Positions 1 through 64,000 of a DNA stretch of 64,000 nucleotides are shown here, one piece after another (position 1 is the first letter of the stretch; each line of letters starts with the position of its first letter). This DNA is from a virus (lineage: Duplodnaviria; Caudoviricetes). The DNA lies in the IMG/VR virus record IMGVR_UViG_3300031867_000042, positions 4,909-68,908 of that record. One strand, given 5' to 3'. A program made the translations under genes and the position numbers. Below the pieces are notes generated by a model that had not been told where the DNA came from, made no database searches, and saw nothing but the letters and a program-made list of their open reading frames with translations.

Positions 1-35
1 GCAGCCTTATATATAGTATTTACAATCTTGCAGGA

Positions 36-103
36 ATACAGTATCATGTAAGGTGACGTCGAGCAAGCAACGCAGTCTTCGACGTCACCTTCAGCTACTG
101 TAT
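36..103. promoter_or_regulatory. Stem-loop upstream of first gene
   Basis: Perfect 13-bp inverted repeat AAGGTGACGTCGA (50-62)/TCGACGTCACCTT (79-91), plus outer 8-bp arms ATACAGTA (36-43)/TACTGTAT (96-103). Confidence 0.6.
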
Positions 104-170
104 CACATCACAGAGCTTATATTTATGCACAGAGTAAATCATATATATTCAATAATAAATTAGGATAAAC

Positions 171-647
171 ATGGAGACAATTTATACAAAAGTAATCGAT
201 GGAGTTCGTCACGGACTCTCTTTCAGCGTCGATTTTAAGACAAAGACTCTTATATTCGACGGCGAGATTATTATAAAGAATGGCGAATACAAAGGGGAAC
301 TTGGTGTGAAGCCTATCACAACATGTACTGGCAAGGATGCTGACGAGGCTATGTTTACATATCTCGAAGCATTGTACCAAGACTACAAGCACTCAATTCC
401 GACTGGCTTGGAGGGGTGCAGCGAGACAAAGAGATATTTCCACGCTCTTTCATCTGAAAGACTTACTGATGACGATATTCGCCGAGGTATTCCACGCCGT
501 CAGGCAAGAGCTATTCTGGAGTTGACACTCCTTTGCTATGCCATTGTCGGTCAGTTCCAGTGGCGAGATGAGTGGGGAACGTATTTCTGGCAAAGCAAAA
601 AGGACCGCGATTTCGTAATCCTTAAAGACTGGTTTAATTTTGATTAA
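171..647 (+). CDS. Hypothetical protein, Bacteroidales phage family
   Basis: 158-aa ORF with AT-rich leader; C-terminal W..W..YFWQS..D.DFVIL..W pattern recalled from Bacteroides phage-like elements. Confidence 0.7.
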   Translation: METIYTKVIDGVRHGLSFSVDFKTKTLIFDGEIIIKNGEYKGELGVKPITTCTGKDADEAMFTYLEALYQDYKHSIPTGLEGCSETKRYFHALSSERLTDDDIRRGIPRRQARAILELTLLCYAIVGQFQWRDEWGTYFWQSKKDRDFVILKDWFNFD

Positions 648-692
648 CTAATTCATTTACAAATATTTACAAACATTTAAATTAAATTTATT

Positions 693-1631
693 ATGGCAAC
701 AAAAAACAACATTTCAGCAAGAATCGAGACTTTGAAGAACGCAGGTATCAACACTGACGGTTTGTTTAAGATTACAGCAAACGGCGTCGAGGTAACAATT
801 AAGGTGAACGCTGGTGGAACTCCGGTGGTAGTTGATGATTTGGAAGAGCAGATTATCTCCGATGGGTATGTCAAGAATACCAAGTTGCATCGCCGTTGGA
901 TTATGGGTCAGATGTTCTGGATGCTGAACTCTCGCGACAGCTATATGGGAACGCTGACAAAGTTCGGTTGTGACTATGCGTGGAGAATGTTATGTGATGA
1001 ACTGAAGACTATCGCACATCTTCAGAAAGCTGACCAGCAGTGTTTCGAGGATCGTGTACGTTGGTTCAATATTGATGTGGTGATTCGAATGATGGAGGAG
1101 TATTTGAGTCAGCTCCGATATACAATCGAGCATAAATTGCCAACGAAGCGTTGCAAGAGAGTTCCATACAAGAAGATTTCTGCGATAGGTAATGTATTCG
1201 TTTCAGATTTGGATAAGAGACTTTACAGTCCTATTATGAATCTTATCCACCGCTGGAAGAAGGTGGCAGCATCTGGATGTGTAGACTATGCGATGCTGCA
1301 CAGTGATGTTGAGAATTTCGTGCGCTGTGCTCGTAATACCAAGGGTAATCTTTACTGCAAGGCAGTTCAGCGTGGTGAGCGTCAGTGCGAGGCATGGCGA
1401 CAGGCTTACGCTGGAACTGGTGCTTTCTATACACTGGACAACATGATTAAGTTCCACGGGTGTCACATCTGGGCTGACAATGGTGAGTGCCTTGACATGT
1501 ATGCTTCACTTGATTATGTTCGCGACGCTGCCAGAGAATACGCTGCGAAGGGTGAAGGCTGGAGAATGTTGGCAATGCTTCGTAAGTGTATCGCCGATAA
1601 CAACTTCAAGTATACTAACAGCGCTTACTAA
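693..1631 (+). CDS. Conserved hypothetical protein, Bacteroidales phage family
   Basis: 312-aa ORF; LHRRWIMGQMF, DRVRWFN and CKRVPYKK motifs recalled from Bacteroides phage-like elements. Confidence 0.8.
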   Translation: MATKNNISARIETLKNAGINTDGLFKITANGVEVTIKVNAGGTPVVVDDLEEQIISDGYVKNTKLHRRWIMGQMFWMLNSRDSYMGTLTKFGCDYAWRMLCDELKTIAHLQKADQQCFEDRVRWFNIDVVIRMMEEYLSQLRYTIEHKLPTKRCKRVPYKKISAIGNVFVSDLDKRLYSPIMNLIHRWKKVAASGCVDYAMLHSDVENFVRCARNTKGNLYCKAVQRGERQCEAWRQAYAGTGAFYTLDNMIKFHGCHIWADNGECLDMYASLDYVRDAAREYAAKGEGWRMLAMLRKCIADNNFKYTNSAY

Positions 1632-1697
1632 TTAGTATTCTGGAGAGTATGCTCCATACTGTACTTGGTGATTTGATTCCTTGTCCCAGCTATATAT

Positions 1698-2943
1698 CGC
1701 GGGACCAGTTTCGGTTCCGCTTCACTTCATCAATGATGAGAGTTACGCCGAATCTCACGGTCCACGCGCATATTAGCTTGGATAAGAGCACATATTTTAA
1801 AAACACATACCGCTTTCACATAGTGCAGTAAACCGATATGAATTGCCATAATTTTTATATATACGGTGCAGTATCGGTAAGATTTGGTGAAAATATTTAA
1901 CAAAGGATTATTAACTCACTGGTCAGCTGGATGTGCTGTATGCCACTCGGTGAAGCGCAATGCCGCTTCTATGTTGGCATAGTCGCTCCTCCCATTCGGC
2001 GGATCTTCCGTCGCATCACTCCTCCAGTCCGCCGACACTTCCCGTCGCTTGTTGCTACATCCTGACGCGGACCTGTTCAAATAATCCCTTGTATCAAAGC
2101 AGTATATTTATGCACATATTCACACGGTCTTGCCAACAATATGATATGGTATTGTAAAATTTGGTGAAAACATTTAACTAAGAGGTTCCATAGCACATCT
2201 CCGCCTTTCTTATCATCAATCCTTGAGTTCAGGATGAGATAAGAACCTCCTATGGATGGAGGAACGGCGAGATGTTCTTCTCCTCTTTATATCACATTAT
2301 TAAACATACATATAAGTTCACTCGGTTTTACACATGGTCGGCGCGGACTAATATATATCTTACAGAATGATTTACGAAACGAGGTCGCGGACAGCCATCA
2401 ACGTAGGAGGCGACTAATAGTACGCCTCCACTATGATGGCGCATACCTGTTTCCATCACATACTTATATTCAAGCGCATTTTCTGTACGGTATATAATGG
2501 TGAGAACACACCTGTTTTACTTGGAAAGATAAATTTATGTCACACCGGCATTTACCAGAGGGACTGAACCGAGTTCTACAGCCCGTTTGTTCACCGGGCT
2601 GCGATACTGGTTCACATTTATCCTTCTGGAAATGTCCGGTTGACTTAATCACCCAGTTATATTTATGTTCCGTATCTTTCTGGTGAACAATTAAGACGGT
2701 GCGGTCTTTGCAACATTTGGTGGATAAATTCAATGGTGCGGCGTTTAACCAGCTTCTCGCAGCCATTACAGCAGGCAATGCCTGCTTCCATTGCGTCTAA
2801 GCTGTTGATCGCCGCTTATATCACATGGTTATATAAAACGCACTAATTCACCCAGTGTTGTATAAATTTCCGATGATTACTTCATCTGACACAAAAAAAT
2901 AACAGTGCCGGAACGGTGAGCGTAGAGAATATCTTGCCGTTCC
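1698..2943 (+). ncRNA. Array of seven structured non-coding elements (candidate sRNAs)
   Basis: Long stems at 1698-1768, 1922-2066, 2195-2275, 2394-2440, 2544-2640, 2738-2815 and 2910-2943, separated by AT-rich linkers; G-U pairs favour the + strand; no convincing CDS. Confidence 0.55.
1877..2178 (+). repeat. 25-nt direct repeat GTAARATTTGGTGAAAAYATTTAAC (1877-1901, 2154-2178)
   Basis: Two copies 23/25 identical, each 15-20 nt before a multibranch structure. Confidence 0.75.
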
Positions 2944-2965
2944 ACAAACATTTAATAAATACAAT

Positions 2966-3352
2966 ATGGAACAGGAAAATTTAAAAAGTGGTGCGCTCAT
3001 GCACCCTACAGTAGAGGAACAGCTTTCGTATCTCATCAACAATGTTCTTTCAGATAAGCAGCTTGAGCAGTTCGAAAGATGGCTTAGTGAAGGGCATCAG
3101 TATGACATAATCCTTGACATCAACCGCCATTTTACCGACGAAGATACATCTGTATGCAAGCATGATTCGTGTTGGTATACAGTAGGAGTATTTGGTGATT
3201 TGTGCAAGTACGACATCGAGGTTGCTGCTAATGGAACTCATACTGTTAGCGCATGGGATAACAACGATGGTGCCCATTTTATGACATTAGAATGGAGCGA
3301 ACACGAATGGTTTCGACTTGTTCAGCAGATGTATAAGGAGCGTAACAATTAA
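2966..3352 (+). CDS. Hypothetical protein
   Basis: 128-aa ORF after CAAACATTTAA leader. Confidence 0.7.
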   Translation: MEQENLKSGALMHPTVEEQLSYLINNVLSDKQLEQFERWLSEGHQYDIILDINRHFTDEDTSVCKHDSCWYTVGVFGDLCKYDIEVAANGTHTVSAWDNNDGAHFMTLEWSEHEWFRLVQQMYKERNN

Positions 3353-3362
3353 CAGTATAATT

Positions 3363-3926
3363 ATGGCAAAGATTATAGTTTTATTTGACACACATATCAA
3401 TATCCTTCAGAGTAATGAATGGAATAATATTGACGAGGCTGAAAAGTGGCTGCATACACACGGTTATGTCCTTCCACGTTCTGCATGGCGTTTTCTCCCC
3501 GGTGACGAGTCTGTTAAGATTCACGAATGGAACGCAGATTCTGGAGGCTGCCAAGTAGACATAACCCGTCAGAATTGCGCTAATCTTCATGAAATGGGCG
3601 ACGCTTTGAAAAAAGCGGAATATGATGCGCTGGAGTCCTTTTTGTATCGTAAACAACGGACTCTGTTTGACTTCAGTATCGGTCGAGACGATGACTATGA
3701 CGATTTCGTGATAGTGGTGATGTATGATGACGAAGGAGTTCCACATAACGTCAAAGTCAAAAGCGTACTCTATGGCGACTGGTGTGACGAGAAGATGATA
3801 TTTACCTGTGACGCAGTGGACGGAAGCTTTACATGCGAAGACATTACGCCTTCACGAATCGCCGTCGGACATTTGCCGTATATTCTTGATGCGGTGAAGG
3901 AGTATTGCAAGGAAAGAAATTGGTAA
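3363..3926 (+). CDS. Hypothetical protein
   Basis: ORF 3318-3926; start placed at MAKIIV from gene spacing. Confidence 0.7.
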   Translation: MAKIIVLFDTHINILQSNEWNNIDEAEKWLHTHGYVLPRSAWRFLPGDESVKIHEWNADSGGCQVDITRQNCANLHEMGDALKKAEYDALESFLYRKQRTLFDFSIGRDDDYDDFVIVVMYDDEGVPHNVKVKSVLYGDWCDEKMIFTCDAVDGSFTCEDITPSRIAVGHLPYILDAVKEYCKERNW

Positions 3927-3940
3927 CAACATTCTATTCT

Positions 3941-4019
3941 TTTTACAACATTTTTCTATATGATGGTAATATCTGCTGTCCGTGAGGATGGCAGATATTT
4001 TTAAAAAAATGTTGTAAAA
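3941..4019 (+). terminator. Extended hairpin with GTGA loop
   Basis: 15-bp perfect arms 3941-3955/4005-4019 around stem AATATCTGCTGTCC-GTGA-GGATGGCAGATATT. Confidence 0.6.
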
Positions 4020-4111
4020 CATATAAAATTCAGTAACATCACATAGCTGGTGATGCTATTCTGAAACGTAGAAACATTGGTTAAAATAATAATATTGGTA
4101 AATTCCTTCAT

Positions 4112-4139
4112 TCCTTGTTGCTTGTGAAAGTAACAAGGA
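4112..4139 (+). promoter_or_regulatory. GTGA-tetraloop hairpin
   Basis: TCCTTGTTGCTT-GTGA-AAGTAACAAGGA; near-copy at 4695-4720 with compensatory changes. Confidence 0.6.
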
Positions 4140-4174
4140 TTTTTAAAAAACAAATACTAATTAAATACATAAAA

Positions 4175-4651
4175 ATGGCAAACAAGAAAAAACAAATCAA
4201 AGAGGAAACAGCTGGTGACATCATAGCCGACCTCAAGAGCGCAGCTATGACAGCGAGACTCAAAAACAGTGCTGACATGCAGAAGGCGGCGGCATTGTAC
4301 GAAATATTCAAGAAGTACAACATTCCAGTAAATCTTATTCCGGGATGCTACCGTGGCAAGGTTGTCGGAGTGTTTTCTTCCAACACGACATCGCTTCGCA
4401 ATCTTTTGGTGGGGCGTGAATGTGGCAGCTCATGGGAGTTTAACAGACTGTTGGTGCAGCAGGGCTATCTGATAAGACATCTTGCCAGCAACGGTATGAC
4501 ATATTATACTGTTACTGAGAAGGGCAAGGCTTATGCTTGTAACCCGACAATGAGAGACCGCAGAGAGGGTGCAGTGACCATTACAAAATGGTATGTCAAT
4601 AAGTTTGACGAGCTTTACGCTAAGGTAATGGGACTTGCATCTGTTGGTTAA
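4175..4651 (+). CDS. Putative DNA-binding protein with antirepressor KilAC-like C-terminus
   Basis: FNRLLVQQGYL...YYTVTEKGK...TKW pattern resembles phage antirepressor C-terminal domains. Confidence 0.5.
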   Translation: MANKKKQIKEETAGDIIADLKSAAMTARLKNSADMQKAAALYEIFKKYNIPVNLIPGCYRGKVVGVFSSNTTSLRNLLVGRECGSSWEFNRLLVQQGYLIRHLASNGMTYYTVTEKGKAYACNPTMRDRREGAVTITKWYVNKFDELYAKVMGLASVG

Positions 4652-4694
4652 AATTTATATTGACCACATAAATTTATAAATATATATTAGTATT

Positions 4695-4724
4695 CCTCGT
4701 TGCTTGTGAAAGTAGCGGGGTTTT
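4695..4724 (+). terminator. GTGA-loop hairpin with T tract
   Basis: CCTCGTTGCTT-GTGA-AAGTAGCGGGG followed by TTTT. Confidence 0.6.
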
Positions 4725-4747
4725 ATTAACTTTTAAATTTAACAAAA

Positions 4748-5560
4748 ATGGCAAAGATAAAAGACTATATAGTTGGTGAGAACGGTAAGATTAAGTTGTA
4801 CGATTATAAGGCGAAAGACTTTAAAATCGACGCTAAAGATATTGTCCGAGAAAGGGGTGTAGGATTAAAGAATACAGAAACACCGAGGGCTTATCTCGGT
4901 ATTCACCATGACGCTGAGATGCACAAGGGTGTTGTAACTGATGGATACTGTATGGTGCTGGCTAATAAATGGTACGATGATGAGTGCGCCGGCAAAACAG
5001 TAGCGCTCGTAAAGACAAACCATCATAATGTTGGCGACTTTATGGATGTTCAGTATCCTAATTACAATGCTGTGCTTACTCCCGGTATAGATGACCATTA
5101 TTCTGCAAGTACGTTTAATTTACTTGCAGCTGCTCATATAGCTATGGGTATCCGCAAGTTTGCCCAGGATACCGTTGCGCAACTAAAGGAAGGAGATGAC
5201 CCTATGCCGGGCAGTAGGGCGACGCTTATAAAGATAATTTACAGTAACATTCTTATTCGTCTCAGATGTGGTCATTCTGGTTATTATAACGATGATTTTA
5301 TTTGGGTGTCGTATCCTCAGTTTGACAGACTGATTCGTTGTGCAGTGTTGATTGGCGCAGAACCTGAATTGCGTGTTAAAAATCGTGGTATGCTGATGAT
5401 TCATAGCGATATTACAGGCGATCAGGCATGTGTAACAGGAATGGCGTATGGTGGTGCTGTAATGAGTGGTGAGGAGGACATCGTGATTGACTATCACCAT
5501 GATTACACTGACGGACTGAATGAAGTGGTGCGTCTCAACAAAGAAGATTTAACATTGTAA
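4748..5560 (+). CDS. Hypothetical protein with partial beta-clamp (DnaN)-like motifs
   Basis: RAYLG...VVTDGYCMV and QYPNYNAVLTP echo DnaN R..L.G..VATDGHRL and FPDY..V.P. Confidence 0.45.
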   Translation: MAKIKDYIVGENGKIKLYDYKAKDFKIDAKDIVRERGVGLKNTETPRAYLGIHHDAEMHKGVVTDGYCMVLANKWYDDECAGKTVALVKTNHHNVGDFMDVQYPNYNAVLTPGIDDHYSASTFNLLAAAHIAMGIRKFAQDTVAQLKEGDDPMPGSRATLIKIIYSNILIRLRCGHSGYYNDDFIWVSYPQFDRLIRCAVLIGAEPELRVKNRGMLMIHSDITGDQACVTGMAYGGAVMSGEEDIVIDYHHDYTDGLNEVVRLNKEDLTL

Positions 5561-5596
5561 CTTTTAACTTTACTCATATTTGATTAGATTGTTTAT

Positions 5597-5626
5597 CCTG
5601 CCTTTCGTGAGAACCGCAGGTTTTTT
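5597..5626 (+). terminator. Intrinsic terminator with GTGA loop
   Basis: CCTGC..TTC-GTGA-GAA..GCAGG followed by T6. Confidence 0.65.
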
Positions 5627-5656
5627 ACAGAACATTCAATTTTAAAACATACACAG

Positions 5657-5788
5657 ATGAAGAAAAAGATTTTCGCATTACTGGTGGTAGCGCTGTCAGT
5701 ATGCACAGTTTCAGCACAGGTTTCGTTCATGGGTATTCCGGTTGACGTTTCAGTTCGTTTCGATAACCTTGATAGTCAACCTAAATAA
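5657..5788 (+). pseudogene. 43-aa ORF: signal peptide plus truncated mature region
   Basis: MKKKIFALLVVALSVCTVSA-QVSFMGIPVD then early stop; not in ORF track, translated by hand. Confidence 0.45.
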
Positions 5789-5796
5789 TTACAGTT

Positions 5797-6039
5797 ATGG
5801 CACTTATAGCACATTATTACCTTACTCCCCAGCAGAACCCTTATAATTTGGCGAGACAGATTCTTGACAGCGGTTGTATTCAATGCTGGGACAAGCATCA
5901 GAAAGTTCATTACGACACAGTAGACGATGATACGGTCTTCCATGTCGGTGCAGAGAATTACAAGACGCAAGATTTCTTGCAGATGTATAACCCAAACAAC
6001 AGGAAAGATGACAGACAAGATGTTACAACGCGCGCTTAA
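5797..6039 (+). CDS. Hypothetical protein
   Basis: 80-aa ORF in tightly packed + strand run. Confidence 0.6.
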   Translation: MALIAHYYLTPQQNPYNLARQILDSGCIQCWDKHQKVHYDTVDDDTVFHVGAENYKTQDFLQMYNPNNRKDDRQDVTTRA

Positions 6040-6418
6040 TATCATCCAGCGCGCTGCTACAGATTTTGACATGGAAGTTTATCTGAGCGATAAGATTGGC
6101 GACGCATACGAGTCTGCAATGAATATAATCGATGATAATGTTGACTACGATATGATTAGAACATGCGAAATGTCTAATCATTTCAGTCATCTCTCATGGC
6201 AGGACTCTTGTTTGTTTGATGGTAAATCGTTGGAAGTCGATGGCGAGTTCATTTCTCAGGACCATCAGCACAACAGGTACTTTATTCTTACGGATAACGG
6301 ATGGCAAGAAACTACTTACCCGTATGTTCATAAGTTTGGCGTTGGTTTTGTGGCGGTCCATTCAGTAATCAGTGATTTTGGGCGTAAAATACTTCTCGTT
6401 GCGCCTATAAACGTATAA
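6008..6418 (+). CDS. Hypothetical protein
   Basis: ORF 5927-6418; start placed at MTDKML. Confidence 0.6.
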   Translation: MTDKMLQRALNIIQRAATDFDMEVYLSDKIGDAYESAMNIIDDNVDYDMIRTCEMSNHFSHLSWQDSCLFDGKSLEVDGEFISQDHQHNRYFILTDNGWQETTYPYVHKFGVGFVAVHSVISDFGRKILLVAPINV

Positions 6419-6430
6419 AATGTAAAGCAC

Positions 6431-6733
6431 ATGAATAAGAAGGTGTTGTATTTCATATTTACAGCGTATATTGGCGCTATTGCATTTGCCATTGGTTTTC
6501 ATAATCTATTTGCGACAATAGCGTTGGTATTAAGCTGCTTTCTGGTGGCGATTCTGATGAGTTGCATCAATGATACTTGCGAGATGCTTGACTATCAGAG
6601 CAAGGCTATTCACGATTTAAACAAACATGTCAGAAAGCAAAATTTGTTGATATGCAAAATGAGAGCTGCTATCATAGAAGCTAATGCTTTACTTAATAAG
6701 AAAATCAAGGAGCATGAAAAAGAAAGCGAATAA
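6431..6733 (+). CDS. Membrane protein (2 TM plus coiled coil)
   Basis: Two hydrophobic N-terminal segments followed by heptad-rich tail. Confidence 0.65.
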   Translation: MNKKVLYFIFTAYIGAIAFAIGFHNLFATIALVLSCFLVAILMSCINDTCEMLDYQSKAIHDLNKHVRKQNLLICKMRAAIIEANALLNKKIKEHEKESE

Positions 6734-7088
6734 GGTAATGCGCCCAGCCTCTGATGGGCTGGAGGTGCATAAGAAAGTGGTGCTGACATATCTAAATAAT
6801 GTCATAAATCGTATCACTGGTAACATAATAGTGGCGAAAAACACAGTCAGCAGTGAGGATGTACGATATATTTTTTATTTTAATGTCGGCTGGGTAGGCT
6901 ATGACGTGGAAATCTTCAATAATGGAGAGTTTTGTGACGTGGTAGCGTATACTCTTTTTGGCGAGTGTATTCTTGATTTTAAGATTCCTGTTGAGCCTAA
7001 AATGTCTGGCGAACTCTGGGAGATTGCGAGACGAGTAGATAACAATGATTATCATTGGGTAAACGAACATAAAAACGATAAGGTATGA
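6714..7088 (+). CDS. Hypothetical protein
   Basis: ORF 6684-7088; start at MKKKAN; ATGA overlap with next gene. Confidence 0.6.
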   Translation: MKKKANKVMRPASDGLEVHKKVVLTYLNNVINRITGNIIVAKNTVSSEDVRYIFYFNVGWVGYDVEIFNNGEFCDVVAYTLFGECILDFKIPVEPKMSGELWEIARRVDNNDYHWVNEHKNDKV

Positions 7089-7753
7089 AATGTCCGATAA
7101 AAGAAGATTTTGATATTGAAAAAGCACAAGCTGGGATAGGTACTGTTGGGACAAAAGGCGGTATGCCTGTAAAGATTATCAGCTATAACGCGAATGACGG
7201 CGATTGTCCTATCATTGCATTGGTTGAATATGAGGGTAAAGAAAATGACGTGGTGATTAGGTACGATATACATGGATGTTCGTATGACGCATTGGGGTGC
7301 AAAACCGCTATTCCAGAACTGGAACTTTGTATACTCATACCAAACGATGTTCATTGGTCGGATGTTGCAAAGGAAACTGATGGATATAGAGTAGCGCTTA
7401 ATTCCTCTGGTGAAGCATATATTGAGCAAGTGAATGGGATTAGCTATAACACTCAGACTGACAAGAATTGCAATGTTTTCGCATGTTCAAAGCAGGCTAA
7501 GTCGGTATTGGCGATGGCGCGTATCTCTCAGATAATGGCGAATGATGAGTATTATGGTTTTCCTATTACTGATGAGGAATGGAAAGATGGTGCAATGTGG
7601 AAGTATTGTATAACCCGTTGTCAAGACCATATCGACGATAACGAAAGCACCTTCAGTTGCTATAACTTCTTAGCTTTCCATACCAGAGAACAAAGAGATG
7701 CGTTTATGGCTGATTATCCACAACTGGTATTTGATTATTTAATGTTAGAATAA
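7085..7753 (+). CDS. Phage protein with F.LE.AK.G domain and C-terminal LAF.T.EQRD.F domain
   Basis: FDIEKAQAG...VKIISY...PIIALV motif shared with 15896-16390 and 19772-20302. Confidence 0.7.
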   Translation: MKCPIKEDFDIEKAQAGIGTVGTKGGMPVKIISYNANDGDCPIIALVEYEGKENDVVIRYDIHGCSYDALGCKTAIPELELCILIPNDVHWSDVAKETDGYRVALNSSGEAYIEQVNGISYNTQTDKNCNVFACSKQAKSVLAMARISQIMANDEYYGFPITDEEWKDGAMWKYCITRCQDHIDDNESTFSCYNFLAFHTREQRDAFMADYPQLVFDYLMLE

Positions 7754-7758
7754 ATACA

Positions 7759-8028
7759 TTGTTTGATATGCTTAGATTTGTCGGAACATTTCCAATACCG
7801 AATTATATGCTGTGTGCGCTGGTAAACGGCGACTACAGTGGACTGGAACCTGAAGACTGTGACCTGCTTGACAACTGGCTGGCGACTAATTTCCCCAACG
7901 GATGCTCTGTAGAAGTTAAGGATGAAAACCTGGACAACCCGTATTTTACAATGTATCCAGAGGTGGTGCATCTGGGTGCTGATGTAGTGGATGTTGGCTT
8001 TTATGAGGATAATGTAGAATCAATTTAA
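7759..8028 (+). CDS. Hypothetical protein
   Basis: 89-aa ORF; ALVNGDYSGL motif recalled from gut phage proteins. Confidence 0.65.
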   Translation: MFDMLRFVGTFPIPNYMLCALVNGDYSGLEPEDCDLLDNWLATNFPNGCSVEVKDENLDNPYFTMYPEVVHLGADVVDVGFYEDNVESI

Positions 8029-8032
8029 TAAT

Positions 8033-8242
8033 ATGAATTATTACGTCTATGGATATTATGACGATGAGTCAACACCGTATGCGCGTGAGATAGAACGTGT
8101 ACATACTATTGGGCTGGCTCGTTGGGTGGCGAAGAAAACAATTCGCAAAAAGCATTGTACAATGGTAGAGGTGATAAGGGTGGTTAATCCACATCAGCCT
8201 GCCACTACCGTTTTTGTGTTGTGTAAGAAAATGAGACGATAA
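8033..8242 (+). CDS. Hypothetical protein
   Basis: 69-aa ORF, operon spacing. Confidence 0.55.
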   Translation: MNYYVYGYYDDESTPYAREIERVHTIGLARWVAKKTIRKKHCTMVEVIRVVNPHQPATTVFVLCKKMRR

Positions 8243-8272
8243 TGTAAGTTTAATTTTTAATTATTGTAACAG

Positions 8273-8461
8273 ATGAAGAAAACAATGAAAGTATTACGCA
8301 TTGATTGGGACTTAGATGGTGTCCCAGCGGAAGAGAAAGCAGATGTTCTGGCGAATCTGCCGGAAACCATTGAAGTCGAAGAGGATTTCGATGGAGACAT
8401 CGCAAATTTGCTTTCAGACGAATATGGTTATTGCGTCAATAGCCTAAGTGAATTTAAATAA
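8273..8461 (+). CDS. Hypothetical acidic protein
   Basis: 62-aa ORF, IDWDLD...LP..IEV...IANLLSDEYGYCV pattern. Confidence 0.65.
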   Translation: MKKTMKVLRIDWDLDGVPAEEKADVLANLPETIEVEEDFDGDIANLLSDEYGYCVNSLSEFK

Positions 8462-8466
8462 TATAA

Positions 8467-8928
8467 ATGAGCATGGAGACAATATCTTTTAGCCGACTAT
8501 GTGTTGGCGATTATTTTACTTGTGAAAAAGACCCTACCTTGTTTAAAAAAGCTGAGGATTATCAGGGACATTTTTCCTTCTATATAATAAACATTGACGG
8601 TAAGACCGTGACACGTTCTAAAAGAATGGTGAAGCGTGACGTGAATGAAGACTGGCAAGTAAACTTTATAATGTTTGAAAGCAAACTGGGTAAACTTATT
8701 CTCGATGCCGCCAGACAAAAGTGGGTGGTAGAAGATGAAGCAGTAAAGCTTGAATTGGACCCGTTCTCTCACACTGTTTGGCAAAGTATACAATATAGAG
8801 ATAAAGCTGGTAATGAATTACATGGTTTAGTATGTACTTATCAGCTTCAGGCTCTGGGACGGGCGATAGGACTCGAAGAAATTGACGAGATAATGCTGAA
8901 AAATAGTGATTTTCTGGAAGTGTTGTAG
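8467..8928 (+). CDS. Hypothetical protein
   Basis: 153-aa ORF. Confidence 0.65.
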   Translation: MSMETISFSRLCVGDYFTCEKDPTLFKKAEDYQGHFSFYIINIDGKTVTRSKRMVKRDVNEDWQVNFIMFESKLGKLILDAARQKWVVEDEAVKLELDPFSHTVWQSIQYRDKAGNELHGLVCTYQLQALGRAIGLEEIDEIMLKNSDFLEVL

Positions 8929-9003
8929 CCGATGATTATACAGCATTTAGATTTGACCCATCCCCTAATATTTCGCATAAGAAGTAAAAAATATACTAAA
9001 AAT

Positions 9004-9034
9004 TTTGTTAGTAATAAAATAACTTATATATTTG
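9004..9034 (+). promoter_or_regulatory. Bacteroidota sigma-A promoter
   Basis: TTTG (9004-9007), 19-nt spacer, TATATTTG (9027-9034): matches -33/-7 consensus TTTG...TAnnTTTG. Confidence 0.75.
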
Positions 9035-9057
9035 CAAAAACAAATAATTAACATAAC

Positions 9058-9639
9058 ATGGCAATAATTGGAATATCTGACGAAAAGTGCCCACAATGCG
9101 GCGCTGTTATTATGTATGGTGGTGCATTTTCACACTGTCCTGAATGTGGCGCAAGCTTGAATCCAGAGTTAGACGCGGACCATAAAATAGCACGGCTTCT
9201 TGCTGAGGAAAACCAAGATGACATTGAATTTGGCGAGGAGGTTAGCGAAAACATTGGAACCGATGCTGAATTTGACGAAGATTTGAGCAACTATGCAAAG
9301 TATCGTGCAGAGTATGAACAGGCTCTTAGCGACGCAGAGCACGCGATAAAGCATAGCGAATCTTGTCTTGTTGAGCCGGATGCAACCAGTGCTTCGTGGG
9401 GTTTGTGGCTATCGTACAAGGATTTAGCGCGTATTAACAAAAATACTGTGTGGGACATAGCGCATCACCCGGAACAGTACGCAGATTTTCGTGACAAGCA
9501 AGAAAGCACTAAGAAAGAACTGATAAGCTCTCTTAGTGGAGAGGCGATAAATAATAACGTGGTGTATATGCAGGCATTGTATGAAGAATTGTACGATTTG
9601 CCGGCGCTTCATCACATTGTCGAACATTTTTCAGCATAA
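9058..9639 (+). CDS. Zinc-ribbon protein
   Basis: CPQCG...CPECG at N-terminus, then acidic segment. Confidence 0.7.
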   Translation: MAIIGISDEKCPQCGAVIMYGGAFSHCPECGASLNPELDADHKIARLLAEENQDDIEFGEEVSENIGTDAEFDEDLSNYAKYRAEYEQALSDAEHAIKHSESCLVEPDATSASWGLWLSYKDLARINKNTVWDIAHHPEQYADFRDKQESTKKELISSLSGEAINNNVVYMQALYEELYDLPALHHIVEHFSA

Positions 9640-9645
9640 TATAAT

Positions 9646-10101
9646 ATGACAAGTAATGAATTGTTAAAGGAATTGAATGAAATCATTAGACGCAATGGTT
9701 TCACAATCAAAAAAATGGCTGAGGAAATTGGCGTTCCTCATAAGAATTTAGCTTCTCAGCTGTCACATGGGGATAATATCCACATAGACAGATTGATTGC
9801 GATTTTGTCTGCGGTGAAGTATAAGCTTTGGATGATTTATGGTGGCAAGGCATTTTGTTGCTCATCTCCAGATTGGGTGATACAGATGTTCGACCTTTAC
9901 AGATGCAATAAATTTCTTACGCTGGAAGAGTTTTGCAAGCAATGCGACATCAAGCAAACACGCTATTTGGGCTTTGTCGAGAATCCAAGCGTATTATCCA
10001 TCAAGACAATTCTTTCAATGATAGATTCTTGCAATCAGGAAATTAAGATTGAAATGGCGCCTGATGATTTTGAGTTCGTATCTGAAGAAGGTTGCATTTA
10101 A
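9646..10101 (+). CDS. Tandem XRE-type HTH protein
   Basis: Two HTH-like repeats (IRRNGFTIKKMAEEIGV; FLTLEEFCKQCDI). Confidence 0.65.
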   Translation: MTSNELLKELNEIIRRNGFTIKKMAEEIGVPHKNLASQLSHGDNIHIDRLIAILSAVKYKLWMIYGGKAFCCSSPDWVIQMFDLYRCNKFLTLEEFCKQCDIKQTRYLGFVENPSVLSIKTILSMIDSCNQEIKIEMAPDDFEFVSEEGCI

Positions 10102-10115
10102 TTCAAACATATAAT

Positions 10116-10328
10116 ATGACAATACAATTTACTTCAAGAGGTGGTGGCAGACAGGCTGCTATGAACCGGGAGAGAGCAACTGCAAGCCAGAGAAAAGTCA
10201 ATACTGATTTGCTGTGGCATGGTAAACAAAGTATAGCACACAAAAGGTGCGATAGTCGTTTGGCGCAAAGTGTGGTGCAAACCCGCGTCAGCCAGCCAAT
10301 TTCGCCGAGAGTAAAGGATATTTTTTAA
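10116..10328 (+). CDS. Hypothetical basic protein
   Basis: ORF 10092-10328; start at MTIQF. Confidence 0.45.
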   Translation: MTIQFTSRGGGRQAAMNRERATASQRKVNTDLLWHGKQSIAHKRCDSRLAQSVVQTRVSQPISPRVKDIF

Positions 10329-10339
10329 TAGCAGGAACT

Positions 10340-11791
10340 ATGGATAAGACAAAAACAAAGACTGGTGAGATATACACACCGATGCCACTCGTAGCAAATA
10401 TGCTCGATTTTGGCGGATACAAAGGTCCTACCATCCTTCACCATTATGTTATCGACAACAGCTGTGGTAACGGTGCGTTTCTCTCCCAGATTGTTCTTCG
10501 GTATATTCGGGCGTATTTAAATTCTTCGCGTAGCGACGATAGGAACAGTCTTAAACAAGAACTGGAGCGCTATATCTGGGGCATAGATATTTCCCAGCAC
10601 GCGGTGATACAATGTAGATATTGTCTGGACCAGATAGCTGCAAGATTTGGAATCTTTGATGTAAAATGGAATGTGATATGTGCTGACGCGCTGACTTATA
10701 ATTGCGAGGATGAGGACATAAAGTTCAATTATATTTTTGGTAATCCGCCGTATATCCGTACTCATCACATTAACGATATTATGCGCGAAGAACTCCGTGA
10801 CTTTAAGTTTACTCGTAACGGAGCAACAGATATTTATCTTGCTTTTGTCGAAAGATGCTTCCAGATTCTGTCTCCTGCTGGCGTAATGTGTCTTATCACT
10901 CCACGCTCATGGTTGACGAGCAAGGCTGGCGAGGATATGCGAAAGTTCGTTATAGATAACGGCAGTCTTACTGGTATCGTCGATATGGAGCATCATCAGC
11001 CGTTTGATGGCGTCAAATGTTACACTGCCATATCCTTGTTTGTTGGTTCAGCCATAAAAGTTACATCTTTTTGGTACTGCAAGTATAACCCGGCGCTTCC
11101 AGACAGCATTGTATATCATAGTCGCATTCAGTATAATCAGGCGGTTATTGATGGCAGAATATATCTTGCCGAGCAAAAGACGCTTAACATGCTGAAGCAA
11201 ATAAAATGTGGTGAGTATCCCCGTATAGTACAGGTAAAGAACGGATTCCAAACCAGCTTCGATAGTATTTTTATCAGCTCGTTTTCATTTGTTAAAGGTA
11301 CCATACAGGTTACAAAATCCACGACTGGCAAAATGCTGAGGTGTATATATCCATACGATGCTCTTGGTAAGCCATTGTCCGAAAGCGAGTTCAAGCGACA
11401 ATACCCGGAGGCATACGACTATCTTTCAAATTATAAGGAGCATCTTGCCAAGCGTAACATGCCAGATGCTGAGAAAAACTGGTATCTATTCGGACGTCCT
11501 CAAGGCATTGCTGACGTTTTTAAGTTTAAGTGCTCTATAAATAATATAATTCGAGACACTCAAGATCTCCGTATATGCCCGATAAATAAAGGAGCTGGAG
11601 TGTATGGCGGTTTGTACATACTTCTGCCATATTCTTATAGTAGCAAGATTTATAACATCCTGCATACAAATGAGTTCTTGAGGTATGTCGTTTCTCTTGG
11701 TGAGTGTAAGAACAGCGGCTACTATAAATTCAGCGCTAAAGACTTGGAGGATTTTCTTAATTATAAGTTATCAACCAATACGGAAATTTAA
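10340..11791 (+). CDS. N6-adenine DNA methyltransferase (Eco57I/TaqI-like, orphan)
   Basis: GEIYTP, SAM motif DNSCGNGAFL, catalytic GNPPY, DIYLAF; C-terminal TRD-like region. Confidence 0.9.
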   Translation: MDKTKTKTGEIYTPMPLVANMLDFGGYKGPTILHHYVIDNSCGNGAFLSQIVLRYIRAYLNSSRSDDRNSLKQELERYIWGIDISQHAVIQCRYCLDQIAARFGIFDVKWNVICADALTYNCEDEDIKFNYIFGNPPYIRTHHINDIMREELRDFKFTRNGATDIYLAFVERCFQILSPAGVMCLITPRSWLTSKAGEDMRKFVIDNGSLTGIVDMEHHQPFDGVKCYTAISLFVGSAIKVTSFWYCKYNPALPDSIVYHSRIQYNQAVIDGRIYLAEQKTLNMLKQIKCGEYPRIVQVKNGFQTSFDSIFISSFSFVKGTIQVTKSTTGKMLRCIYPYDALGKPLSESEFKRQYPEAYDYLSNYKEHLAKRNMPDAEKNWYLFGRPQGIADVFKFKCSINNIIRDTQDLRICPINKGAGVYGGLYILLPYSYSSKIYNILHTNEFLRYVVSLGECKNSGYYKFSAKDLEDFLNYKLSTNTEI

Positions 11792-11808
11792 GAAATTTTA
11801 ACATATTT

Positions 11809-11826
11809 TTCACCAATTTTGGTGAA
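11809..11826. promoter_or_regulatory. Palindromic TTCACCA-N4-TGGTGAA site (operator-like)
   Basis: Inverted repeat sharing TTGGTGAA core with the 1877/2154 repeats. Confidence 0.45.
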
Positions 11827-11870
11827 TCGAAGTTCTATTTCTTAGTACAAACATTTAAACAAAGACTGAT

Positions 11871-12293
11871 ATGAGAAAGGTTATACTAACACTCGTTTTG
11901 GCGACGCTTGGCGTATCCAGCATAATGGGGCGCAACAAGCGTGAAGCAAATACGGACAAGACTGAGTTTTACACAGAATACCGCTCTATACGAGACATAT
12001 ACGGGGAACTTCACCCTGCTACTTTTTCAAAAGCTCAGTGCAATTCCGTGGTGACTATTGACACTGATAATTGTACGATAACCGTCAAGAATCGCCAGCA
12101 TGGGACCGGCGTCTATAAGTATAACTATATGACGGTTGGCGAGCTTGAATATGAGACTGGTGATGTCTTTACATTCTTTCATGACGATGCTACGGTTACG
12201 GCGAGGCTGATTACTGACTCTGATAAAGTCGTGATGGAAATACGCCGTAAAGACGGAACCTATCTTATTTTGTCGTGGTTTAAGTATTATTAG
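11871..12293 (+). CDS. Secreted protein (signal peptide)
   Basis: MRKVILTLVLATLGVSSIMG N-terminus; beta-rich mature region. Confidence 0.7.
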   Translation: MRKVILTLVLATLGVSSIMGRNKREANTDKTEFYTEYRSIRDIYGELHPATFSKAQCNSVVTIDTDNCTITVKNRQHGTGVYKYNYMTVGELEYETGDVFTFFHDDATVTARLITDSDKVVMEIRRKDGTYLILSWFKYY

Positions 12294-12298
12294 TTGAT

Positions 12299-12679
12299 AT
12301 GGCTGGCAGAAAAGCGATACTAACCGAAGACGAAGTTCATCTTCTCAGTGAAATCACCGGTAGCGAGCTTCCGGTGATGAGCAAAATGAACGATTTGCAG
12401 CTTCTTGACATAGACCAGTGCAGGCGAGCTATAACATGGCGAGTTTACATCACATATCGTACAAAGAAGAAGCAGTACTCTCGAAATCAGGTGGTGGCGA
12501 TGATTGAGCACCACTTTGGATATGACAAGGCGTTCATTCACAAGACAATTGCAAAGAAAGGGGTACAAGTTACTCCGTGCTGCATACGGTGTGGAAAACC
12601 TCTTATAAAATCCATATTTAGGAATAACGAAGGATTGTGCGACGATTGTGTGGCGAGAGATATACATCTGAGACTCTGA
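12299..12679 (+). CDS. Putative DNA-binding protein with C-terminal zinc finger
   Basis: CIRCGKP...GLCDDC. Confidence 0.65.
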   Translation: MAGRKAILTEDEVHLLSEITGSELPVMSKMNDLQLLDIDQCRRAITWRVYITYRTKKKQYSRNQVVAMIEHHFGYDKAFIHKTIAKKGVQVTPCCIRCGKPLIKSIFRNNEGLCDDCVARDIHLRL

Positions 12680-12693
12680 GATATGCAATTCAG

Positions 12694-12701
12694 CTATTCT
12701 T
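12694..12701 (+). promoter_or_regulatory. CTATTCTT phage promoter-like motif (also 3934, 23873, 30656 on +; 39194, 62977 on -)
   Basis: Six exact intergenic copies; five are followed by an A/T-rich tract and lie 10-17 nt before lysis/structural start codons. Confidence 0.6.
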
Positions 12702-12713
12702 AATAAAAAGAAT

Positions 12714-12992
12714 ATGTTTGAGTTCATAAAAAAATCCCTTCTCTCAGGTAGCCAGCAGTCATCAACCAGAATAGTGTTCTATGGTGTGGCGAGTAGCGGA
12801 ATAGCATTTGTCCTTGCTTTAATGGTGGCGATGATTATAGATGTTGCAAAAGATGGGCGCATGGATATGTCTCTTATCGAGGTAGCGGCAGTATTTCCTG
12901 CTGTTGGTGCTTATATCTGGATGGGAGCGCAGCCTAAGAACCAGTCCGACATAGCATATCAAAACAATAACAAAGATAATGTGGCTGAATGA
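12714..12992 (+). CDS. Putative holin
   Basis: Two TM segments, 92 aa, upstream of endolysin. Confidence 0.6.
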   Translation: MFEFIKKSLLSGSQQSSTRIVFYGVASSGIAFVLALMVAMIIDVAKDGRMDMSLIEVAAVFPAVGAYIWMGAQPKNQSDIAYQNNNKDNVAE

Positions 12993-13251
12993 TTCAAATA
13001 GAGAAAAACATCTCGTCTGTGGCGCAGCGGTCTTCATCGTGGCGTTCGTGGCGAACCTCCTGCTTACTCAGGGGGCTATCTCTTCGTTCTACATCGCAAT
13101 GTCAGCAATGGAGAACGTCATCGTGGCGGCACTCGCGCTTGAGTTCAAAGATATGCTGTATGGGAACAAGTTCGACTGGCTTGATATATTAGCGACAGTG
13201 TTTATTCCGGCAGTGGTGACAATAATTATTATTCTAATATATTTTTTCTGA
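12979..13251 (+). CDS. Membrane protein (lysis cassette)
   Basis: Three hydrophobic segments; REKHLVCGA and KFDWLDILAT motifs. Confidence 0.65.
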   Translation: MWLNDSNREKHLVCGAAVFIVAFVANLLLTQGAISSFYIAMSAMENVIVAALALEFKDMLYGNKFDWLDILATVFIPAVVTIIIILIYFF

Positions 13252-13679
13252 TGAAAATACTGTTAAAGCGTGTAGCTCGCCGAGACACATACACAATCGG
13301 CAAGCTCTATTTCGATGGCGTGTACCAGTGCGATGTGCTGGAAGACAAGGATAGGGGACTCAAGCAAGGAGTTCCGGAGGTTATCCTGAAGAAGATGAAG
13401 GTTTATGGCGAGACAGCCATACCAGCAGGAACGTATATGGTCAAATGGACGTTTAGCGCTAAGTTTGGCAAATATCTTCCTGAAATAATCGGAGTCCCTG
13501 CTTTTAGCGGTATCCGTATACATGGCGGACGTATCCCTAAGCATACTCTCGGATGTTTGCTTCTCGGCGAGAATAAGGTTGTAGGACAGGTTATAAACAG
13601 TGCTGCTGTATGTGACCGGGTCCTTCCGAAAATCGAGGCGGCTTGCAAACGCGGTTCAGTAGTCATTACGATAGAGTAG
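13251..13679 (+). CDS. Putative endolysin (DUF5675-like)
   Basis: LKRVARRDTYTIGKL..CDVLED, ETAIPAGTY, FSGIRIHGG, HTLGCLLLG motifs. Confidence 0.8.
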   Translation: MKILLKRVARRDTYTIGKLYFDGVYQCDVLEDKDRGLKQGVPEVILKKMKVYGETAIPAGTYMVKWTFSAKFGKYLPEIIGVPAFSGIRIHGGRIPKHTLGCLLLGENKVVGQVINSAAVCDRVLPKIEAACKRGSVVITIE

Positions 13680-13697
13680 CATAGCAAAAACAATCCG

Positions 13698-13739
13698 CAG
13701 GCGCGGGGCGGTTAGTTATCACTGACAAGCGGCGCCTGC
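13698..13739 (+). terminator. GC-rich hairpin after endolysin
   Basis: GCAGGCGC...GCGCCTGC arms. Confidence 0.5.
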
Positions 13740-13767
13740 ATTTAACAACTTTTAACATTGTAAACAA

Positions 13768-13884
13768 ATGGAAACAGTAAAATTTTTATGCGAGTTCTTT
13801 TTTACTAATTGCTGGCATTTCCTTGGTTTAATGCTCGTACTTGGTGCAATTTCCGGTGTTCTGGGAAATATCAGGAAGAAATGA
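13768..13884 (+). CDS. Small membrane protein (38 aa)
   Basis: METVKFLCEFFFTNCWHFLGLMLVLGAISGVLGNIRKK; translated by hand, below ORF-track cutoff. Confidence 0.6.
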   Translation: METVKFLCEFFFTNCWHFLGLMLVLGAISGVLGNIRKK

Positions 13885-13885
13885 T

Positions 13886-14131
13886 ATGAGCACACAGGGC
13901 TTAGATATAAAAGGGCTGGTAAGAACAATCTTGCAAGCATACTATAAAAGCCATCAGATAGATGGCGAGCCGCTTGATACAGAGATAGAATCTCTTGTGC
14001 CCATAGTTGCCGATTTTATTCACCGTGCCGAAGAAGCAGATAAAGCCGACCGTCGCAAAAGTCTGGTACAGCATTTCTGCGACGTATATGGCGAGGAAGG
14101 TTTCAAGGCATTTATGGACAGATTTATATAG
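13886..14131 (+). CDS. Hypothetical protein
   Basis: ORF 13841-14131; start at MSTQG. Confidence 0.6.
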   Translation: MSTQGLDIKGLVRTILQAYYKSHQIDGEPLDTEIESLVPIVADFIHRAEEADKADRRKSLVQHFCDVYGEEGFKAFMDRFI

Positions 14132-14159
14132 CAATACACACTAACAAAAACATAAAGTA

Positions 14160-15041
14160 ATGATAAGTACACAAACAAATTATGGTAACGTATCACTTCT
14201 CAGAAAGCAGGAAATTTCACGCGGAGAGAAGGTTTCAATGCCTTGGATGAGTGTTGATATAAAAACGTATGGCAAGACTCATACGTTTAAGTTCACCAAC
14301 ACTATGGGCAAGACTATTGATGAGATAACGAAAGATTTTGGCAGACTGGAGATGCTTCTCGACTCTACCGTGTCGGCGTATTTTCATGCAGCTTGTGTAG
14401 AAATCAATAAGCTGGTGGCGTTGATTAGACAGCGAAACCTCGACAAATTTCGTGTGAAAAAAGAGCTGAACACTATCGTAAAAATCCTTGGTGAGCATGA
14501 AAGTTTTATAAAGCGCAACCAGATGGAGAGAACGGAAGCATGGAAGAAGATGATGATAGGGGTATATGCAGATATAACTTCATCTAAGCTCAATATGAAG
14601 TTCCTGAACTTGCAGAACCACAATCACCTTTTGAAGAAGGAAAAGTGTTTTGGCGATAAGATGGACCTCGCCCTTCAGTTTCTCCTTGCAGCGGAAATGA
14701 CTGAGTTGTGCCTTATGAAGTTCGACGTTCTGATTAAGGATTTTCAGAAAAAGACTCATACATCATTCAGCAGTGATGTCTATGCTCCATACCGTCCTAC
14801 TGAGCTATATCACGTTCTGGAAAATTTGCAGTGCGCTTTGTTTTCCAAGGAAGCATGTCAGCACATTAACGAAGTCGGACACAATCAAAATGTTTCGTAT
14901 TGTATCAATGCCGTAGTAAACCAGTTTGAGGACGTGTCTACTTTTAATGAAGTGGCTAAAAAAGTTATCCTTGATGATACAACAGGCGCATTTGATGATG
15001 ATACTAAAAGATTCGTAACCCAATATTCCGCAATACCATGA
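14160..15041 (+). CDS. Hypothetical alpha-helical protein
   Basis: 293-aa ORF. Confidence 0.75.
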   Translation: MISTQTNYGNVSLLRKQEISRGEKVSMPWMSVDIKTYGKTHTFKFTNTMGKTIDEITKDFGRLEMLLDSTVSAYFHAACVEINKLVALIRQRNLDKFRVKKELNTIVKILGEHESFIKRNQMERTEAWKKMMIGVYADITSSKLNMKFLNLQNHNHLLKKEKCFGDKMDLALQFLLAAEMTELCLMKFDVLIKDFQKKTHTSFSSDVYAPYRPTELYHVLENLQCALFSKEACQHINEVGHNQNVSYCINAVVNQFEDVSTFNEVAKKVILDDTTGAFDDDTKRFVTQYSAIP

Positions 15042-15433
15042 ATAAAGTAAATGTTAAAATATTGGCTATGGGTATAGCCTTTTGTTTGCCAGCTGTGTTG
15101 TTAGCTATATTTGGCAAATTGGAGATTCTGGTAATGGGCTTCATGCTTATCTACGGAGTGTTAAGTGGAGGCTTGTTTTACCTTGTGTGCATCTTGATTG
15201 GCGACTGGAAAGAGCGAAACTCGACAGTGGTGATGCTTGATAAGAGACTTGGTGAGGTAATGAAAGATAATACCGAGCTAAGAAAGAATCTTCAGGAAGC
15301 TCACACCAGACTTCATGCAGAAGTACAGATGAATCAAAATCAAGTGCAGTACTACGATAAGCTAATACGCCGAATAGTTTATTCAACCTTTGATGTCGAT
15401 AAATTTCGCTCTGAAGGTGCAATAAATTCTTAG
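15038..15433 (+). CDS. Membrane protein (2 TM plus coiled coil)
   Basis: Architecture like 6431-6733. Confidence 0.65.
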   Translation: MNKVNVKILAMGIAFCLPAVLLAIFGKLEILVMGFMLIYGVLSGGLFYLVCILIGDWKERNSTVVMLDKRLGEVMKDNTELRKNLQEAHTRLHAEVQMNQNQVQYYDKLIRRIVYSTFDVDKFRSEGAINS

Positions 15434-15585
15434 TATAATTCGGTGTATTATGAGAGTTAATCAACCAATTTACAGCAGCTGCTTTCATTGCAGCTACAAG
15501 CAAGGTAATGCTTGTACTTGTCAGGCTGTTTGTTTACACGACAAGCAGGTATATAGCTATTCAGAAAGTACTAATTCAATAATAT

Positions 15586-15894
15586 ATGACACGCGAACAG
15601 GAACTGATAACGGAGTACGAGGCAGCAATGAACGCGCCCCTTTCCGAAAGAGATAAAGAATTGATGCTATCTGTCCTTAAATGGGCAGATAGCCACCCTA
15701 TTTGGCACAAGGCAGACGAGGAACTGCCACCGATAGATAAGGCTATCGCTTATAAATTTAGCAAAAAAGTGCTGGTTAGTGATGGCGAGCATATACACGC
15801 CAGTCGATACAACTATAACACAGGTGAATGGTTTGTCATCGATATAACAGTTACTCACTGGATGTACTTGCCCGAATTACCAAAATCAAATTGA
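15586..15894 (+). CDS. DUF551-like protein
   Basis: WHKADEELPP...VLVSDG...VTHWMYLPELP. Confidence 0.75.
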   Translation: MTREQELITEYEAAMNAPLSERDKELMLSVLKWADSHPIWHKADEELPPIDKAIAYKFSKKVLVSDGEHIHASRYNYNTGEWFVIDITVTHWMYLPELPKSN

Positions 15895-15895
15895 C

Positions 15896-16390
15896 ATGGA
15901 GACTAAATTTAAAGTTGGAGATATAGTAAAATATCAAAACAATATTTACAGCGTTACAAAAGTTGCTGTAATAGACAAAGTGGCTAACGCATGTATGTAT
16001 TATGTCCAATATGTTGCGTCCACTTTGCCAGATAATGACGCAAGTAAAGCTTGCACCGCTATCCATTTTTCCTTTGAGGACGAGATGGAGCTTGTAAAAG
16101 GCTTGAAAATAACAAAAAAGATTATTACCGAGCCTTTTAATTTAGAGAAAGCCAAACAGGGTGCAAGGCTTGTGACTTACGACAATAGAATGGCGAGAAT
16201 TATCTGTTACGATGCTGTGGGTGATAAACCTATAGTTGCGTTGCTCAAAAACCGTACTCTGGGTACTGAAACGGTGGCGATGTATTATGCAGACGGAAGC
16301 TTGTCGAACGATCTTTTCAGAACAGATAACGGAGACCTTCTTATCATGGTCGGAGAAAAATTGATTGCAGAAACAGTTAACATAAAATAG
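15896..16390 (+). CDS. Phage protein: KFKVGD domain plus PFNLEKAKQG domain
   Basis: TKFKVGDIVK N-terminus; PFNLEKAKQGA...ARIICYD...PIVAL. Confidence 0.7.
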   Translation: METKFKVGDIVKYQNNIYSVTKVAVIDKVANACMYYVQYVASTLPDNDASKACTAIHFSFEDEMELVKGLKITKKIITEPFNLEKAKQGARLVTYDNRMARIICYDAVGDKPIVALLKNRTLGTETVAMYYADGSLSNDLFRTDNGDLLIMVGEKLIAETVNIK

Positions 16391-16726
16391 ATGAAAGCAA
16401 AAGTAATAGCAACTGGCGAGGTAGTAGATGTATTTCATGTCGAGCAGCATGGCTGCCCGGAGTTCATTTATCAAGAGACTTCGTTTAACGCAAGACGATG
16501 GGAAGAAAAGCAGCTTGATTTTGAAGACATTCCGGACCATTCTCAATGGCATGATGCGTCTGAAGAACTGCCGGACCGTCCATTTGAGGGGTATCGTTAT
16601 TCCGATGGCGTTCTTGTAACCGATGGTGACGGCTATGAAGTTACATGTTATGATTATAGCCGTCGGCGTTGGGCTAATTTTATGGAAGTTACTCACTGGA
16701 TGTTCCTTCCAGAATTGCCGAAGTAA
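16391..16726 (+). CDS. DUF551-like protein
   Basis: WHDASEELP...VLVTDG...VTHWMFLPELP. Confidence 0.75.
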   Translation: MKAKVIATGEVVDVFHVEQHGCPEFIYQETSFNARRWEEKQLDFEDIPDHSQWHDASEELPDRPFEGYRYSDGVLVTDGDGYEVTCYDYSRRRWANFMEVTHWMFLPELPK

Positions 16727-16764
16727 TTTAATGTAACAAACAATTTAAAGAAAGGAGATATAAA

Positions 16765-17058
16765 ATGGGATATAGAAAGGATATGCGTCAAGCCAACAGA
16801 GCGTTGGAGGATGCTGAGAGATACCGTGATTTTATTAGAAACAGTGGCTCGTTTAAGCCTGCTGTTAAGAAACCCAGTAGTGCCCGAAAGGAAAACGTAT
16901 GCAGCTGCAATGCCTGCGATCACAAATTCTATACTAATCTATCTGTGGTGAAGATTTCTAAGGGTGACGTTCGTGTAGAAGCTGACGGCAAGGTACTTGA
17001 CAGGCGTTTCAAGTCAACTACTCAGGCGAATGAATGGTGCGCAACACATAAGAAATAA
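16765..17058 (+). CDS. Hypothetical basic protein
   Basis: 97-aa ORF with CSCNAC. Confidence 0.6.
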   Translation: MGYRKDMRQANRALEDAERYRDFIRNSGSFKPAVKKPSSARKENVCSCNACDHKFYTNLSVVKISKGDVRVEADGKVLDRRFKSTTQANEWCATHKK

Positions 17059-17064
17059 GAGCTT

Positions 17065-17388
17065 ATGACGCTGAATGATTTACTGAGGCAGGGTCGTTCC
17101 ATTACGGATCGACTTTATTCCGGGGATATTCCTTTAATAGATGCAGAGGGTAAGGAAGTTAATATCCAGCTGACTTTAAACCAGTCGGAGAATAAGCTGG
17201 CATGTGAAATAGCATTTGTCCGTCGCAAGCTGGATGATATGACGCAAGAAGAGTGGAAAGAACTCAAAAAACAGACACAGCATAGCCGCTATCTCAGCAT
17301 ACAGGATGGCAAATTAGAAGGGTATTTTGATGGTGATGAGCTGAGAAATGTTCTTAACTGGCTTGACGAACATAATTTTGAGTATTAA
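17065..17388 (+). CDS. Hypothetical protein
   Basis: 107-aa ORF. Confidence 0.6.
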   Translation: MTLNDLLRQGRSITDRLYSGDIPLIDAEGKEVNIQLTLNQSENKLACEIAFVRRKLDDMTQEEWKELKKQTQHSRYLSIQDGKLEGYFDGDELRNVLNWLDEHNFEY

Positions 17389-17402
17389 CTAAGTAAAGAA
17401 AA

Positions 17403-17762
17403 ATGACACGCGAAGAACAGAGAAACATTGCAGCCGAAGAATATACTAAACAATGGTATAAGGAAGGTTTGGGTATTTCATCAGAAGATTATCCTACAGA
17501 TGCAAGGATAACTATTACAGATTTTACAAAAGGCGCAGAGTGGGCGGATTCTCACCCTAACTGGCACAAGGTAAGCGAGGAATTGCCACCGCCAATAAGT
17601 GTGGCTGTAGATTTTTCTGATAACGTAATTGTTACTGACGGGGTGTTATTATGCCAAGGTTACTACAACTATATTTGCGAGACTTGGGAGGCTGAAGGTG
17701 ATATTGATAGTGATGAAGTCACCCATTGGATGTATTTACCCGAACTCCCAAAAGAAGATTGA
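17403..17762 (+). CDS. DUF551-like protein
   Basis: WHKVSEELPP...VIVTDG...VTHWMYLPELP. Confidence 0.75.
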   Translation: MTREEQRNIAAEEYTKQWYKEGLGISSEDYPTDARITITDFTKGAEWADSHPNWHKVSEELPPPISVAVDFSDNVIVTDGVLLCQGYYNYICETWEAEGDIDSDEVTHWMYLPELPKED

Positions 17763-17764
17763 AT

Positions 17765-17929
17765 ATGACAGACGAACAACTGAAAACTATGACAAAAGAC
17801 GAGGCTAACAAAACCTTGTCTTACGAAGATAAGGTAAGATGGGCGGAGTTGCAAAACTCTACCGCAAACCTATACTTTATCAAGCATGGGGATATTGAAG
17901 AAGTGCCAGCCGAAGGTTGGTGGTACTAA
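17765..17929 (+). CDS. Small hypothetical protein
   Basis: ORF 17726-17929; start at MTDEQL. Confidence 0.5.
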   Translation: MTDEQLKTMTKDEANKTLSYEDKVRWAELQNSTANLYFIKHGDIEEVPAEGWWY

Positions 17930-17947
17930 CTAATAAATAATGAGAGC

Positions 17948-18943
17948 ATGACAATAGAAGAAAAAGCAAAAGCCTATGACGAGGCTATTGAAAGAGCCAA
18001 GTCTAAAATTAAGAACGATAAAGACCATGTTCTTTATGAAGATGATATTATAGAACTTTTCCCCGAACTCAAAGAGAGCGAAGACGAGAGAGTAAGGAAA
18101 GAACTGCTGGCAGTAGTCGGTGATCTTGTTCTACCAAATGAGCAGCAATCTCGTTTTATTGCTTGGCTTAAAAAGCAAGGCGAGCAGAAGCTTGCTTGGA
18201 GTGAAGATGATGAAAATCATGTTATAGACATTACACAGATTATTGCTTGTGCTATTAAACGCAATGTAGTAAGTCAAAAAACTGGAGAAATGGAAATTTC
18301 TTGGCTCAAATCTCTCAGACCTCAGAACAATGAGAAGCCACAAGGCAAGACTACACTCGAAGCAGCTAATGAGCCAGCCGATAAAATAGAACCAAGATTT
18401 AAGGTTGGTGACTGGGTTGTCGCTAATTATAGTGGCAAAATAGGTCAAGTGGTTGCTGTCAGTGAAGATGGTTATGGGTACCAACTTAATGATGGTCTTT
18501 GCTTTGGCGTCTCATGGTGCGATATATTTCATCTCTGGTGCATTAAGGATGCCAAGGATGGCGATGTACTTGCAAGTGATTGTAGTGTGTTTATTTTCCA
18601 GAAAGAGTATATTGCAGGAAAACCGACAGCTTACTGTGGCATAGTAGAAGGGAACTTTTGCCAAGGATCAGGTGGCTGTTGGACGAACGAACAATGCCAC
18701 CCAGCAACCAAAGAACAGTGGAACACTCTTCGGTTAAAAATGAAAGAAGCGGGCTATGAGTGGGATTCTGAGAAAAAAGAATTGAAGGAGATTACCGCTC
18801 CTAAGCCTGAAGTTGGTGATGGTGAAGAAGACGGCGAAGAGGCTGACGATAAGGCTGAAAATTGGAAATTGACTCTGGCTCGGCAACAGTTGAAGCATGG
18901 GGTACACATTTGGAAAACTCCTAAAAATAGAAAGTATGAATAA
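17948..18943 (+). CDS. Multi-module Bacteroidales phage protein
   Basis: EEKAKAYDEAIERAK, FPELKESEDER, AWSEDDE, PRFKVGDWVV and HLW.IKDAKDGDVL modules typical of gut Bacteroidota phage proteins. Confidence 0.75.
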   Translation: MTIEEKAKAYDEAIERAKSKIKNDKDHVLYEDDIIELFPELKESEDERVRKELLAVVGDLVLPNEQQSRFIAWLKKQGEQKLAWSEDDENHVIDITQIIACAIKRNVVSQKTGEMEISWLKSLRPQNNEKPQGKTTLEAANEPADKIEPRFKVGDWVVANYSGKIGQVVAVSEDGYGYQLNDGLCFGVSWCDIFHLWCIKDAKDGDVLASDCSVFIFQKEYIAGKPTAYCGIVEGNFCQGSGGCWTNEQCHPATKEQWNTLRLKMKEAGYEWDSEKKELKEITAPKPEVGDGEEDGEEADDKAENWKLTLARQQLKHGVHIWKTPKNRKYE

Positions 18944-19127
18944 ATCATTAGTTCTTGTAACACTTTCGTTCTGTATCGTTGGCTGTTACATTATGCTTAA
19001 TCTCTGCTGGGATAGTTTTAAACAAGGCGAATGGGAATTTTTTATATACTATTTCTTTTTGTGCGTATGGATTGTCCTTGGCATAATTGTACAAATAGTT
19101 ATACTTTTTGATATTAAAATTTTATGA
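18936..19127 (+). CDS. Small membrane protein
   Basis: Two hydrophobic segments. Confidence 0.55.
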   Translation: MNKSLVLVTLSFCIVGCYIMLNLCWDSFKQGEWEFFIYYFFLCVWIVLGIIVQIVILFDIKIL

Positions 19128-19357
19128 CAACAGATGAACTTTTAGAGAAACTTCCATCACATATAGATACTGAATGGCTAAACCTTCACAATGATGGAAA
19201 AAATTGGCTGGCATCTTACGGCATTATGGACGAATTTCTTTGCATGAATCCTAATGCCATAGAGCCTCCCTATGACAATGCTTTTGCCTATGGTAAAACA
19301 CCTAATGAAGCATTACAGGGATTGTACGATTGGTGTGTTAAACATAACATATTATAA
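19124..19357 (+). CDS. Hypothetical protein
   Basis: 77-aa ORF, ATGA coupling. Confidence 0.6.
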   Translation: MTTDELLEKLPSHIDTEWLNLHNDGKNWLASYGIMDEFLCMNPNAIEPPYDNAFAYGKTPNEALQGLYDWCVKHNIL

Positions 19358-19358
19358 T

Positions 19359-19769
19359 ATGACAGACGAGGATATAGCATTATTGACTAAAGATTTGTGT
19401 GCAAGATTGCCGTGGGGTGTTAAGGTTTTAACGCCAAATGACCCAGATGCGTACACTCTATTAGCCTTACATCCAAACAAGAATATTGCTGTGATAGGTT
19501 TTGAAATGGACGGAATGTATGTTACGTCTAAAGTAAAGATAGAGGATTGCAAGCCTCTACTCCGTCCGATGTCAGATATGACTGAGGAAGAGAAAGAAGA
19601 ATATCTAAACATTGACAACCGGTCATATTCTTGCCCAATGGACTATGCACATATTCCAGCTTCAGATAGAATAGATTGGCTCAATGCGCATTATCTTGAC
19701 TATCACGATTTGGCTGGAAAAGATTTGGCAAAAACCGTAACGAAAGAAAATAACCCTTATAGAGATTAA
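19359..19769 (+). CDS. Hypothetical phage protein
   Basis: LLTKDLCARLPWGVKV, KPLLRPMSDMTEEE and IDWLNAHYLDY motifs recalled from gut phage families. Confidence 0.7.
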   Translation: MTDEDIALLTKDLCARLPWGVKVLTPNDPDAYTLLALHPNKNIAVIGFEMDGMYVTSKVKIEDCKPLLRPMSDMTEEEKEEYLNIDNRSYSCPMDYAHIPASDRIDWLNAHYLDYHDLAGKDLAKTVTKENNPYRD

Positions 19770-19771
19770 AT

Positions 19772-20302
19772 ATGAAGAAAACGATTAAACCATTTGACCT
19801 TGAAGCCGCTAAAAATGGCGCACAGGTCGAGACAAGAAGCGGAAAGAAAGTTGAGATATTTAAGTGGGATGCACGCAGCAATTTTCCACTTAAAGGCATT
19901 TACGAGAATAACGAGGGGTACGAGTGTGCTGGCAGTTGGGCTTTAAACGGAGAATGGGGCAGCGACTCATCTTTAGACCTTGTAATTGTCGAGTACAAGG
20001 ACGAAGAAATCCCTGAACTCGGAGGAATAATGGCAAAACCAGAACTTGCAACAGGATTTCAGCACGAGACAAAAGCTAACTCAGACGATTACATTATCGA
20101 ACTGGTTGATTGCGACAACGGCATATTCTGCCATATTCACGATTTAAACCCTGACACTGAAGATGCTTATCTCGTTTATAAGCATGAAGAGCAAGAGCAA
20201 GAGTTTGGCAAGTTCCTGCTGGATTCTGTACGAGCTAAGATGGACGCGGACTCTTGCAACAAGGTGAGAATCGAAATGAAGATTTTTTCAGAAACTAAAT
20301 AA
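19772..20302 (+). CDS. Phage protein with KPFDLEAAKNG domain
   Basis: KPFDLEAAKNGAQVETRSGKKVEI. Confidence 0.7.
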   Translation: MKKTIKPFDLEAAKNGAQVETRSGKKVEIFKWDARSNFPLKGIYENNEGYECAGSWALNGEWGSDSSLDLVIVEYKDEEIPELGGIMAKPELATGFQHETKANSDDYIIELVDCDNGIFCHIHDLNPDTEDAYLVYKHEEQEQEFGKFLLDSVRAKMDADSCNKVRIEMKIFSETK

Positions 20303-20314
20303 TATTTAGTCAAT

Positions 20315-20506
20315 ATGAAGAATTTATTTAAAAAAATTGCTGATATGATAGATAAACAATTTTTTTTGCCTATCTTTACGCCTCTGGTACTTTTAGCATC
20401 AATATGCGCGTATTTTGAGGGCGGAATCATTCCATCAGCCATAATATTTTCAGTGGCGTGGGCGGTAGTCATTAGCGTTGTTCTTACAAACAAGGATATA
20501 AAATAA
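20315..20506 (+). CDS. Small membrane protein
   Basis: Two hydrophobic segments. Confidence 0.55.
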   Translation: MKNLFKKIADMIDKQFFLPIFTPLVLLASICAYFEGGIIPSAIIFSVAWAVVISVVLTNKDIK

Positions 20507-20512
20507 AACTAT

Positions 20513-20842
20513 ATGAAGGCAAGACATATTAAAAAGCTGAGAAAGGAGATAAGACATTATTATGTTGCTATACACGATAATTGTCAGTTTGGTTTTAAAC
20601 AGCCGTGTTCTCCCTCATTCATGAAACAATTAGGTTACATAATTTATGGACGCGATGAAGCAGACGCGATTGAACGATTTGCACATTTGTCTCATGGTTC
20701 TTGCTTCGGAGGAAGGTTCTGGGGAAGAGATATGACTTATGTACATGCAGAGTTTGCAATAATGCCAGCTGATGCTGGTAGTCCAGAGATTGTAACTTAC
20801 TGGAGGACAAGCTTGTTGCCTTTTATTAAAGAACCTTTTTAA
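20513..20842 (+). CDS. Hypothetical protein
   Basis: 109-aa ORF. Confidence 0.6.
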   Translation: MKARHIKKLRKEIRHYYVAIHDNCQFGFKQPCSPSFMKQLGYIIYGRDEADAIERFAHLSHGSCFGGRFWGRDMTYVHAEFAIMPADAGSPEIVTYWRTSLLPFIKEPF

Positions 20843-20874
20843 AGTGTTAAATCAAATTCAAATAATATTGTAAA

Positions 20875-21345
20875 ATGGAAGATTTAAAAACATTTGTTGG
20901 AGTAAAGATGATTCAGGCAAAGCCTATGAATTATCATCAGTTTCTTTCTGAGATTAAGAATGTTAACGAAGCAGTAGCTAAACATGAAGTCTACGGAGAA
21001 GACAAGGAAGGCTATCTTGTCGTATATCCAGATGGCTACAAGTCATGGTCTCCGAAAGACGTATTCGAGGCTGCTTATTTCGGTCTTGAGGCTGACAATG
21101 TAATTTCCAAGAATGACGTGGAAAACTTCATTGATGACGGTAAATTTACTCAGCTGTCAGACAAGTCTGCGGTAGTTACTTATACTGGAAAGACAGGCTT
21201 TGAGTATAATGCAGTTAGTTCATGCGTTGACCCAGCAAGATTCAGGGAGGAAATTGCAATGACGGTTACTAAGAACTCTGTTATGGATAGGGTCTGGGAG
21301 CATCTTGGTTTTGTTTTGCAGTGGGCTAAGAACGGGTTGAAGTAA
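20875..21345 (+). CDS. tad1: Tad1-family (Gp49/Sf6 gp66) immune-signal sponge fused to an N-terminal GY.V.Y.DGY.SWSP domain
   Basis: C-terminal SSCVDP..F.EEI.......DRVWEHLGFVLQWA matches the Tad1 signature; N-terminal VGVKMIQAKPM...GYLVVYPDGYKSWSPKDVFEAAY. Confidence 0.75.
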   Translation: MEDLKTFVGVKMIQAKPMNYHQFLSEIKNVNEAVAKHEVYGEDKEGYLVVYPDGYKSWSPKDVFEAAYFGLEADNVISKNDVENFIDDGKFTQLSDKSAVVTYTGKTGFEYNAVSSCVDPARFREEIAMTVTKNSVMDRVWEHLGFVLQWAKNGLK

Positions 21346-21494
21346 TGAAAGTGAAAGAATTTGTAACGGATAGGGAACTCAAAGACCTTATCCGTCTTGT
21401 ACTAAAATACCATGCGGAAAATCTCGCAGCAGATTTTCACACCGAGAGCGAGGAAGAATACATTTATCGTAAAATTAAAAATAATGAAGCATAA
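21345..21494 (+). CDS. Small hypothetical protein (49 aa)
   Basis: TAATG-coupled to upstream gene; translated by hand. Confidence 0.5.
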   Translation: MKVKEFVTDRELKDLIRLVLKYHAENLAADFHTESEEEYIYRKIKNNEA

Positions 21495-21798
21495 GTATTT
21501 TATTAAAGAAATAAAGGTTCTTAAAAAAGTCAATGCTTTGGATGAACCTTTGGAGTATCAGACATCATACGTTATTTGCCGGACCTCTGGATGGTTTTGG
21601 CTACCGTCGTTGTTTACTGAGTATTTGTGGGTTGCCAGCATATCAGAGGCAATAGGAAAGATACACGACAGTGAGAGAGTTGAAGTTGACTGGGTTCACT
21701 GGGTACCGGGAGAGCGATTTAGATACAAAGAGCAGGCGGAATACTTTTTAAGAAAAATGAAACATTTTCCAAATGATTTTTATATAAATGTAAAATAA
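21484..21798 (+). CDS. Hypothetical protein
   Basis: ORF 21412-21798; start at MKHKYF. Confidence 0.6.
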   Translation: MKHKYFIKEIKVLKKVNALDEPLEYQTSYVICRTSGWFWLPSLFTEYLWVASISEAIGKIHDSERVEVDWVHWVPGERFRYKEQAEYFLRKMKHFPNDFYINVK

Positions 21799-22085
21799 TG
21801 ATAGGAACATACAGAAAGAAGCCAGTAGTCATTCAGGCAGTACAATGGACTGGCGATAATCCGTGCGAAATTCAAGAATTTGCCGGTAATGCTGCAACAA
21901 TAACGACGCACGACCCAATAGATGATATGGGAGTATTTGTAGGACGCGACAGGGTTGAGCTTTCTATCAATACGTTAGAGGGTGAAATGAAAGCTGCAAT
22001 AGGTGACTATATCATTAAAGGAGTAAACGGCGAATTTTATCCTTGTAAGGAGGAAATCTTTAAGAAAACCTACGATTTAGCATAG
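21798..22085 (+). CDS. Widespread phage protein (RKKPVVIQAVQ...TLEG...GDYIIKG...GEFYPC), candidate nucleotide sponge
   Basis: Full family motif present; sponge function (Acb4-like) is recalled and inferred, not verified. Confidence 0.7.
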   Translation: MIGTYRKKPVVIQAVQWTGDNPCEIQEFAGNAATITTHDPIDDMGVFVGRDRVELSINTLEGEMKAAIGDYIIKGVNGEFYPCKEEIFKKTYDLA

Positions 22086-22105
22086 AACACTTAACAATGT
22101 AAACA

Positions 22106-22336
22106 ATGGAAGCATACAAAGAAAGATTCATTAAAGAGTTCTGGGAATTGCATGAGAGATTGACTAAGTTAGGTAACATGCTGGCTAAGTATGACAATGG
22201 AACTTTGGATTTTACTCCAGCCTGTCCTATCAACATGCTCAGAACACAGTATTACGCAATGGCGGCATATCATTCTGTATTGATAGAGCGCTCAAAAATC
22301 GAGGATATTAGTTTAACCTTGACTGTTAAGGAATGA
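22106..22336 (+). CDS. crAss001_48-like helical protein, candidate sponge
   Basis: YKERFIKEFWELHERLTKL...LRTQYYAMAAYHSVLIERSKIE pattern. Confidence 0.65.
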   Translation: MEAYKERFIKEFWELHERLTKLGNMLAKYDNGTLDFTPACPINMLRTQYYAMAAYHSVLIERSKIEDISLTLTVKE

Positions 22337-22734
22337 AACATCTAATAACTTTAATAGTGGGCTTGCTGTTTGCAAGCCTGCTATTCTCCTGCAAAACACA
22401 GAGAGAAATCGAAACGGTCTATGTCGATCGGTCCAGAGTGATACAAGACACCATCCTCAAGTGGAACATCGACACCGTTCTTGATAGTGTCGTTATAACC
22501 AAGACTGACACACTCACCATGTACGAGAAATACCGTACTCGCATCCAGCAGAAAACTGAATACAAAATAAAATACCAAACAGATACCGTTATTCGGACTG
22601 AATACAAGACTGTTACAAAGACAGAATATAAAAACAAGCCTCTCAAATGGTGGCAGCTGATGCTGATGACATTGGGAGTGTTTTTTATATTGCTTTTGAC
22701 ATGGGTAATATATAATTTCAAAGATTTAAAGTAG
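22333..22734 (+). CDS. Lipoprotein with C-terminal TM (spanin-like)
   Basis: Lipobox LLFS-C at residue 20; hydrophobic C-terminal segment WWQLMLMTLGVFFILLLTWVI. Confidence 0.6.
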   Translation: MKHLITLIVGLLFASLLFSCKTQREIETVYVDRSRVIQDTILKWNIDTVLDSVVITKTDTLTMYEKYRTRIQQKTEYKIKYQTDTVIRTEYKTVTKTEYKNKPLKWWQLMLMTLGVFFILLLTWVIYNFKDLK

Positions 22735-22759
22735 TTAATAATTTGTTTTTTTAATCACG

Positions 22760-22796
22760 GGATATGGGCGTTGTGATAACGCTTATATCCTTTTTT
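22760..22796 (+). terminator. Intrinsic terminator with GTGA loop
   Basis: GGATATGGGCGTT-GTGAT-AACGCTTATATCC followed by T6. Confidence 0.7.
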
Positions 22797-22883
22797 CAAA
22801 CTTATATAATAATTATAACTACTTGATAATGAAAAATATGATAATTTTTTCGGAAAAAATTGGAGTTTTTGCTTTATTTTTCA

Positions 22884-22891
22884 TACTTTTG
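22884..22891 (+). promoter_or_regulatory. Sigma-A -7 element
   Basis: TACTTTTG fits TAnnTTTG. Confidence 0.55.
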
Positions 22892-23004
22892 TGATAGCAG
22901 TTTAGTGGAAGCGGTGCATGTTTAATGCGGTCTGTGAAAAGACGGTAGCGCCGCTTTTATTTATGCCAATAACCTTAATAGCACATATTTAATACATAAC
23001 CATA

Positions 23005-23373
23005 ATGAAAAGACTTAATAAAACGAGGTTCAAAGAAATCAACTTGATTTGTGCCAACAAAGAAAACTTGTACACAAAGATAAATGATTTTATCGCTTCC
23101 AAACTGGAAGATGTAGCAAAACTTATCAGAAAAGGTGATTTGCATCTTACATCGGAAGAAATGATGGCTATGCACTATATGGCTAATATGGAAGTTCTTG
23201 ACCTTGAAAGCTCTTTAAGACATACTGGAATGAGTAAGACTGAATTTTATAATGCCATCGCGCATGGATATTTTCCGGCAGGGCACAAAATGGGACGCAG
23301 GCGAGACGCTTCCAGAACATTTTGGTTTAGACAAGAACTTAATGAAGGACTATGGAAATTGACACATAACTAA
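23005..23373 (+). CDS. Putative HTH (AlpA/excisionase-like) regulator
   Basis: LRHTGMSKTEFYNAIAHGYFPAG...FW..ELN. Confidence 0.6.
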   Translation: MKRLNKTRFKEINLICANKENLYTKINDFIASKLEDVAKLIRKGDLHLTSEEMMAMHYMANMEVLDLESSLRHTGMSKTEFYNAIAHGYFPAGHKMGRRRDASRTFWFRQELNEGLWKLTHN

Positions 23374-23451
23374 TATATAATTCAATAATTGTATACGCAA
23401 TATATGATTTTACGCATATATTGCGTATATTTGCAACAAATAACACACAAT

Positions 23452-23853
23452 ATGATAAATCAAAGACCAACAAGCGGAATAGCGACAGATGCCGCTCATT
23501 CCACAAAAAACAATCTGACAGAATACCAAGCGGTAGATGTAAGTACCAATCAAAGGCTGTTTTACCGTAGCATCGGTAATCAGACTGTCAATATAGGTGA
23601 GTTTCTTGCAGTTGTTCAAGCTGCCAAATACATCATCGAGAATGGGTATGAACCACGGCTGATATGGACCGATTCCCAGACGGCTATCAGCTGGTGGAAT
23701 AATAAACATACAGCCAGCGCAAAGAAAAACAACGAACTGATAAAGGCTGAGATATTTTTGAAGTGTTTCGCAGCTGATGTGGATACTATAGAAGTCAAGC
23801 ATTGGGATAACAGGGTATTCGGAGAAACACCAGCAGATTTTGGAAGAAAATAG
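23452..23853 (+). CDS. Ribonuclease HI-like protein
   Basis: IATDAAHS, NIGEFLAV, IWTDSQTA and ETPADFGRK; sigma-A element TATATTTG at 23426-23433. Confidence 0.85.
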   Translation: MINQRPTSGIATDAAHSTKNNLTEYQAVDVSTNQRLFYRSIGNQTVNIGEFLAVVQAAKYIIENGYEPRLIWTDSQTAISWWNNKHTASAKKNNELIKAEIFLKCFAADVDTIEVKHWDNRVFGETPADFGRK

Positions 23854-23890
23854 TCATTTGGCTTTTGTACAACTATTCTTAATAAAAAAT

Positions 23891-24574
23891 ATGTATACAG
23901 TTGTTTTAGAAAGAGAAAGCCATGCGTTCGGCGATTCTGTGGAAAGAGCGTTCGCTGTCAGCTTTCGTAATAAATACGCTGCTCTTCACAAGGCTTATGA
24001 CTTATTACAGCAGGAAGCAGACCATGTAGGAGTAGGAGCGGAAAGTATGAAAGATGTGCGCACCGTTCCAGAACATGAGATTGAATACTCCACAACAGAG
24101 ACAAGAACGGTTGTGGTCGAGCCTGCTCCAGAGCCAGAGCCAGAGGAAACTCCAGAAGAGCCAACCGATGAACCGACAGGTGAATCTACTGAAAATGGTA
24201 CAGAGAATGAGTCTGAACCAACAGGCGAATCGGAAAGCAATTCTGAAGAAAGCAATGAAGAGCCGATCACAGGAGAAGATACTTCAGAAGAACCGGTCGA
24301 TGAACCAACTGATGAACCAGTTGAAGAGCCGACAGAAATTGAAAAAGAGTATGTCTGGAATATTTTAGTCCGGGAATCTTTCACAGACACTGCTGGTTTT
24401 AAACTGAATCTGTTTGCGCATTGTGAAGACAATACCGAAGTTGTAGGTACGCATCGCATCACAGTGAGAGTTATCCCATCTGAAGATTGCATCGATACAT
24501 CTTACAATGCAGACAAGAGATATAATTTCGAGCATTACGATGAAAATCTTATTCGTATGCGAAGAAGATACTAA
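23891..24574 (+). CDS. Protein with acidic Pro/Glu-rich repeat linker
   Basis: EPAPEPEPEETPEEPTDEPTGES...EEPVDEPTDEPVEEP; start placed after CTATTCTT motif. Confidence 0.7.
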   Translation: MYTVVLERESHAFGDSVERAFAVSFRNKYAALHKAYDLLQQEADHVGVGAESMKDVRTVPEHEIEYSTTETRTVVVEPAPEPEPEETPEEPTDEPTGESTENGTENESEPTGESESNSEESNEEPITGEDTSEEPVDEPTDEPVEEPTEIEKEYVWNILVRESFTDTAGFKLNLFAHCEDNTEVVGTHRITVRVIPSEDCIDTSYNADKRYNFEHYDENLIRMRRRY

Positions 24575-24600
24575 GTGTTAAAAAAGCTTAAATATTTCAA

Positions 24601-24632
24601 TAGCGGCTCACATTACATGATATGAGCCGCTA
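24601..24632 (+). terminator. Hairpin
   Basis: TAGCGGCTCA/TGAGCCGCTA 10-bp stem. Confidence 0.55.
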
Positions 24633-24665
24633 TTATTTCCTGACAAACATTTAAAAATAACAGAT

Positions 24666-25295
24666 ATGAAAGTAAGCGTAACATTAGACACAACATGGAA
24701 GCGTGCTCTCAACGCAGCGCGCAGAACAATAGGCAAGCAGCCTTTGGACAAAGAACCATCAAGCGAGTGGAAACACCGCGTACTCATCGCAGAACATTCT
24801 CCAATTAAACTGGTTGAATATACAATATCCTTTACTGACTTGAGACAATGGGTAGGGGTGCATCTTCTTAGACACGGATACACCCTCCCATTTATCCATT
24901 CTCAGCGCGTGGACAGACGAAAGAATATTGAGGAAATGACTGAAAAGGTAATGTCTATTATCTCTGACGATATTAAATCAAGTCCCGACTTTAACAGACG
25001 CGACTATTTGTTTCAGGGAGAGCCTAATGATCAGGATTTCGTCGTTAACGCCCAGACCCTTATCAATATCAGCCGTAAAAGATTATGTTCCGCTGCCTCA
25101 AAGGAAACCAGAGAAGCATGGCAGGCTGTTAAAGCAGCAATAGCCGAGCAAGACCCTGAAATGGCTGATGTGATGGTCCGTAACTGTATTTACCGCGGAT
25201 TCTGTCCAGAGTTTACCGAGTGTGGCTATTGCAAGACCAAGGCTTTTCAGGAAGAGCTGGCAAAATATCGTAGCTTAAAATACGGTAAAAAATAA
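24666..25295 (+). CDS. thyX: FAD-dependent thymidylate synthase ThyX
   Basis: AEHSPI, VHLLRH...SQRVDR, N..LINISRKRLC and CIYRGFCPE motifs. Confidence 0.85.
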   Translation: MKVSVTLDTTWKRALNAARRTIGKQPLDKEPSSEWKHRVLIAEHSPIKLVEYTISFTDLRQWVGVHLLRHGYTLPFIHSQRVDRRKNIEEMTEKVMSIISDDIKSSPDFNRRDYLFQGEPNDQDFVVNAQTLINISRKRLCSAASKETREAWQAVKAAIAEQDPEMADVMVRNCIYRGFCPEFTECGYCKTKAFQEELAKYRSLKYGKK

Positions 25296-25440
25296 ATTTT
25301 TCGGCAACATGAGCACTATTCATTATAAAAATTTTGTTTTTGTAAATTGTATTGAGTAATTGTCATCTTTTTAACAATCTACAAGGGTGTAGATGGATGT
25401 ACTTTTTTTAGTTTTATGTTTTAATGATAAATAGTTAGGC

Positions 25441-25474
25441 AAAGAAAGGGACGCTGTGAAGCACCCCTTTCTTT
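25441..25474. terminator. Bidirectional terminator with GTGA loop
   Basis: AAAGAAAGGGACGCT-GTGA-AGCACCCCTTTCTTT between convergent genes. Confidence 0.7.
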
Positions 25475-25475
25475 T

Positions 25476-25967
25476 TTATTCTTTCATAGCCTTGAAATAC
25501 CTGAATGGCTTACCCCACTGACCGCCGTAATCGTCATCGGCAAAATAGAACAAATAAGCTTCCTCAAATATTTTTTCCTCCTCAACTCCGCTGTACTGGA
25601 CATCGTGCCAGAAGCTGTTAAAAGCATAGAGCTTATCTCCTTCAGTAGTGTCTGAAGGGAAACGTATTCCCTTAGCCTTGGCTGTTTCGTCGATTTGTTC
25701 CAGCGTCCAATGCTTGCCGTAATATTTTCTGCCGTCTGAACTCTTTGAGAACAAGCCGGCTACAACTTCTTCGGCAAAATCGATAGGGAAATGCCCTTTA
25801 TAAAGTATTCCGACATACTTGATAGTCATTTTGGAAACAAGCTCTGGATTGGTCTCTCCTACCTTTTCCATTACTTCATCCATAATAGCTACCGATTTCC
25901 ACATATCTTCTTCCGTAAGGTCGTACTCCTTCTGAGCAGCCTTAATCATATTTGTGAACTTTTTCAT
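25476..25967 (-). CDS. Conserved hypothetical protein (3rd gene of module)
   Basis: HF....A...V...GKHWT.EQ...D..YA.N..W.D pattern recalled from gut phages. Confidence 0.75.
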   Translation of the reverse strand: MKKFTNMIKAAQKEYDLTEEDMWKSVAIMDEVMEKVGETNPELVSKMTIKYVGILYKGHFPIDFAEEVVAGLFSKSSDGRKYYGKHWTLEQIDETAKAKGIRFPSDTTEGDKLYAFNSFWHDVQYSGVEEEKIFEEAYLFYFADDDYGGQWGKPFRYFKAMKE

Positions 25968-26454
25968 GGTTTATCTCCTTTATGAAATTTGTTAATAATG
26001 TACTGATGCTGTTCATAGACTGTTCCAGCTTATTGAATCTTGCATCTACCTCCGCGTCTTTCTTTGCAACAGGGTCCAAATCTGAAAGGAGTTTCTTACA
26101 GGTTTCAAGATTCTTCCGGTATAAGTCCGTATTCTCCAGAGCAGATTCCGCCTGTGATTTGATAATCGTAAGTTCACGGATGATACCTTCTCTGTCAGCC
26201 AGTATCGCGCCATCCGGTGTATTGGCTACTGATGAACTTTCCGGAAGGCTGTAAATTTTGGAACCGCCGTTAATTTCGATAGCCAAATCTATCACCTTGC
26301 TCTGAGGCAAAGGAACCCCTGCCTTAATGTTTGTAAGGCTTGGGAAATATGGAGTAGATATGCTGGTTACTTTGGATTGCGTTACGTTTACTCCATCCTT
26401 ATCGTTGGTAAGAATGAAGATGGGATAATTTTCTTTATATTCGTTAAACTTCAT
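25942..26454 (-). CDS. Conserved hypothetical protein with C-terminal coiled coil (2nd gene of module)
   Basis: 170-aa ORF; DPVAKKDAEVDARFNKLE. Confidence 0.75.
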   Translation of the reverse strand: MKFNEYKENYPIFILTNDKDGVNVTQSKVTSISTPYFPSLTNIKAGVPLPQSKVIDLAIEINGGSKIYSLPESSSVANTPDGAILADREGIIRELTIIKSQAESALENTDLYRKNLETCKKLLSDLDPVAKKDAEVDARFNKLEQSMNSISTLLTNFIKEINHEKVHKYD

Positions 26455-26533
26455 AGCTGAAAATTGAAAATTAAAAATAAAATGGGAAAAATAGGGGAAA
26501 TTCCCCTATAATTTCCCATTATTTCCCCTTCGC

Positions 26534-27340
26534 TTATGCTCCTGTAGCTGGAGTAGTTGTCTTCAATGCAGCGATGATTTCAGCAGTCTGCGCTTTCTGG
26601 CTTGCTTCTGCCAGTTTATCACGCAATGCCTGTGCCTCTGCGCTACACATGTGGTCAAGGATGCGCTGGGTGTTACGCTCACCGCTGAATCCAAGCTGGG
26701 TAAGACCCTGACTAAGGACTGCGCCCAGACCGTTGATTGCCGCAATCGTCTGGTTCTGATTCTGGCAAGCCTGCAACTGCTCACTTGAATGATTTGCAGC
26801 CATTTGCGCCTGAATACCATTTGTCTGACGCTCAGTTGCCAGCTGTGCCTGATAGCCTTGCTCAAGAATTGCGGTCTTGATTCCACAGCAGGCATTTTGC
26901 ATCTGCTGAATCATGTTAGCATCGCCTAAATTCACAGCGTTGATGACTCTCTCAGCACTGAATCCTGTCACGCCAGCCACCTGATCCACAGCGCTCTTTA
27001 CGTTACCGATTGCCATCTGGATATTACCCAATGACGTATTGAACGCCTGAGCAAGTTCGCGGACTGCATCCTGATTGTTTGCCAGCGCCTGCATTGCAAG
27101 GTCGTTATTGTGATTTGTATTCACAACATCTTGCAGAGCCGCAATCTGACGGCTGTTGTAACTGTCTGGACCGCCGTCTGCGCCATAACCGAAGTTACGC
27201 ATCATACTCATCCAGACCATGTAGACGAAAGGATTGTTCCACATAGCGTTTCCGCCAAAGCCATTGTTTGCCATTGCCGCCCACGTTGCGTTGTCGCCGC
27301 ACGGTCTGTCGTAGCAAACGATTTTCTCTGTATCTGCCAT
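26534..27340 (-). CDS. Gly/Asn/Gln-rich coiled-coil protein (1st gene of module)
   Basis: NNGFGGNAMWNNPFVYMVW, then long Q/A/N helix with QNACCGIK.AILEQGYQ. Confidence 0.8.
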   Translation of the reverse strand: MADTEKIVCYDRPCGDNATWAAMANNGFGGNAMWNNPFVYMVWMSMMRNFGYGADGGPDSYNSRQIAALQDVVNTNHNNDLAMQALANNQDAVRELAQAFNTSLGNIQMAIGNVKSAVDQVAGVTGFSAERVINAVNLGDANMIQQMQNACCGIKTAILEQGYQAQLATERQTNGIQAQMAANHSSEQLQACQNQNQTIAAINGLGAVLSQGLTQLGFSGERNTQRILDHMCSAEAQALRDKLAEASQKAQTAEIIAALKTTTPATGA

Positions 27341-27386
27341 AAAAGTGTGTAGTTAGAAAGTTTCCCTCCAATGTTAGAGGTTATTG

Positions 27387-27394
27387 CAAAGATA
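27387..27394 (-). promoter_or_regulatory. Sigma-A -7 element driving the 27340-25476 module
   Basis: TATCTTTG on - strand, 46 nt upstream of ATG. Confidence 0.6.
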
Positions 27395-27563
27395 GAAACT
27401 ACCTTATGGTTATGATAATTATTCCGTAAAACTGGATAACAGGTGCATAATCAGTATATTGAAATAATTTTTTATGTTTTTATGATTTTTTAACACATTT
27501 CATATAACACGTTATATTATAAATATCTATTTTTACACAAACATTAAATTAAAATAAGATTTT

Positions 27564-27875
27564 ATGGAATTACATCTGAAAGACCGCTTGCTAATGTCAA
27601 GCTTACTCCCCGAAAAGGTAACATTGGCTGATTATGTACGCAAGAAAGCAATCGTCAAGAAGTTGGAAATCACTAATGAGGACGTAGAGTTCTACAATAT
27701 CCAGCGTAAGGGTGAGCGTATTGAATGGGACATTGAAAAAGATGCCGAGAGACCACTTGTCGTAGAGTTTACAGCTGAAGAGAAAGACTTTATCCAGCGC
27801 GTATGCGAGAGCAGAGCTGAGGAAGAGCTTCCGTCAGAAGTTTGGGAACTCGCTGAAAAGATATACAGTGTCTAA
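27564..27875 (+). CDS. Hypothetical protein (possible assembly chaperone)
   Basis: 103-aa acidic ORF upstream of terminase. Confidence 0.65.
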   Translation: MELHLKDRLLMSSLLPEKVTLADYVRKKAIVKKLEITNEDVEFYNIQRKGERIEWDIEKDAERPLVVEFTAEEKDFIQRVCESRAEEELPSEVWELAEKIYSV

Positions 27876-27959
27876 TTTTTAAGTGTTTGTTTGGTCCGTC
27901 CGTTTGATGGATGAATGAATGGGCGGACCGCTATCATTTAACTTTAATATATTTTAATT

Positions 27960-30650
27960 ATGTCAGTAAAAGGACTAAAAGCACCAGAGAATCTAACAAT
28001 CAACATCACTCCATCTCCAAAGCAGTATGAGCTGTGGAAGATGTTACAGCCGGACTATTGTCCAAATTGCGGTGGTAGAATTATCCAAAAGCAGATTGGA
28101 GTTACTAATGTAGGTAAGCCATTGTACGAGCCTGTATGTGATACTTGTGGCACAAATAACATACCCCAGTTGATACTTGGCGGCGGCGCGGCAGGCGGAG
28201 GAAAAATGTGCCTTTTAGATTCTCAAATTTGTACTCCCTTCGGTTTCAGGCAGTTACGAGAGATTGAAGTCGGCTCAATTATTACAAATCCGATTACGGG
28301 GGGTATGCAGAGGGTGATAGCATTACACCCTATTGAGACACATCATTTCTACAGAGTACATTTTGTAGACGGAACACATACTGACTGTTCTGAGGGACAT
28401 TTGTGGGTATGTCATGAAAGCCGCAAGAAAAATAAGCGAGCGAAAAATCATGGCGTATCTACTGATAAGATATGGCTTACAAAAGACATGTATGGCTGGT
28501 ATCAGAACAAAAAACAGGGGATGCACAACGGACAGCATCTGATTATTCCACTCACAGCTCCTGTACAGTTTACCACTGGCTGTCACAAGCCGACTATTCC
28601 ACCTTATGTATTAGGTGCTTTAATTGGGGATGGTTGCATAACCGACTCAATCCTCAAGAATGGGTATGTAGAATTTATCAATGAAGACGATGAGATTGCA
28701 GCACGCTTTGAGCAGCTGGGATATGATATGAGCAATATTCGCTTTAAGCAAAAAGACTCTAATGTTAAGTATTATCATATTAAAGATGATAGACTTATTG
28801 AGCAGCTTAAAAAGCTTGGCATTGCAGGTAACAATTCCTTAACTCATTTTATCCCTAAATATTATAAGTTGGCATCTGTTGAAGACCGCATTAACTTGAT
28901 ACAGGGATTGATTGACACTGATGGGTACGTCGATGACCGTGGACATATTATCTACACCACAATCAGCGAGCAGTTGGCAGAAGACGTAGCTTTTGTTATT
29001 CGTTCGTTGGGCGGCGTAGCGACTATTACAAAGAACCCGGCTGGTTACAAGCGTCCAGATACGGGCGAATTTGTAAAATGTCACGATGCTTATGATGTCC
29101 AGATTCGTACCAAGATGAACCCTGACTTGTGCGGTATCAGTCGTAAGAAGGAACGTGCGAGATACGAATTTAACGGTGGAAATAGTGAACTGGGTAAGCG
29201 TATTACTGATATTGAATATATAGGTATGCGCGAAGGCAGATGTATCACCGTAGATGACCCAAGCGGATTGTATGTAGCCGACAATTTCACCGTTACCCAC
29301 AACTCCTATCTTGGCAGTTGCTGGATAATCAGTAGCTGTATCCGCTTTGAGGATATTCGTGCCGTCATCGCGCGTAAGACCTTGAAGAGTCTGAAGGAGT
29401 CTACATTTAACACCGTCAAGAAAATCTGCAAGGACTGGGGACTTATTCAGGATGAGAACTATAAAATCAACAATCTGGACGGAACGCTTACATTCTGGAA
29501 TGGCTCTGTTATTATCCTGAAAGAAATGGTGTTCAAGCCGACGGACCCTCAGTATGAGCGATTCGGTTCATCAGAGTACACTATCGCTTTTGTGGATGAG
29601 GTTTCGGAGATTAGTGAAAAAGCAGTAGAGGTATTGTTTTCCCGACTCAGATGGCGAACTGACGAGACATTTAAGACCGCCAAGATGCTTATGTCTACCA
29701 ACCCTTGTCTTACTTGGGTCCGTTCAAGATTCGTTCAGGACGATGACGGTAATCCTGTTGTATGCAGACAGAACGAACGATATGTGCCCTTCTCAGTCTG
29801 GGATAACCCTGACAGCAAATTTGTAGCCACATACGTTGCAGCCTTGAACAAGATTTCCGACCCTCTTACCAGAGCCAGACTTCTTTACGGTGAGTGGAAC
29901 TATGTAGAGTCTAATAAGATGGCTGCATATTGGAACTTTGACGGAAAGACACATCTGGTAATGAATCTGTATGAGCAGAAATATGACCCTCTGATGCCTT
30001 TGATAGTAAGCTGGGACTTTAACGTCGCCCCTTACATGTCAGCCTTGGAAATTCAGATAAACTATACCGAGAAGGAAATATATGTCCTGAAAGAACTGGT
30101 TGGAAAGCCTTCGGATAAGCTGAACAACACACCAGCTTTGGCACGATACGAAGCCGCGTCATTGGTTAACAGACAGCATCTTGGTAAAGTGATAGTTACA
30201 GGAGACCCGGCTGGAAACTCCCGTAGTACGCAGACTGAGGACGGAACCACGAATTTTACGATATTGACGCAAGAGTTAAAGCGTGCAAGCGAAATTCTCG
30301 ACCCTTCTGTCAATATCTTCCAGAAGCAGCCGCCTCATGTAACTCGTCTGGAGTTTATCAACGCTTTGTTCGGAGGATATGAAGGCTGGAAGGTTATGAT
30401 AGATATGCGATGTCGTAAGCTGACTGAGGATATGATATACCAGCGTAAGTGTGACGATGGTACGAAAGAGAAGAAAAAGGTCTTCGACCCAGTAGCCAAA
30501 GTAAAATGCGAAAAATACGGACACCTTTCGGACTGTTTCGATTACGCTTTGTGCAAGTTCGTCAGCGAGCCTTGGATAAAATATCAGCGCGGAACAAAAG
30601 AAATTCAAATCACGTCTGCTCCGGCTCAGTATTCCAATTTTGATTTCTAA
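27960..30650 (+). CDS. terL: Terminase large subunit with intein
   Basis: Walker A GGAAGGGK|SYLG split by intein; Walker B AFVDEVSEI; STNP; nuclease WDFNVAP, TGDPAG and HLSDCFDY. Confidence 0.92.
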   Translation: MSVKGLKAPENLTINITPSPKQYELWKMLQPDYCPNCGGRIIQKQIGVTNVGKPLYEPVCDTCGTNNIPQLILGGGAAGGGKMCLLDSQICTPFGFRQLREIEVGSIITNPITGGMQRVIALHPIETHHFYRVHFVDGTHTDCSEGHLWVCHESRKKNKRAKNHGVSTDKIWLTKDMYGWYQNKKQGMHNGQHLIIPLTAPVQFTTGCHKPTIPPYVLGALIGDGCITDSILKNGYVEFINEDDEIAARFEQLGYDMSNIRFKQKDSNVKYYHIKDDRLIEQLKKLGIAGNNSLTHFIPKYYKLASVEDRINLIQGLIDTDGYVDDRGHIIYTTISEQLAEDVAFVIRSLGGVATITKNPAGYKRPDTGEFVKCHDAYDVQIRTKMNPDLCGISRKKERARYEFNGGNSELGKRITDIEYIGMREGRCITVDDPSGLYVADNFTVTHNSYLGSCWIISSCIRFEDIRAVIARKTLKSLKESTFNTVKKICKDWGLIQDENYKINNLDGTLTFWNGSVIILKEMVFKPTDPQYERFGSSEYTIAFVDEVSEISEKAVEVLFSRLRWRTDETFKTAKMLMSTNPCLTWVRSRFVQDDDGNPVVCRQNERYVPFSVWDNPDSKFVATYVAALNKISDPLTRARLLYGEWNYVESNKMAAYWNFDGKTHLVMNLYEQKYDPLMPLIVSWDFNVAPYMSALEIQINYTEKEIYVLKELVGKPSDKLNNTPALARYEAASLVNRQHLGKVIVTGDPAGNSRSTQTEDGTTNFTILTQELKRASEILDPSVNIFQKQPPHVTRLEFINALFGGYEGWKVMIDMRCRKLTEDMIYQRKCDDGTKEKKKVFDPVAKVKCEKYGHLSDCFDYALCKFVSEPWIKYQRGTKEIQITSAPAQYSNFDF
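28206..29303 (+). mobile_element. Class-3-type intein (366 aa) with LAGLIDADG homing endonuclease
   Basis: Starts Met-CLLDSQICTP; block B HLW; LGALIGDG and QGLIDTDG; block F GRCITVD; ends THN followed by Ser+1. Confidence 0.88.
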
Positions 30651-30680
30651 GAACACTATTCTTAAATAAAAATTAACACA

Positions 30681-31706
30681 ATGTACAAAAGATTCTTACA
30701 AGATAGTGACTATCTGTCTGTCATTACCAAGGAAGCCTTGGGACAGCTGATACGCGACGAGCATGGACGCTTTGAGCAAGCTGAACAGGCTGCGGAAGCG
30801 ACTATCTGCGATTACCTCATTGAGAACTACAAAATCGAAGAGGAATTTATGATAGGCAAGCGCATCCAGCCTTATGACAGCCGTATTACTTACCCAGTAA
30901 ATTCAGGTTTCTGGCGTGAGAACAACATCTATATCGTCATCAAGTCCATTAAAGGGCACAAATGTCCTGAAGATGCAAGCGAGTATTGGGTGGAAAACGT
31001 CGATGTGGAAGTTGATGTAAAGACCACACCAAGATTTCTTCAGATACAGAATTACTATCCCGGAGATAATGTAGCCTATAACGGTGTTGTCTATACTTGC
31101 ATTAAGGAATGTGGCGTAGACTTTAAGCATATTATAATTCCGGGTATTACTGCGTGGAAAGAAGTCAAGGCTAAAGTATGGGAAAAGAAGCCGTATGAAC
31201 TGTGGGACGTTGTTAAGTATGACGGACAGTTTTATACATTGCTCACCGTCTCAGAAGAGCATGAAGATTTTGATTCGCCAGATATTTCCGACGATTGGGG
31301 ACTGATAGGTGAATATGACCCGGACTATGCTCAATATGAACTGAACGGACATGACTATGTAGTTTATAACGGCAAGGTGTTCTATCCAGTGTTAAACCCA
31401 AATCCGGATTCTCCTGAAGTAGGCGTTAATATTAAGGCTGGCGACCCTCGTAATTTCAATTTAAAAAGACACATGATTCAGCTTGCGTTATATGAGCTTC
31501 ATAAGCTTGTTGCACCGCATAATGTCAGCAATATTCGCATATCTGATTATGAGCATAGTATGGAGTGGTTACAGGCGGCTGGCAGGCTTAAAATCAATCC
31601 TCAGATTCCTCGTAGACTGGATGAACGCAAACAGCCTATCAGCGATTGGGCAGTTGCCACGTTCATGCGTGATTATGACCCGATGAAAAATCCTTGGCAG
31701 ATATAA
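30681..31706 (+). CDS. Head-tail adaptor (DUF1320/Mu gp36-like) with inserted aromatic repeats
   Basis: N-terminal AEQAAEATICDYL and C-terminal PRN..LKRHMIQLALYELH...RISDYEHSMEWL flank YYPGDNVAYNG / DVVKYDG / YVVYNGKV repeats. Confidence 0.6.
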   Translation: MYKRFLQDSDYLSVITKEALGQLIRDEHGRFEQAEQAAEATICDYLIENYKIEEEFMIGKRIQPYDSRITYPVNSGFWRENNIYIVIKSIKGHKCPEDASEYWVENVDVEVDVKTTPRFLQIQNYYPGDNVAYNGVVYTCIKECGVDFKHIIIPGITAWKEVKAKVWEKKPYELWDVVKYDGQFYTLLTVSEEHEDFDSPDISDDWGLIGEYDPDYAQYELNGHDYVVYNGKVFYPVLNPNPDSPEVGVNIKAGDPRNFNLKRHMIQLALYELHKLVAPHNVSNIRISDYEHSMEWLQAAGRLKINPQIPRRLDERKQPISDWAVATFMRDYDPMKNPWQI

Positions 31707-31710
31707 AAAT

Positions 31711-31740
31711 TTCCCCCCTCGCTTCACAGTGAGGGGGGAA
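31711..31740. terminator. Intrinsic terminator
   Basis: TTCCCCCCTC/GAGGGGGGAA stem; loop reads GTGA on - strand. Confidence 0.7.
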
Positions 31741-31912
31741 AAACTAAATGAAAATAAACTTTGTTTAACTTTTTGGATAATGCAAAATAAAGCAATAAAA
31801 ATGACATATCCAAGTTTTTATCGCTTTATTTTTAGTATAATATAAAAATAATCTAAAAAACTTGATTATTTAAATATTATGTGTATTTTTGCAAAACATA
31901 AAGACAATAAAT

Positions 31913-32344
31913 ATGATAAAGATTGATAATTATACAAGTATTGAAAAGCTGGATGCGATAAGAGATAACGCATATTTGATTACAGTGCCTTACCACGAAA
32001 ATTTGCCGTTACAGAAGATGTATGCGTATGATGCTAAAATAAAGGTAGACGGCTGGGAGTACACAGTGATTACCGTGCGACGAACTGATACAGATGTTCT
32101 CATTTCATGCGTGCGTTCTGTCATGGATAAACCTGCCGTCGAAACTTTTGGTGGCATGATTCAGCGTATCAGACAAGAAAAACAGGTTAGTATAACTGAA
32201 TTGGCTACAAAAGCGCGTGTGAGCACTCAGACTATCTACAACCTTGAAACAGGTGCAGGAGGCGCAACATTAAAAGTCTTGCAATCTGTCCTCTCTGTTC
32301 TCGGTTATAAACTGGCAATACAACCTAACGGCAATGTCAAATAA
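31913..32344 (+). CDS. XRE-family HTH protein (moron-like)
   Basis: IRQEKQVSITELATKARVSTQTIYNLETG; own sigma-A element TATTTTTG at 31884-31891. Confidence 0.8.
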   Translation: MIKIDNYTSIEKLDAIRDNAYLITVPYHENLPLQKMYAYDAKIKVDGWEYTVITVRRTDTDVLISCVRSVMDKPAVETFGGMIQRIRQEKQVSITELATKARVSTQTIYNLETGAGGATLKVLQSVLSVLGYKLAIQPNGNVK

Positions 32345-32353
32345 ATGTTAATT

Positions 32354-32392
32354 AAAAAGACGGCTTGGAAAGCCCAGCCGTCTTTTTTTTTT
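32354..32392. terminator. Bidirectional intrinsic terminator
   Basis: AAAAAGACGGCT...AGCCGTCTTTTT plus long T tract. Confidence 0.8.
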
Positions 32393-32394
32393 GT

Positions 32395-32601
32395 TTAATT
32401 TATAGGATATTCATCCTCTTGTGCTCTTCGAAGCTCCTCTTCGATTTCCTCCTTCTCCTCGTCGGTAATTTCGCGATAGTTATTAGGATTAACCTTCAAG
32501 CCAACGATGAATCGCTTTGCGATAGTTGTCGTTGGAGATAAGAGCCACATATCAGGCTCTGCCTCGATGATTTTGTAAGATTTTTTGTTTTTTACTTTCA
32601 T
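32395..32601 (-). CDS. Small tail-fibre-associated protein (possible chaperone)
   Basis: IIEAEPDMWL...YREITDEEKE pattern after fibre gene. Confidence 0.6.
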   Translation of the reverse strand: MKVKNKKSYKIIEAEPDMWLLSPTTTIAKRFIVGLKVNPNNYREITDEEKEEIEEELRRAQEDEYPIN

Positions 32602-32616
32602 AAAAGTATTATTAAA

Positions 32617-34137
32617 TTAAACAATCTCCCATCCTTTAGCGATGAGAATATCAATATCATTTTCTTCGAGTTTCTTCATAAGCGTTTCTCCAAGCGTGAG
32701 TGTCGCATAAGTGTTTTCAGTATCGAAATTAGCATCCTGACTGAAATCGTACACTCCCTTAATTGCCGCCAATAATGATGCACGGCTAAGAAGCGGACAA
32801 TAAGACAAATTGACACTGAATTTCAGTCCTGTAAAGCACGCTATCGTTCCAGCCTCGACCTCTGCAAGAGTGTGGTCGCCTATTAGTGTTTCAAGCTTTG
32901 AGCAATTCTCGAAAGCATAAGCACTAATATTATACTTTTTTGACACTTCAAATGGTACATTACTCATATCAAGCCATTCAAGATTGGCGCAACTATTGAA
33001 TGTATCATAAAATACACTTACAGATACAGCATTTGTAATATCAATGCGTGTCAAAGAGAGGCATTGCTGAAAGACTCGGCCTAATGTTATTTTGTATGCT
33101 CCTTCTAATTTCAATGTCTGAAGATTAGCATTGCTTAACAAGCTAATGTTCTGAGTATTATTAGTTTTTAGTCGAAGATTTGTCAGACCATAGTTATAAG
33201 ACACTTTAACGTCTTTGATAGAACTATTTTCTGAAACATCTATATTAAGATGTGTAATGTTAGGACAATAGTTTATACGATAGGTCGTACCTGTATACCC
33301 TGCCGACGGAGACAAAGAAAGCCTTCCAACATAACCAGAACCGACAAAATTCTTCTGTTCGCTGCTATTCACAAGAGCATTTGTTATATTATCTTCGATG
33401 CTGCCATCAGTATTGTACGCTGCAATGATTGCTGCTGACTTTCCGTTTTGTTCAAGAGCCTTTAACAGAAGTTCTGCATCTGATAATGTACTCACTCCAA
33501 AAGCACCTCCCCACCTATTTACAGTAGGATAGTCAGAAGAGTAGATATTTTCGTCACCGCCTTGGAAATATAACAGCAACTTTTTACCTTGGTAATTCTG
33601 TGTCTGTCCCTCAGACGCAAAAGCATAGTGAGGATTCATATTTTTGCTGTATACTCTGTTTACAAGCGCAGTTCCGTTAAGGCTATCTATTATAGCGATA
33701 TGAACACGCCCGCAAGCGAAAAGATTCTTGAAATCTATATTTTCGACGAGATAGCACTTTTCGTTCTCAGATGCTACAATTACATCGTCTCCTGCGGTGT
33801 ACTTGTAACCCTCGATTACGGTTGTGTTCTCCTCATTGAATACCGTATAGTATGCCTTTGTCTTGCTCGTCAAAAATGTAGCATCTGACTTGGGCAAAAG
33901 CGTATCTGTTACATCTTTTACTGCCTTGCTGGATGGTATCTTAGACGCATTGCCCGAAAGAGTGCTTTCTGTATCTACTGACTTGCCGTCTATATAGTTT
34001 TTAACAGCTGCCGAACTTGGTATCATTCCAGCTGTTCCTGACAATGTTTCTTCCATTGCAGCGACCTTGGCGGCTGCATTGTCTATCTGTGTGCCCGTTG
34101 CCGAGCCTGTGTATAATTCGACTGTCTGTTCTGCCAT
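32617..34137 (-). CDS. Tail fibre/receptor-binding protein with C-terminal leucine-rich repeats
   Basis: IPSS.AVK repeats; LTNLRL, FQQCLSLTRIDI, FNSCANLE, AFENCSKLETL; ends LIAKGWEIV. Confidence 0.75.
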   Translation of the reverse strand: MAEQTVELYTGSATGTQIDNAAAKVAAMEETLSGTAGMIPSSAAVKNYIDGKSVDTESTLSGNASKIPSSKAVKDVTDTLLPKSDATFLTSKTKAYYTVFNEENTTVIEGYKYTAGDDVIVASENEKCYLVENIDFKNLFACGRVHIAIIDSLNGTALVNRVYSKNMNPHYAFASEGQTQNYQGKKLLLYFQGGDENIYSSDYPTVNRWGGAFGVSTLSDAELLLKALEQNGKSAAIIAAYNTDGSIEDNITNALVNSSEQKNFVGSGYVGRLSLSPSAGYTGTTYRINYCPNITHLNIDVSENSSIKDVKVSYNYGLTNLRLKTNNTQNISLLSNANLQTLKLEGAYKITLGRVFQQCLSLTRIDITNAVSVSVFYDTFNSCANLEWLDMSNVPFEVSKKYNISAYAFENCSKLETLIGDHTLAEVEAGTIACFTGLKFSVNLSYCPLLSRASLLAAIKGVYDFSQDANFDTENTYATLTLGETLMKKLEENDIDILIAKGWEIV

Positions 34138-34141
34138 ATTT

Positions 34142-35653
34142 TTATGAATTTTCTTCTGTTGAACGTGTTGCCGCTTGTGGTCTCTTAACATAGCGGTCTA
34201 ACCAATGCGCAACTTCAAGAAGCTGCTCTTTGGTAAGAATAGTTGTATAGAGTGCCATTCCGTAGATTGTTATGTTACATTCTCTAATATATTGAAGTCC
34301 TAAGAGAGTGTTACCTTCTGCTATTGTATTGTTTCCAGAAGCAGTGTAGGTGTGTGGATTTTCTGCCGTAAAGATACTGCTGTAATCCGCATCTACATAA
34401 TCTTCAGTGATGTTGTATTCAACAAGATGCCCCTCGTCAGACCAGCGGAACGAACCATAGTAGTTTACAGTGTCTCCTTCATAGTTCATAATGACAAATC
34501 CGCCACTGCACTTACCTACAATAACCATACTTCCAACAGCAATGTTAGGTAGCAGATAAGCCCATCGGGTATAATCATATCCGTGCCCCGGAATTTTAGG
34601 AGCATTAACAGTAATAGAGCCGTCCCCATTGTCAGTATAAGTTACATCGCCAGTATCGTTGCGCTGAAGAGTGACGTTGTTGAATATTCCCACCTCGTCG
34701 CTCTGCTTACCCATTCCGTCCCAGAGGTCAATGAAACCATCTGTGATTGGTGGAAGGTCGTGCTTCTTAACGAGTACCAACTTATTATCATTGAGCTGAT
34801 AAGGCAGATTGTAACTTGTGCAAAGGATATTATACCGCTTTGTGTCTATCTGACTTTCGACATCAAGAACAATCTTATCCGTAATGTTTTCTTCGACTGT
34901 GAAGTAGCCGACTGAGTTCTTGTTAGGATAGAACTTGTCGTTTATCGCATCGTACATTCCAAGCTCGCCTGTACTCAAATCTTCTGCTGGCTGCAAGCGC
35001 ATTGTATATTGCTCATTTGCGTCCTGAATGTAGAATGAATATATACTGCTGTCACATCCATTCATAACCAGTTTTGCGGTTGACCAAAAAAATCCTGCAA
35101 ACAGCTTTATGTATGCACGTCTAAAACCTTCAGTCAGTTTTCGACCACGATTCGCAAACTCAACGGCTTGTTCAGTATTGTGTACATAATAGTCTACCCT
35201 ATCTGGGTGGAATCCTACTGTCACTTTTTTATCGAAGCCATTGTCTCCTATATCAACATAATGCGCTTTACCCAATTCATCGGAAGCACCATTGCCCAAT
35301 ATGCAGTGATATGTTCCATCCCACGTTGCAGGATGACCCCATGTAGGATATGGAGATATCAGAATAAGGTTAGTATCATGATGTGTAATATTATTCTCAT
35401 CTACATATCCCATTCTGGCACACAGGATAAACTGCTGAGTAGGCTGTCCTCCGACGACATATCGTCTGTTTTTATCTTCCAGTGCATCCGCTGAACTTAT
35501 CTTATATGTAATAGTAAGCGTGTCAGTAGGCTCGACAAAACGGTTGATGTCTATGTACGCCATGTCGTGCGATACAAGACGGCTATAGAAACGGTACTGA
35601 CGCGTCTTTGCCTTGCGGTACAATAGAAGGGTAAAAAATAAATCGTTAGCCAT
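34142..35653 (-). CDS. Tail fibre/lectin-like (LamG-type) protein
   Basis: LGMYDAINDKFYPN and PITDGFIDLWDG motifs; located in fibre cluster. Confidence 0.65.
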   Translation of the reverse strand: MANDLFFTLLLYRKAKTRQYRFYSRLVSHDMAYIDINRFVEPTDTLTITYKISSADALEDKNRRYVVGGQPTQQFILCARMGYVDENNITHHDTNLILISPYPTWGHPATWDGTYHCILGNGASDELGKAHYVDIGDNGFDKKVTVGFHPDRVDYYVHNTEQAVEFANRGRKLTEGFRRAYIKLFAGFFWSTAKLVMNGCDSSIYSFYIQDANEQYTMRLQPAEDLSTGELGMYDAINDKFYPNKNSVGYFTVEENITDKIVLDVESQIDTKRYNILCTSYNLPYQLNDNKLVLVKKHDLPPITDGFIDLWDGMGKQSDEVGIFNNVTLQRNDTGDVTYTDNGDGSITVNAPKIPGHGYDYTRWAYLLPNIAVGSMVIVGKCSGGFVIMNYEGDTVNYYGSFRWSDEGHLVEYNITEDYVDADYSSIFTAENPHTYTASGNNTIAEGNTLLGLQYIRECNITIYGMALYTTILTKEQLLEVAHWLDRYVKRPQAATRSTEENS

Positions 35654-35659
35654 AATGTG

Positions 35660-36100
35660 TTATTGTCCGAAAACCATCATACCAAACTTAATACATATAA
35701 CCGCTTTCTGGTTATATTTGTAATCTTCATTGCTAAAATTGATAAGCGTTTTTCCGCTTGGCAATGTAATGGGGCAAAGGACATCCTGCTGCGCCTGAGA
35801 ACCGTAATTCGGGTAGAACACAATCGTACTTTCCTCAATCGAATCTGAAATACTCGTAATAGTGAGCGATGACAGAGGATTTGCGCATATATATATTGTG
35901 TTCGGCTGAACGGCTATCGTTGCAGCTGTGTCTGTGATATTAACTACCGTCTTGGAAGGTAAATTCGCAGACGGTATCTTCCCATTGCTATCAAGCGTTG
36001 CAAGTCCCCCAGCAACACCGACCACTGATGCTAAGTCGGAATTGTCAGGGAACTTGACGCATGACGCTGGAATAATAGGATATACTATTTTCTCAGTCAT
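35660..36100 (-). CDS. Tail-associated protein
   Basis: GLATLDSNGKIPSANLP collar motif; QPNTIYIC..LSSLTIT. Confidence 0.6.
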   Translation of the reverse strand: MTEKIVYPIIPASCVKFPDNSDLASVVGVAGGLATLDSNGKIPSANLPSKTVVNITDTAATIAVQPNTIYICANPLSSLTITSISDSIEESTIVFYPNYGSQAQQDVLCPITLPSGKTLINFSNEDYKYNQKAVICIKFGMMVFGQ

Positions 36101-36112
36101 GATGTGTTGTTG

Positions 36113-37342
36113 TTAAGGCACTGTTACTTCAATCAATTTCTGGTAACTCAGAGTCTTCGTGTCAAAGTCGTAGGTATATTCGACGCATGGAGAAGAAAGA
36201 GTACCTTCAAGGTCATAGTTCTTGAAATGAATAGTACCCTTTAGCGTGTCTCTACCCTTCTGCCATACACCTCTAACATACGGCATACTCTTTGTGAAAC
36301 CAAAGAAATTCTCATCAAGAGTATTGTTATGCTCCATAAAGGACATTACAAATTCCAAAGGCGAACTGTACGAATGGTTACGTTCAAGAGCCAAAACTGC
36401 TGTGATAAACGCATCTTCATCAGTACCAACTTGGATTCCCGTATCGACCATTGCCAACAAATGAACCTTCTCGAAATCATCAAGAAAATGCTTTCTTGAT
36501 GAATAGCGACTTTTTTCAAAATCGCCCCAATCTAAGGTCGAACCATCCCATTGCTGCAACAAGGCGGCTAATGAGTTTTTATCTTGCGAAGATGAGAGTG
36601 CTCTGGTTGGTGCAGAGCCTATGCCTTTGTAATCTTTATAAAAATTTTCCAAATCAGACATTCCAAGAACAGAAGATGGAACAGCAACCTTCTGTCCGCC
36701 TGATTCCGCACCTGACAAAACAGGATTATAAACCCCCGATGGGCTGAAATTTCCACCTGGGATTAAGAATCTTAGTCTCAATTCATCGAAGTCGATGTTT
36801 GTTTGCATGACGGCAAACTTGGTTACGGTATTTGTTACCGTTTCGCCATTTTCTTCGGTCTCTTCCTCAACATCAACGGCAATAAGAATATCGCCAACCT
36901 CGGTTGTTCTTGCAACACCTGTGAGAATATCACTTGCCGCAATAGTGAAAGAAGTACCTACAATATAGGCATTTCCTGCCTTTACATTGTCGGTTGGAGT
37001 TGCGCTAATATCTGTATCTACGATGTGGAAAGGCTGCATAGATGCACTAATACCATTGCCAATCATAGCCTGAACATCTGCCGTAGTTGTAAACTTCAAC
37101 CACTTTGTATCATCCGCAATATCGGTTGCATTACCGTTGCGACCGATATACAGCAACAACTTGCCGTCCTGCGTAAAAACAGGCTGTCCGTTACCGATGC
37201 GGTAGATACCATTCTTTAGCCACGTTGTCGGGTCTTTTGCCGCTGATTCTGAGAGCTGAACCAATTTGGAATCCAGCGTTCCTTCGCCTTCGTAATCAAA
37301 CGAAATGTTTACTGGCTGTCCGTTATATGCCTGATTTGCCAT
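36113..37342 (-). CDS. Tail fibre/structural protein
   Basis: VKAGNAYIV...EVGDILIA...FAVMQTNID adaptor motif. Confidence 0.6.
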   Translation of the reverse strand: MANQAYNGQPVNISFDYEGEGTLDSKLVQLSESAAKDPTTWLKNGIYRIGNGQPVFTQDGKLLLYIGRNGNATDIADDTKWLKFTTTADVQAMIGNGISASMQPFHIVDTDISATPTDNVKAGNAYIVGTSFTIAASDILTGVARTTEVGDILIAVDVEEETEENGETVTNTVTKFAVMQTNIDFDELRLRFLIPGGNFSPSGVYNPVLSGAESGGQKVAVPSSVLGMSDLENFYKDYKGIGSAPTRALSSSQDKNSLAALLQQWDGSTLDWGDFEKSRYSSRKHFLDDFEKVHLLAMVDTGIQVGTDEDAFITAVLALERNHSYSSPLEFVMSFMEHNNTLDENFFGFTKSMPYVRGVWQKGRDTLKGTIHFKNYDLEGTLSSPCVEYTYDFDTKTLSYQKLIEVTVP

Positions 37343-37345
37343 AAT

Positions 37346-38335
37346 TTATGCCTTTGTAAAAGTTATTTTAAACTTGGTCGCTGGACCGTTCACATCTCTT
37401 GTATACTTTGTGTACGACTTAGTAGTTTCGCCGTCCGCCAGAGTCTTAGTCTCACTTGACTGGGCAAATGTTCCTGTGTACAACTGCCACTCACCGCCGT
37501 TAGCAACTGAGTTCCAGATGTATATAGCAACATTTGTATAAGACGCTGGGATACTGAAAGCGTGCCGATTATCACCTGTTGCAACTGGGAAGTCAAGGAT
37601 TAACTCAGAAGCAGTTGTAAGAGCAAGCTTGCCCATTGTGCCGATAGCTGCCGTGTTAGCATAAAAGGCATCAGCAAAATTGACTGTACATGTAGCAGTC
37701 TTTGTGATAGCCTTGATATACTTTGTAGTTGCGTCAATGTTGCTGTTTACGCTTGCTGACGAAAGAAGGGTAGTAGCGTTACCAGCAGTCTTGTTAGTCG
37801 GATTACCCTGCGCTGTCTCTACGGCAGTGTTACCTGCTGCATAGGCTCTTGACAAGGTGTAAGTGACTGAACCAAACGTAGTCTTGGCAGAACCAGCAGT
37901 AGTGCTACAAGTAATGGTGTTTGTAGCAGCTCCACCATTTGCCACATTTGTACCGCCAGTTGCTTTTGCAGCCGTACCGCCAATAGTGAAGTTTTTCTCG
38001 TCTACTGTAGGTATGACAGTACCAGTCTCTACCAGATTGCCTATCTTCGCAGCGATAGAAGCTGTTGCGTCTGCCCACTGAGGAGCGTACTCTGGATGCA
38101 ACAGCATGTCAAATAGCTGTGCATAGGTCTTATCTGCCACTGGAGTACCGGATGATATACCGCCTACCGTAACACCAGCAGCAGGTGCATCACTTGGTAA
38201 AGCTCCAGACCCAGCCTCTGCCGCTATATTAGCCAGCGCTGTATTCAGGTCCGTTCCGTTAGCCACAGGAGTGCTCTGTGTTGGATCAGTTACAGCAACG
38301 CCTGTTCCGGGAATTAAAATTTGTTTTCTCTGCAT
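37346..38335 (-). CDS. Structural protein (Thr/Ala-rich, Ig-like)
   Basis: VTVGGISSGT...LFDMLLHPEYAP pattern. Confidence 0.6.
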   Translation of the reverse strand: MQRKQILIPGTGVAVTDPTQSTPVANGTDLNTALANIAAEAGSGALPSDAPAAGVTVGGISSGTPVADKTYAQLFDMLLHPEYAPQWADATASIAAKIGNLVETGTVIPTVDEKNFTIGGTAAKATGGTNVANGGAATNTITCSTTAGSAKTTFGSVTYTLSRAYAAGNTAVETAQGNPTNKTAGNATTLLSSASVNSNIDATTKYIKAITKTATCTVNFADAFYANTAAIGTMGKLALTTASELILDFPVATGDNRHAFSIPASYTNVAIYIWNSVANGGEWQLYTGTFAQSSETKTLADGETTKSYTKYTRDVNGPATKFKITFTKA

Positions 38336-38344
38336 AATATAAAA

Positions 38345-39178
38345 TTATTGTGTAAGTAATTCAATATAAGATGCTTCCTTAGTGCTTGGAGTTACGGAAA
38401 CATATTCGATAGTATTGCCTGTCTCATATTTCAGCAAATACGCATCATCAATATGTGATACTGAAAGGTCGTAGGTACTATCGCCTATTTTGCCGATAAA
38501 CACGCTATTAGCTGGAGAATCGTGGAGTATGCTGTATATTCCTATCGCATCAGCGTTCAGATTTACAACAACTTTAGCAATACTGCCCTGCTTTATCTTA
38601 TCCTCCAGTTTATCCAGCTGTTGCTTAACTGCTCCTGAAGTCGGGAACTTATCGTCAGAATCAGTCAAACCCTCTATTGTTGTAGCTTTTCTGTCTACAT
38701 TATCGCCATCGCCTTCCAATACAATAGAAGTCTTGTAAACCTCTATTGTTATATTGCCGAACAAGTCGCTGCGCTTAACTGTGGCAGCATTACCGTTAAA
38801 TTCGGCTCCCTTGGCTATCAGAGCTTCAACCTGTTCCGTATTAGCATAATACTGTATACACTTGCTTCTCGTTGCTCTGTAATAATGCACTACTCCTTCA
38901 ACTTCCTTAGCAAATGATATTACGGCATTTACCCAGCCGGTTCTCTGAAATTTCGGATGATTGCCGGGTATTCTTATCTTTAATGTAGAGTGGTCTTCAG
39001 AAGCAAGAGATATACAACTTGCATCCATCACGACATCTGGTGTCATTCCGTATCCCAGCGTGACAGTAAGTTCTTGAGCATCGCTTAGGTCCATCGGCGT
39101 GGTGCCTTGGTTGGACAGCGATTCCATGCTCCATATAATCACCGCATCGTTTCCTACGATGCCAAAGTTCAGCGTCAT
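38345..39178 (-). CDS. Tail fibre base (BppU-like) protein, paralog A
   Basis: N-terminal ~130 aa clearly similar to 39281-39967; SDDKFPTSGAVK repeat. Confidence 0.65.
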   Translation of the reverse strand: MTLNFGIVGNDAVIIWSMESLSNQGTTPMDLSDAQELTVTLGYGMTPDVVMDASCISLASEDHSTLKIRIPGNHPKFQRTGWVNAVISFAKEVEGVVHYYRATRSKCIQYYANTEQVEALIAKGAEFNGNAATVKRSDLFGNITIEVYKTSIVLEGDGDNVDRKATTIEGLTDSDDKFPTSGAVKQQLDKLEDKIKQGSIAKVVVNLNADAIGIYSILHDSPANSVFIGKIGDSTYDLSVSHIDDAYLLKYETGNTIEYVSVTPSTKEASYIELLTQ

Positions 39179-39280
39179 AAAATTCTTTTTGTAAAGAATA
39201 GTAATTGCCGTGTTGTTGTGATGTTTATCGCCGATTTTTTCTATTTCTTAATAAAAGATTAACCATAAAATTTTATCAAA

Positions 39281-39967
39281 ATGGATTTTAATTTCGGTGT
39301 AGTAGGCAATGATGCCACGATAACATGGGCGTTTGAATCGCTTGTCGGAAACAATATCGTACCATGCGATTTGTCTGATGCGGACAACATGGTGGTAAAG
39401 TTAGGCTACAATGCAAAGCCTGACGTGGAAATTGAGCCTCAGTTTATTTCAATATTGCCGACAGATCATTCTGTGCTTAAACTTCGTATTCCGGGTAATC
39501 ATAGCTCGTTTCAGAAGCGAGGCTGGCTAAACGCAGAAATATCGTTTACTAAAACGGGCGAAGACGGTAATGTTCAATATTTCAAGGCAAATCGCTCGAA
39601 GTGTATGCAGTATTTTGATACTACTGAAGAGGTTGAAGCTCTGGTTGCCAAAGGTGCGGAGTTTAACGGCGAGCTTGTTAAATTCAAGAACTCAATCACT
39701 CTCGGTAACTATGAGATTACTGCCAACACTCTGATGATAACTATCGAGGAAGGCAGCAGCGTCCTGAACATGAGTACTGATGAAGCCCTCGTAGATTCCG
39801 ACGCAAAGGTTCCAACATCACGACGCATGAAGCTGGAACTTGCAAGCCTTAAACAGGAAATGGATGGCGCTACATTCACTTCCGCTGTATGGGAAAGCAA
39901 AACGCCTGCCCAGGAAGCGGCACTGCTGAAAACTAACGATGTAGTCTATATTGTAGAGGAGGAGTAA
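39281..39967 (+). CDS. Tail fibre base protein, paralog B (inverted)
   Basis: GNDA.I.W..ESL, IPGNH..FQ..GW.NA and EALVAKGAEFNG shared with paralog A; ends QEAALLKTNDVVYIVEEE. Confidence 0.65.
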   Translation: MDFNFGVVGNDATITWAFESLVGNNIVPCDLSDADNMVVKLGYNAKPDVEIEPQFISILPTDHSVLKLRIPGNHSSFQKRGWLNAEISFTKTGEDGNVQYFKANRSKCMQYFDTTEEVEALVAKGAEFNGELVKFKNSITLGNYEITANTLMITIEEGSSVLNMSTDEALVDSDAKVPTSRRMKLELASLKQEMDGATFTSAVWESKTPAQEAALLKTNDVVYIVEEE

Positions 39968-39969
39968 CT

Positions 39970-40080
39970 ATGATATACAAAAACGGCAAAAAAGTTCTTG
40001 CTGTCTACAAAAACGGCAAAAAAGTTCTGAAAATGTATAAAGGCGGTAAGCTTGTGTATACAGCAGAAACGCAAGAATAA
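39970..40080 (+). CDS. 36-aa peptide with YKNGKKVL repeats (fibre adaptor-like)
   Basis: MIYKNGKKVLAVYKNGKKVLKMYKGGKLVYTAETQE; 23-nt direct repeat at 39976 and 40006; translated by hand. Confidence 0.6.
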   Translation: MIYKNGKKVLAVYKNGKKVLKMYKGGKLVYTAETQE

Positions 40081-40085
40081 CAAAG

Positions 40086-40110
40086 AGGCAGCACTTAAAT
40101 GGTGCTGCCT
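40086..40110. terminator. Bidirectional terminator
   Basis: AGGCAGCAC/GTGCTGCCT stem between convergent genes. Confidence 0.7.
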
Positions 40111-40115
40111 TTATT

Positions 40116-40325
40116 TTATCCCATGTAATAAATCGACTCTTTCGGAATAAACCATTCATTATCCGTTTTGGGTAATCCTGCAATGATGACGTATTTACCA
40201 TGCTTCGGATGCTCAACCGTTGTGTCGATATAGCCGATTTTGCCAGCTAATTGCTCCAATCGCATACTTTCCAGACTTTGACTGTAAATAATGCGAACTT
40301 TAATGTATCTGTCTGTATTGTTCAT
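40116..40325 (-). CDS. Small hypothetical protein (SH3-like)
   Basis: LAGKIGYI...NEWFIPKESI. Confidence 0.55.
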   Translation of the reverse strand: MNNTDRYIKVRIIYSQSLESMRLEQLAGKIGYIDTTVEHPKHGKYVIIAGLPKTDNEWFIPKESIYYMG

Positions 40326-40334
40326 GTTATGTTA

Positions 40335-40622
40335 TTATTTGCTTTTCAGTACCTCTTTTAAATCGGCGCGAATTTCTCTGATGTCTGTGGACATATCTGC
40401 GATTTGCTTGACTGTATATTCAAATACATTTTTATCAAGCTTTATCTCGTCAATTTTCTTATATTGTGCATCCAGTTTTCTGTCCAGCAGCTCGCACCTC
40501 TGTTCCAAATCTGCAATCCTACGATTATTCACTTCATGCTGAACATACATCCCTACTCCGAACACTGCAATGGTTGACACCATTTTGATGTTATTGTTAA
40601 CAAATGTGTACACGCTCTCCAT
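40335..40622 (-). CDS. TM plus coiled-coil protein
   Basis: Start at MESVY; hydrophobic segment then heptads. Confidence 0.6.
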   Translation of the reverse strand: MESVYTFVNNNIKMVSTIAVFGVGMYVQHEVNNRRIADLEQRCELLDRKLDAQYKKIDEIKLDKNVFEYTVKQIADMSTDIREIRADLKEVLKSK

Positions 40623-40635
40623 ACCTTCTGCTGTT

Positions 40636-41133
40636 TTAAATAATTCTATCTTCAGGTGCAGGAGCTGGAGGAGGAGCAATTACATTGATAACTACACCGC
40701 CCTTACCGCCTTCTTCACCATCGCCAATCATCAATTTACTTTCGCTTGCAGCCTTAACTGGGAACAAATCCATTAAAGCTTTGGCTGCATTAACTGCTAC
40801 TGAACGTAGAGCAGCTGGTGACAATTCTGTGCCTCGTCTGTCTTGATATGTACCATGCGAGCACTCATCCATTATTGCCATCAGTTTGCTGGCTATCTTA
40901 TCCTTAACTTCTTCGGGCATATAGCCAGCGTTCTTGCGAAGCTCTTCAACATACTCCTTGATATGAGGCTGATTTAGCAGTTCTCTTGCGTGCATCAGAG
41001 CCAACTTCGACTTATCATGAAAGATTTCTTGATAGCAGCGTGCAGGATCGCCACCAAAAGGCTCGCAACCGTAAACCAACAGATTGCAAAAGTCTCTTTC
41101 ATCTCCAGATATTACTTTCTTCTCGCTGTCCAT
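40636..41133 (-). CDS. Putative terminase small subunit
   Basis: ERDFCNLLV..GDPARCY...ARELLNQPHIKEYVEEL; AVNAAKALMDLF. Confidence 0.65.
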   Translation of the reverse strand: MDSEKKVISGDERDFCNLLVYGCEPFGGDPARCYQEIFHDKSKLALMHARELLNQPHIKEYVEELRKNAGYMPEEVKDKIASKLMAIMDECSHGTYQDRRGTELSPAALRSVAVNAAKALMDLFPVKAASESKLMIGDGEEGGKGGVVINVIAPPPAPAPEDRII

Positions 41134-41194
41134 ATATAAAAAATTAAGAAACACCGCACTACACGATGTTTCTTAAAAATAGATATTTCCAGCA

Positions 41195-41437
41195 TTATTT
41201 GTTATCTGGAAGCAAGCTTTTCATCACCATTTTCCTAAAAAGGTCTTTAATTCCATCCAGCATTGCTTCGACATCTTCAACCGAGTTTAGCATGTCACGG
41301 TTAAAATTCACAGTCAAACCGTACCCACTGATGTAAAACAATGCCTTGCCGTCTTCGGTTTTTACCGTAAAACTGGTCAAATCATCAATCTCTCTGAATG
41401 ACACTTGACGCTCTTCTGAAATCTCTTTTTCTTCCAT
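41195..41437 (-). CDS. Hypothetical protein
   Basis: 80-aa ORF in operon. Confidence 0.6.
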   Translation of the reverse strand: MEEKEISEERQVSFREIDDLTSFTVKTEDGKALFYISGYGLTVNFNRDMLNSVEDVEAMLDGIKDLFRKMVMKSLLPDNK

Positions 41438-41442
41438 AATGA

Positions 41443-42186
41443 TTATATTTTAAAATGAACTCTTGTCTTTTCGACCTTGCTCAATTCCGTACCGTCACCG
41501 CCGTTTTCGTTTCTCATGCGCTTACTTAGCACTGCACATACATTTGTAGTAGCTGCTACATCGGCATCGGCATCATGAGCATCAATCAATTCAATTCCCA
41601 GTCTTTCCGCTATAAGTTCCAATTTATAGCTGGTGACATCTGGGTTATTAGCAAAAGCCAACTGCGCAAGTAGAATGGTGTCTACATAAGTCGGCTGAAA
41701 GTTGCCATAGAAATCGATACTGCCTCGTAATACTTTAGCGTATTCCTTAGCCTGACCGCCATACTCCATAAGCTGCTGAAGAAAGCCAATATCAAAAACA
41801 ATGTTCTGTCCAATCAGAAACGGTGCCTTGTTTTTGCCACCAGTTTTATGCTTTGCCATAAAAGCTACACATCCTTCCGCAACTTCTTTCAAGTCTACAC
41901 CCTGAGAACGAAGCATTTCCATTGTAATTGCCGAATACTCCAACGCACGGTCTTCATATTTCATGCTCTCTACCATATCAGTCTTTTTCTTGACGGTCTT
42001 CTTACCGCCCAAAAATTCTTTCTTGGCATACGGCGCGATATACATTACATACCGGTCCAGCACTTCAAAAGTGTCAATTCTCACTGCGTGCATTGCTATC
42101 TGGGTACATGCGCAATCCTGACAATTAAGACCACCAGTCTCAAAGTCCAAAGTAAAAGCAATTATAGAGTCGATTGAATTTGCCAT
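41443..42186 (-). CDS. DEDDh 3'-5' exonuclease (DNA Pol III epsilon-like)
   Basis: LDFETGG, GQNIVFDIGFL, YKLELIAERLGI, AHDADADV. Confidence 0.85.
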   Translation of the reverse strand: MANSIDSIIAFTLDFETGGLNCQDCACTQIAMHAVRIDTFEVLDRYVMYIAPYAKKEFLGGKKTVKKKTDMVESMKYEDRALEYSAITMEMLRSQGVDLKEVAEGCVAFMAKHKTGGKNKAPFLIGQNIVFDIGFLQQLMEYGGQAKEYAKVLRGSIDFYGNFQPTYVDTILLAQLAFANNPDVTSYKLELIAERLGIELIDAHDADADVAATTNVCAVLSKRMRNENGGDGTELSKVEKTRVHFKI

Positions 42187-42689
42187 ATTTTTTCGTATAA
42201 AATTCCTAATTTGTATTCAAAATCTACCAGAGTTCCGTCGTTATCAACAACAGCATCAAACAATTTATCTGCTATTTCCTCACGTTCTTTGTCTCTGGCT
42301 ATTCTCTCAGCCGATATGCCAGTCTTATTCGTTCTCTTAATCTTGACCGACATAATGTGAAATAACTGGGGAGGAACTATCCGTCTAAGCTCCTGTAACC
42401 CCTTTTCGTCAATCACATAAGAGCATGTCAGACTGTCAAAGAACTGCTCTTTCTCCGTCCAATACTGATAACCGCCAAATTCTGTATAAGCCATCATGCG
42501 GTCTTTTGACGGAACTTGTTCCTTGTTTACAAAGAAATGTTCTACGCCATCAGTTTCTTCTTCTCTGATAGGTCTGGTTGTATACGAAACAATCGCGTGC
42601 AGACCAAACCTTTTTTGGAGATATTGGGAAGCATAGGTTTTTCCGCTTCCGCTTTCTCCCACTATACAAACAATCAATGTCCTTGTCAT
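42162..42689 (-). CDS. Guanylate kinase-like protein
   Basis: GESGSGKT, VSYTTRPIREEETDGVEHFFV, YTEFGGYQY. Confidence 0.85.
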   Translation of the reverse strand: MTRTLIVCIVGESGSGKTYASQYLQKRFGLHAIVSYTTRPIREEETDGVEHFFVNKEQVPSKDRMMAYTEFGGYQYWTEKEQFFDSLTCSYVIDEKGLQELRRIVPPQLFHIMSVKIKRTNKTGISAERIARDKEREEIADKLFDAVVDNDGTLVDFEYKLGILYEKIWQIQSTL

Positions 42690-44863
42690 ACTACGAAAAT
42701 TTTTGACGCCTTCAAAGTTGCCGTCTCATTCTGTTTTGTAAAGTCTGAATAGGCTACCTTGACATTCAGGCATATAATTTTATTCTTACAATCAGTTAAT
42801 TCACTACGGTATAGACTATATTTGTCATTCCATATCGTCAAGCGTATGGTATCCAAACCTTGACAAAGCGTTAGCTTCAAATAATATTTTGTCTCGCCAG
42901 TTATCTTATCAGAATAATTCTTCTCCTCACAATCCAAAATAGTTGCGCACACAGTGAAATTATTGCCATCGCTGGTGCTTTGAAGAAGGTCCGGTATTCT
43001 ACGATATGGATATTTGCTTCGATTATACGGTGTGTTCAATCCAGTTGAATCGTAAATACGCTGATAATCAATACTACCAAGAGCACTTATGCTAATCTGT
43101 TGCTGTGCCCAGAAATAATGCTTGTCTCGCAAATGCTCTGGAAACTCTTTATCTGCCAGCTTAAAGCCAAGCAATGAAGCAGCCTCTTCCAGCAAATTAA
43201 AGCGTTTGGTAATATCCGTAATCCCAGCCAATTCATCAAAGCATCCTGCGATAATCAGATTTCTGACATGGCGCGCATTTATCGGAACACCCTGTGCTTC
43301 TTCCGGGTCTTCTGGATTATCCCAATATTCATACTTTAGCAACTTATACTTAAACACTCGTTCAAGAAAGTTTGTAAGCGAAGTAAATGGACCTCTTGTT
43401 TCTCTCTCGGATACTATATATTGAACAGTTTTTTCGCCAACAAACTTAATCTTGGAGAGCGACCAATATATTTCATTCTTAACATAGTCCGAGAAAAACT
43501 CAGTACCCGACTGGTTAATGTTAGGAGCAACTACCTTTGCCTTCGAACATTCTTCCATTTCTTTCATCAGGTCCGTAATTTCTTCCTCACCAGCCCACTG
43601 GAGTGCTACCGTATAGAACGCCGTAGGATATTTCGCTTTTAACCATGCACCGACGTAGGCAGTAACTCCATAAGCCGTAGCGTGGCTCTTATTAAACAAA
43701 TATGTACCTGCCTTCTGGAACATTTCCCAAATAGCCTTGGCTTCTTCTTTTGGGCAACCGTTTTTCTTTGCGCCAGCCATAAATTTAGGTTCGAGCTTCA
43801 GAATCTTTGCCGTCTTTTTCTTCGAAATAAATTTCACCAGCTTCACTCCTTCTCCCAAACTAAATCCGCCAACCTCACGAGCAATAGTTACCAGCTGTTC
43901 CTGATATGTAATCTGTCCACAAGTATCTTTCAGAGAATTATAGGTTCCCCACAGATAAACAGGCTCTTCACCGTTCTTAACATCGACATATCTGTCCGCA
44001 CTACCATTTGCCAAAGTCGCAGGACGAAACAACGCATTGGCAGCAATAAGGTCATTGATGCTGTTCACTTTCATTTCCTGAAGCAAATGGGTCATACCGC
44101 GAGAAGACATCTGAAACACGTTCTTCGTATATCCCTTTTGCAGCAATTCATATACCTCCGGGTCATCCAAACCACTTTGCACAATATCCTGAAATGTAAT
44201 GCCAGCATTGTAATTTTGGTTTGCCAAATCAATAGTCTGATGCAATTTGGATAGCTCCTTAATACCAAGACAGTCATTCTTCAATAATCCCTGCGCGTCC
44301 AGAGTATAGCCGTCAAACTCAGAGATAAGCATATTATCCACTTTCTTGATAGGAGTATAGTCAAAACACTCCATTTGCTTGCCGTCTTTCATATCAGGCG
44401 TTACGAGCAAGGCAGAAGCGTGAATAGATGATGAACGAGGCTGCCCCATTAAAGTGCGTATGTCCTCAAACAAGCGAGGATGGTCAAACACGAACTTTTT
44501 AATCTTCTTGTTTGTCGCAGCAAACTTCATCAGGTCCGTCCAAGTAACTAAATCATCTGGAAGGATAGCCGTCATGTAGTTTACAAGACTAACAGGAATC
44601 TTGTGAACTCTGGCAACGTCCTTTATTACTGCCTTAACTTTCAAGGTTGTGAGCGTGCCTGCTGAAAAGACACGCTGTAAACCATCATGATTATATCGCC
44701 TTTCAATATACTCCTTGACTTCCTGACGGCGGATACTTTCGAAATCGCAATCCACATCCGGAAGACTGCCTGAAACGCCTTGTGTATATCCCTTGTCTAC
44801 ATAGCAATCTACACAAGGGATTGGCGTTGTTGTATGTTGTGCTTTTACGCTTGTTACTTTCAT
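42686..44863 (-). CDS. dnaE: DNA polymerase III alpha, C-terminal half, preceded by 32-aa Hint C-fragment
   Basis: SLPDVDCDF, SIHASALLV, LLKNDCLG, TYQEQ, YLFNKSHATAY, LSKIKFVGE. Confidence 0.92.
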   Translation of the reverse strand: MKVTSVKAQHTTTPIPCVDCYVDKGYTQGVSGSLPDVDCDFESIRRQEVKEYIERRYNHDGLQRVFSAGTLTTLKVKAVIKDVARVHKIPVSLVNYMTAILPDDLVTWTDLMKFAATNKKIKKFVFDHPRLFEDIRTLMGQPRSSSIHASALLVTPDMKDGKQMECFDYTPIKKVDNMLISEFDGYTLDAQGLLKNDCLGIKELSKLHQTIDLANQNYNAGITFQDIVQSGLDDPEVYELLQKGYTKNVFQMSSRGMTHLLQEMKVNSINDLIAANALFRPATLANGSADRYVDVKNGEEPVYLWGTYNSLKDTCGQITYQEQLVTIAREVGGFSLGEGVKLVKFISKKKTAKILKLEPKFMAGAKKNGCPKEEAKAIWEMFQKAGTYLFNKSHATAYGVTAYVGAWLKAKYPTAFYTVALQWAGEEEITDLMKEMEECSKAKVVAPNINQSGTEFFSDYVKNEIYWSLSKIKFVGEKTVQYIVSERETRGPFTSLTNFLERVFKYKLLKYEYWDNPEDPEEAQGVPINARHVRNLIIAGCFDELAGITDITKRFNLLEEAASLLGFKLADKEFPEHLRDKHYFWAQQQISISALGSIDYQRIYDSTGLNTPYNRSKYPYRRIPDLLQSTSDGNNFTVCATILDCEEKNYSDKITGETKYYLKLTLCQGLDTIRLTIWNDKYSLYRSELTDCKNKIICLNVKVAYSDFTKQNETATLKASKIFVV

Positions 44864-44868
44864 TGTCG

Positions 44869-46179
44869 TTAAATTTTGCCAAATTTGCCACCTCTTCGTC
44901 TCTGCTCCTTTTCAAAGTCCTTCAGAGCCTTATCCTTGATAATCATTCGTCTTGTAACATAAGAATCCAAGATAATTCCCTGCAATGAACGGCAGCGACT
45001 AAGAGCTACATAAAGCTGCCCGGCAGCAAATGTGCCTTTAATATGCAGCACTACATTATCAAATGTCAAGCCCTGCGCCTTATGAACTGTAATTGCCCAT
45101 GCCAGCGTAACTGGAATCTGAGTGCAGGAACCGATTTCTTTCTTGCGTATCACAGTTTTGGTATTTCCGTCCTCATCGGTCTCCTCGCTGGTTTCATAGC
45201 TGTAATTAACCCATTGATGTGTGCCTAATTCGACCAGTTTACCATCATCAGTCATAACAACTACGCTACTTTCCTTGAGCTGTTCAACCTTACCCAGAGT
45301 TCCGTTGAAATATCTCTCCATTTTATCATTTACAAGAATCATCACACGCGCACCTACTCGCAATTGCAATTCTTCGTCGCAGCTCAGAGATGGGAAAGTA
45401 CCTGTTATCTCTGCCTCATACGTTGTTTCTGCTTCGCCTAACTGAGTTGAGTTAATCTCGTCTACAATACGTCTATGAGTTGCAATGTGTAAAGCGTTAT
45501 CATCTACTTTCTTGGACTCTGTAAAGTCTACGATTTCTGCCAAATCTTCAAGCTGGTCATCGGTAATTGTGTAGTCACGAATACCATTCAGAATTTCAAT
45601 AAACTGTGGATCAGACTGTCTGAATACCTTGGTCAGCTCAATAACGTGGAAACCAGTATCTTCCTGAAACACCTCGGCATTAAAGAAATAGAAATTCTTG
45701 TCATATCGGCTTGCAAGTAACTCCTTTTCATTACTTTTAACTACTGGTGGCAACTGGTAGAGGTCTCCAAACATTACAACTTGTACGCCGCCAAAAGGCT
45801 CTTTGATGCTTCTTGCCTTTCTCAGACGATAGTCGATGGCGTCCATCACATCACTACGGACCATAGACACCTCGTCAATGATAAGCAAGTCTAATGCCTG
45901 CAATACCTGTTTTGAGGCTTTATTTAGTCCGTGCTTTGCGACTTCTGAGGCGGTTAGAACTCCCAGTGGAAGCTGAAAAAGCTTATGAATCGTTGTACCA
46001 CCAGCGTTGATGGCTGCTACACCTGTCGGTGCTACTACTACACACTGTTTGTATACTACATCCTGAATGTGTTTGAGCAGTGTTGTCTTGCCACAACCAG
46101 CTTTTCCAGTTACATAAATGCAATCATTAGTGTTTTCTATTAGCGATATAACTCGCTCAAATTCTTCTGTTAATATCAT
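44869..46179 (-). CDS. Pif1/RecD-like SF1B helicase
   Basis: TGKAGCGKT, APTGVAA, IIDEVSM, FGDLYQLPPV, FRQSD, LAWAITVHKAQG, YVALSR. Confidence 0.92.
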   Translation of the reverse strand: MILTEEFERVISLIENTNDCIYVTGKAGCGKTTLLKHIQDVVYKQCVVVAPTGVAAINAGGTTIHKLFQLPLGVLTASEVAKHGLNKASKQVLQALDLLIIDEVSMVRSDVMDAIDYRLRKARSIKEPFGGVQVVMFGDLYQLPPVVKSNEKELLASRYDKNFYFFNAEVFQEDTGFHVIELTKVFRQSDPQFIEILNGIRDYTITDDQLEDLAEIVDFTESKKVDDNALHIATHRRIVDEINSTQLGEAETTYEAEITGTFPSLSCDEELQLRVGARVMILVNDKMERYFNGTLGKVEQLKESSVVVMTDDGKLVELGTHQWVNYSYETSEETDEDGNTKTVIRKKEIGSCTQIPVTLAWAITVHKAQGLTFDNVVLHIKGTFAAGQLYVALSRCRSLQGIILDSYVTRRMIIKDKALKDFEKEQRRRGGKFGKI

Positions 46180-46180
46180 A

Positions 46181-47899
46181 TCATATTTCGTTTAATGTGA
46201 ATACCAAATCTCTATTGTCAAACTTAATATCATCGCCATCTTGCAGCTCATCCGCGTATATTTTGACATATTCTTCACTTTCTCCACGCTTTACCAATAA
46301 CTCCGCGTCTGGATGAACTTTGTATGTCTTGCCATTTTCCAGAGTAACTGATATGTAATCGGCGGACTCAATGTCTTTTCCGATTATCGTCACCGTGTCT
46401 GGCTCCAATCCAGCTCGTTCTGGCAGCAAAAAGCGTTCAAAAATCAATCCGTATTTTATCGGGTCTATCAAAGTAATGCCAAGCAGATACAATACTAAGC
46501 AACCGCCAGCTGAACCACGACCGCATCCGACAAGAATATTATTGGCACGCGCCCAGTTACAAGTGTCATACTGAACAAGCATGTAGTCTACGTTATTTGT
46601 ACTTTCAAGTACATATTTTTCGTATTCCAGCTGCTTGCGATATACTTCTTCTTGACCTTTAGGTACCAGCTTTTTAAAACCTTCCTCTAAGAGCTGGATG
46701 AACATCGTGTGTCTGTCACCATATTTAAGCTGTTCCTCCGGTGTCATGTCATATTGTGGCATGAAATTTCGGTCCGTTTCGTACCTCGCTTCGCACGACA
46801 TGCCTATTTCAACTGAATTAGCGCAAGCTTCCTGAAACATGTTCTCAGCACGCTCTGCATCTTCGAATATATCCAAGAATTGCTGATGAATCTCGTCTAT
46901 ATCCTTAAAATACTGTTCATCGCTTTGCTCATGCGCTGCTCCAGTGGCTATCTTATTTAGCACTATCTTATTTCGGGCATTGTCTTTGTCGAGATAATAG
47001 CAATCTTCTATGAGCACAGGAGGCAGCTGGATATTACCGTACAACTCGTTAAAATACATCGCCTGTGACATCAATAGCGGCGTATCAATACGCTCGGCTT
47101 TGTATTCGTTGAAATCTACCTGAAAATAGGTTTTCTCAAAGCAATCCAGAAAAGATTGGAGTAACCCTGCTTCGTGATAGTCTTTGAGCCATGCTGACGA
47201 AAGCTTATCCATTACCAAATATAGTCCCTTGCTGTGCTCCATTAAAGTAGCTATTGGAATGGTCCTATCTTCAGAATCTACATTGATAGCCTTTTGTATT
47301 CTTAACATAGACTGAAGTCCCTCATTGTTTTTAGCGTAAACCTTCGCTCCCACTGACTGCTCACTTTCAATGAAATGTAATGAATAGCCAATAGCATATT
47401 TCATTTCAGCGGCTTCACATTCTTGCTGAAGAATCAGAGTTGCAGCCATTGTATTTAAATCGCAAATTCCTATTGACTTATGTCCTAAGAATTTGGCTTT
47501 CTTGACCCATTGCGCAACAGAAAAACTGCCATTCAAAAGCTCAAAAGGTGTATGGACTCCCAAATTAACATATTCCACTATACTAACGGCAGGTTTACAA
47601 GCTCCTAAATACTTCAATTCGTTAAATTCGAACTCCTTATCGATGTCAAAATAGTAAAATCGATCACCAAACTTGAAGCATATAAACTGAATACTGTCAT
47701 CTTTATAATACTGCAACTTACACTCAGAAGCATAAGTGACGTTACCTTCCTTGTCAATGTCAAAAATAGACTTCTTATCATCAACTTCCTCATAGACAAA
47801 CAAGCCAATATCGACAATTTCAAATATATTTGGCTCTGGAAGGATGTTGTATTGTATATGATTTACATCCAACCAAGCCTGCAATTCTTTGTTAATCAT
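46181..47899 (-). CDS. dnaE: DNA polymerase III alpha, N-terminal (PHP) half, ending in 76-aa Hint N-fragment
   Basis: HTPFELLNGS, YMLVQYD, GCGRGSAGGCLVLYLLGIT.IDPIKYGLIFERFLLPER. Confidence 0.92.
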   Translation of the reverse strand: MINKELQAWLDVNHIQYNILPEPNIFEIVDIGLFVYEEVDDKKSIFDIDKEGNVTYASECKLQYYKDDSIQFICFKFGDRFYYFDIDKEFEFNELKYLGACKPAVSIVEYVNLGVHTPFELLNGSFSVAQWVKKAKFLGHKSIGICDLNTMAATLILQQECEAAEMKYAIGYSLHFIESEQSVGAKVYAKNNEGLQSMLRIQKAINVDSEDRTIPIATLMEHSKGLYLVMDKLSSAWLKDYHEAGLLQSFLDCFEKTYFQVDFNEYKAERIDTPLLMSQAMYFNELYGNIQLPPVLIEDCYYLDKDNARNKIVLNKIATGAAHEQSDEQYFKDIDEIHQQFLDIFEDAERAENMFQEACANSVEIGMSCEARYETDRNFMPQYDMTPEEQLKYGDRHTMFIQLLEEGFKKLVPKGQEEVYRKQLEYEKYVLESTNNVDYMLVQYDTCNWARANNILVGCGRGSAGGCLVLYLLGITLIDPIKYGLIFERFLLPERAGLEPDTVTIIGKDIESADYISVTLENGKTYKVHPDAELLVKRGESEEYVKIYADELQDGDDIKFDNRDLVFTLNEI

Positions 47900-48930
47900 A
47901 TAAAATGTGTTAATTTATATTCAACAATGGTCTTTAAGTTTTGTGAGAAAACATCGAATATATCCCAAAAATCCATATCGTCAAAGTCGGCGGTCTCATC
48001 TGGAATATCGGCAATTAAGACATTCTCAAAGCAATCCGACAGTTGGGCAGCTGTTTTGTTAATCGCGGCAGTTGCGTCACCGTCATAGCCTATCACAATG
48101 TTTTCAACGCCCTTACGCTGCAACTTGTATACTTGCACATCAGAGATTTTCTTACCAAATGTTGCAACCACAGCCACACGATGATTGTCATACAGTTCAA
48201 GCTTACGAGTTAGAGCTATTGCATCAAACACACCCTCGACAATAATCACCGTATCAGTTTCGCCATCAATAACATTGTCATAATTGTATAGCAACTTAAC
48301 AAAGTCATTCTCAACGCTATTCCGATAACGCATAATCCTATATGTGCCGTCTCTCTTAGCCCGCTCATTGTGCGCATCGATTTCCTGCTTACTCGCCGTA
48401 TGTCTGGAAACATATCCAACATAACACCCTTCTTCGATAATCGGAAAAATTACATAATCATCAAACTTAAAATTGAATCCCCGTGTTGTTCCCACCTCAA
48501 AGAACTCGTAATCTCTGTGCGTAAAGCCTCGCTTCTTCAAGTATGAATTTCGCCATGCTCTGACATAAAATTCCGGCATATCAATCTCTGTCAACTCATC
48601 ATCAAGCTCCTCGTCTTCCATAAAGCTGAAATCGTCCTGCAACTTATTATCCAGCTTAAAGGTTTCCGTTATCGTCAGGTCGGGTCTTCCGAGGTCCTTT
48701 AATAATGTGTTGACATTGCCCACACTATGCCCACAGGAAAAACAATGTGCCATAAACGGCTGCTTCCTTCCGATTGGCTTCCCAATGTAAATTCCGAACT
48801 TGTAGCCTGAATGTCCGCAATAAGGACACTCAGGTACAAGAAGGTTTTTGCCAGTTCCGTCTTTCTTCGCATTAAGACTGGATATGAGTTCGAGGATGAT
48901 ATGCTGTTTGTCCTCTTCAGTTATTTCCAT
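47896..48930 (-). CDS. dnaG: DNA primase (zinc finger plus TOPRIM)
   Basis: CPYCG...HCFSCG; IVEGVFDAI; GYDGDA. Confidence 0.85.
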   Translation of the reverse strand: MEITEEDKQHIILELISSLNAKKDGTGKNLLVPECPYCGHSGYKFGIYIGKPIGRKQPFMAHCFSCGHSVGNVNTLLKDLGRPDLTITETFKLDNKLQDDFSFMEDEELDDELTEIDMPEFYVRAWRNSYLKKRGFTHRDYEFFEVGTTRGFNFKFDDYVIFPIIEEGCYVGYVSRHTASKQEIDAHNERAKRDGTYRIMRYRNSVENDFVKLLYNYDNVIDGETDTVIIVEGVFDAIALTRKLELYDNHRVAVVATFGKKISDVQVYKLQRKGVENIVIGYDGDATAAINKTAAQLSDCFENVLIADIPDETADFDDMDFWDIFDVFSQNLKTIVEYKLTHFI

Positions 48931-48937
48931 GTTTTAA

Positions 48938-50281
48938 TCAAATTGTTGGTGTGACATAAAAGACTTCGTGGTCGTAATCAGTATTGATTGGAAATGTTGG
49001 CTGGTCTCGCTTAAAGAATCGTGATTTAGCAATATGGATTCTCATTCGTCCTTCCTTACGTTCCATATCAGACTGGTTCAACGTAATCAAATGTGTCAAG
49101 GCTCTGGAAATTCCCTTCGCTTCGGCGCAATTATACTCAGACAGGACCTTAGTTTCATCGTTCAGAATTTCTCTGTTCTCAATCGTAGACTGATAGGTTG
49201 TCACAAACCATACATTAAATTCTTCTGCAATATCCTTAAAATCCTGAGATACACGAACTCTGTCAAATCTCTCTTCTTTGTCAGACTTAAAGCGATTACT
49301 TGAAGCAACCAAGTCCATCGAATCTACGATGATAACATCCGGTGTGATTCCGTGTGTTTTGATAAACTTGACGATGACATTGCGAATATCTGTACTTGTA
49401 ATCTTATTTGCGAATTTCGTAAATGCCCTGACAAATACATTTCCGTTAATGCCTTTCATCTTGCTTGTAAACGCTTCCTCTTCACTTGGCGTAAGCCTTG
49501 CAGTTTCAATTCGATATGCCTTGGTCTGACAGAACGCAGCATCGTAAGCAGCAACAACTTCTTCCTTAGCACCTTCCAGCTGAATATGAAGCACAATCAT
49601 GCCGTTCATCGCCTGATACACGCCAAAAAAGCGCGCTGCATGAGATTTTCCGACACCAGTTGAAGCCAATATACATGTCAACTGTTTTCGCAAATCACGA
49701 TTGTTGTTCAGCTTGTCAATCTCCAGCATACCAAATTTGGAAACAGGACGCTTTCTCACTTCTGACTCTCTTAACGCCTTCAAGTTTGAATATCGCAGCG
49801 CAAAATCACCGCAAATATCAACAAATTCATCGCCAGACAGAGTGAAGGAGTTAGACCATTCTGCGAACTCATGCCATAATTGAAACGCCTTACCTCGATT
49901 GCCAGTCTTATACGCATCCCCGACTTCTTTGTAGGTTTTTTGGAAACGTACATTGCGAAGATACAATTCAAACTGCTCCACTAAGGCTTCCAGCTTATAG
50001 CTTACATCACCAGTTGCATCTACATCTTCCAACAGGCGGCTTACTTGTCTATCATGAGCCAACATTTGATTGATAATGGACCATGTTGGCGCTTTATGAT
50101 GGCTACTATAATAAGCCTTCAGATTTCTAAGTAATACCTGAAAATCCTTACTGGGAAGATTATCAACCACCAAATATTGAGTAACGATTGAACAAATCAA
50201 ATCATTGTCAATAGCCATGTGAAATAACTCACATAGGAAATCGGTGGTTAATACTTCTGTTGTATCTATGCTTTGCGCCAT
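48938..50281 (-). CDS. dnaB: DnaB-like replicative helicase
   Basis: ASTGVGKS, LEGAKE, IIVDSMD, TTYQ, IAKSR. Confidence 0.85.
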   Translation of the reverse strand: MAQSIDTTEVLTTDFLCELFHMAIDNDLICSIVTQYLVVDNLPSKDFQVLLRNLKAYYSSHHKAPTWSIINQMLAHDRQVSRLLEDVDATGDVSYKLEALVEQFELYLRNVRFQKTYKEVGDAYKTGNRGKAFQLWHEFAEWSNSFTLSGDEFVDICGDFALRYSNLKALRESEVRKRPVSKFGMLEIDKLNNNRDLRKQLTCILASTGVGKSHAARFFGVYQAMNGMIVLHIQLEGAKEEVVAAYDAAFCQTKAYRIETARLTPSEEEAFTSKMKGINGNVFVRAFTKFANKITSTDIRNVIVKFIKTHGITPDVIIVDSMDLVASSNRFKSDKEERFDRVRVSQDFKDIAEEFNVWFVTTYQSTIENREILNDETKVLSEYNCAEAKGISRALTHLITLNQSDMERKEGRMRIHIAKSRFFKRDQPTFPINTDYDHEVFYVTPTI

Positions 50282-50847
50282 TTCAACCTTAATCTATATA
50301 ATTCTGGATGCAATTTCTTAGTCTCCACTTTACACTGAGCGATATATTTACAGCGTGCGCACACATCAGAGGCAGGTGACCACATCAATGTGTTGGTCTT
50401 ACAAAGCATCAAGCAATCATCGCCATATCTTTGATTATTGCGCTTATATTCATCGTCTGCCTGCATTTCTACATATCCTTGATACGGATGTTCATGTTTC
50501 CATGCGTTACATACTTCCTCACGGCTAAAGTTGCCTATTGACAGCCATTGGTTCTCAAAGTGCATAGTCGTATGATTGTGGAAGGCAATGTATTTCTCGC
50601 GAGCCGCTTCCTTAAACAAGCTTTTGACATTAGCAGTCGTTGAATAAGCTGGGTTATGCCTGTGACGATAGAGCTGAAAGATGAGGTAATTCCCTACGGC
50701 ATTACGAGGGTCATTCACCATCAATTCGTTCTTCACCCATATCGCCCATTCTGTCAATATCCTGTCCATCTCCCCACCACCCGGAGTCGCTATCTTGAAC
50801 ATCTGAAGTGTCGAACGGACAGCCGTCCAAAGCTCTAAGTTTTCCAT
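50266..50847 (-). CDS. Hypothetical protein with C-terminal Cys cluster
   Basis: C..T.MWSP.S..CARC....CK. Confidence 0.7.
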   Translation of the reverse strand: MENLELWTAVRSTLQMFKIATPGGGEMDRILTEWAIWVKNELMVNDPRNAVGNYLIFQLYRHRHNPAYSTTANVKSLFKEAAREKYIAFHNHTTMHFENQWLSIGNFSREEVCNAWKHEHPYQGYVEMQADDEYKRNNQRYGDDCLMLCKTNTLMWSPASDVCARCKYIAQCKVETKKLHPELYRLRLKWRKA

Positions 50848-51433
50848 TTCTGTTTAATATTTTACGAAGTTGCTTTCTTGCCAAGAACAGTCGCGTTCGA
50901 ATCGCATCCAAACTGTTATGTTTGATTGCTCCCAGTGCATATTCTCTTTCTGCAATCTCTTTCATTTGATACCCTGAAAGCTGCATTAAGAAGATACGTC
51001 TGTACGATTCTTTCAACTGGTCCAAAGCATAAACAATTTCATCACTGTAAAATTGAGTGTAATTATCAAGGTTGACCTCAAAGTCTTCCCTGTCATTCTC
51101 GTTACTAATGTCAAATGAAGAATTTGGGATGTCTTCTACGTTTACATCATCTGTCCTACGCTCCTTTTTTTGACGATTCATCTCTAAATTATAGACGCAT
51201 CGTTTTGTGCAGATATGAATCCACGTCTGAATGGATTTCTTCTCGTCGTAAGTAAGAATGTACTTGTACAAATTAGTTAAAGCGCTCGTATAATTCTCCT
51301 CAACATTTTCTGCACTGAACGAATAGTCGATACATAGCCTATAAACCATGTTGAGATTCGGCATGATGTATTTCTGAAACAGCTCGTCCTTCAATTGTCT
51401 TTCGCTGTCGCTGGGTTGGTGTTTCTGTGCCAT
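50711..51433 (-). CDS. Phage RNA polymerase sigma factor (ECF/sigma-70 region 2 and 4 like)
   Basis: LFQKYI...VYRLC, SIQTWIHI.TKR, YRRIFLMQLSGYQMKEIA...IRTRLFLARKQL. Confidence 0.8.
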   Translation of the reverse strand: MAQKHQPSDSERQLKDELFQKYIMPNLNMVYRLCIDYSFSAENVEENYTSALTNLYKYILTYDEKKSIQTWIHICTKRCVYNLEMNRQKKERRTDDVNVEDIPNSSFDISNENDREDFEVNLDNYTQFYSDEIVYALDQLKESYRRIFLMQLSGYQMKEIAEREYALGAIKHNSLDAIRTRLFLARKQLRKILNRNGKLRALDGCPFDTSDVQDSDSGWWGDGQDIDRMGDMGEERIDGE

Positions 51434-51660
51434 AATTCTGCAACATTTTGTTTAAACACGTCTTCCATCTTCAATTTGTGTCTCCGACAATAATCCACCC
51501 ATCTTCCATTACAGTGCAAGAAATATCGTCTTACTTCACTATCGTCTTGCTTCTTTTCTTCCAGAAACTCTGAAAAATCTGAGAGAACCTTAGCCAATGC
51601 AGCTGTATGCTTTACGCTATTTCTCTCCGCCTGTCGCTTGTATCTTCTCTGTAAGCTCAT
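51391..51660 (-). CDS. Hypothetical protein
   Basis: ORF 51391-51774; start at MSLQRR. Confidence 0.6.
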   Translation of the reverse strand: MSLQRRYKRQAERNSVKHTAALAKVLSDFSEFLEEKKQDDSEVRRYFLHCNGRWVDYCRRHKLKMEDVFKQNVAELWHRNTNPATAKDN

Positions 51661-52162
51661 TTTGTGCCTCCTTCTTGATATTATATGTTCGAACAAACCA
51701 TTTATAGATGTGCGTCGCATCTGCCATGTTATCATCAATTGGGTCGATGTGCCATCGGCTTTTACAAGCTTCAATCATCATCTTTTTATCAGCCCGACCA
51801 TTCCCGGTTGCCCATTTCTTAACCGTGGTGATATTGGCGAAACATGGCTCAGGTATTTCCATATCTTCAGCTAAAAGATACAAAACACCGCGCAACTCCG
51901 ACAATTTACGAATTGCCATAAAATGCGCACCAGCGCCTGCGTTTACGTCCTCTGCAACAATCATTCTGACTTTGTTTTTAGCACAAAAATCATAGAGAGT
52001 GTCCGCAAAAGCCTTGTGTATTCCGCAGCCTCTTTTTTTCGCTATTTTCGCCAAATCCCACGTTCCAGCTTCTGCTGGGTGATAATAACCGCAATGCGTC
52101 GCTATATCAAGCGCTAAAACATTGCTCCTTGTTAATTCATCTAAAAATTCTTTGTTAAACAT
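51617..52162 (-). CDS. ruvC: RuvC-like Holliday junction resolvase
   Basis: LALDIAT, IVAED, VKKWATGNGRADKKMM, DDNMADA. Confidence 0.85.
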   Translation of the reverse strand: MFNKEFLDELTRSNVLALDIATHCGYYHPAEAGTWDLAKIAKKRGCGIHKAFADTLYDFCAKNKVRMIVAEDVNAGAGAHFMAIRKLSELRGVLYLLAEDMEIPEPCFANITTVKKWATGNGRADKKMMIEACKSRWHIDPIDDNMADATHIYKWFVRTYNIKKEAQNELTEKIQATGGEK

Positions 52163-52165
52163 TAT

Positions 52166-54487
52166 TTATAAATAACTGGTTCCATTCTCTTTGTTTACCG
52201 TCAAACGATGAGGGTAACTTTCGCTTGTCAGACCATGACTTACGACCAAGCAAGTTTTCTTCAACTTACCGAGAACTTCCAGCATACTGGATAGTCCGCT
52301 TTCGTCTACCGCTTCAAGTATCTCATCTAAGATGAGTAAGTCAAGTCCTCCGAATGGCGCTGCGTCAATGTTGCAAAGCTCATTTAGAGCTAAGACATTA
52401 GCCAAGTTCACTCTGGCTTTTTCACCCTCTGAGAATTTCTCATAAGAACCGCAGTCTACGCCATCTCGCAGCAAAGATACAGAAATTTTATCTTTTATCT
52501 TACCACTTTTCAAAATTGTGAAGCCTGAAAGCGAAATTTGTATATCAGAACCAATTTCTTCCAAGAAATTATTAGTCATGACAGCCAGAGCATCAATCTT
52601 AGTGTTAGCAAGATGCGTCTTGAAACCTACAAAGCGTTCCTTCTGGACCGTAAGCTTGTTTTGCTCCAAAGTCAGTTGGTTCAGCTTGTCGTTTGCTTCT
52701 TGATACTGTACCTTGTACTTCTCCAGCGTATCATTCATGCCAGCAAGTCTATCTTCAATAGTCTTATCGCCTGCGCCATTCTTCAAATCATCAATTTGCT
52801 TCTGCCAAGCCTTAACATTGCCCTCGGCGGTATAGATACTATTTTCCAAATCAGAAATATGACGAGAGTTGTCGCTGATTTTACGCTGTATAAGAGCATG
52901 TACTTCATCAAAAACCTGCTGACACATCTGTTTAAGCGTAGACTGATGGTTCAAAACGATGCTCTGAGCCTTATTGAGCTTACTATTTGCCTCAAACAGC
53001 ACATCACCTATACGTTGTACAGTTGTCTGCTTTTCCTTGCGCTCTTTAGCAATCTGCTTACATGCCTTATCGCTTTCATCCATAAGATCGCCAAGCTCTT
53101 TTGACTTAGCGTTGTTGCTATCCCATTCAGCACAAGCACTCTTATAGCTACTCTCTGCCTGAGAAAGAGAATTTTTCTCGCCAGTGAGCTGTTCCAATAC
53201 TTCTTCGTATGTTGACTCACTATTCAGTAAGAATTTTTCTCCGCACTTTGGACATTGTACAGCACCATTTATCTGCGCTTCAAGGCGATTGATAGCCTCT
53301 TTGTGCTGTGAAACTTGTTTGTTAGCATCTTCCTTAATAGAAGATAAAGTACGCATAGCTTCTATAACACTAACGCGCTCTTTGGTGTATTCCTCGATAT
53401 GCTGCTTTAGCTCTTTCTCTTCTTGCTCTGCCCAAACAGAATACTCTTCCAAGGCTTGCTCCGCCTTATGCTGCTTCTGCTTAATAATCTGAACATCTTT
53501 CTGAAGTGTAGCAACGTCATCTTGTGCTCGCTTTAATCTAACTGCGCATGTGTCAGACTTCATAATCCAAGCACCGCTGTTCCAGCTAATATTATATTGA
53601 TTCAAAAGGTCCTCAACATCATTAACGAACTTCTCAAACGAGTCAAGCATTTCAATATCATCAACATCTGCCTCAAGGTCTCGGTAATCTGAAAGCAAAT
53701 TTTTTGCACCATTCAGCTGTGACTGGAAATCTTTGATTGTTTCAGTACGGTCTGTAATCTTGCTTTCCAATTCTTCAATCTGTCGAGGAATATCATTCTG
53801 TGCCGTTAAAGCTCTCTGCTTTTCATCTTCAATGCTTTGCGTCATTGTAGACACCATTCCTTCCGTGCGAGCGACTTCAATAGCTTGCTTTTGCACGCTT
53901 TCTTTGCTATTCTCCAAATCTTCTACTACCTTGTCAAATGCACCGTCGATCAGCTCTGCGCCTGATAAAGCATTGATAATCTCCTTTTTTTCTCTATCTG
54001 AAGCAGACAAAAAAGAACAGTACTTATGCTTTGACAAGATGAAATTGTTAAACAGATTATCCTTAGATATGCCGATGTATCTGAGGATAGCAGCGTTATA
54101 CTCTGTTACAGAGTTAAGTTTGATTTCCTCAACTATTTCATTAGTAGCCATAGAAAATAAGCGCACAGTCTGACCTTTCTTACGCTCCAAGCTACGCTGA
54201 ATCTTGTAACCCAATTCTTCCTGCTCGTTATATAGTACAATCTCAACCATTGTACTATTTGCTTCATTGTTGATAATTTCGTCTGCCGTTACCTTACGCA
54301 ACGTATCTCCGGTTAAGCCAAAGGCAATAGCCTCAATCAATGCAGATTTGCCAGAACCGTTAGAGCTTTGCTGGTCGTTATCTTTGTTATTACCAAAGAT
54401 TAAAGTAGCAGCCTGCTGTACTGGGGCATACTTAAACTCCTTAAAAGAGCAAAAGTTTTGTGCTGAAATAGATTTTATTGTGTACAT
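52166..54487 (-). CDS. sbcC: SbcC/Rad50-like ATPase
   Basis: NGSGKS Walker A, coiled coils with CPKCG hook, FSEGEKAR signature, LILDE. Confidence 0.92.
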   Translation of the reverse strand: MYTIKSISAQNFCSFKEFKYAPVQQAATLIFGNNKDNDQQSSNGSGKSALIEAIAFGLTGDTLRKVTADEIINNEANSTMVEIVLYNEQEELGYKIQRSLERKKGQTVRLFSMATNEIVEEIKLNSVTEYNAAILRYIGISKDNLFNNFILSKHKYCSFLSASDREKKEIINALSGAELIDGAFDKVVEDLENSKESVQKQAIEVARTEGMVSTMTQSIEDEKQRALTAQNDIPRQIEELESKITDRTETIKDFQSQLNGAKNLLSDYRDLEADVDDIEMLDSFEKFVNDVEDLLNQYNISWNSGAWIMKSDTCAVRLKRAQDDVATLQKDVQIIKQKQHKAEQALEEYSVWAEQEEKELKQHIEEYTKERVSVIEAMRTLSSIKEDANKQVSQHKEAINRLEAQINGAVQCPKCGEKFLLNSESTYEEVLEQLTGEKNSLSQAESSYKSACAEWDSNNAKSKELGDLMDESDKACKQIAKERKEKQTTVQRIGDVLFEANSKLNKAQSIVLNHQSTLKQMCQQVFDEVHALIQRKISDNSRHISDLENSIYTAEGNVKAWQKQIDDLKNGAGDKTIEDRLAGMNDTLEKYKVQYQEANDKLNQLTLEQNKLTVQKERFVGFKTHLANTKIDALAVMTNNFLEEIGSDIQISLSGFTILKSGKIKDKISVSLLRDGVDCGSYEKFSEGEKARVNLANVLALNELCNIDAAPFGGLDLLILDEILEAVDESGLSSMLEVLGKLKKTCLVVSHGLTSESYPHRLTVNKENGTSYL

Positions 54488-54492
54488 AATTG

Positions 54493-55530
54493 TTATTGTA
54501 AAGCGTTATTGATATATTCGAGACCAAGCTTGCTATCATATCCATTCTTCTCGCAATACTGTTTGTATTCCTGAGAAATGGAAGTCTTATCAAACTTATT
54601 GTCAAAATTAGATACTACTGGCGAGTTGTCTTCTACTGCTTTTGATTCGGTATCAAATACAACCTTAGATACGCCAGCATCTAACAGCTTTTGTTTGTCT
54701 ACCGTTTTAACGTCTTCATTGTTGCAACTGATAACTACACGATATTTAGTGTTCTTGTCTCCAAGCTGACTTTTTACGCTTGCAACATCGTCATAATCTA
54801 CATTGATTGTCGAAAAACGAGTATTGACCTGATTCTTGACAAACTTAGTGCTGCCATCGCTATATAGCAATGTATAGCCCTTTTCCTCGTCTTCGCCAAA
54901 ATCATGCTGTCTGGATGCACCAATATATTCGATATTGGTTCCTGCAATCTTCTTTCTGTCATGATAATGACCTACAAGAACAGAGTCAAAACAATCGAAT
55001 ATACCAGTAGGCAGCTCATCGTCCATAGGTCTTGTCAATCCACCCTTTATACCCTGATGGCAGTAAAGAATGTTTTTCATTTTTGGATTCAGTGTTGTAA
55101 TCATCGTATTGTACCTGTCAGTAAAAGAGCCAGATTCATAAAAATAGCTCATAATGTACAATACAGTATCGTCGCTTATTTCAAAAGCTTCAAAATCGTC
55201 AACGATAAATATATGCTCATCTGTAGCGCCTAATGCTTTGAAAATATGGTTATATCCAACAAAAGAATCACGGTCCACCTTATCGTGATTTCCCTCAGCT
55301 ACTACAAGGTCAAAGCCCAAAAGACAAGCTTGACGATACGCTTCCCATACTGTCATCAACACGTTTAACGGCTGGGAAGCTGTGTTTTTGAATGTATCTC
55401 CACCAATCACAATCAAACTAACTTGATTATCTTTAGCGATTGTTAGCGCCTCTTGCCAATTTAGCTTGAACTGCTCAATATTAGATTGTGAGATATGTAT
55501 ATCGTTTAATAATAATGCTACTGGTTTCAT
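54493..55530 (-). CDS. sbcD: SbcD/Mre11-like nuclease
   Basis: DIH, GGDTF, GNHD, HQG, GHYH metallophosphoesterase motifs. Confidence 0.92.
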   Translation of the reverse strand: MKPVALLLNDIHISQSNIEQFKLNWQEALTIAKDNQVSLIVIGGDTFKNTASQPLNVLMTVWEAYRQACLLGFDLVVAEGNHDKVDRDSFVGYNHIFKALGATDEHIFIVDDFEAFEISDDTVLYIMSYFYESGSFTDRYNTMITTLNPKMKNILYCHQGIKGGLTRPMDDELPTGIFDCFDSVLVGHYHDRKKIAGTNIEYIGASRQHDFGEDEEKGYTLLYSDGSTKFVKNQVNTRFSTINVDYDDVASVKSQLGDKNTKYRVVISCNNEDVKTVDKQKLLDAGVSKVVFDTESKAVEDNSPVVSNFDNKFDKTSISQEYKQYCEKNGYDSKLGLEYINNALQ

Positions 55531-55601
55531 ATTTGTGTGTTAAAAAAGCGGGCGTATCGTACAGATACGCACCACTTAATGATAAATATAATATATAACT
55601 C

Positions 55602-56948
55602 TTATCTTGGGCTATGAGCAAGATTACGAGCAGGACGTGGACGGCGCGCAGGCTCGTTTGTATCATCGTTATGCTCGCCCTTCGATGGAGTAGATGCAGG
55701 CTCATCATCCTCGTCTTCTTCCTCTGGCGCTGGAGCTGGTGTCTGTTCTGCCTCCTCAGCTTCTGGCTCATCTTCAGGAGTCTCGCCGTTATCGCCAGCT
55801 TCCTCTCTTTCAAGATAATCCTCAATATCAGCCAAAACAGCCTCAATGCTCTTAGTACGAGTAATAACCACATCAATGTCATGAGCGTCGCAGAACTCTC
55901 GAATATCGTTCTTCAACTGGCTATACTCTGGAGTGCCTGCTTTTAATCCGTCTTTTTCAAGAGCCTTAGCCTTATCGTAGAAAGAAGAAATCATATCGTC
56001 AATGTTCTCTTCTTTGCTATCCTCCTTACCATTCAGAGAGAAATGACTTGTATCGTCTGGCGACAACCAGCCCTTTACCTGCTCAATAGCGTCCTGAACT
56101 TCCTTTGAGTCAAATACAGACAGATTGTGCTTTGCGTCGTACTGCTTCAAGTACTCTATGGTTGCTTCCATAGAGTAGCGAGAGTAATGATATATTGTGT
56201 CAGGGATTCTTGGTGCTGCAATCAATGCTTCCAATACCTCCTCGCTCAAATTATCAACACGGCGTGTCTTGATGGTAAACTGATACTCGGTCTTACCGCC
56301 CTCACCCTCTTTCTTGTAAATCTCAATAGGGTAAGCCTGAATAGATGAAATAGGGCATGAAGCGTCTGGCACCTCTTTGATTAGCTCTGCCCACTCACTC
56401 ATCTTACGGTCCTCCAACTCCTTATACTGTGCATAAGACAGTTGGAGTATCTGAATACCGTCTGTTGGCTTGTTCATATCAAGGATGTACATAGCGCGCT
56501 TAGAATCCCACTTCAAACCGCCAGAGAAGCTGTTGCTCTTAATACGCTTACAAATGTCCTGAGAGTCAGCGTACTTGTTCAAAGCGGCAGCAACGTATGC
56601 GTCAACAATATCGGCTGGAAGTCCTGCATACTTACCTCGAACAACGGTAACATATCGCATTTTCTTATTATCGCCAGCGATACCAAGTGTAAGCGACTGG
56701 ATAGGATACTCGTAAGACTTACGATCACCTGCAAATTTAGGCTTACCATCTTCACCCACAACAAGCTCGCCATTCTCGTTAATCAACGGAGCATTAGGAA
56801 GGATTCTTACAAGATAACGGTCATTCTTGTCCATCTTGAAGAATTTCATCGCTTTCTTCTTCGCCTCTTCTGCGGCTTTTCTCTTCGCATCTTCAATAGT
56901 CTCTCCACTCTGCTGAAACAATGCAGCGTAATTTTTAACGTCTGTCAT
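55602..56948 (-). CDS. Single-stranded DNA-binding protein (gp32-like)
   Basis: F.MDKNDRYLVRILP N-terminus; EKK...KTEY; long acidic C-terminal tail. Confidence 0.7.
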   Translation of the reverse strand: MTDVKNYAALFQQSGETIEDAKRKAAEEAKKKAMKFFKMDKNDRYLVRILPNAPLINENGELVVGEDGKPKFAGDRKSYEYPIQSLTLGIAGDNKKMRYVTVVRGKYAGLPADIVDAYVAAALNKYADSQDICKRIKSNSFSGGLKWDSKRAMYILDMNKPTDGIQILQLSYAQYKELEDRKMSEWAELIKEVPDASCPISSIQAYPIEIYKKEGEGGKTEYQFTIKTRRVDNLSEEVLEALIAAPRIPDTIYHYSRYSMEATIEYLKQYDAKHNLSVFDSKEVQDAIEQVKGWLSPDDTSHFSLNGKEDSKEENIDDMISSFYDKAKALEKDGLKAGTPEYSQLKNDIREFCDAHDIDVVITRTKSIEAVLADIEDYLEREEAGDNGETPEDEPEAEEAEQTPAPAPEEEDEDDEPASTPSKGEHNDDTNEPARRPRPARNLAHSPR

Positions 56949-56981
56949 AAAAAACTTAAAAAATAAATTAAACAATATTAC

Positions 56982-57449
56982 TTAAACTTCTCTATTTGAG
57001 ATATACTCTCTCCATTGGTCTGTATATGCCGAAGCGTAAGGTGCTTGCGCCTCTTTAGGCTGAAGCTCACTTCTTTCAGTAATCTTAATACCCCATGTCT
57101 GGTCGGCATATTTAATCACGTTATCAGTAAAATCTTGCAAGATTTTGCTTTTTTCCTCTTTAATGTCTTGAAATGTAAAATCTTCGCCATCAATTTCTAC
57201 GGTTCTAACCGGAGCAAATTTTCTTTCGAAAAATTTATACAAGCCATCAACAGATATATTTGTCTGTGCCGATATTTCTTTCAGCACAACGCCGAACAAA
57301 TACTTTAAAAATGGAAGCGCACGGTTACGCTGATAATCCATTACCAAAACGCGGTAATCTCCATCTGGTATCTTGTTCAGTTCGTGTCTCAGCAAATCGA
57401 TACTGTATTCGCCGTTACATTTGATTATTGACAAGTCTTTAACAATCAT
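56982..57449 (-). CDS. NinB/YbcN-like recombination protein
   Basis: RNRALPFLKYLFGVVLKEIS...DGLYKFFERKF. Confidence 0.55.
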   Translation of the reverse strand: MIVKDLSIIKCNGEYSIDLLRHELNKIPDGDYRVLVMDYQRNRALPFLKYLFGVVLKEISAQTNISVDGLYKFFERKFAPVRTVEIDGEDFTFQDIKEEKSKILQDFTDNVIKYADQTWGIKITERSELQPKEAQAPYASAYTDQWREYISNREV

Positions 57450-57483
57450 ATAATTAGCAATGAATAATGTTTTAACTCTGATG

Positions 57484-57515
57484 CAAAGATAAGGCACTCA
57501 TTTTCAAAAACCAAA
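57484..57515 (-). promoter_or_regulatory. Sigma-A promoter of replication operon
   Basis: - strand TTTG (57512-57515), 20-nt spacer, TATCTTTG (57484-57491). Confidence 0.75.
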
Positions 57516-57620
57516 TTTTTTATATTTTTTATTTTAAACATTTTTCTTAACAAACTGATAATCAGTAATAAAAAATTTTTGATTTTAGAAAAATTACTTA
57601 TTTACAAAATTACAATAAAA

Positions 57621-57644
57621 AAGTACCGGGATTTCCCGGTACTT
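57621..57644. terminator. Near-perfect palindrome ending the - strand structural operon
   Basis: AAGTACCGGGA-TT-TCCCGGTACTT. Confidence 0.65.
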
Positions 57645-58101
57645 AATTATAAGAAAAAGTCTTTAATTTACGGTCAATGTAATACAATTCATTAGTAGCC
57701 GTAGGAATGAACTTTGTCTTTGGTCTCAATCCTTCCAACCTATACTTCCTTAAAGCTAACCAAAATTGCCGAGTATGAAAGAAAGCTTCATCACTACGAT
57801 ATGCTAAATTTTCAATCATATATACTGAAGGGTCTTTCTTAGTCTCTTCTGCAACCGCCATAATCAGACTATACTCTATTGGAGTTTCGTGCATAAGAAG
57901 CCATCCAAGCCGAGTTTCTTTAAACTCCACCTTTCTTCTTACCCTTTTTCTTCTTGGGCTGGGTTTTTTCTTGGACTGGGGCAACTTGCGTGACGATACT
58001 AACACACGTTCTTGTCCTGTCTGCTTCTTCTTTCTTATAGCGGCGGATTTCTTGGATAAATTCGCGCTGCTCTCTGATGCGTTTTTGCGATTCAATATCA
58101 T
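57643..58101 (-). CDS. Hypothetical basic protein
   Basis: FKETRLGWLL.HETPIEYSLI C-terminal domain; N-terminal start uncertain (see findings). Confidence 0.6.
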   Translation of the reverse strand: MILNRKNASESSANLSKKSAAIRKKKQTGQERVLVSSRKLPQSKKKPSPRRKRVRRKVEFKETRLGWLLMHETPIEYSLIMAVAEETKKDPSVYMIENLAYRSDEAFFHTRQFWLALRKYRLEGLRPKTKFIPTATNELYYIDRKLKTFSYN

Positions 58102-58139
58102 TCTTCAAATTTATAATTCCCATTGATACTAATATTAAA

Positions 58140-59948
58140 TTAAACCATATAGCTAAAGCTCAAATTGATCGTCTGCTTGTATCCAGCACCTTGATAGCGG
58201 ACACATTTAACCACTCTGCTGCCGGCTTCTATTCGATAATGGAACTCGCCATCCCAGTTACAGCTATACTGGCACGGATGAACCGGTGGGGAGACAGTGT
58301 TAGGCAACGTAAAGCAAACGCCGTTTCTCATTGTTCTGAATGTGCCCTGAACGAACACTATGTTTCCAAACTGACGAACCCATATATCATCAATATCAAA
58401 ATTCTTTCCTGTATTGATACGAATCCAGCCAGTATCAAATAGCTTTTCTTGCATATCACCTATATAAGCTGCGCCAATATTAGAACAAATAGCACGCTTA
58501 CGATTTACTAATTGTTCTGTATAGTCAACAGCAGTTGGTGACAATCCAAATGTAGCAATATCTGAAAAGGCATTAGCCATAGTAGGACACAAAGCCGCTA
58601 CATCGTCGCGCGACATAGCACCAATATCTCCACGGACCTGAGAGGCACTTGTACGGCGAACCAATTCAGCCAAGCCGGAGCTAAATGCAACATATCTGTC
58701 ATCAGCCGCCGTTTTGGAGTAAACATTATCGGCATTTGCCTTTGTGTTCAATGCGGCAGTCACTGGCGCAAGCAAAGCATACGCAGACAACGGTGTGCCT
58801 TGAACAACCAAATTACCCGATATATTTACATCGCTATCCAGCTTAATACTTCCAATGATATTCTTAATAATAAAATCGGAAGTATTGACATCTGAATAGC
58901 CGACAGATGCCATATTTTCACCATCTTTATCCTTCCAGTCAATTGCCTTAACCAAGGCAGGATTTGACTTGCTCATCGTTGTATGCTGCAATGTAATGCC
59001 AGAATAGCTTGATGCAGCCGTAATCTGAGCAGCTATTTGCATTTCATGTTCAGAGCCGTCGATAAAGACCACTGTCGTACCCTTACCGTCTCCAATCCTC
59101 AAATCACGGAATTTAGTATAGCCACCGTCAAATCCAACGCAGTTTAAATCCAAGCTGCCATCATCGGCGTTAACTCCATCATTATATATTGCGCTATTGG
59201 TAATTGCGACGTTGCCGCCTTTTACAGTAGTTGCAATTACTGAAGATGCAGTGATACGACCAGCCGCATTGATTCCTGCGATGGTCTGTGTGCCAGCCTT
59301 GAACAATAAATTGCCCTCTTTGGTTAGCTGAATTGAATAGTCAGAATCAACCACCGAACGGATAACTAATGTACCATCCTGACTATATTCAATGTTACAT
59401 TGACTATTGCCGCTTCTAATTTTATAGGCTCCACTGTTTACAGCTTCAACAAAAGATACTATTGACTTAAAAGATACAGCGCCAGCCACTTCCTGCTCTG
59501 AATCAGTATTCAAGATAAGGGCGTATTTACCAAAGAAAGCGTCGTTAATAGTATCTTTGGTATTATCCGACCTAATTAAGATATATTCAGGTACATTGCC
59601 CGTCACAGCATCGGTTGTGTTCGGAGGCAATGTTAAAGCCTGAACGCTATAAACTGTACGTCCTACTTTATCAGCGCTATCAGCATAAGCGACTGATTCC
59701 GTGTAATTATACTCAGCCAAATAGACTGGAAAACTTGCGACTGCATTTGTCCCCGGAAAATAGCGAATCTTGCCATTTATATATACAAAGCCGCTGGAAA
59801 TTCTAACTCCATTGACTTCGCAACCCGATATGACGAAATTATCACAGCCGTCAAACATCTTGTTGATAGCTAAAGACAAATCTTGTAGATTCAGAATATC
59901 ATCTACATAAGTATGTCTTCCGCCAGTTTGCGCACTAAATTCTATCAT
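58140..59948 (-). CDS. Baseplate/tail fibre proximal protein
   Basis: NFVISGCEV...ISSGFVYINGKI; C-terminal DTGWI...VRQFGNIVFVQG. Confidence 0.7.
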   Translation of the reverse strand: MIEFSAQTGGRHTYVDDILNLQDLSLAINKMFDGCDNFVISGCEVNGVRISSGFVYINGKIRYFPGTNAVASFPVYLAEYNYTESVAYADSADKVGRTVYSVQALTLPPNTTDAVTGNVPEYILIRSDNTKDTINDAFFGKYALILNTDSEQEVAGAVSFKSIVSFVEAVNSGAYKIRSGNSQCNIEYSQDGTLVIRSVVDSDYSIQLTKEGNLLFKAGTQTIAGINAAGRITASSVIATTVKGGNVAITNSAIYNDGVNADDGSLDLNCVGFDGGYTKFRDLRIGDGKGTTVVFIDGSEHEMQIAAQITAASSYSGITLQHTTMSKSNPALVKAIDWKDKDGENMASVGYSDVNTSDFIIKNIIGSIKLDSDVNISGNLVVQGTPLSAYALLAPVTAALNTKANADNVYSKTAADDRYVAFSSGLAELVRRTSASQVRGDIGAMSRDDVAALCPTMANAFSDIATFGLSPTAVDYTEQLVNRKRAICSNIGAAYIGDMQEKLFDTGWIRINTGKNFDIDDIWVRQFGNIVFVQGTFRTMRNGVCFTLPNTVSPPVHPCQYSCNWDGEFHYRIEAGSRVVKCVRYQGAGYKQTINLSFSYMV

Positions 59949-59949
59949 A

Positions 59950-60480
59950 TTATATGAATTTTATATTATACGTTTTACCTGCAATACGGTATCTGTCTGT
60001 CCAATAAGAGATAATATTTCTCACCTCTCCAGTAGATATAATATCCGTATTGATAGCTGGGCAGTTGATAATAAAGCTATAAGCGCTGGTATCCGACTGC
60101 TCATTCTCATATCTCAAAACGGCTTGCGGTTCTGCCCCTTTCAGCTCTCCTTCTTGTCGCATAATGACATCTTCAGGACTCTCAGCCCTTGCCCAATACA
60201 TTACAAGACCGTTGCTTGTTCCGTCAGTAATGGTTATTCGCTGTGTTGAATCAGCGAAATATTTTCTTAGCTTATAAGTCAGAAAATATTCAAACAATAT
60301 AACCTGAGAGGTCATTGCCGCTTCCATGCGCTTCTCATAAGCCCACTGTTCCCATTTTTCCTGCGTATCTTGCAACGGAGAAAGAATCGCCTGTACAAAC
60401 AGGACCAGCTTTCTGCCTCCAAGAAAATGGGGCATTAGCTGGTTAACCAAATTGCTTACTGAAAAACTATATTTTCTCAT
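59950..60480 (-). CDS. Baseplate wedge-like protein
   Basis: LVNQLMPHFL...LSPL...SQVILFEY.L...YRIAGKTYNI. Confidence 0.65.
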   Translation of the reverse strand: MRKYSFSVSNLVNQLMPHFLGGRKLVLFVQAILSPLQDTQEKWEQWAYEKRMEAAMTSQVILFEYFLTYKLRKYFADSTQRITITDGTSNGLVMYWARAESPEDVIMRQEGELKGAEPQAVLRYENEQSDTSAYSFIINCPAINTDIISTGEVRNIISYWTDRYRIAGKTYNIKFI

Positions 60481-61379
60481 TCTTCACCTTCAACTTTAAG
60501 TACAATCGCTTCTCTGTATGTCGGGAAATCGGCTTCCGCTCCTTCTCTGGTACTTTGCTTCAAAAAACCCGAAGACGTTTTTGTCATTCGCTCAATTTTC
60601 TGCAAACCGCCCTGCTCTATCTGGTTATCATCGTCATATTTAGCAATAAATACGCCCTGTTCCTCTCCTTGCGCTGCCATTGGATCCATGTAGACATCTG
60701 TAACATGCTCTGCGCTTTGTATCGCATCGATAATCTTCTGCACATAAACATTGCTATCAAACGACATGTTCTCAATATAATCAGACAGAGCAGTTTCAAT
60801 ATTTGTATACATTGCATCCTCTGAAATAGCTCCATCATAATACACCGTCAGACGCGGAACAAGGACATCGCCCTTACGACTGACTACGCGAGTCTTCACT
60901 CCAGCAAACTTAATCTGATTCATGTAGGCTCTGGCTGACAACAACTCTTCATAAGAAAGCTGCTCCAATGAACTACCCTCGCCCTTGGCTACTTTCAGAA
61001 TCAGCACATTGTCTTTATAATCAGTGTTGTATTGTTCCTCGTAGGATACTCTGGTAATAAGACATTTGCTTGAATCCTCGTTCTGGTAATAGAATGAAGT
61101 TCCCGATTCATCAACAACCAAAGAATCTCCATACTGCCATTTCTTCATCGCATTGGCGTAATATGCTGCCGTACCATGTATCCTGCCTGCCATAATATTA
61201 GCAAAATCAATCATAAATGTATCCAGCAATGTCTCAAACGAATACACAACTGAAGAAGCAGTATATGTGATGGCGTTAATGATAGACATCTTACTATCAT
61301 TGTTCAGCGAATTAAGATTCAAATACTCATTTCTTTTCTGAACAGCCGAATTATATATATCACTTAATGTTCTACTCAT
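60477..61379 (-). CDS. Baseplate J-like protein
   Basis: HGTAAYYA..KWQYGD, LKVAK, YMNQIKFAGVK, KIIDAIQSAEHV.D. Confidence 0.7.
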   Translation of the reverse strand: MSRTLSDIYNSAVQKRNEYLNLNSLNNDSKMSIINAITYTASSVVYSFETLLDTFMIDFANIMAGRIHGTAAYYANAMKKWQYGDSLVVDESGTSFYYQNEDSSKCLITRVSYEEQYNTDYKDNVLILKVAKGEGSSLEQLSYEELLSARAYMNQIKFAGVKTRVVSRKGDVLVPRLTVYYDGAISEDAMYTNIETALSDYIENMSFDSNVYVQKIIDAIQSAEHVTDVYMDPMAAQGEEQGVFIAKYDDDNQIEQGGLQKIERMTKTSSGFLKQSTREGAEADFPTYREAIVLKVEGEE

Positions 61380-62308
61380 ACGCTATATGTATAAATATGT
61401 CCGTTAATATCAAACTTCCACACACCAGCCTGATTCCAGTCTGCTTCATGTGTTATTACATAGACAGCCTCCATTCCAGTAGTGATGACATAGTTGCCAA
61501 AACCATCTTTTTCAGGCTCTCTATATTCTCCTAATGGAGATATGTCCAACTTTACTTCACACGGTCTGCGTGTTCCATAATGACTGGCTATATAAATAAA
61601 TAGTTCGTCAATAGCACCCAGATTTTCATAGGTGTTATTGCTTAACTCTAAATACTGTAAGTTCAAGTCTTTAAGGTGCATCAAAGACTTGACTCTATGT
61701 TTTGAATATACAACGCTGTATAATTCACGCGCTAATGTCAATGAATCAATATTGACTGTACCGCCATTGGATATGTATTGCTCAATCTGGAAAGATGACA
61801 AGATATACATTTCTCCATGCAACTTGGACACATCAAGGGTCTGGAATGTAAAATTGCCATAGAATGTAATGATACGGGCAGTAGTAGTTTTGTTATCGAA
61901 GTAATGGCTATATTCCTTAATTTCACCATTTTGCATGTTGATGCTTTCCAAATCACTATTGTCTCCCCAGTCGATTACAAGTTTCCCATTTCCTGACCAA
62001 GATATTTTAATTAGCTCCTCATCCTTATCCAGTTTAAGGACCATTCTCTTTGTCAAGTCACATTGCTTGTATTGTATATGCCGTTTGCCATTTGCTACTA
62101 TTGCCTTTCGCTTATCAATAGCATCCAGCATATCCTTATTTACGACAAGACCAGAGTCATACTCCAGTTCATCGCCAGCCTTTAATTCCGTTCCCAATCC
62201 CAATTCTGAATTTAGGAACAGCAAATAAGAAATTCCTTCAATAGAGCCGTACAATGTAACAGCTACATCGAACAAATTCTGTCCTTCTTTAACTTTATAC
62301 ACTGCCAT
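61376..62308 (-). CDS. Baseplate protein with N-terminal LysM-like domain
   Basis: YKVKEGQNLFDVAVTLYGSIEG. Confidence 0.7.
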   Translation of the reverse strand: MAVYKVKEGQNLFDVAVTLYGSIEGISYLLFLNSELGLGTELKAGDELEYDSGLVVNKDMLDAIDKRKAIVANGKRHIQYKQCDLTKRMVLKLDKDEELIKISWSGNGKLVIDWGDNSDLESINMQNGEIKEYSHYFDNKTTTARIITFYGNFTFQTLDVSKLHGEMYILSSFQIEQYISNGGTVNIDSLTLARELYSVVYSKHRVKSLMHLKDLNLQYLELSNNTYENLGAIDELFIYIASHYGTRRPCEVKLDISPLGEYREPEKDGFGNYVITTGMEAVYVITHEADWNQAGVWKFDINGHIYTYSV

Positions 62309-62960
62309 TTGCCTCTGAAAAATCTAAGTCTAACACTAACTTCTTTGTATCATCATCGTAATACGCATTGCGTACCACGGTTTTTTCCTCACTAAATTCA
62401 GCTTGAAGAACTCTCGCCAAATCAGTAGTAGATATATTCGAGTTCAGATATAAAATCATACCTACGCCAGACGCCGGATAACGATAATAGTTGCCCGGAA
62501 CACAGCGCAGCAATAAATTTCTATTCTGGATGTTCGCTTCAATCTGTTCAAAGTCTAAATCATCAGCAGAATATAACACCGCTGTTCCGCCATCAATCAC
62601 AACATTGAACATAAAATCTTCATTGACCTCAAATAGCTGAGATATGTTCAGTCCGCTGTGCCTACTAACCACACAGTCAAAAACATCATCACCAGTATTA
62701 GGGTTAGCGATGAATCTATTGTTATTACCATAAATTCGTGCAAATCTTATTTTTAATGGTTTTTCAATTGGAGTATATGGGATTTTTACAATAGCCCCAA
62801 CAGTCTGAAGACGGCGAATGTCAAAGCTGGCAGGGATAAATATGGTGCATAGCACATACGCATCCATCTCTTCCAACTCCACTTTACGGACATTGGTATG
62901 GATTGTTTCTTTCCATACAATATCGCCAGCAGCCGTGTCTATATGAATATCTTGTCGCAT
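62295..62960 (-). CDS. Baseplate wedge (gp25-like) protein
   Basis: QNRNLLLRCVPGNYYRYPASGVG...QAEF; start placed after CTATTCTT motif. Confidence 0.65.
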   Translation of the reverse strand: MRQDIHIDTAAGDIVWKETIHTNVRKVELEEMDAYVLCTIFIPASFDIRRLQTVGAIVKIPYTPIEKPLKIRFARIYGNNNRFIANPNTGDDVFDCVVSRHSGLNISQLFEVNEDFMFNVVIDGGTAVLYSADDLDFEQIEANIQNRNLLLRCVPGNYYRYPASGVGMILYLNSNISTTDLARVLQAEFSEEKTVVRNAYYDDDTKKLVLDLDFSEANGSV

Positions 62961-63021
62961 ATACGATAACTTTAAAAAGAATAGAGAGAAAACTGACAAC
63001 CAGTTCGCTCTCTATCGAATT

Positions 63022-63987
63022 TTAATAAGTGTAATATACTGGCTCGTAAGAATCGCCATAATCCACCGTAACATCATCTTTCATAAATTCAATACGCAAA
63101 CGGTCATAATTGGCATCCGTCATTTCCGGCTTAGGCTCATAGCAATCATCTATCAAAAACTGACAATAATCATCGTAATAATATCTTCCCAAATAATTAA
63201 CCAATGCTTGCTCTAAATTAAACTGACCTGTATCGCTACCATTAGGAATCTGCGCTTGAACGTATGAATAAAAACTATCTATACTGAATGAATTACGACG
63301 ATCTTCTACCCAAAGCGTAAACGTAGAGATAAATTTTGTATATTGCTCATACGTTCGCCAGCACACAAAACATTCACCGTGATCGTGCTGTGAACTTATG
63401 TATATCTTATTTTCGTTCACACCACTGGTTACGGCACTCTTGAATATTGACGCTGTTCGCGTTCTCACAGGTTTATGGTTAGTAGCCGCACTAACTGTAT
63501 ACAAAGATTGCAAGCTCTCCGTTAAAGGTTCGCCATAAAAAACATCCCGTGACACACCATGCTGACTATATTGCGTTGTTAACACTGCATCCGGAACAAT
63601 AGTATCAACGCTATCGTACAAAGTGCCAACATAACCATACTGAAAATTATAATCAGTATAGTATTGCCGCTTTAAGCGCTGAAGGGTCGTAGCACGATTA
63701 TAATACAAATCTATTGAAACAAAATTTACTATATCAGTTCCAAAACCAGACCTATATTCTTTTAAGGTATCAAAAGACGCATATCCTCTAACACCTGTCA
63801 TTGCTACGCTGTAAATCACATTGCCAGCTGTATCAAGTATTATCAGCATCGGGGTGTCTGCTGGATAATCATTATTATACAGTAATGGCTGTTCTACATC
63901 ATTCACAAATATTGTTCGGTTTTGTTCATTGTTCATAGCAAAACGTAAACGCACATGCCCATCTAAATCTTTAACATTCAATGACAA
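63022..63987 (-). CDS. Hypothetical structural-region protein
   Basis: 321-aa ORF. Confidence 0.65.
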   Translation of the reverse strand: MSLNVKDLDGHVRLRFAMNNEQNRTIFVNDVEQPLLYNNDYPADTPMLIILDTAGNVIYSVAMTGVRGYASFDTLKEYRSGFGTDIVNFVSIDLYYNRATTLQRLKRQYYTDYNFQYGYVGTLYDSVDTIVPDAVLTTQYSQHGVSRDVFYGEPLTESLQSLYTVSAATNHKPVRTRTASIFKSAVTSGVNENKIYISSQHDHGECFVCWRTYEQYTKFISTFTLWVEDRRNSFSIDSFYSYVQAQIPNGSDTGQFNLEQALVNYLGRYYYDDYCQFLIDDCYEPKPEMTDANYDRLRIEFMKDDVTVDYGDSYEPVYYTY

Positions 63988-64000
63988 AGCTGAAATAGCC

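What the first reader, a model, noticed from the sequence alone, without database searches (positions are those of the whole stretch)
1698..2943. 1.3 kb non-coding array of seven strongly structured elements in the early region
Seen: GC-rich folded islands separated by AT-rich linkers. E1 1698-1768 is a rod (CGCG-GGACC/GGTCC-CGCG, TTCGG/CCGAA, TCATC/GATGA). E2 1922-2066 is a multibranch (TATGCCA/TGGCATA, GAAGCG/CGCTTC, TCGGCGGA/TCCGCCGA). E3 2195-2275 is a three-way junction. E4 2394-2440 is a hairpin. E5 2544-2640 is a 97-nt rod with a CAGCCCG/CGGGCTG tip. E6 2738-2815 is a rod and E7 2910-2943 a hairpin. G-U pairs in E5-E7 would be C-A mismatches on the other strand, which favours a + strand RNA. 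Several elements are followed by (T/C)ATCACAT (2290, 2454, 2819; also 101), and ACCTGTT recurs (2071, 2445, 2510). The elements are not sequence repeats of each other. Inference: a polycistronic phage sRNA cluster (host-takeover sRNAs, decoy or antitoxin RNAs, protein sponges), or a DNA secondary-structure signal such as an origin, packaging site or injection pause.
Basis: partly seen in the sequence, partly recalled or inferred. Interest (0 to 1): 0.8.

Follow-up and report, generated by a model that had tools for sequence, protein, structure and literature searches.

The report
Phage UG27 reverse-transcriptase hairpin-RNA array
The 1.3-kb "non-coding" stretch is the template-RNA array of an already published phage reverse-transcriptase system (UG27) whose folded units are copied into short DNA hairpins of unknown purpose; the one new lead here is that two of the nine hairpins carry pieces of a small single-stranded-DNA phage (Microviridae) genome.

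Summary
Its two helper genes are window 171-647 and 693-1631. E1-E6 are the central hairpins of six tandem 162-303-nt units. Three more units lie between the RT and the first helper gene.

Each unit has a basal hairpin, a 4-5-bp pseudoknot at a fixed offset, a two-tier lower stem, a UUYA motif and an AUC-N7-UA.A motif. This matches the UG27 ncRNA arrays described in PMC9226505 (2022) and bioRxiv 10.64898/2026.09.22.753630 (Sept 2026). In that preprint's systems each central hairpin is reverse-transcribed into a short ssDNA hairpin. E7 is not a unit.

This scan has already noted UG27 arrays on other DNA (169 notes in at least 71 genomes). The locus is therefore a new member of a known kind.

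One new lead: the only significant matches of this array in 2.3 Gb of phage records are two segments of one Microviridae genome. Both lie in the 3' arm of a central hairpin (E1, E5) and both end at the predicted cDNA start. Four other arrays showed nothing similar.

The parts
1..150 (+). ncRNA unit C, the third unit between the RT and the sORF. It starts 5 nt before the window. Central hairpin 26-101, start motif ATC at 107, pseudoknot 3' strand at 126-130.
   Evidence: Units A and B lie upstream of the window at L002:4549-4710 and L002:4723-4900. The RT gene is L002:3281-4543.
171..647 (+). Small accessory protein of UG27 systems (sORF; cluster 346).
   Evidence: PADLOC RTas346, E 9.7e-42, covering 2-145 of 147 profile positions. 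No Pfam or PHROG family.
693..1631 (+). Large accessory protein of UG27 systems (bORF; cluster 337).
   Evidence: PADLOC RTas337, E 3.7e-83, covering 18-307 of 316 profile positions.
1641..1830 (+). Unit E1, a variant unit. Central hairpin 1677-1786. It has AGC (1787) in place of AUC and UUUGA in place of UUYA.
   Evidence: The CM gives 143.6 bits, but E1 is a training member.
1832..2134 (+). Unit E2, with an unusually long (191-nt) branched central element at 1902-2092. ATC at 2093.
   Evidence: Found out of sample by CM R1 at E 5e-4. Its fold z-score is only -1.8 to -2.4.
2137..2331 (+). Unit E3. Central hairpin 2179-2290, ATC at 2291.
2336..2497 (+). Unit E4. Central hairpin 2376-2454, ATC at 2455.
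2499..2697 (+). Unit E5. Central hairpin 2539-2647, ATC at 2648. Its inner stem has fully covaried (GGAAAGATA/TATCTTTCT).
   Evidence: The CM gives only E 0.41.
2693..2860 (+). Unit E6. Central hairpin 2734-2819, ATC at 2820. It shares 5 nt with the end of E5.
2872..2943 (+). Two trailing hairpins, 2872-2886 and E7 at 2910-2943. They have no unit scaffold, no ATC motif and no T-run. Role unknown: possibly the 3' end of the array transcript or the leader of the gene at 2966.
1747..1791 (+). Segment of the E1 3' arm that matches Microviridae sp. MG945216.1 positions 5649-5692 (40 of 45).
2612..2648 (+). Segment of the E5 3' arm that matches Microviridae sp. MG945216.1 positions 6228-6264 (35 of 37, with 29 nt exact).

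Best explanation
The region is the downstream part of the ncRNA template array of a complete phage-borne UG27 reverse-transcriptase system.

The gene order is RT, then units A, B and C, then sORF, then bORF, then units E1 to E6. Everything is on the + strand.

Each unit folds into a scaffold that presents an asymmetric internal loop. The scaffold consists of:
- a basal hairpin whose loop forms a 4-5-bp pseudoknot with nucleotides 18-23 after the AUC;
- an outer stem, a bulge, and an inner stem (typically GGUGAA/UUCAC);
- UUYA on the 5' side of the loop;
- a 25-27-nt 3' side that starts with AUC (19 nt in unit B).

By homology with the experimentally tested systems, the RT acts together with both accessory proteins. 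It starts at the AUC and copies the central hairpin back to the UUYA. Each unit should then give one ssDNA of about 75-190 nt that folds into its own hairpin.

Shown here: the protein families, the unit architecture, covariation among the units, and the presence of arrays in relatives.

Inferred: transcription of the array, cDNA synthesis in this phage, and any biological role. My best guess at the role is that the DNA hairpins act early in infection as ligands or decoys in conflicts with the host or with rival viruses.
For: Proteins. The RT is a full-length RT_UG27 match at E 1.6e-192, and Pfam RVT_1 matches. The YSDD active-site motif is readable at L002:3956-3967. The neighbouring genes are RTas346 and RTas337.

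Tiling. Nine units tile both non-coding stretches back to back.

Structure. On five units the named structure is 92.2% paired, against 71.6% in shuffles (0 of 500 reach it). 18 of 22 pairs have changes on both sides. Sliding the partners drops pairing to 25-54%. All nine units checked programmatically have the pseudoknot and the inner stem; eight have the basal hairpin and eight the outer stem.

Pseudoknot. It sits at a fixed offset of 18-19 nt from the AUC. A cognate 5-mer is found in 8 of 9 units, against 7 of 72 non-cognate combinations, and other offsets give about zero.

Motif. ATC-N7-TA.A is strongly enriched and found on the + strand only within the locus.

Relatives. 79 of 80 related IMG/VR loci have runs of the motif at unit spacing, in nearly all of them directly after the RT. 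The canonical ATC-N7-TA.AG occurs 542 times on the RT strand and 64 times on the opposite strand.

cDNA folding. Eight of the nine predicted cDNA strands fold as DNA hairpins with z -4.3 to -8.5.

Literature. UG27 arrays, the AUC and UUYA boundaries, and the requirement for all three proteins are in bioRxiv 10.64898/2026.09.22.753630. The earlier ncRNA prediction is in PMC9226505.
Against: - No expression or cDNA data exist for this phage.
- The published 3' motif is AUC-N7-UANAG, but none of the nine units here has the final G. They read UAUAU, UAAAC, UAAAA or UACAA.
- E1 has AGC and UUUGA in place of the two boundary motifs.
- Units are 156-303 nt, against published modes of 135, 149 and 167 nt. 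Predicted cDNAs of up to 191 nt exceed the published 50-100 nt.
- A covariance model built from five local units finds no unit in the 80 related loci. The structural kinship with relatives therefore rests on motifs, on architecture read by eye and on protein homology.
- I derived the tested structure from these same sequences.
Confidence: 0.88

Rival explanations
1. The units act as RNAs only, for example as sRNAs, protein sponges or antitoxin-like RNAs. Their position next to the RT is incidental, or the RT uses only the three units directly after it.
For: The folds are strong as RNA. The lower stems contain G-U pairs, which fits an RNA-level structure. The terminal G of the published UANAG motif is absent.
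Against: The six downstream units share the whole scaffold with the three RT-proximal units. That includes the AUC position and the pseudoknot offset. In the tested homologous systems every unit of the array gave a cDNA, and some loci carry units in neighbouring intergenic regions.
Confidence: 0.06
2. The array is partly decayed. E1 (AGC, UUUGA) and E2 (191-nt branched insert) may no longer be functional templates and may simply persist in the locus.
For: Both boundary motifs are altered in E1. E2's central element folds hardly better than shuffles, with z -1.8 to -2.4.
Against: E1 keeps a perfect basal hairpin, pseudoknot and 8-bp outer stem, and its central hairpin folds strongly with z about -4.3 to -5.6. 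E2 keeps all scaffold elements and the ATC.
Confidence: 0.25
3. The hairpins are DNA-level signals, such as a replication origin, a packaging site or an injection pause, or they are a stack of transcription terminators.
For: Both strands fold about equally well.
Against: The motifs are strand-specific. Covariation includes G-U pairs and a pseudoknot, which make sense only for a single + strand. No T-runs follow the hairpins, whereas the phage's real terminators have them, for example at 4112-4139. The same arrays travel with UG27 genes in unrelated phages.
Confidence: 0.02

Closest known systems
UG27 reverse-transcriptase systems with variable ncRNA arrays (class 2 UG/Abi RTs; Mestre et al. 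2022, PMC9226505; bioRxiv 10.64898/2026.09.22.753630, Sept 2026)
   Same: - The same three proteins (RT, sORF, bORF).
- Tandem, sequence-diverse units on the RT strand.
- A basal hairpin plus a pseudoknot.
- An asymmetric internal loop with UUYA on one side and AUC-N7-UA.A on the other, bracketing a variable central hairpin.
- A phage of the gut or rumen Bacteroidales world. The RT is 57% identical to that of Alistipes putredinis DSM 17216, a species whose UG27 system was tested in the preprint.
   Different: - The terminal G of UANAG is missing in all nine units.
- ATCACAT is locally conserved.
- There is an extra outer stem beyond a bulge.
- Units are longer (156-303 nt).
- The array is split 3 + 6 around the accessory genes.
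- One unit has AGC and UUUGA.
[quoted passage not shown]
Retrons (msr-msd RNA plus RT giving multicopy ssDNA)
   Same: An RT copies a structured part of an adjacent ncRNA into a short ssDNA hairpin.
   Different: - The RT belongs to the UG27 clade. The best retron profile gives E 1.7e-9, against 1.6e-192 for UG27.
- There are many different templates per locus.
- Two accessory proteins are required.
- No a1/a2 inverted repeats and no branching G were identified.
- The system is carried by a lytic-looking phage rather than a defence island.
DRT2 and DRT9 (UG2 and UG28), class 2/3 UG RTs with a single structured ncRNA template
   Same: A UG-family RT paired with a neighbouring structured template RNA.
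   Different: Those systems make long concatemeric or homopolymeric cDNA from one template and act in host defence. UG27 makes many short discrete hairpins and shows no defence-island association.
CRISPR arrays (an analogy only)
   Same: A modular array with a conserved scaffold and hypervariable inserts. Unit gain and loss between relatives is reported in the preprint. Here two inserts match another virus.
   Different: No direct repeats of the CRISPR type and no cas genes. The inserts are self-complementary hairpins. The match to a foreign virus is seen in only one array of the five tested.

Membership tests
UG27 RT system | A reverse transcriptase of the UG27 clade with an intact YSDD active site. 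| tested here: met
   RT_UG27 at E 1.6e-192, covering 2-420 of 420 profile positions. The next best profile is UG26 at 1.7e-40. RVT_1 matches at 7.7e-23. The residues R-Y-S-D-D-I-V can be read at L002:3953-3973.
UG27 RT system | The two accessory genes (cluster 346 sORF and cluster 337 bORF) lie next to the RT. | tested here: met
   RTas346 at E 9.7e-42 (window 171-647) and RTas337 at E 3.7e-83 (window 693-1631), both on the same strand as the RT.
UG27 RT system | A tandem array of structure-conserved, sequence-diverse ncRNA units on the RT strand. | tested here: met
   Nine units tile the two intergenic regions. Mean column identity among units is 35%. Structure is supported at 92.2% paired, with 18 of 22 pairs covarying.
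UG27 RT system | A basal hairpin and a pseudoknot in each unit. | tested here: met
   The pseudoknot is present in 9 of 9 units, with 5 Watson-Crick pairs in eight units and 4 in E4. It uses seven different sequences and sits at an offset of 18-19 nt from the AUC. The basal hairpin is present in 8 of 9 units and is unclear in unit B.
UG27 RT system | A UUYA motif at the 5' foot of the central hairpin. | tested here: met
   Present in 8 of 9 units as TTTA or TTCA. E1 has TTTGA instead.
UG27 RT system | An AUC-N7-UANAG motif at the 3' foot of the central hairpin, where reverse transcription starts. | tested here: inconclusive
   AUC is present in 8 of 9 units (AGC in E1), and seven of them show AUC-N7-UA.A (unit C needs N8). 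The final G is absent in 9 of 9 units. The own genome has no ATC-N7-TA.AG inside the locus, whereas relatives have 542 on the RT strand.
UG27 RT system | Unit length of about 135-167 nt. | tested here: inconclusive
   By my boundaries, which include the basal hairpin and an outer stem, the units are 156-199 nt, with E2 at 303 nt.
UG27 RT system | RT-dependent short ssDNA copied from each central hairpin. | not testable with these tools
   This needs strand-specific ssDNA sequencing.
Retron | A retron-clade RT with an msr-msd RNA (a1/a2 repeats and a branching G). | tested here: not met
   The best retron RT profile (Ec107-like) gives E 1.7e-9, against UG27 at 1.6e-192. No Rfam retron or other family matches.
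Any Rfam RNA family, or tRNA | A match at the family's gathering score, or a cloverleaf fold. | tested here: not met
   0 Rfam matches in the 64-kb window. 0 tRNA or tmRNA genes.

The most novel reading that the evidence does not exclude
The template arms of at least some UG27 units are copies of another virus's genome.

In this phage, the first 37-45 nt that the RT would copy in units E5 and E1 are 35/37 and 40/45 identical to two segments of one Microviridae genome (MG945216.1). The resulting cDNA 5' halves would be antisense to that virus's packaged + strand. The cDNA stems would mimic its duplex form.

If this is functional, UG27 would be a programmable, spacer-like weapon or decoy that a large phage uses against co-infecting ssDNA phages.

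Two less novel readings of the same match remain open. The microvirus may have captured UG27 cDNA or phage DNA. Alternatively, the UNVERIFIED microvirus assembly may be chimeric.
Probability: 0.13. Interest if true: 0.85.

Novelty: new member of a known kind. Interest (0 to 1): 0.38.

Why it matters
The locus itself is another instance of a published system, so it adds only local variation: a motif without the terminal G, an AGC unit, a 191-nt template, and a 3 + 6 split array.

What could matter is the open question stated in the 2026 preprint, namely what the cDNA hairpins are for. [quoted passage not shown] Here two of nine template arms match one microvirus. Both matches end at the cDNA start, and together they are far beyond chance.

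If the pattern recurs in a systematic arm-by-arm search against ssDNA-virus catalogues, it would point to virus-versus-virus targeting, or to cDNA exchange between viruses. If it does not recur, it remains a curiosity of one phage or of one assembly.

Tried and rejected
Other readings of the region:
- Coding under other genetic codes (TGA=W, TAG=Q): no long frame opens.
- tRNAs or degenerate tRNAs: none.
- Rfam families: none.
- Terminator stack: no T-runs follow the hairpins.

Attempts to reach close relatives:
- Searches with single proteins in viral or metagenome contigs returned nothing.
The 99%, 86% and 70% RT relatives seen could therefore not be fetched.
- The pattern ATTTGGTGAAAAYATTTAAC gave three single matches, which I did not inspect.

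Models and crude tests:
- Covariance model R1, built from five local units, recovers E2 (E 5e-4) and weakly E5 (E 0.41). It misses A and C and finds nothing in the 80 related loci. It is too local to serve as a family model.
- An automatic test for UUYA...AUC bracketing is enriched in relatives (69% against 20% at random sites) but picks wrong sites in my own units.
- A duplex-energy test of the pseudoknot using 32-nt unit heads was uninformative. It was replaced by the fixed-offset test.
The exception is a 12-nt word shared by units A and B.

Generality of the microvirus match:
- Four other UG27 arrays (33 units) gave no phage-database match at E <= 0.01.
- The microvirus has no match in the 80 related loci.
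- The 23-nt core is absent from IMG/VR, JGI metagenomes and GTDB genomes.
- A 17-mer from E1 hit one unrelated contig by chance.
- No close relative of the microvirus was found in IMG/VR.
- The array has no match in 7.3 Gb of plasmids.
- It has only chance-level hits in 401 Bacteroidales genomes, at no more than 47 bits and in AT-rich junctions.
- The microvirus region is not a UG27 array. It has no unit motifs, no CM hit and weak folding.

Full report
WHAT IS THERE

The window is bases 4909-68908 of a 68.9-kb linear IMG/VR phage contig. Between the ORF that ends at 1631 and the ORF that starts at 2966 there is no frame longer than 102 aa. No long frame opens under table 4 or with TAG=Q. There are no tRNAs and no Rfam family at gathering score.

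The z-scores are E1 -4.3, E3 -4.0, E4 -7.3, E5 -7.3, E6 -5.5 and E7 -4.7. E2 as delimited reaches only -1.8. The - strand folds about as well.

A sliding scan of the whole contig puts the E5 window first or second on both strands. It also shows two more strong islands just upstream of the window.

The 4.9 kb upstream of the window (L002) ends with a 420-438-aa ORF. This ORF is a full-length UG27 reverse transcriptase:
- PADLOC RT_UG27 at E 1.6e-192, and Pfam RVT_1.
- The YSDD motif is readable.

The two ORFs at the start of the window are the catalogued UG27 partners. Window 171-647 is RTas346 at E 9.7e-42. Window 693-1631 is RTas337 at E 3.7e-83.

Mestre et al. 2022 (PMC9226505) defined this trio in gut phages and predicted an ncRNA next to the RT. 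A September 2026 preprint (bioRxiv 10.64898/2026.09.22.753630) reports the following:
- UG27 loci carry variable arrays of structure-conserved, sequence-diverse units with a basal hairpin and a pseudoknot.
- Copying starts at the AUC of an AUC-N7-UANAG motif and stops after a UUYA motif.
- The RT and both accessory proteins are required.
- The role of the cDNAs is unknown.

ANATOMY OF THIS ARRAY

Nine units tile the two non-coding stretches back to back. In window coordinates they are:

| Unit | Coordinates |
|---|---|
| A | -359..-198 |
| B | -185..-8 |
| C | -5..150 |
| (sORF and bORF) | 171-647 and 693-1631 |
| E1 | 1641-1830 |
| E2 | 1832-2134 |
| E3 | 2137-2331 |
| E4 | 2336-2497 |
| E5 | 2499-2697 |
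| E6 | 2693-2860 |

Once extended, these abut the flanking motifs and measure 75-191 nt.

Each unit reads, from 5' to 3':
1. a basal hairpin;
2. the outer stem, 5' strand;
3. a bulge;
4. the inner stem, 5' strand (GGTGAA in several units);
5. (A)TTYA;
6. the central hairpin;
7. ATC (usually ATCACAT), then TA.A after seven bases, within a 25-27-nt single-stranded 3' side (19 nt in unit B);
8. the inner stem, 3' strand (TTCAC);
9. a bulge (CGG);
10. the outer stem, 3' strand.

The 'promoter-like' ATTTGGTGAAAAYATTTAAC that precedes E2 and E3 is the inner stem plus the UUYA.

The loop of the basal hairpin pairs with the five bases that lie 18-19 nt after the A of ATC. This holds in all nine units with seven different sequences: GTCCG, GTGCG, GTGCA, GTATG, ATATG, GCGC and GAACA. 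A cognate complementary 5-mer is found in 8 of 9 units, against 7 of 72 non-cognate combinations. It appears only at offsets 18 and 19.

On the MAFFT alignment of five units, the named structure (basal hairpin, pseudoknot and both lower stems) gives these figures:
- 92.2% of cells paired, against 71.6% in shuffles (0 of 500 shuffles reach it).
- 18 of 22 pairs have changes on both sides.
- Pairing falls to 25-54% when the partners are slid.

One caveat applies: I derived the structure from these same sequences.

ATC-N7-TA.A occurs seven times on the + strand inside the locus, against 14 in the remaining ~65 kb. This motif orientation, the gene orientation and the G-U pairs fix the + strand as the RNA strand.

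DEVIATIONS FROM THE PUBLISHED UNIT

- None of the nine units has the terminal G of the published UANAG.
- E1 has AGC for AUC and UUUGA for UUYA, yet keeps a perfect scaffold.
- E2 carries a 191-nt branched insert that folds little better than shuffles.
- E7 (2910-2943) and a small hairpin at 2872-2886 have no scaffold, no ATC and no T-run, so they are not units.

Eight of the nine predicted cDNA strands fold as DNA hairpins with z -4.3 to -8.5.

RELATIVES

The RT has thousands of homologues. Eighty IMG/VR loci with 56-59% identical RTs were fetched.
- 79 of the 80 have runs of the motif at unit spacing, in nearly all of them starting right after the RT.
- The canonical ATC-N7-TA.AG occurs 542 times on the RT strand and 64 times on the other strand.
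- A relative read by eye shows the same plan: a basal hairpin, a lower stem, UUUAA, and a 25-nt 3' loop starting with AUC.

The arrays share no sequence with ours. My local covariance model does not find their units. This agrees with the preprint's remark that one model does not cover the family.

Bacterial genomes that carry related RTs are mostly Bacteroidales, several of them from ruminants. They include Alistipes putredinis DSM 17216 and Phocaeicola coprophilus DSM 18228, species that the preprint names among the UG27 systems it studied.

This scan has already reported UG27 arrays many times on other DNA.

THE ONE THING THAT IS NOT IN THE LITERATURE I COULD READ

A blastn search of the array against 50,697 phage records (2.3 Gb) gives one significant record, even with the limit relaxed to E <= 2. 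That record is Microviridae sp. MG945216.1 from yak faeces, hit in two pieces.

A blastn of the whole 68.9-kb contig against that 6.3-kb genome gives exactly two hits:

| Window | Unit and arm | Microvirus | Identity | E-value |
|---|---|---|---|---|
| 2612-2648 | E5, 3' arm | 6228-6264 | 35/37, 29 exact | 8e-10 |
| 1747-1791 | E1, 3' arm | 5649-5692 | 40/45 | 1e-8 |

Features of the two hits:
- Both are +/+.
- Both lie in the 3' arm of a central hairpin.
- Both end at the predicted cDNA start: the A of ATC at 2648, and the AG of AGC at 1787-1788.
- The cDNA 5' halves would therefore be antisense to the microvirus coding strand. By established knowledge of Microviridae, that is also the packaged strand.

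For scale, the same array has no match at E <= 1 in 7.3 Gb of plasmids. In 401 Bacteroidales genomes the best hits reach 47 bits and lie in AT-rich junctions.

The microvirus segments lie in a 728-nt orphan region between VP2 and VP4:
- It has no nucleotide or protein homologue in other phage records, apart from one weak 67-nt match.
- It carries no UG27 motifs.
- It folds weakly.

Against generality:
- Four other arrays (33 units) have no phage-database match.
- The preprint's authors saw no obvious complementarity.
- The core sequence is absent from IMG/VR, JGI metagenomes and GTDB genomes.

The direction of transfer cannot be settled here. Three possibilities remain open:
- the array took the segments from the microvirus;
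- the microvirus captured cDNA or phage DNA;
- the UNVERIFIED microvirus record is a chimeric assembly.

VERDICT

It is, however, the template array of a known UG27 reverse-transcriptase system, not a free sRNA cluster or a DNA signal.

It is a new member of a known kind, with local motif variants. The microvirus matches are a statistically solid but isolated lead on the unsolved function.

Noticed in passing
window 1747-1791 and 2612-2648; L087 (MG945216.1) 5649-5692 and 6228-6264: The only significant similarity of the array in 2.3 Gb of phage records is to two segments of one Microviridae genome. Both segments lie in the 3' arm of a central hairpin (E1, E5) and both end at the predicted cDNA start. 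E1 and E5 are also the two units that deviate most from the local scaffold consensus.
   Followed up: partly
window 22847-23021: There is a weak covariance-model hit (12.4 bits, E 0.43 over the genome) in an intergenic region 20 kb away. It consists of a hairpin followed by AGCACATATTTAATA, which resembles E1's variant start motif AGCACATATTTTAAAA. It may be a stray degenerate unit or chance.
   Followed up: partly
L002:4593-4667 and L002:4760-4858 (units A and B, upstream of the window): The apical stems of units A and B share a 12-nt word (AGACTCAGGAGA / TCTCCTGAGTCT) in opposite orientation. No other word sharing among the hairpins exceeds random expectation.
   Followed up: partly
The copies sit at different positions within their units: the 3' arms of E2 and E4, and the start of E5's outer stem. 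Unexplained.
   Followed up: no
window 3966-3995 and 4112-4139: Canonical intrinsic terminators (a GC-containing hairpin followed by a T-run) follow the gene that ends at 3926. This shows what real terminators of this phage look like, and the array hairpins lack the T-run.
   Followed up: partly
L002:3227-4543: The longest RT frame is 438 aa, but nearly all homologues are about 420 aa and align from the ATG at L002:3281. The real start is probably that ATG.
   Followed up: partly
(protein clusters of the RT): Near-identical RTs sit on contigs of up to 109 kb, and a 70%-identical cluster sits on contigs of about 110 kb. The full phage genome is therefore probably about 107-110 kb, and this 68.9-kb record is a fragment.
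   Followed up: no
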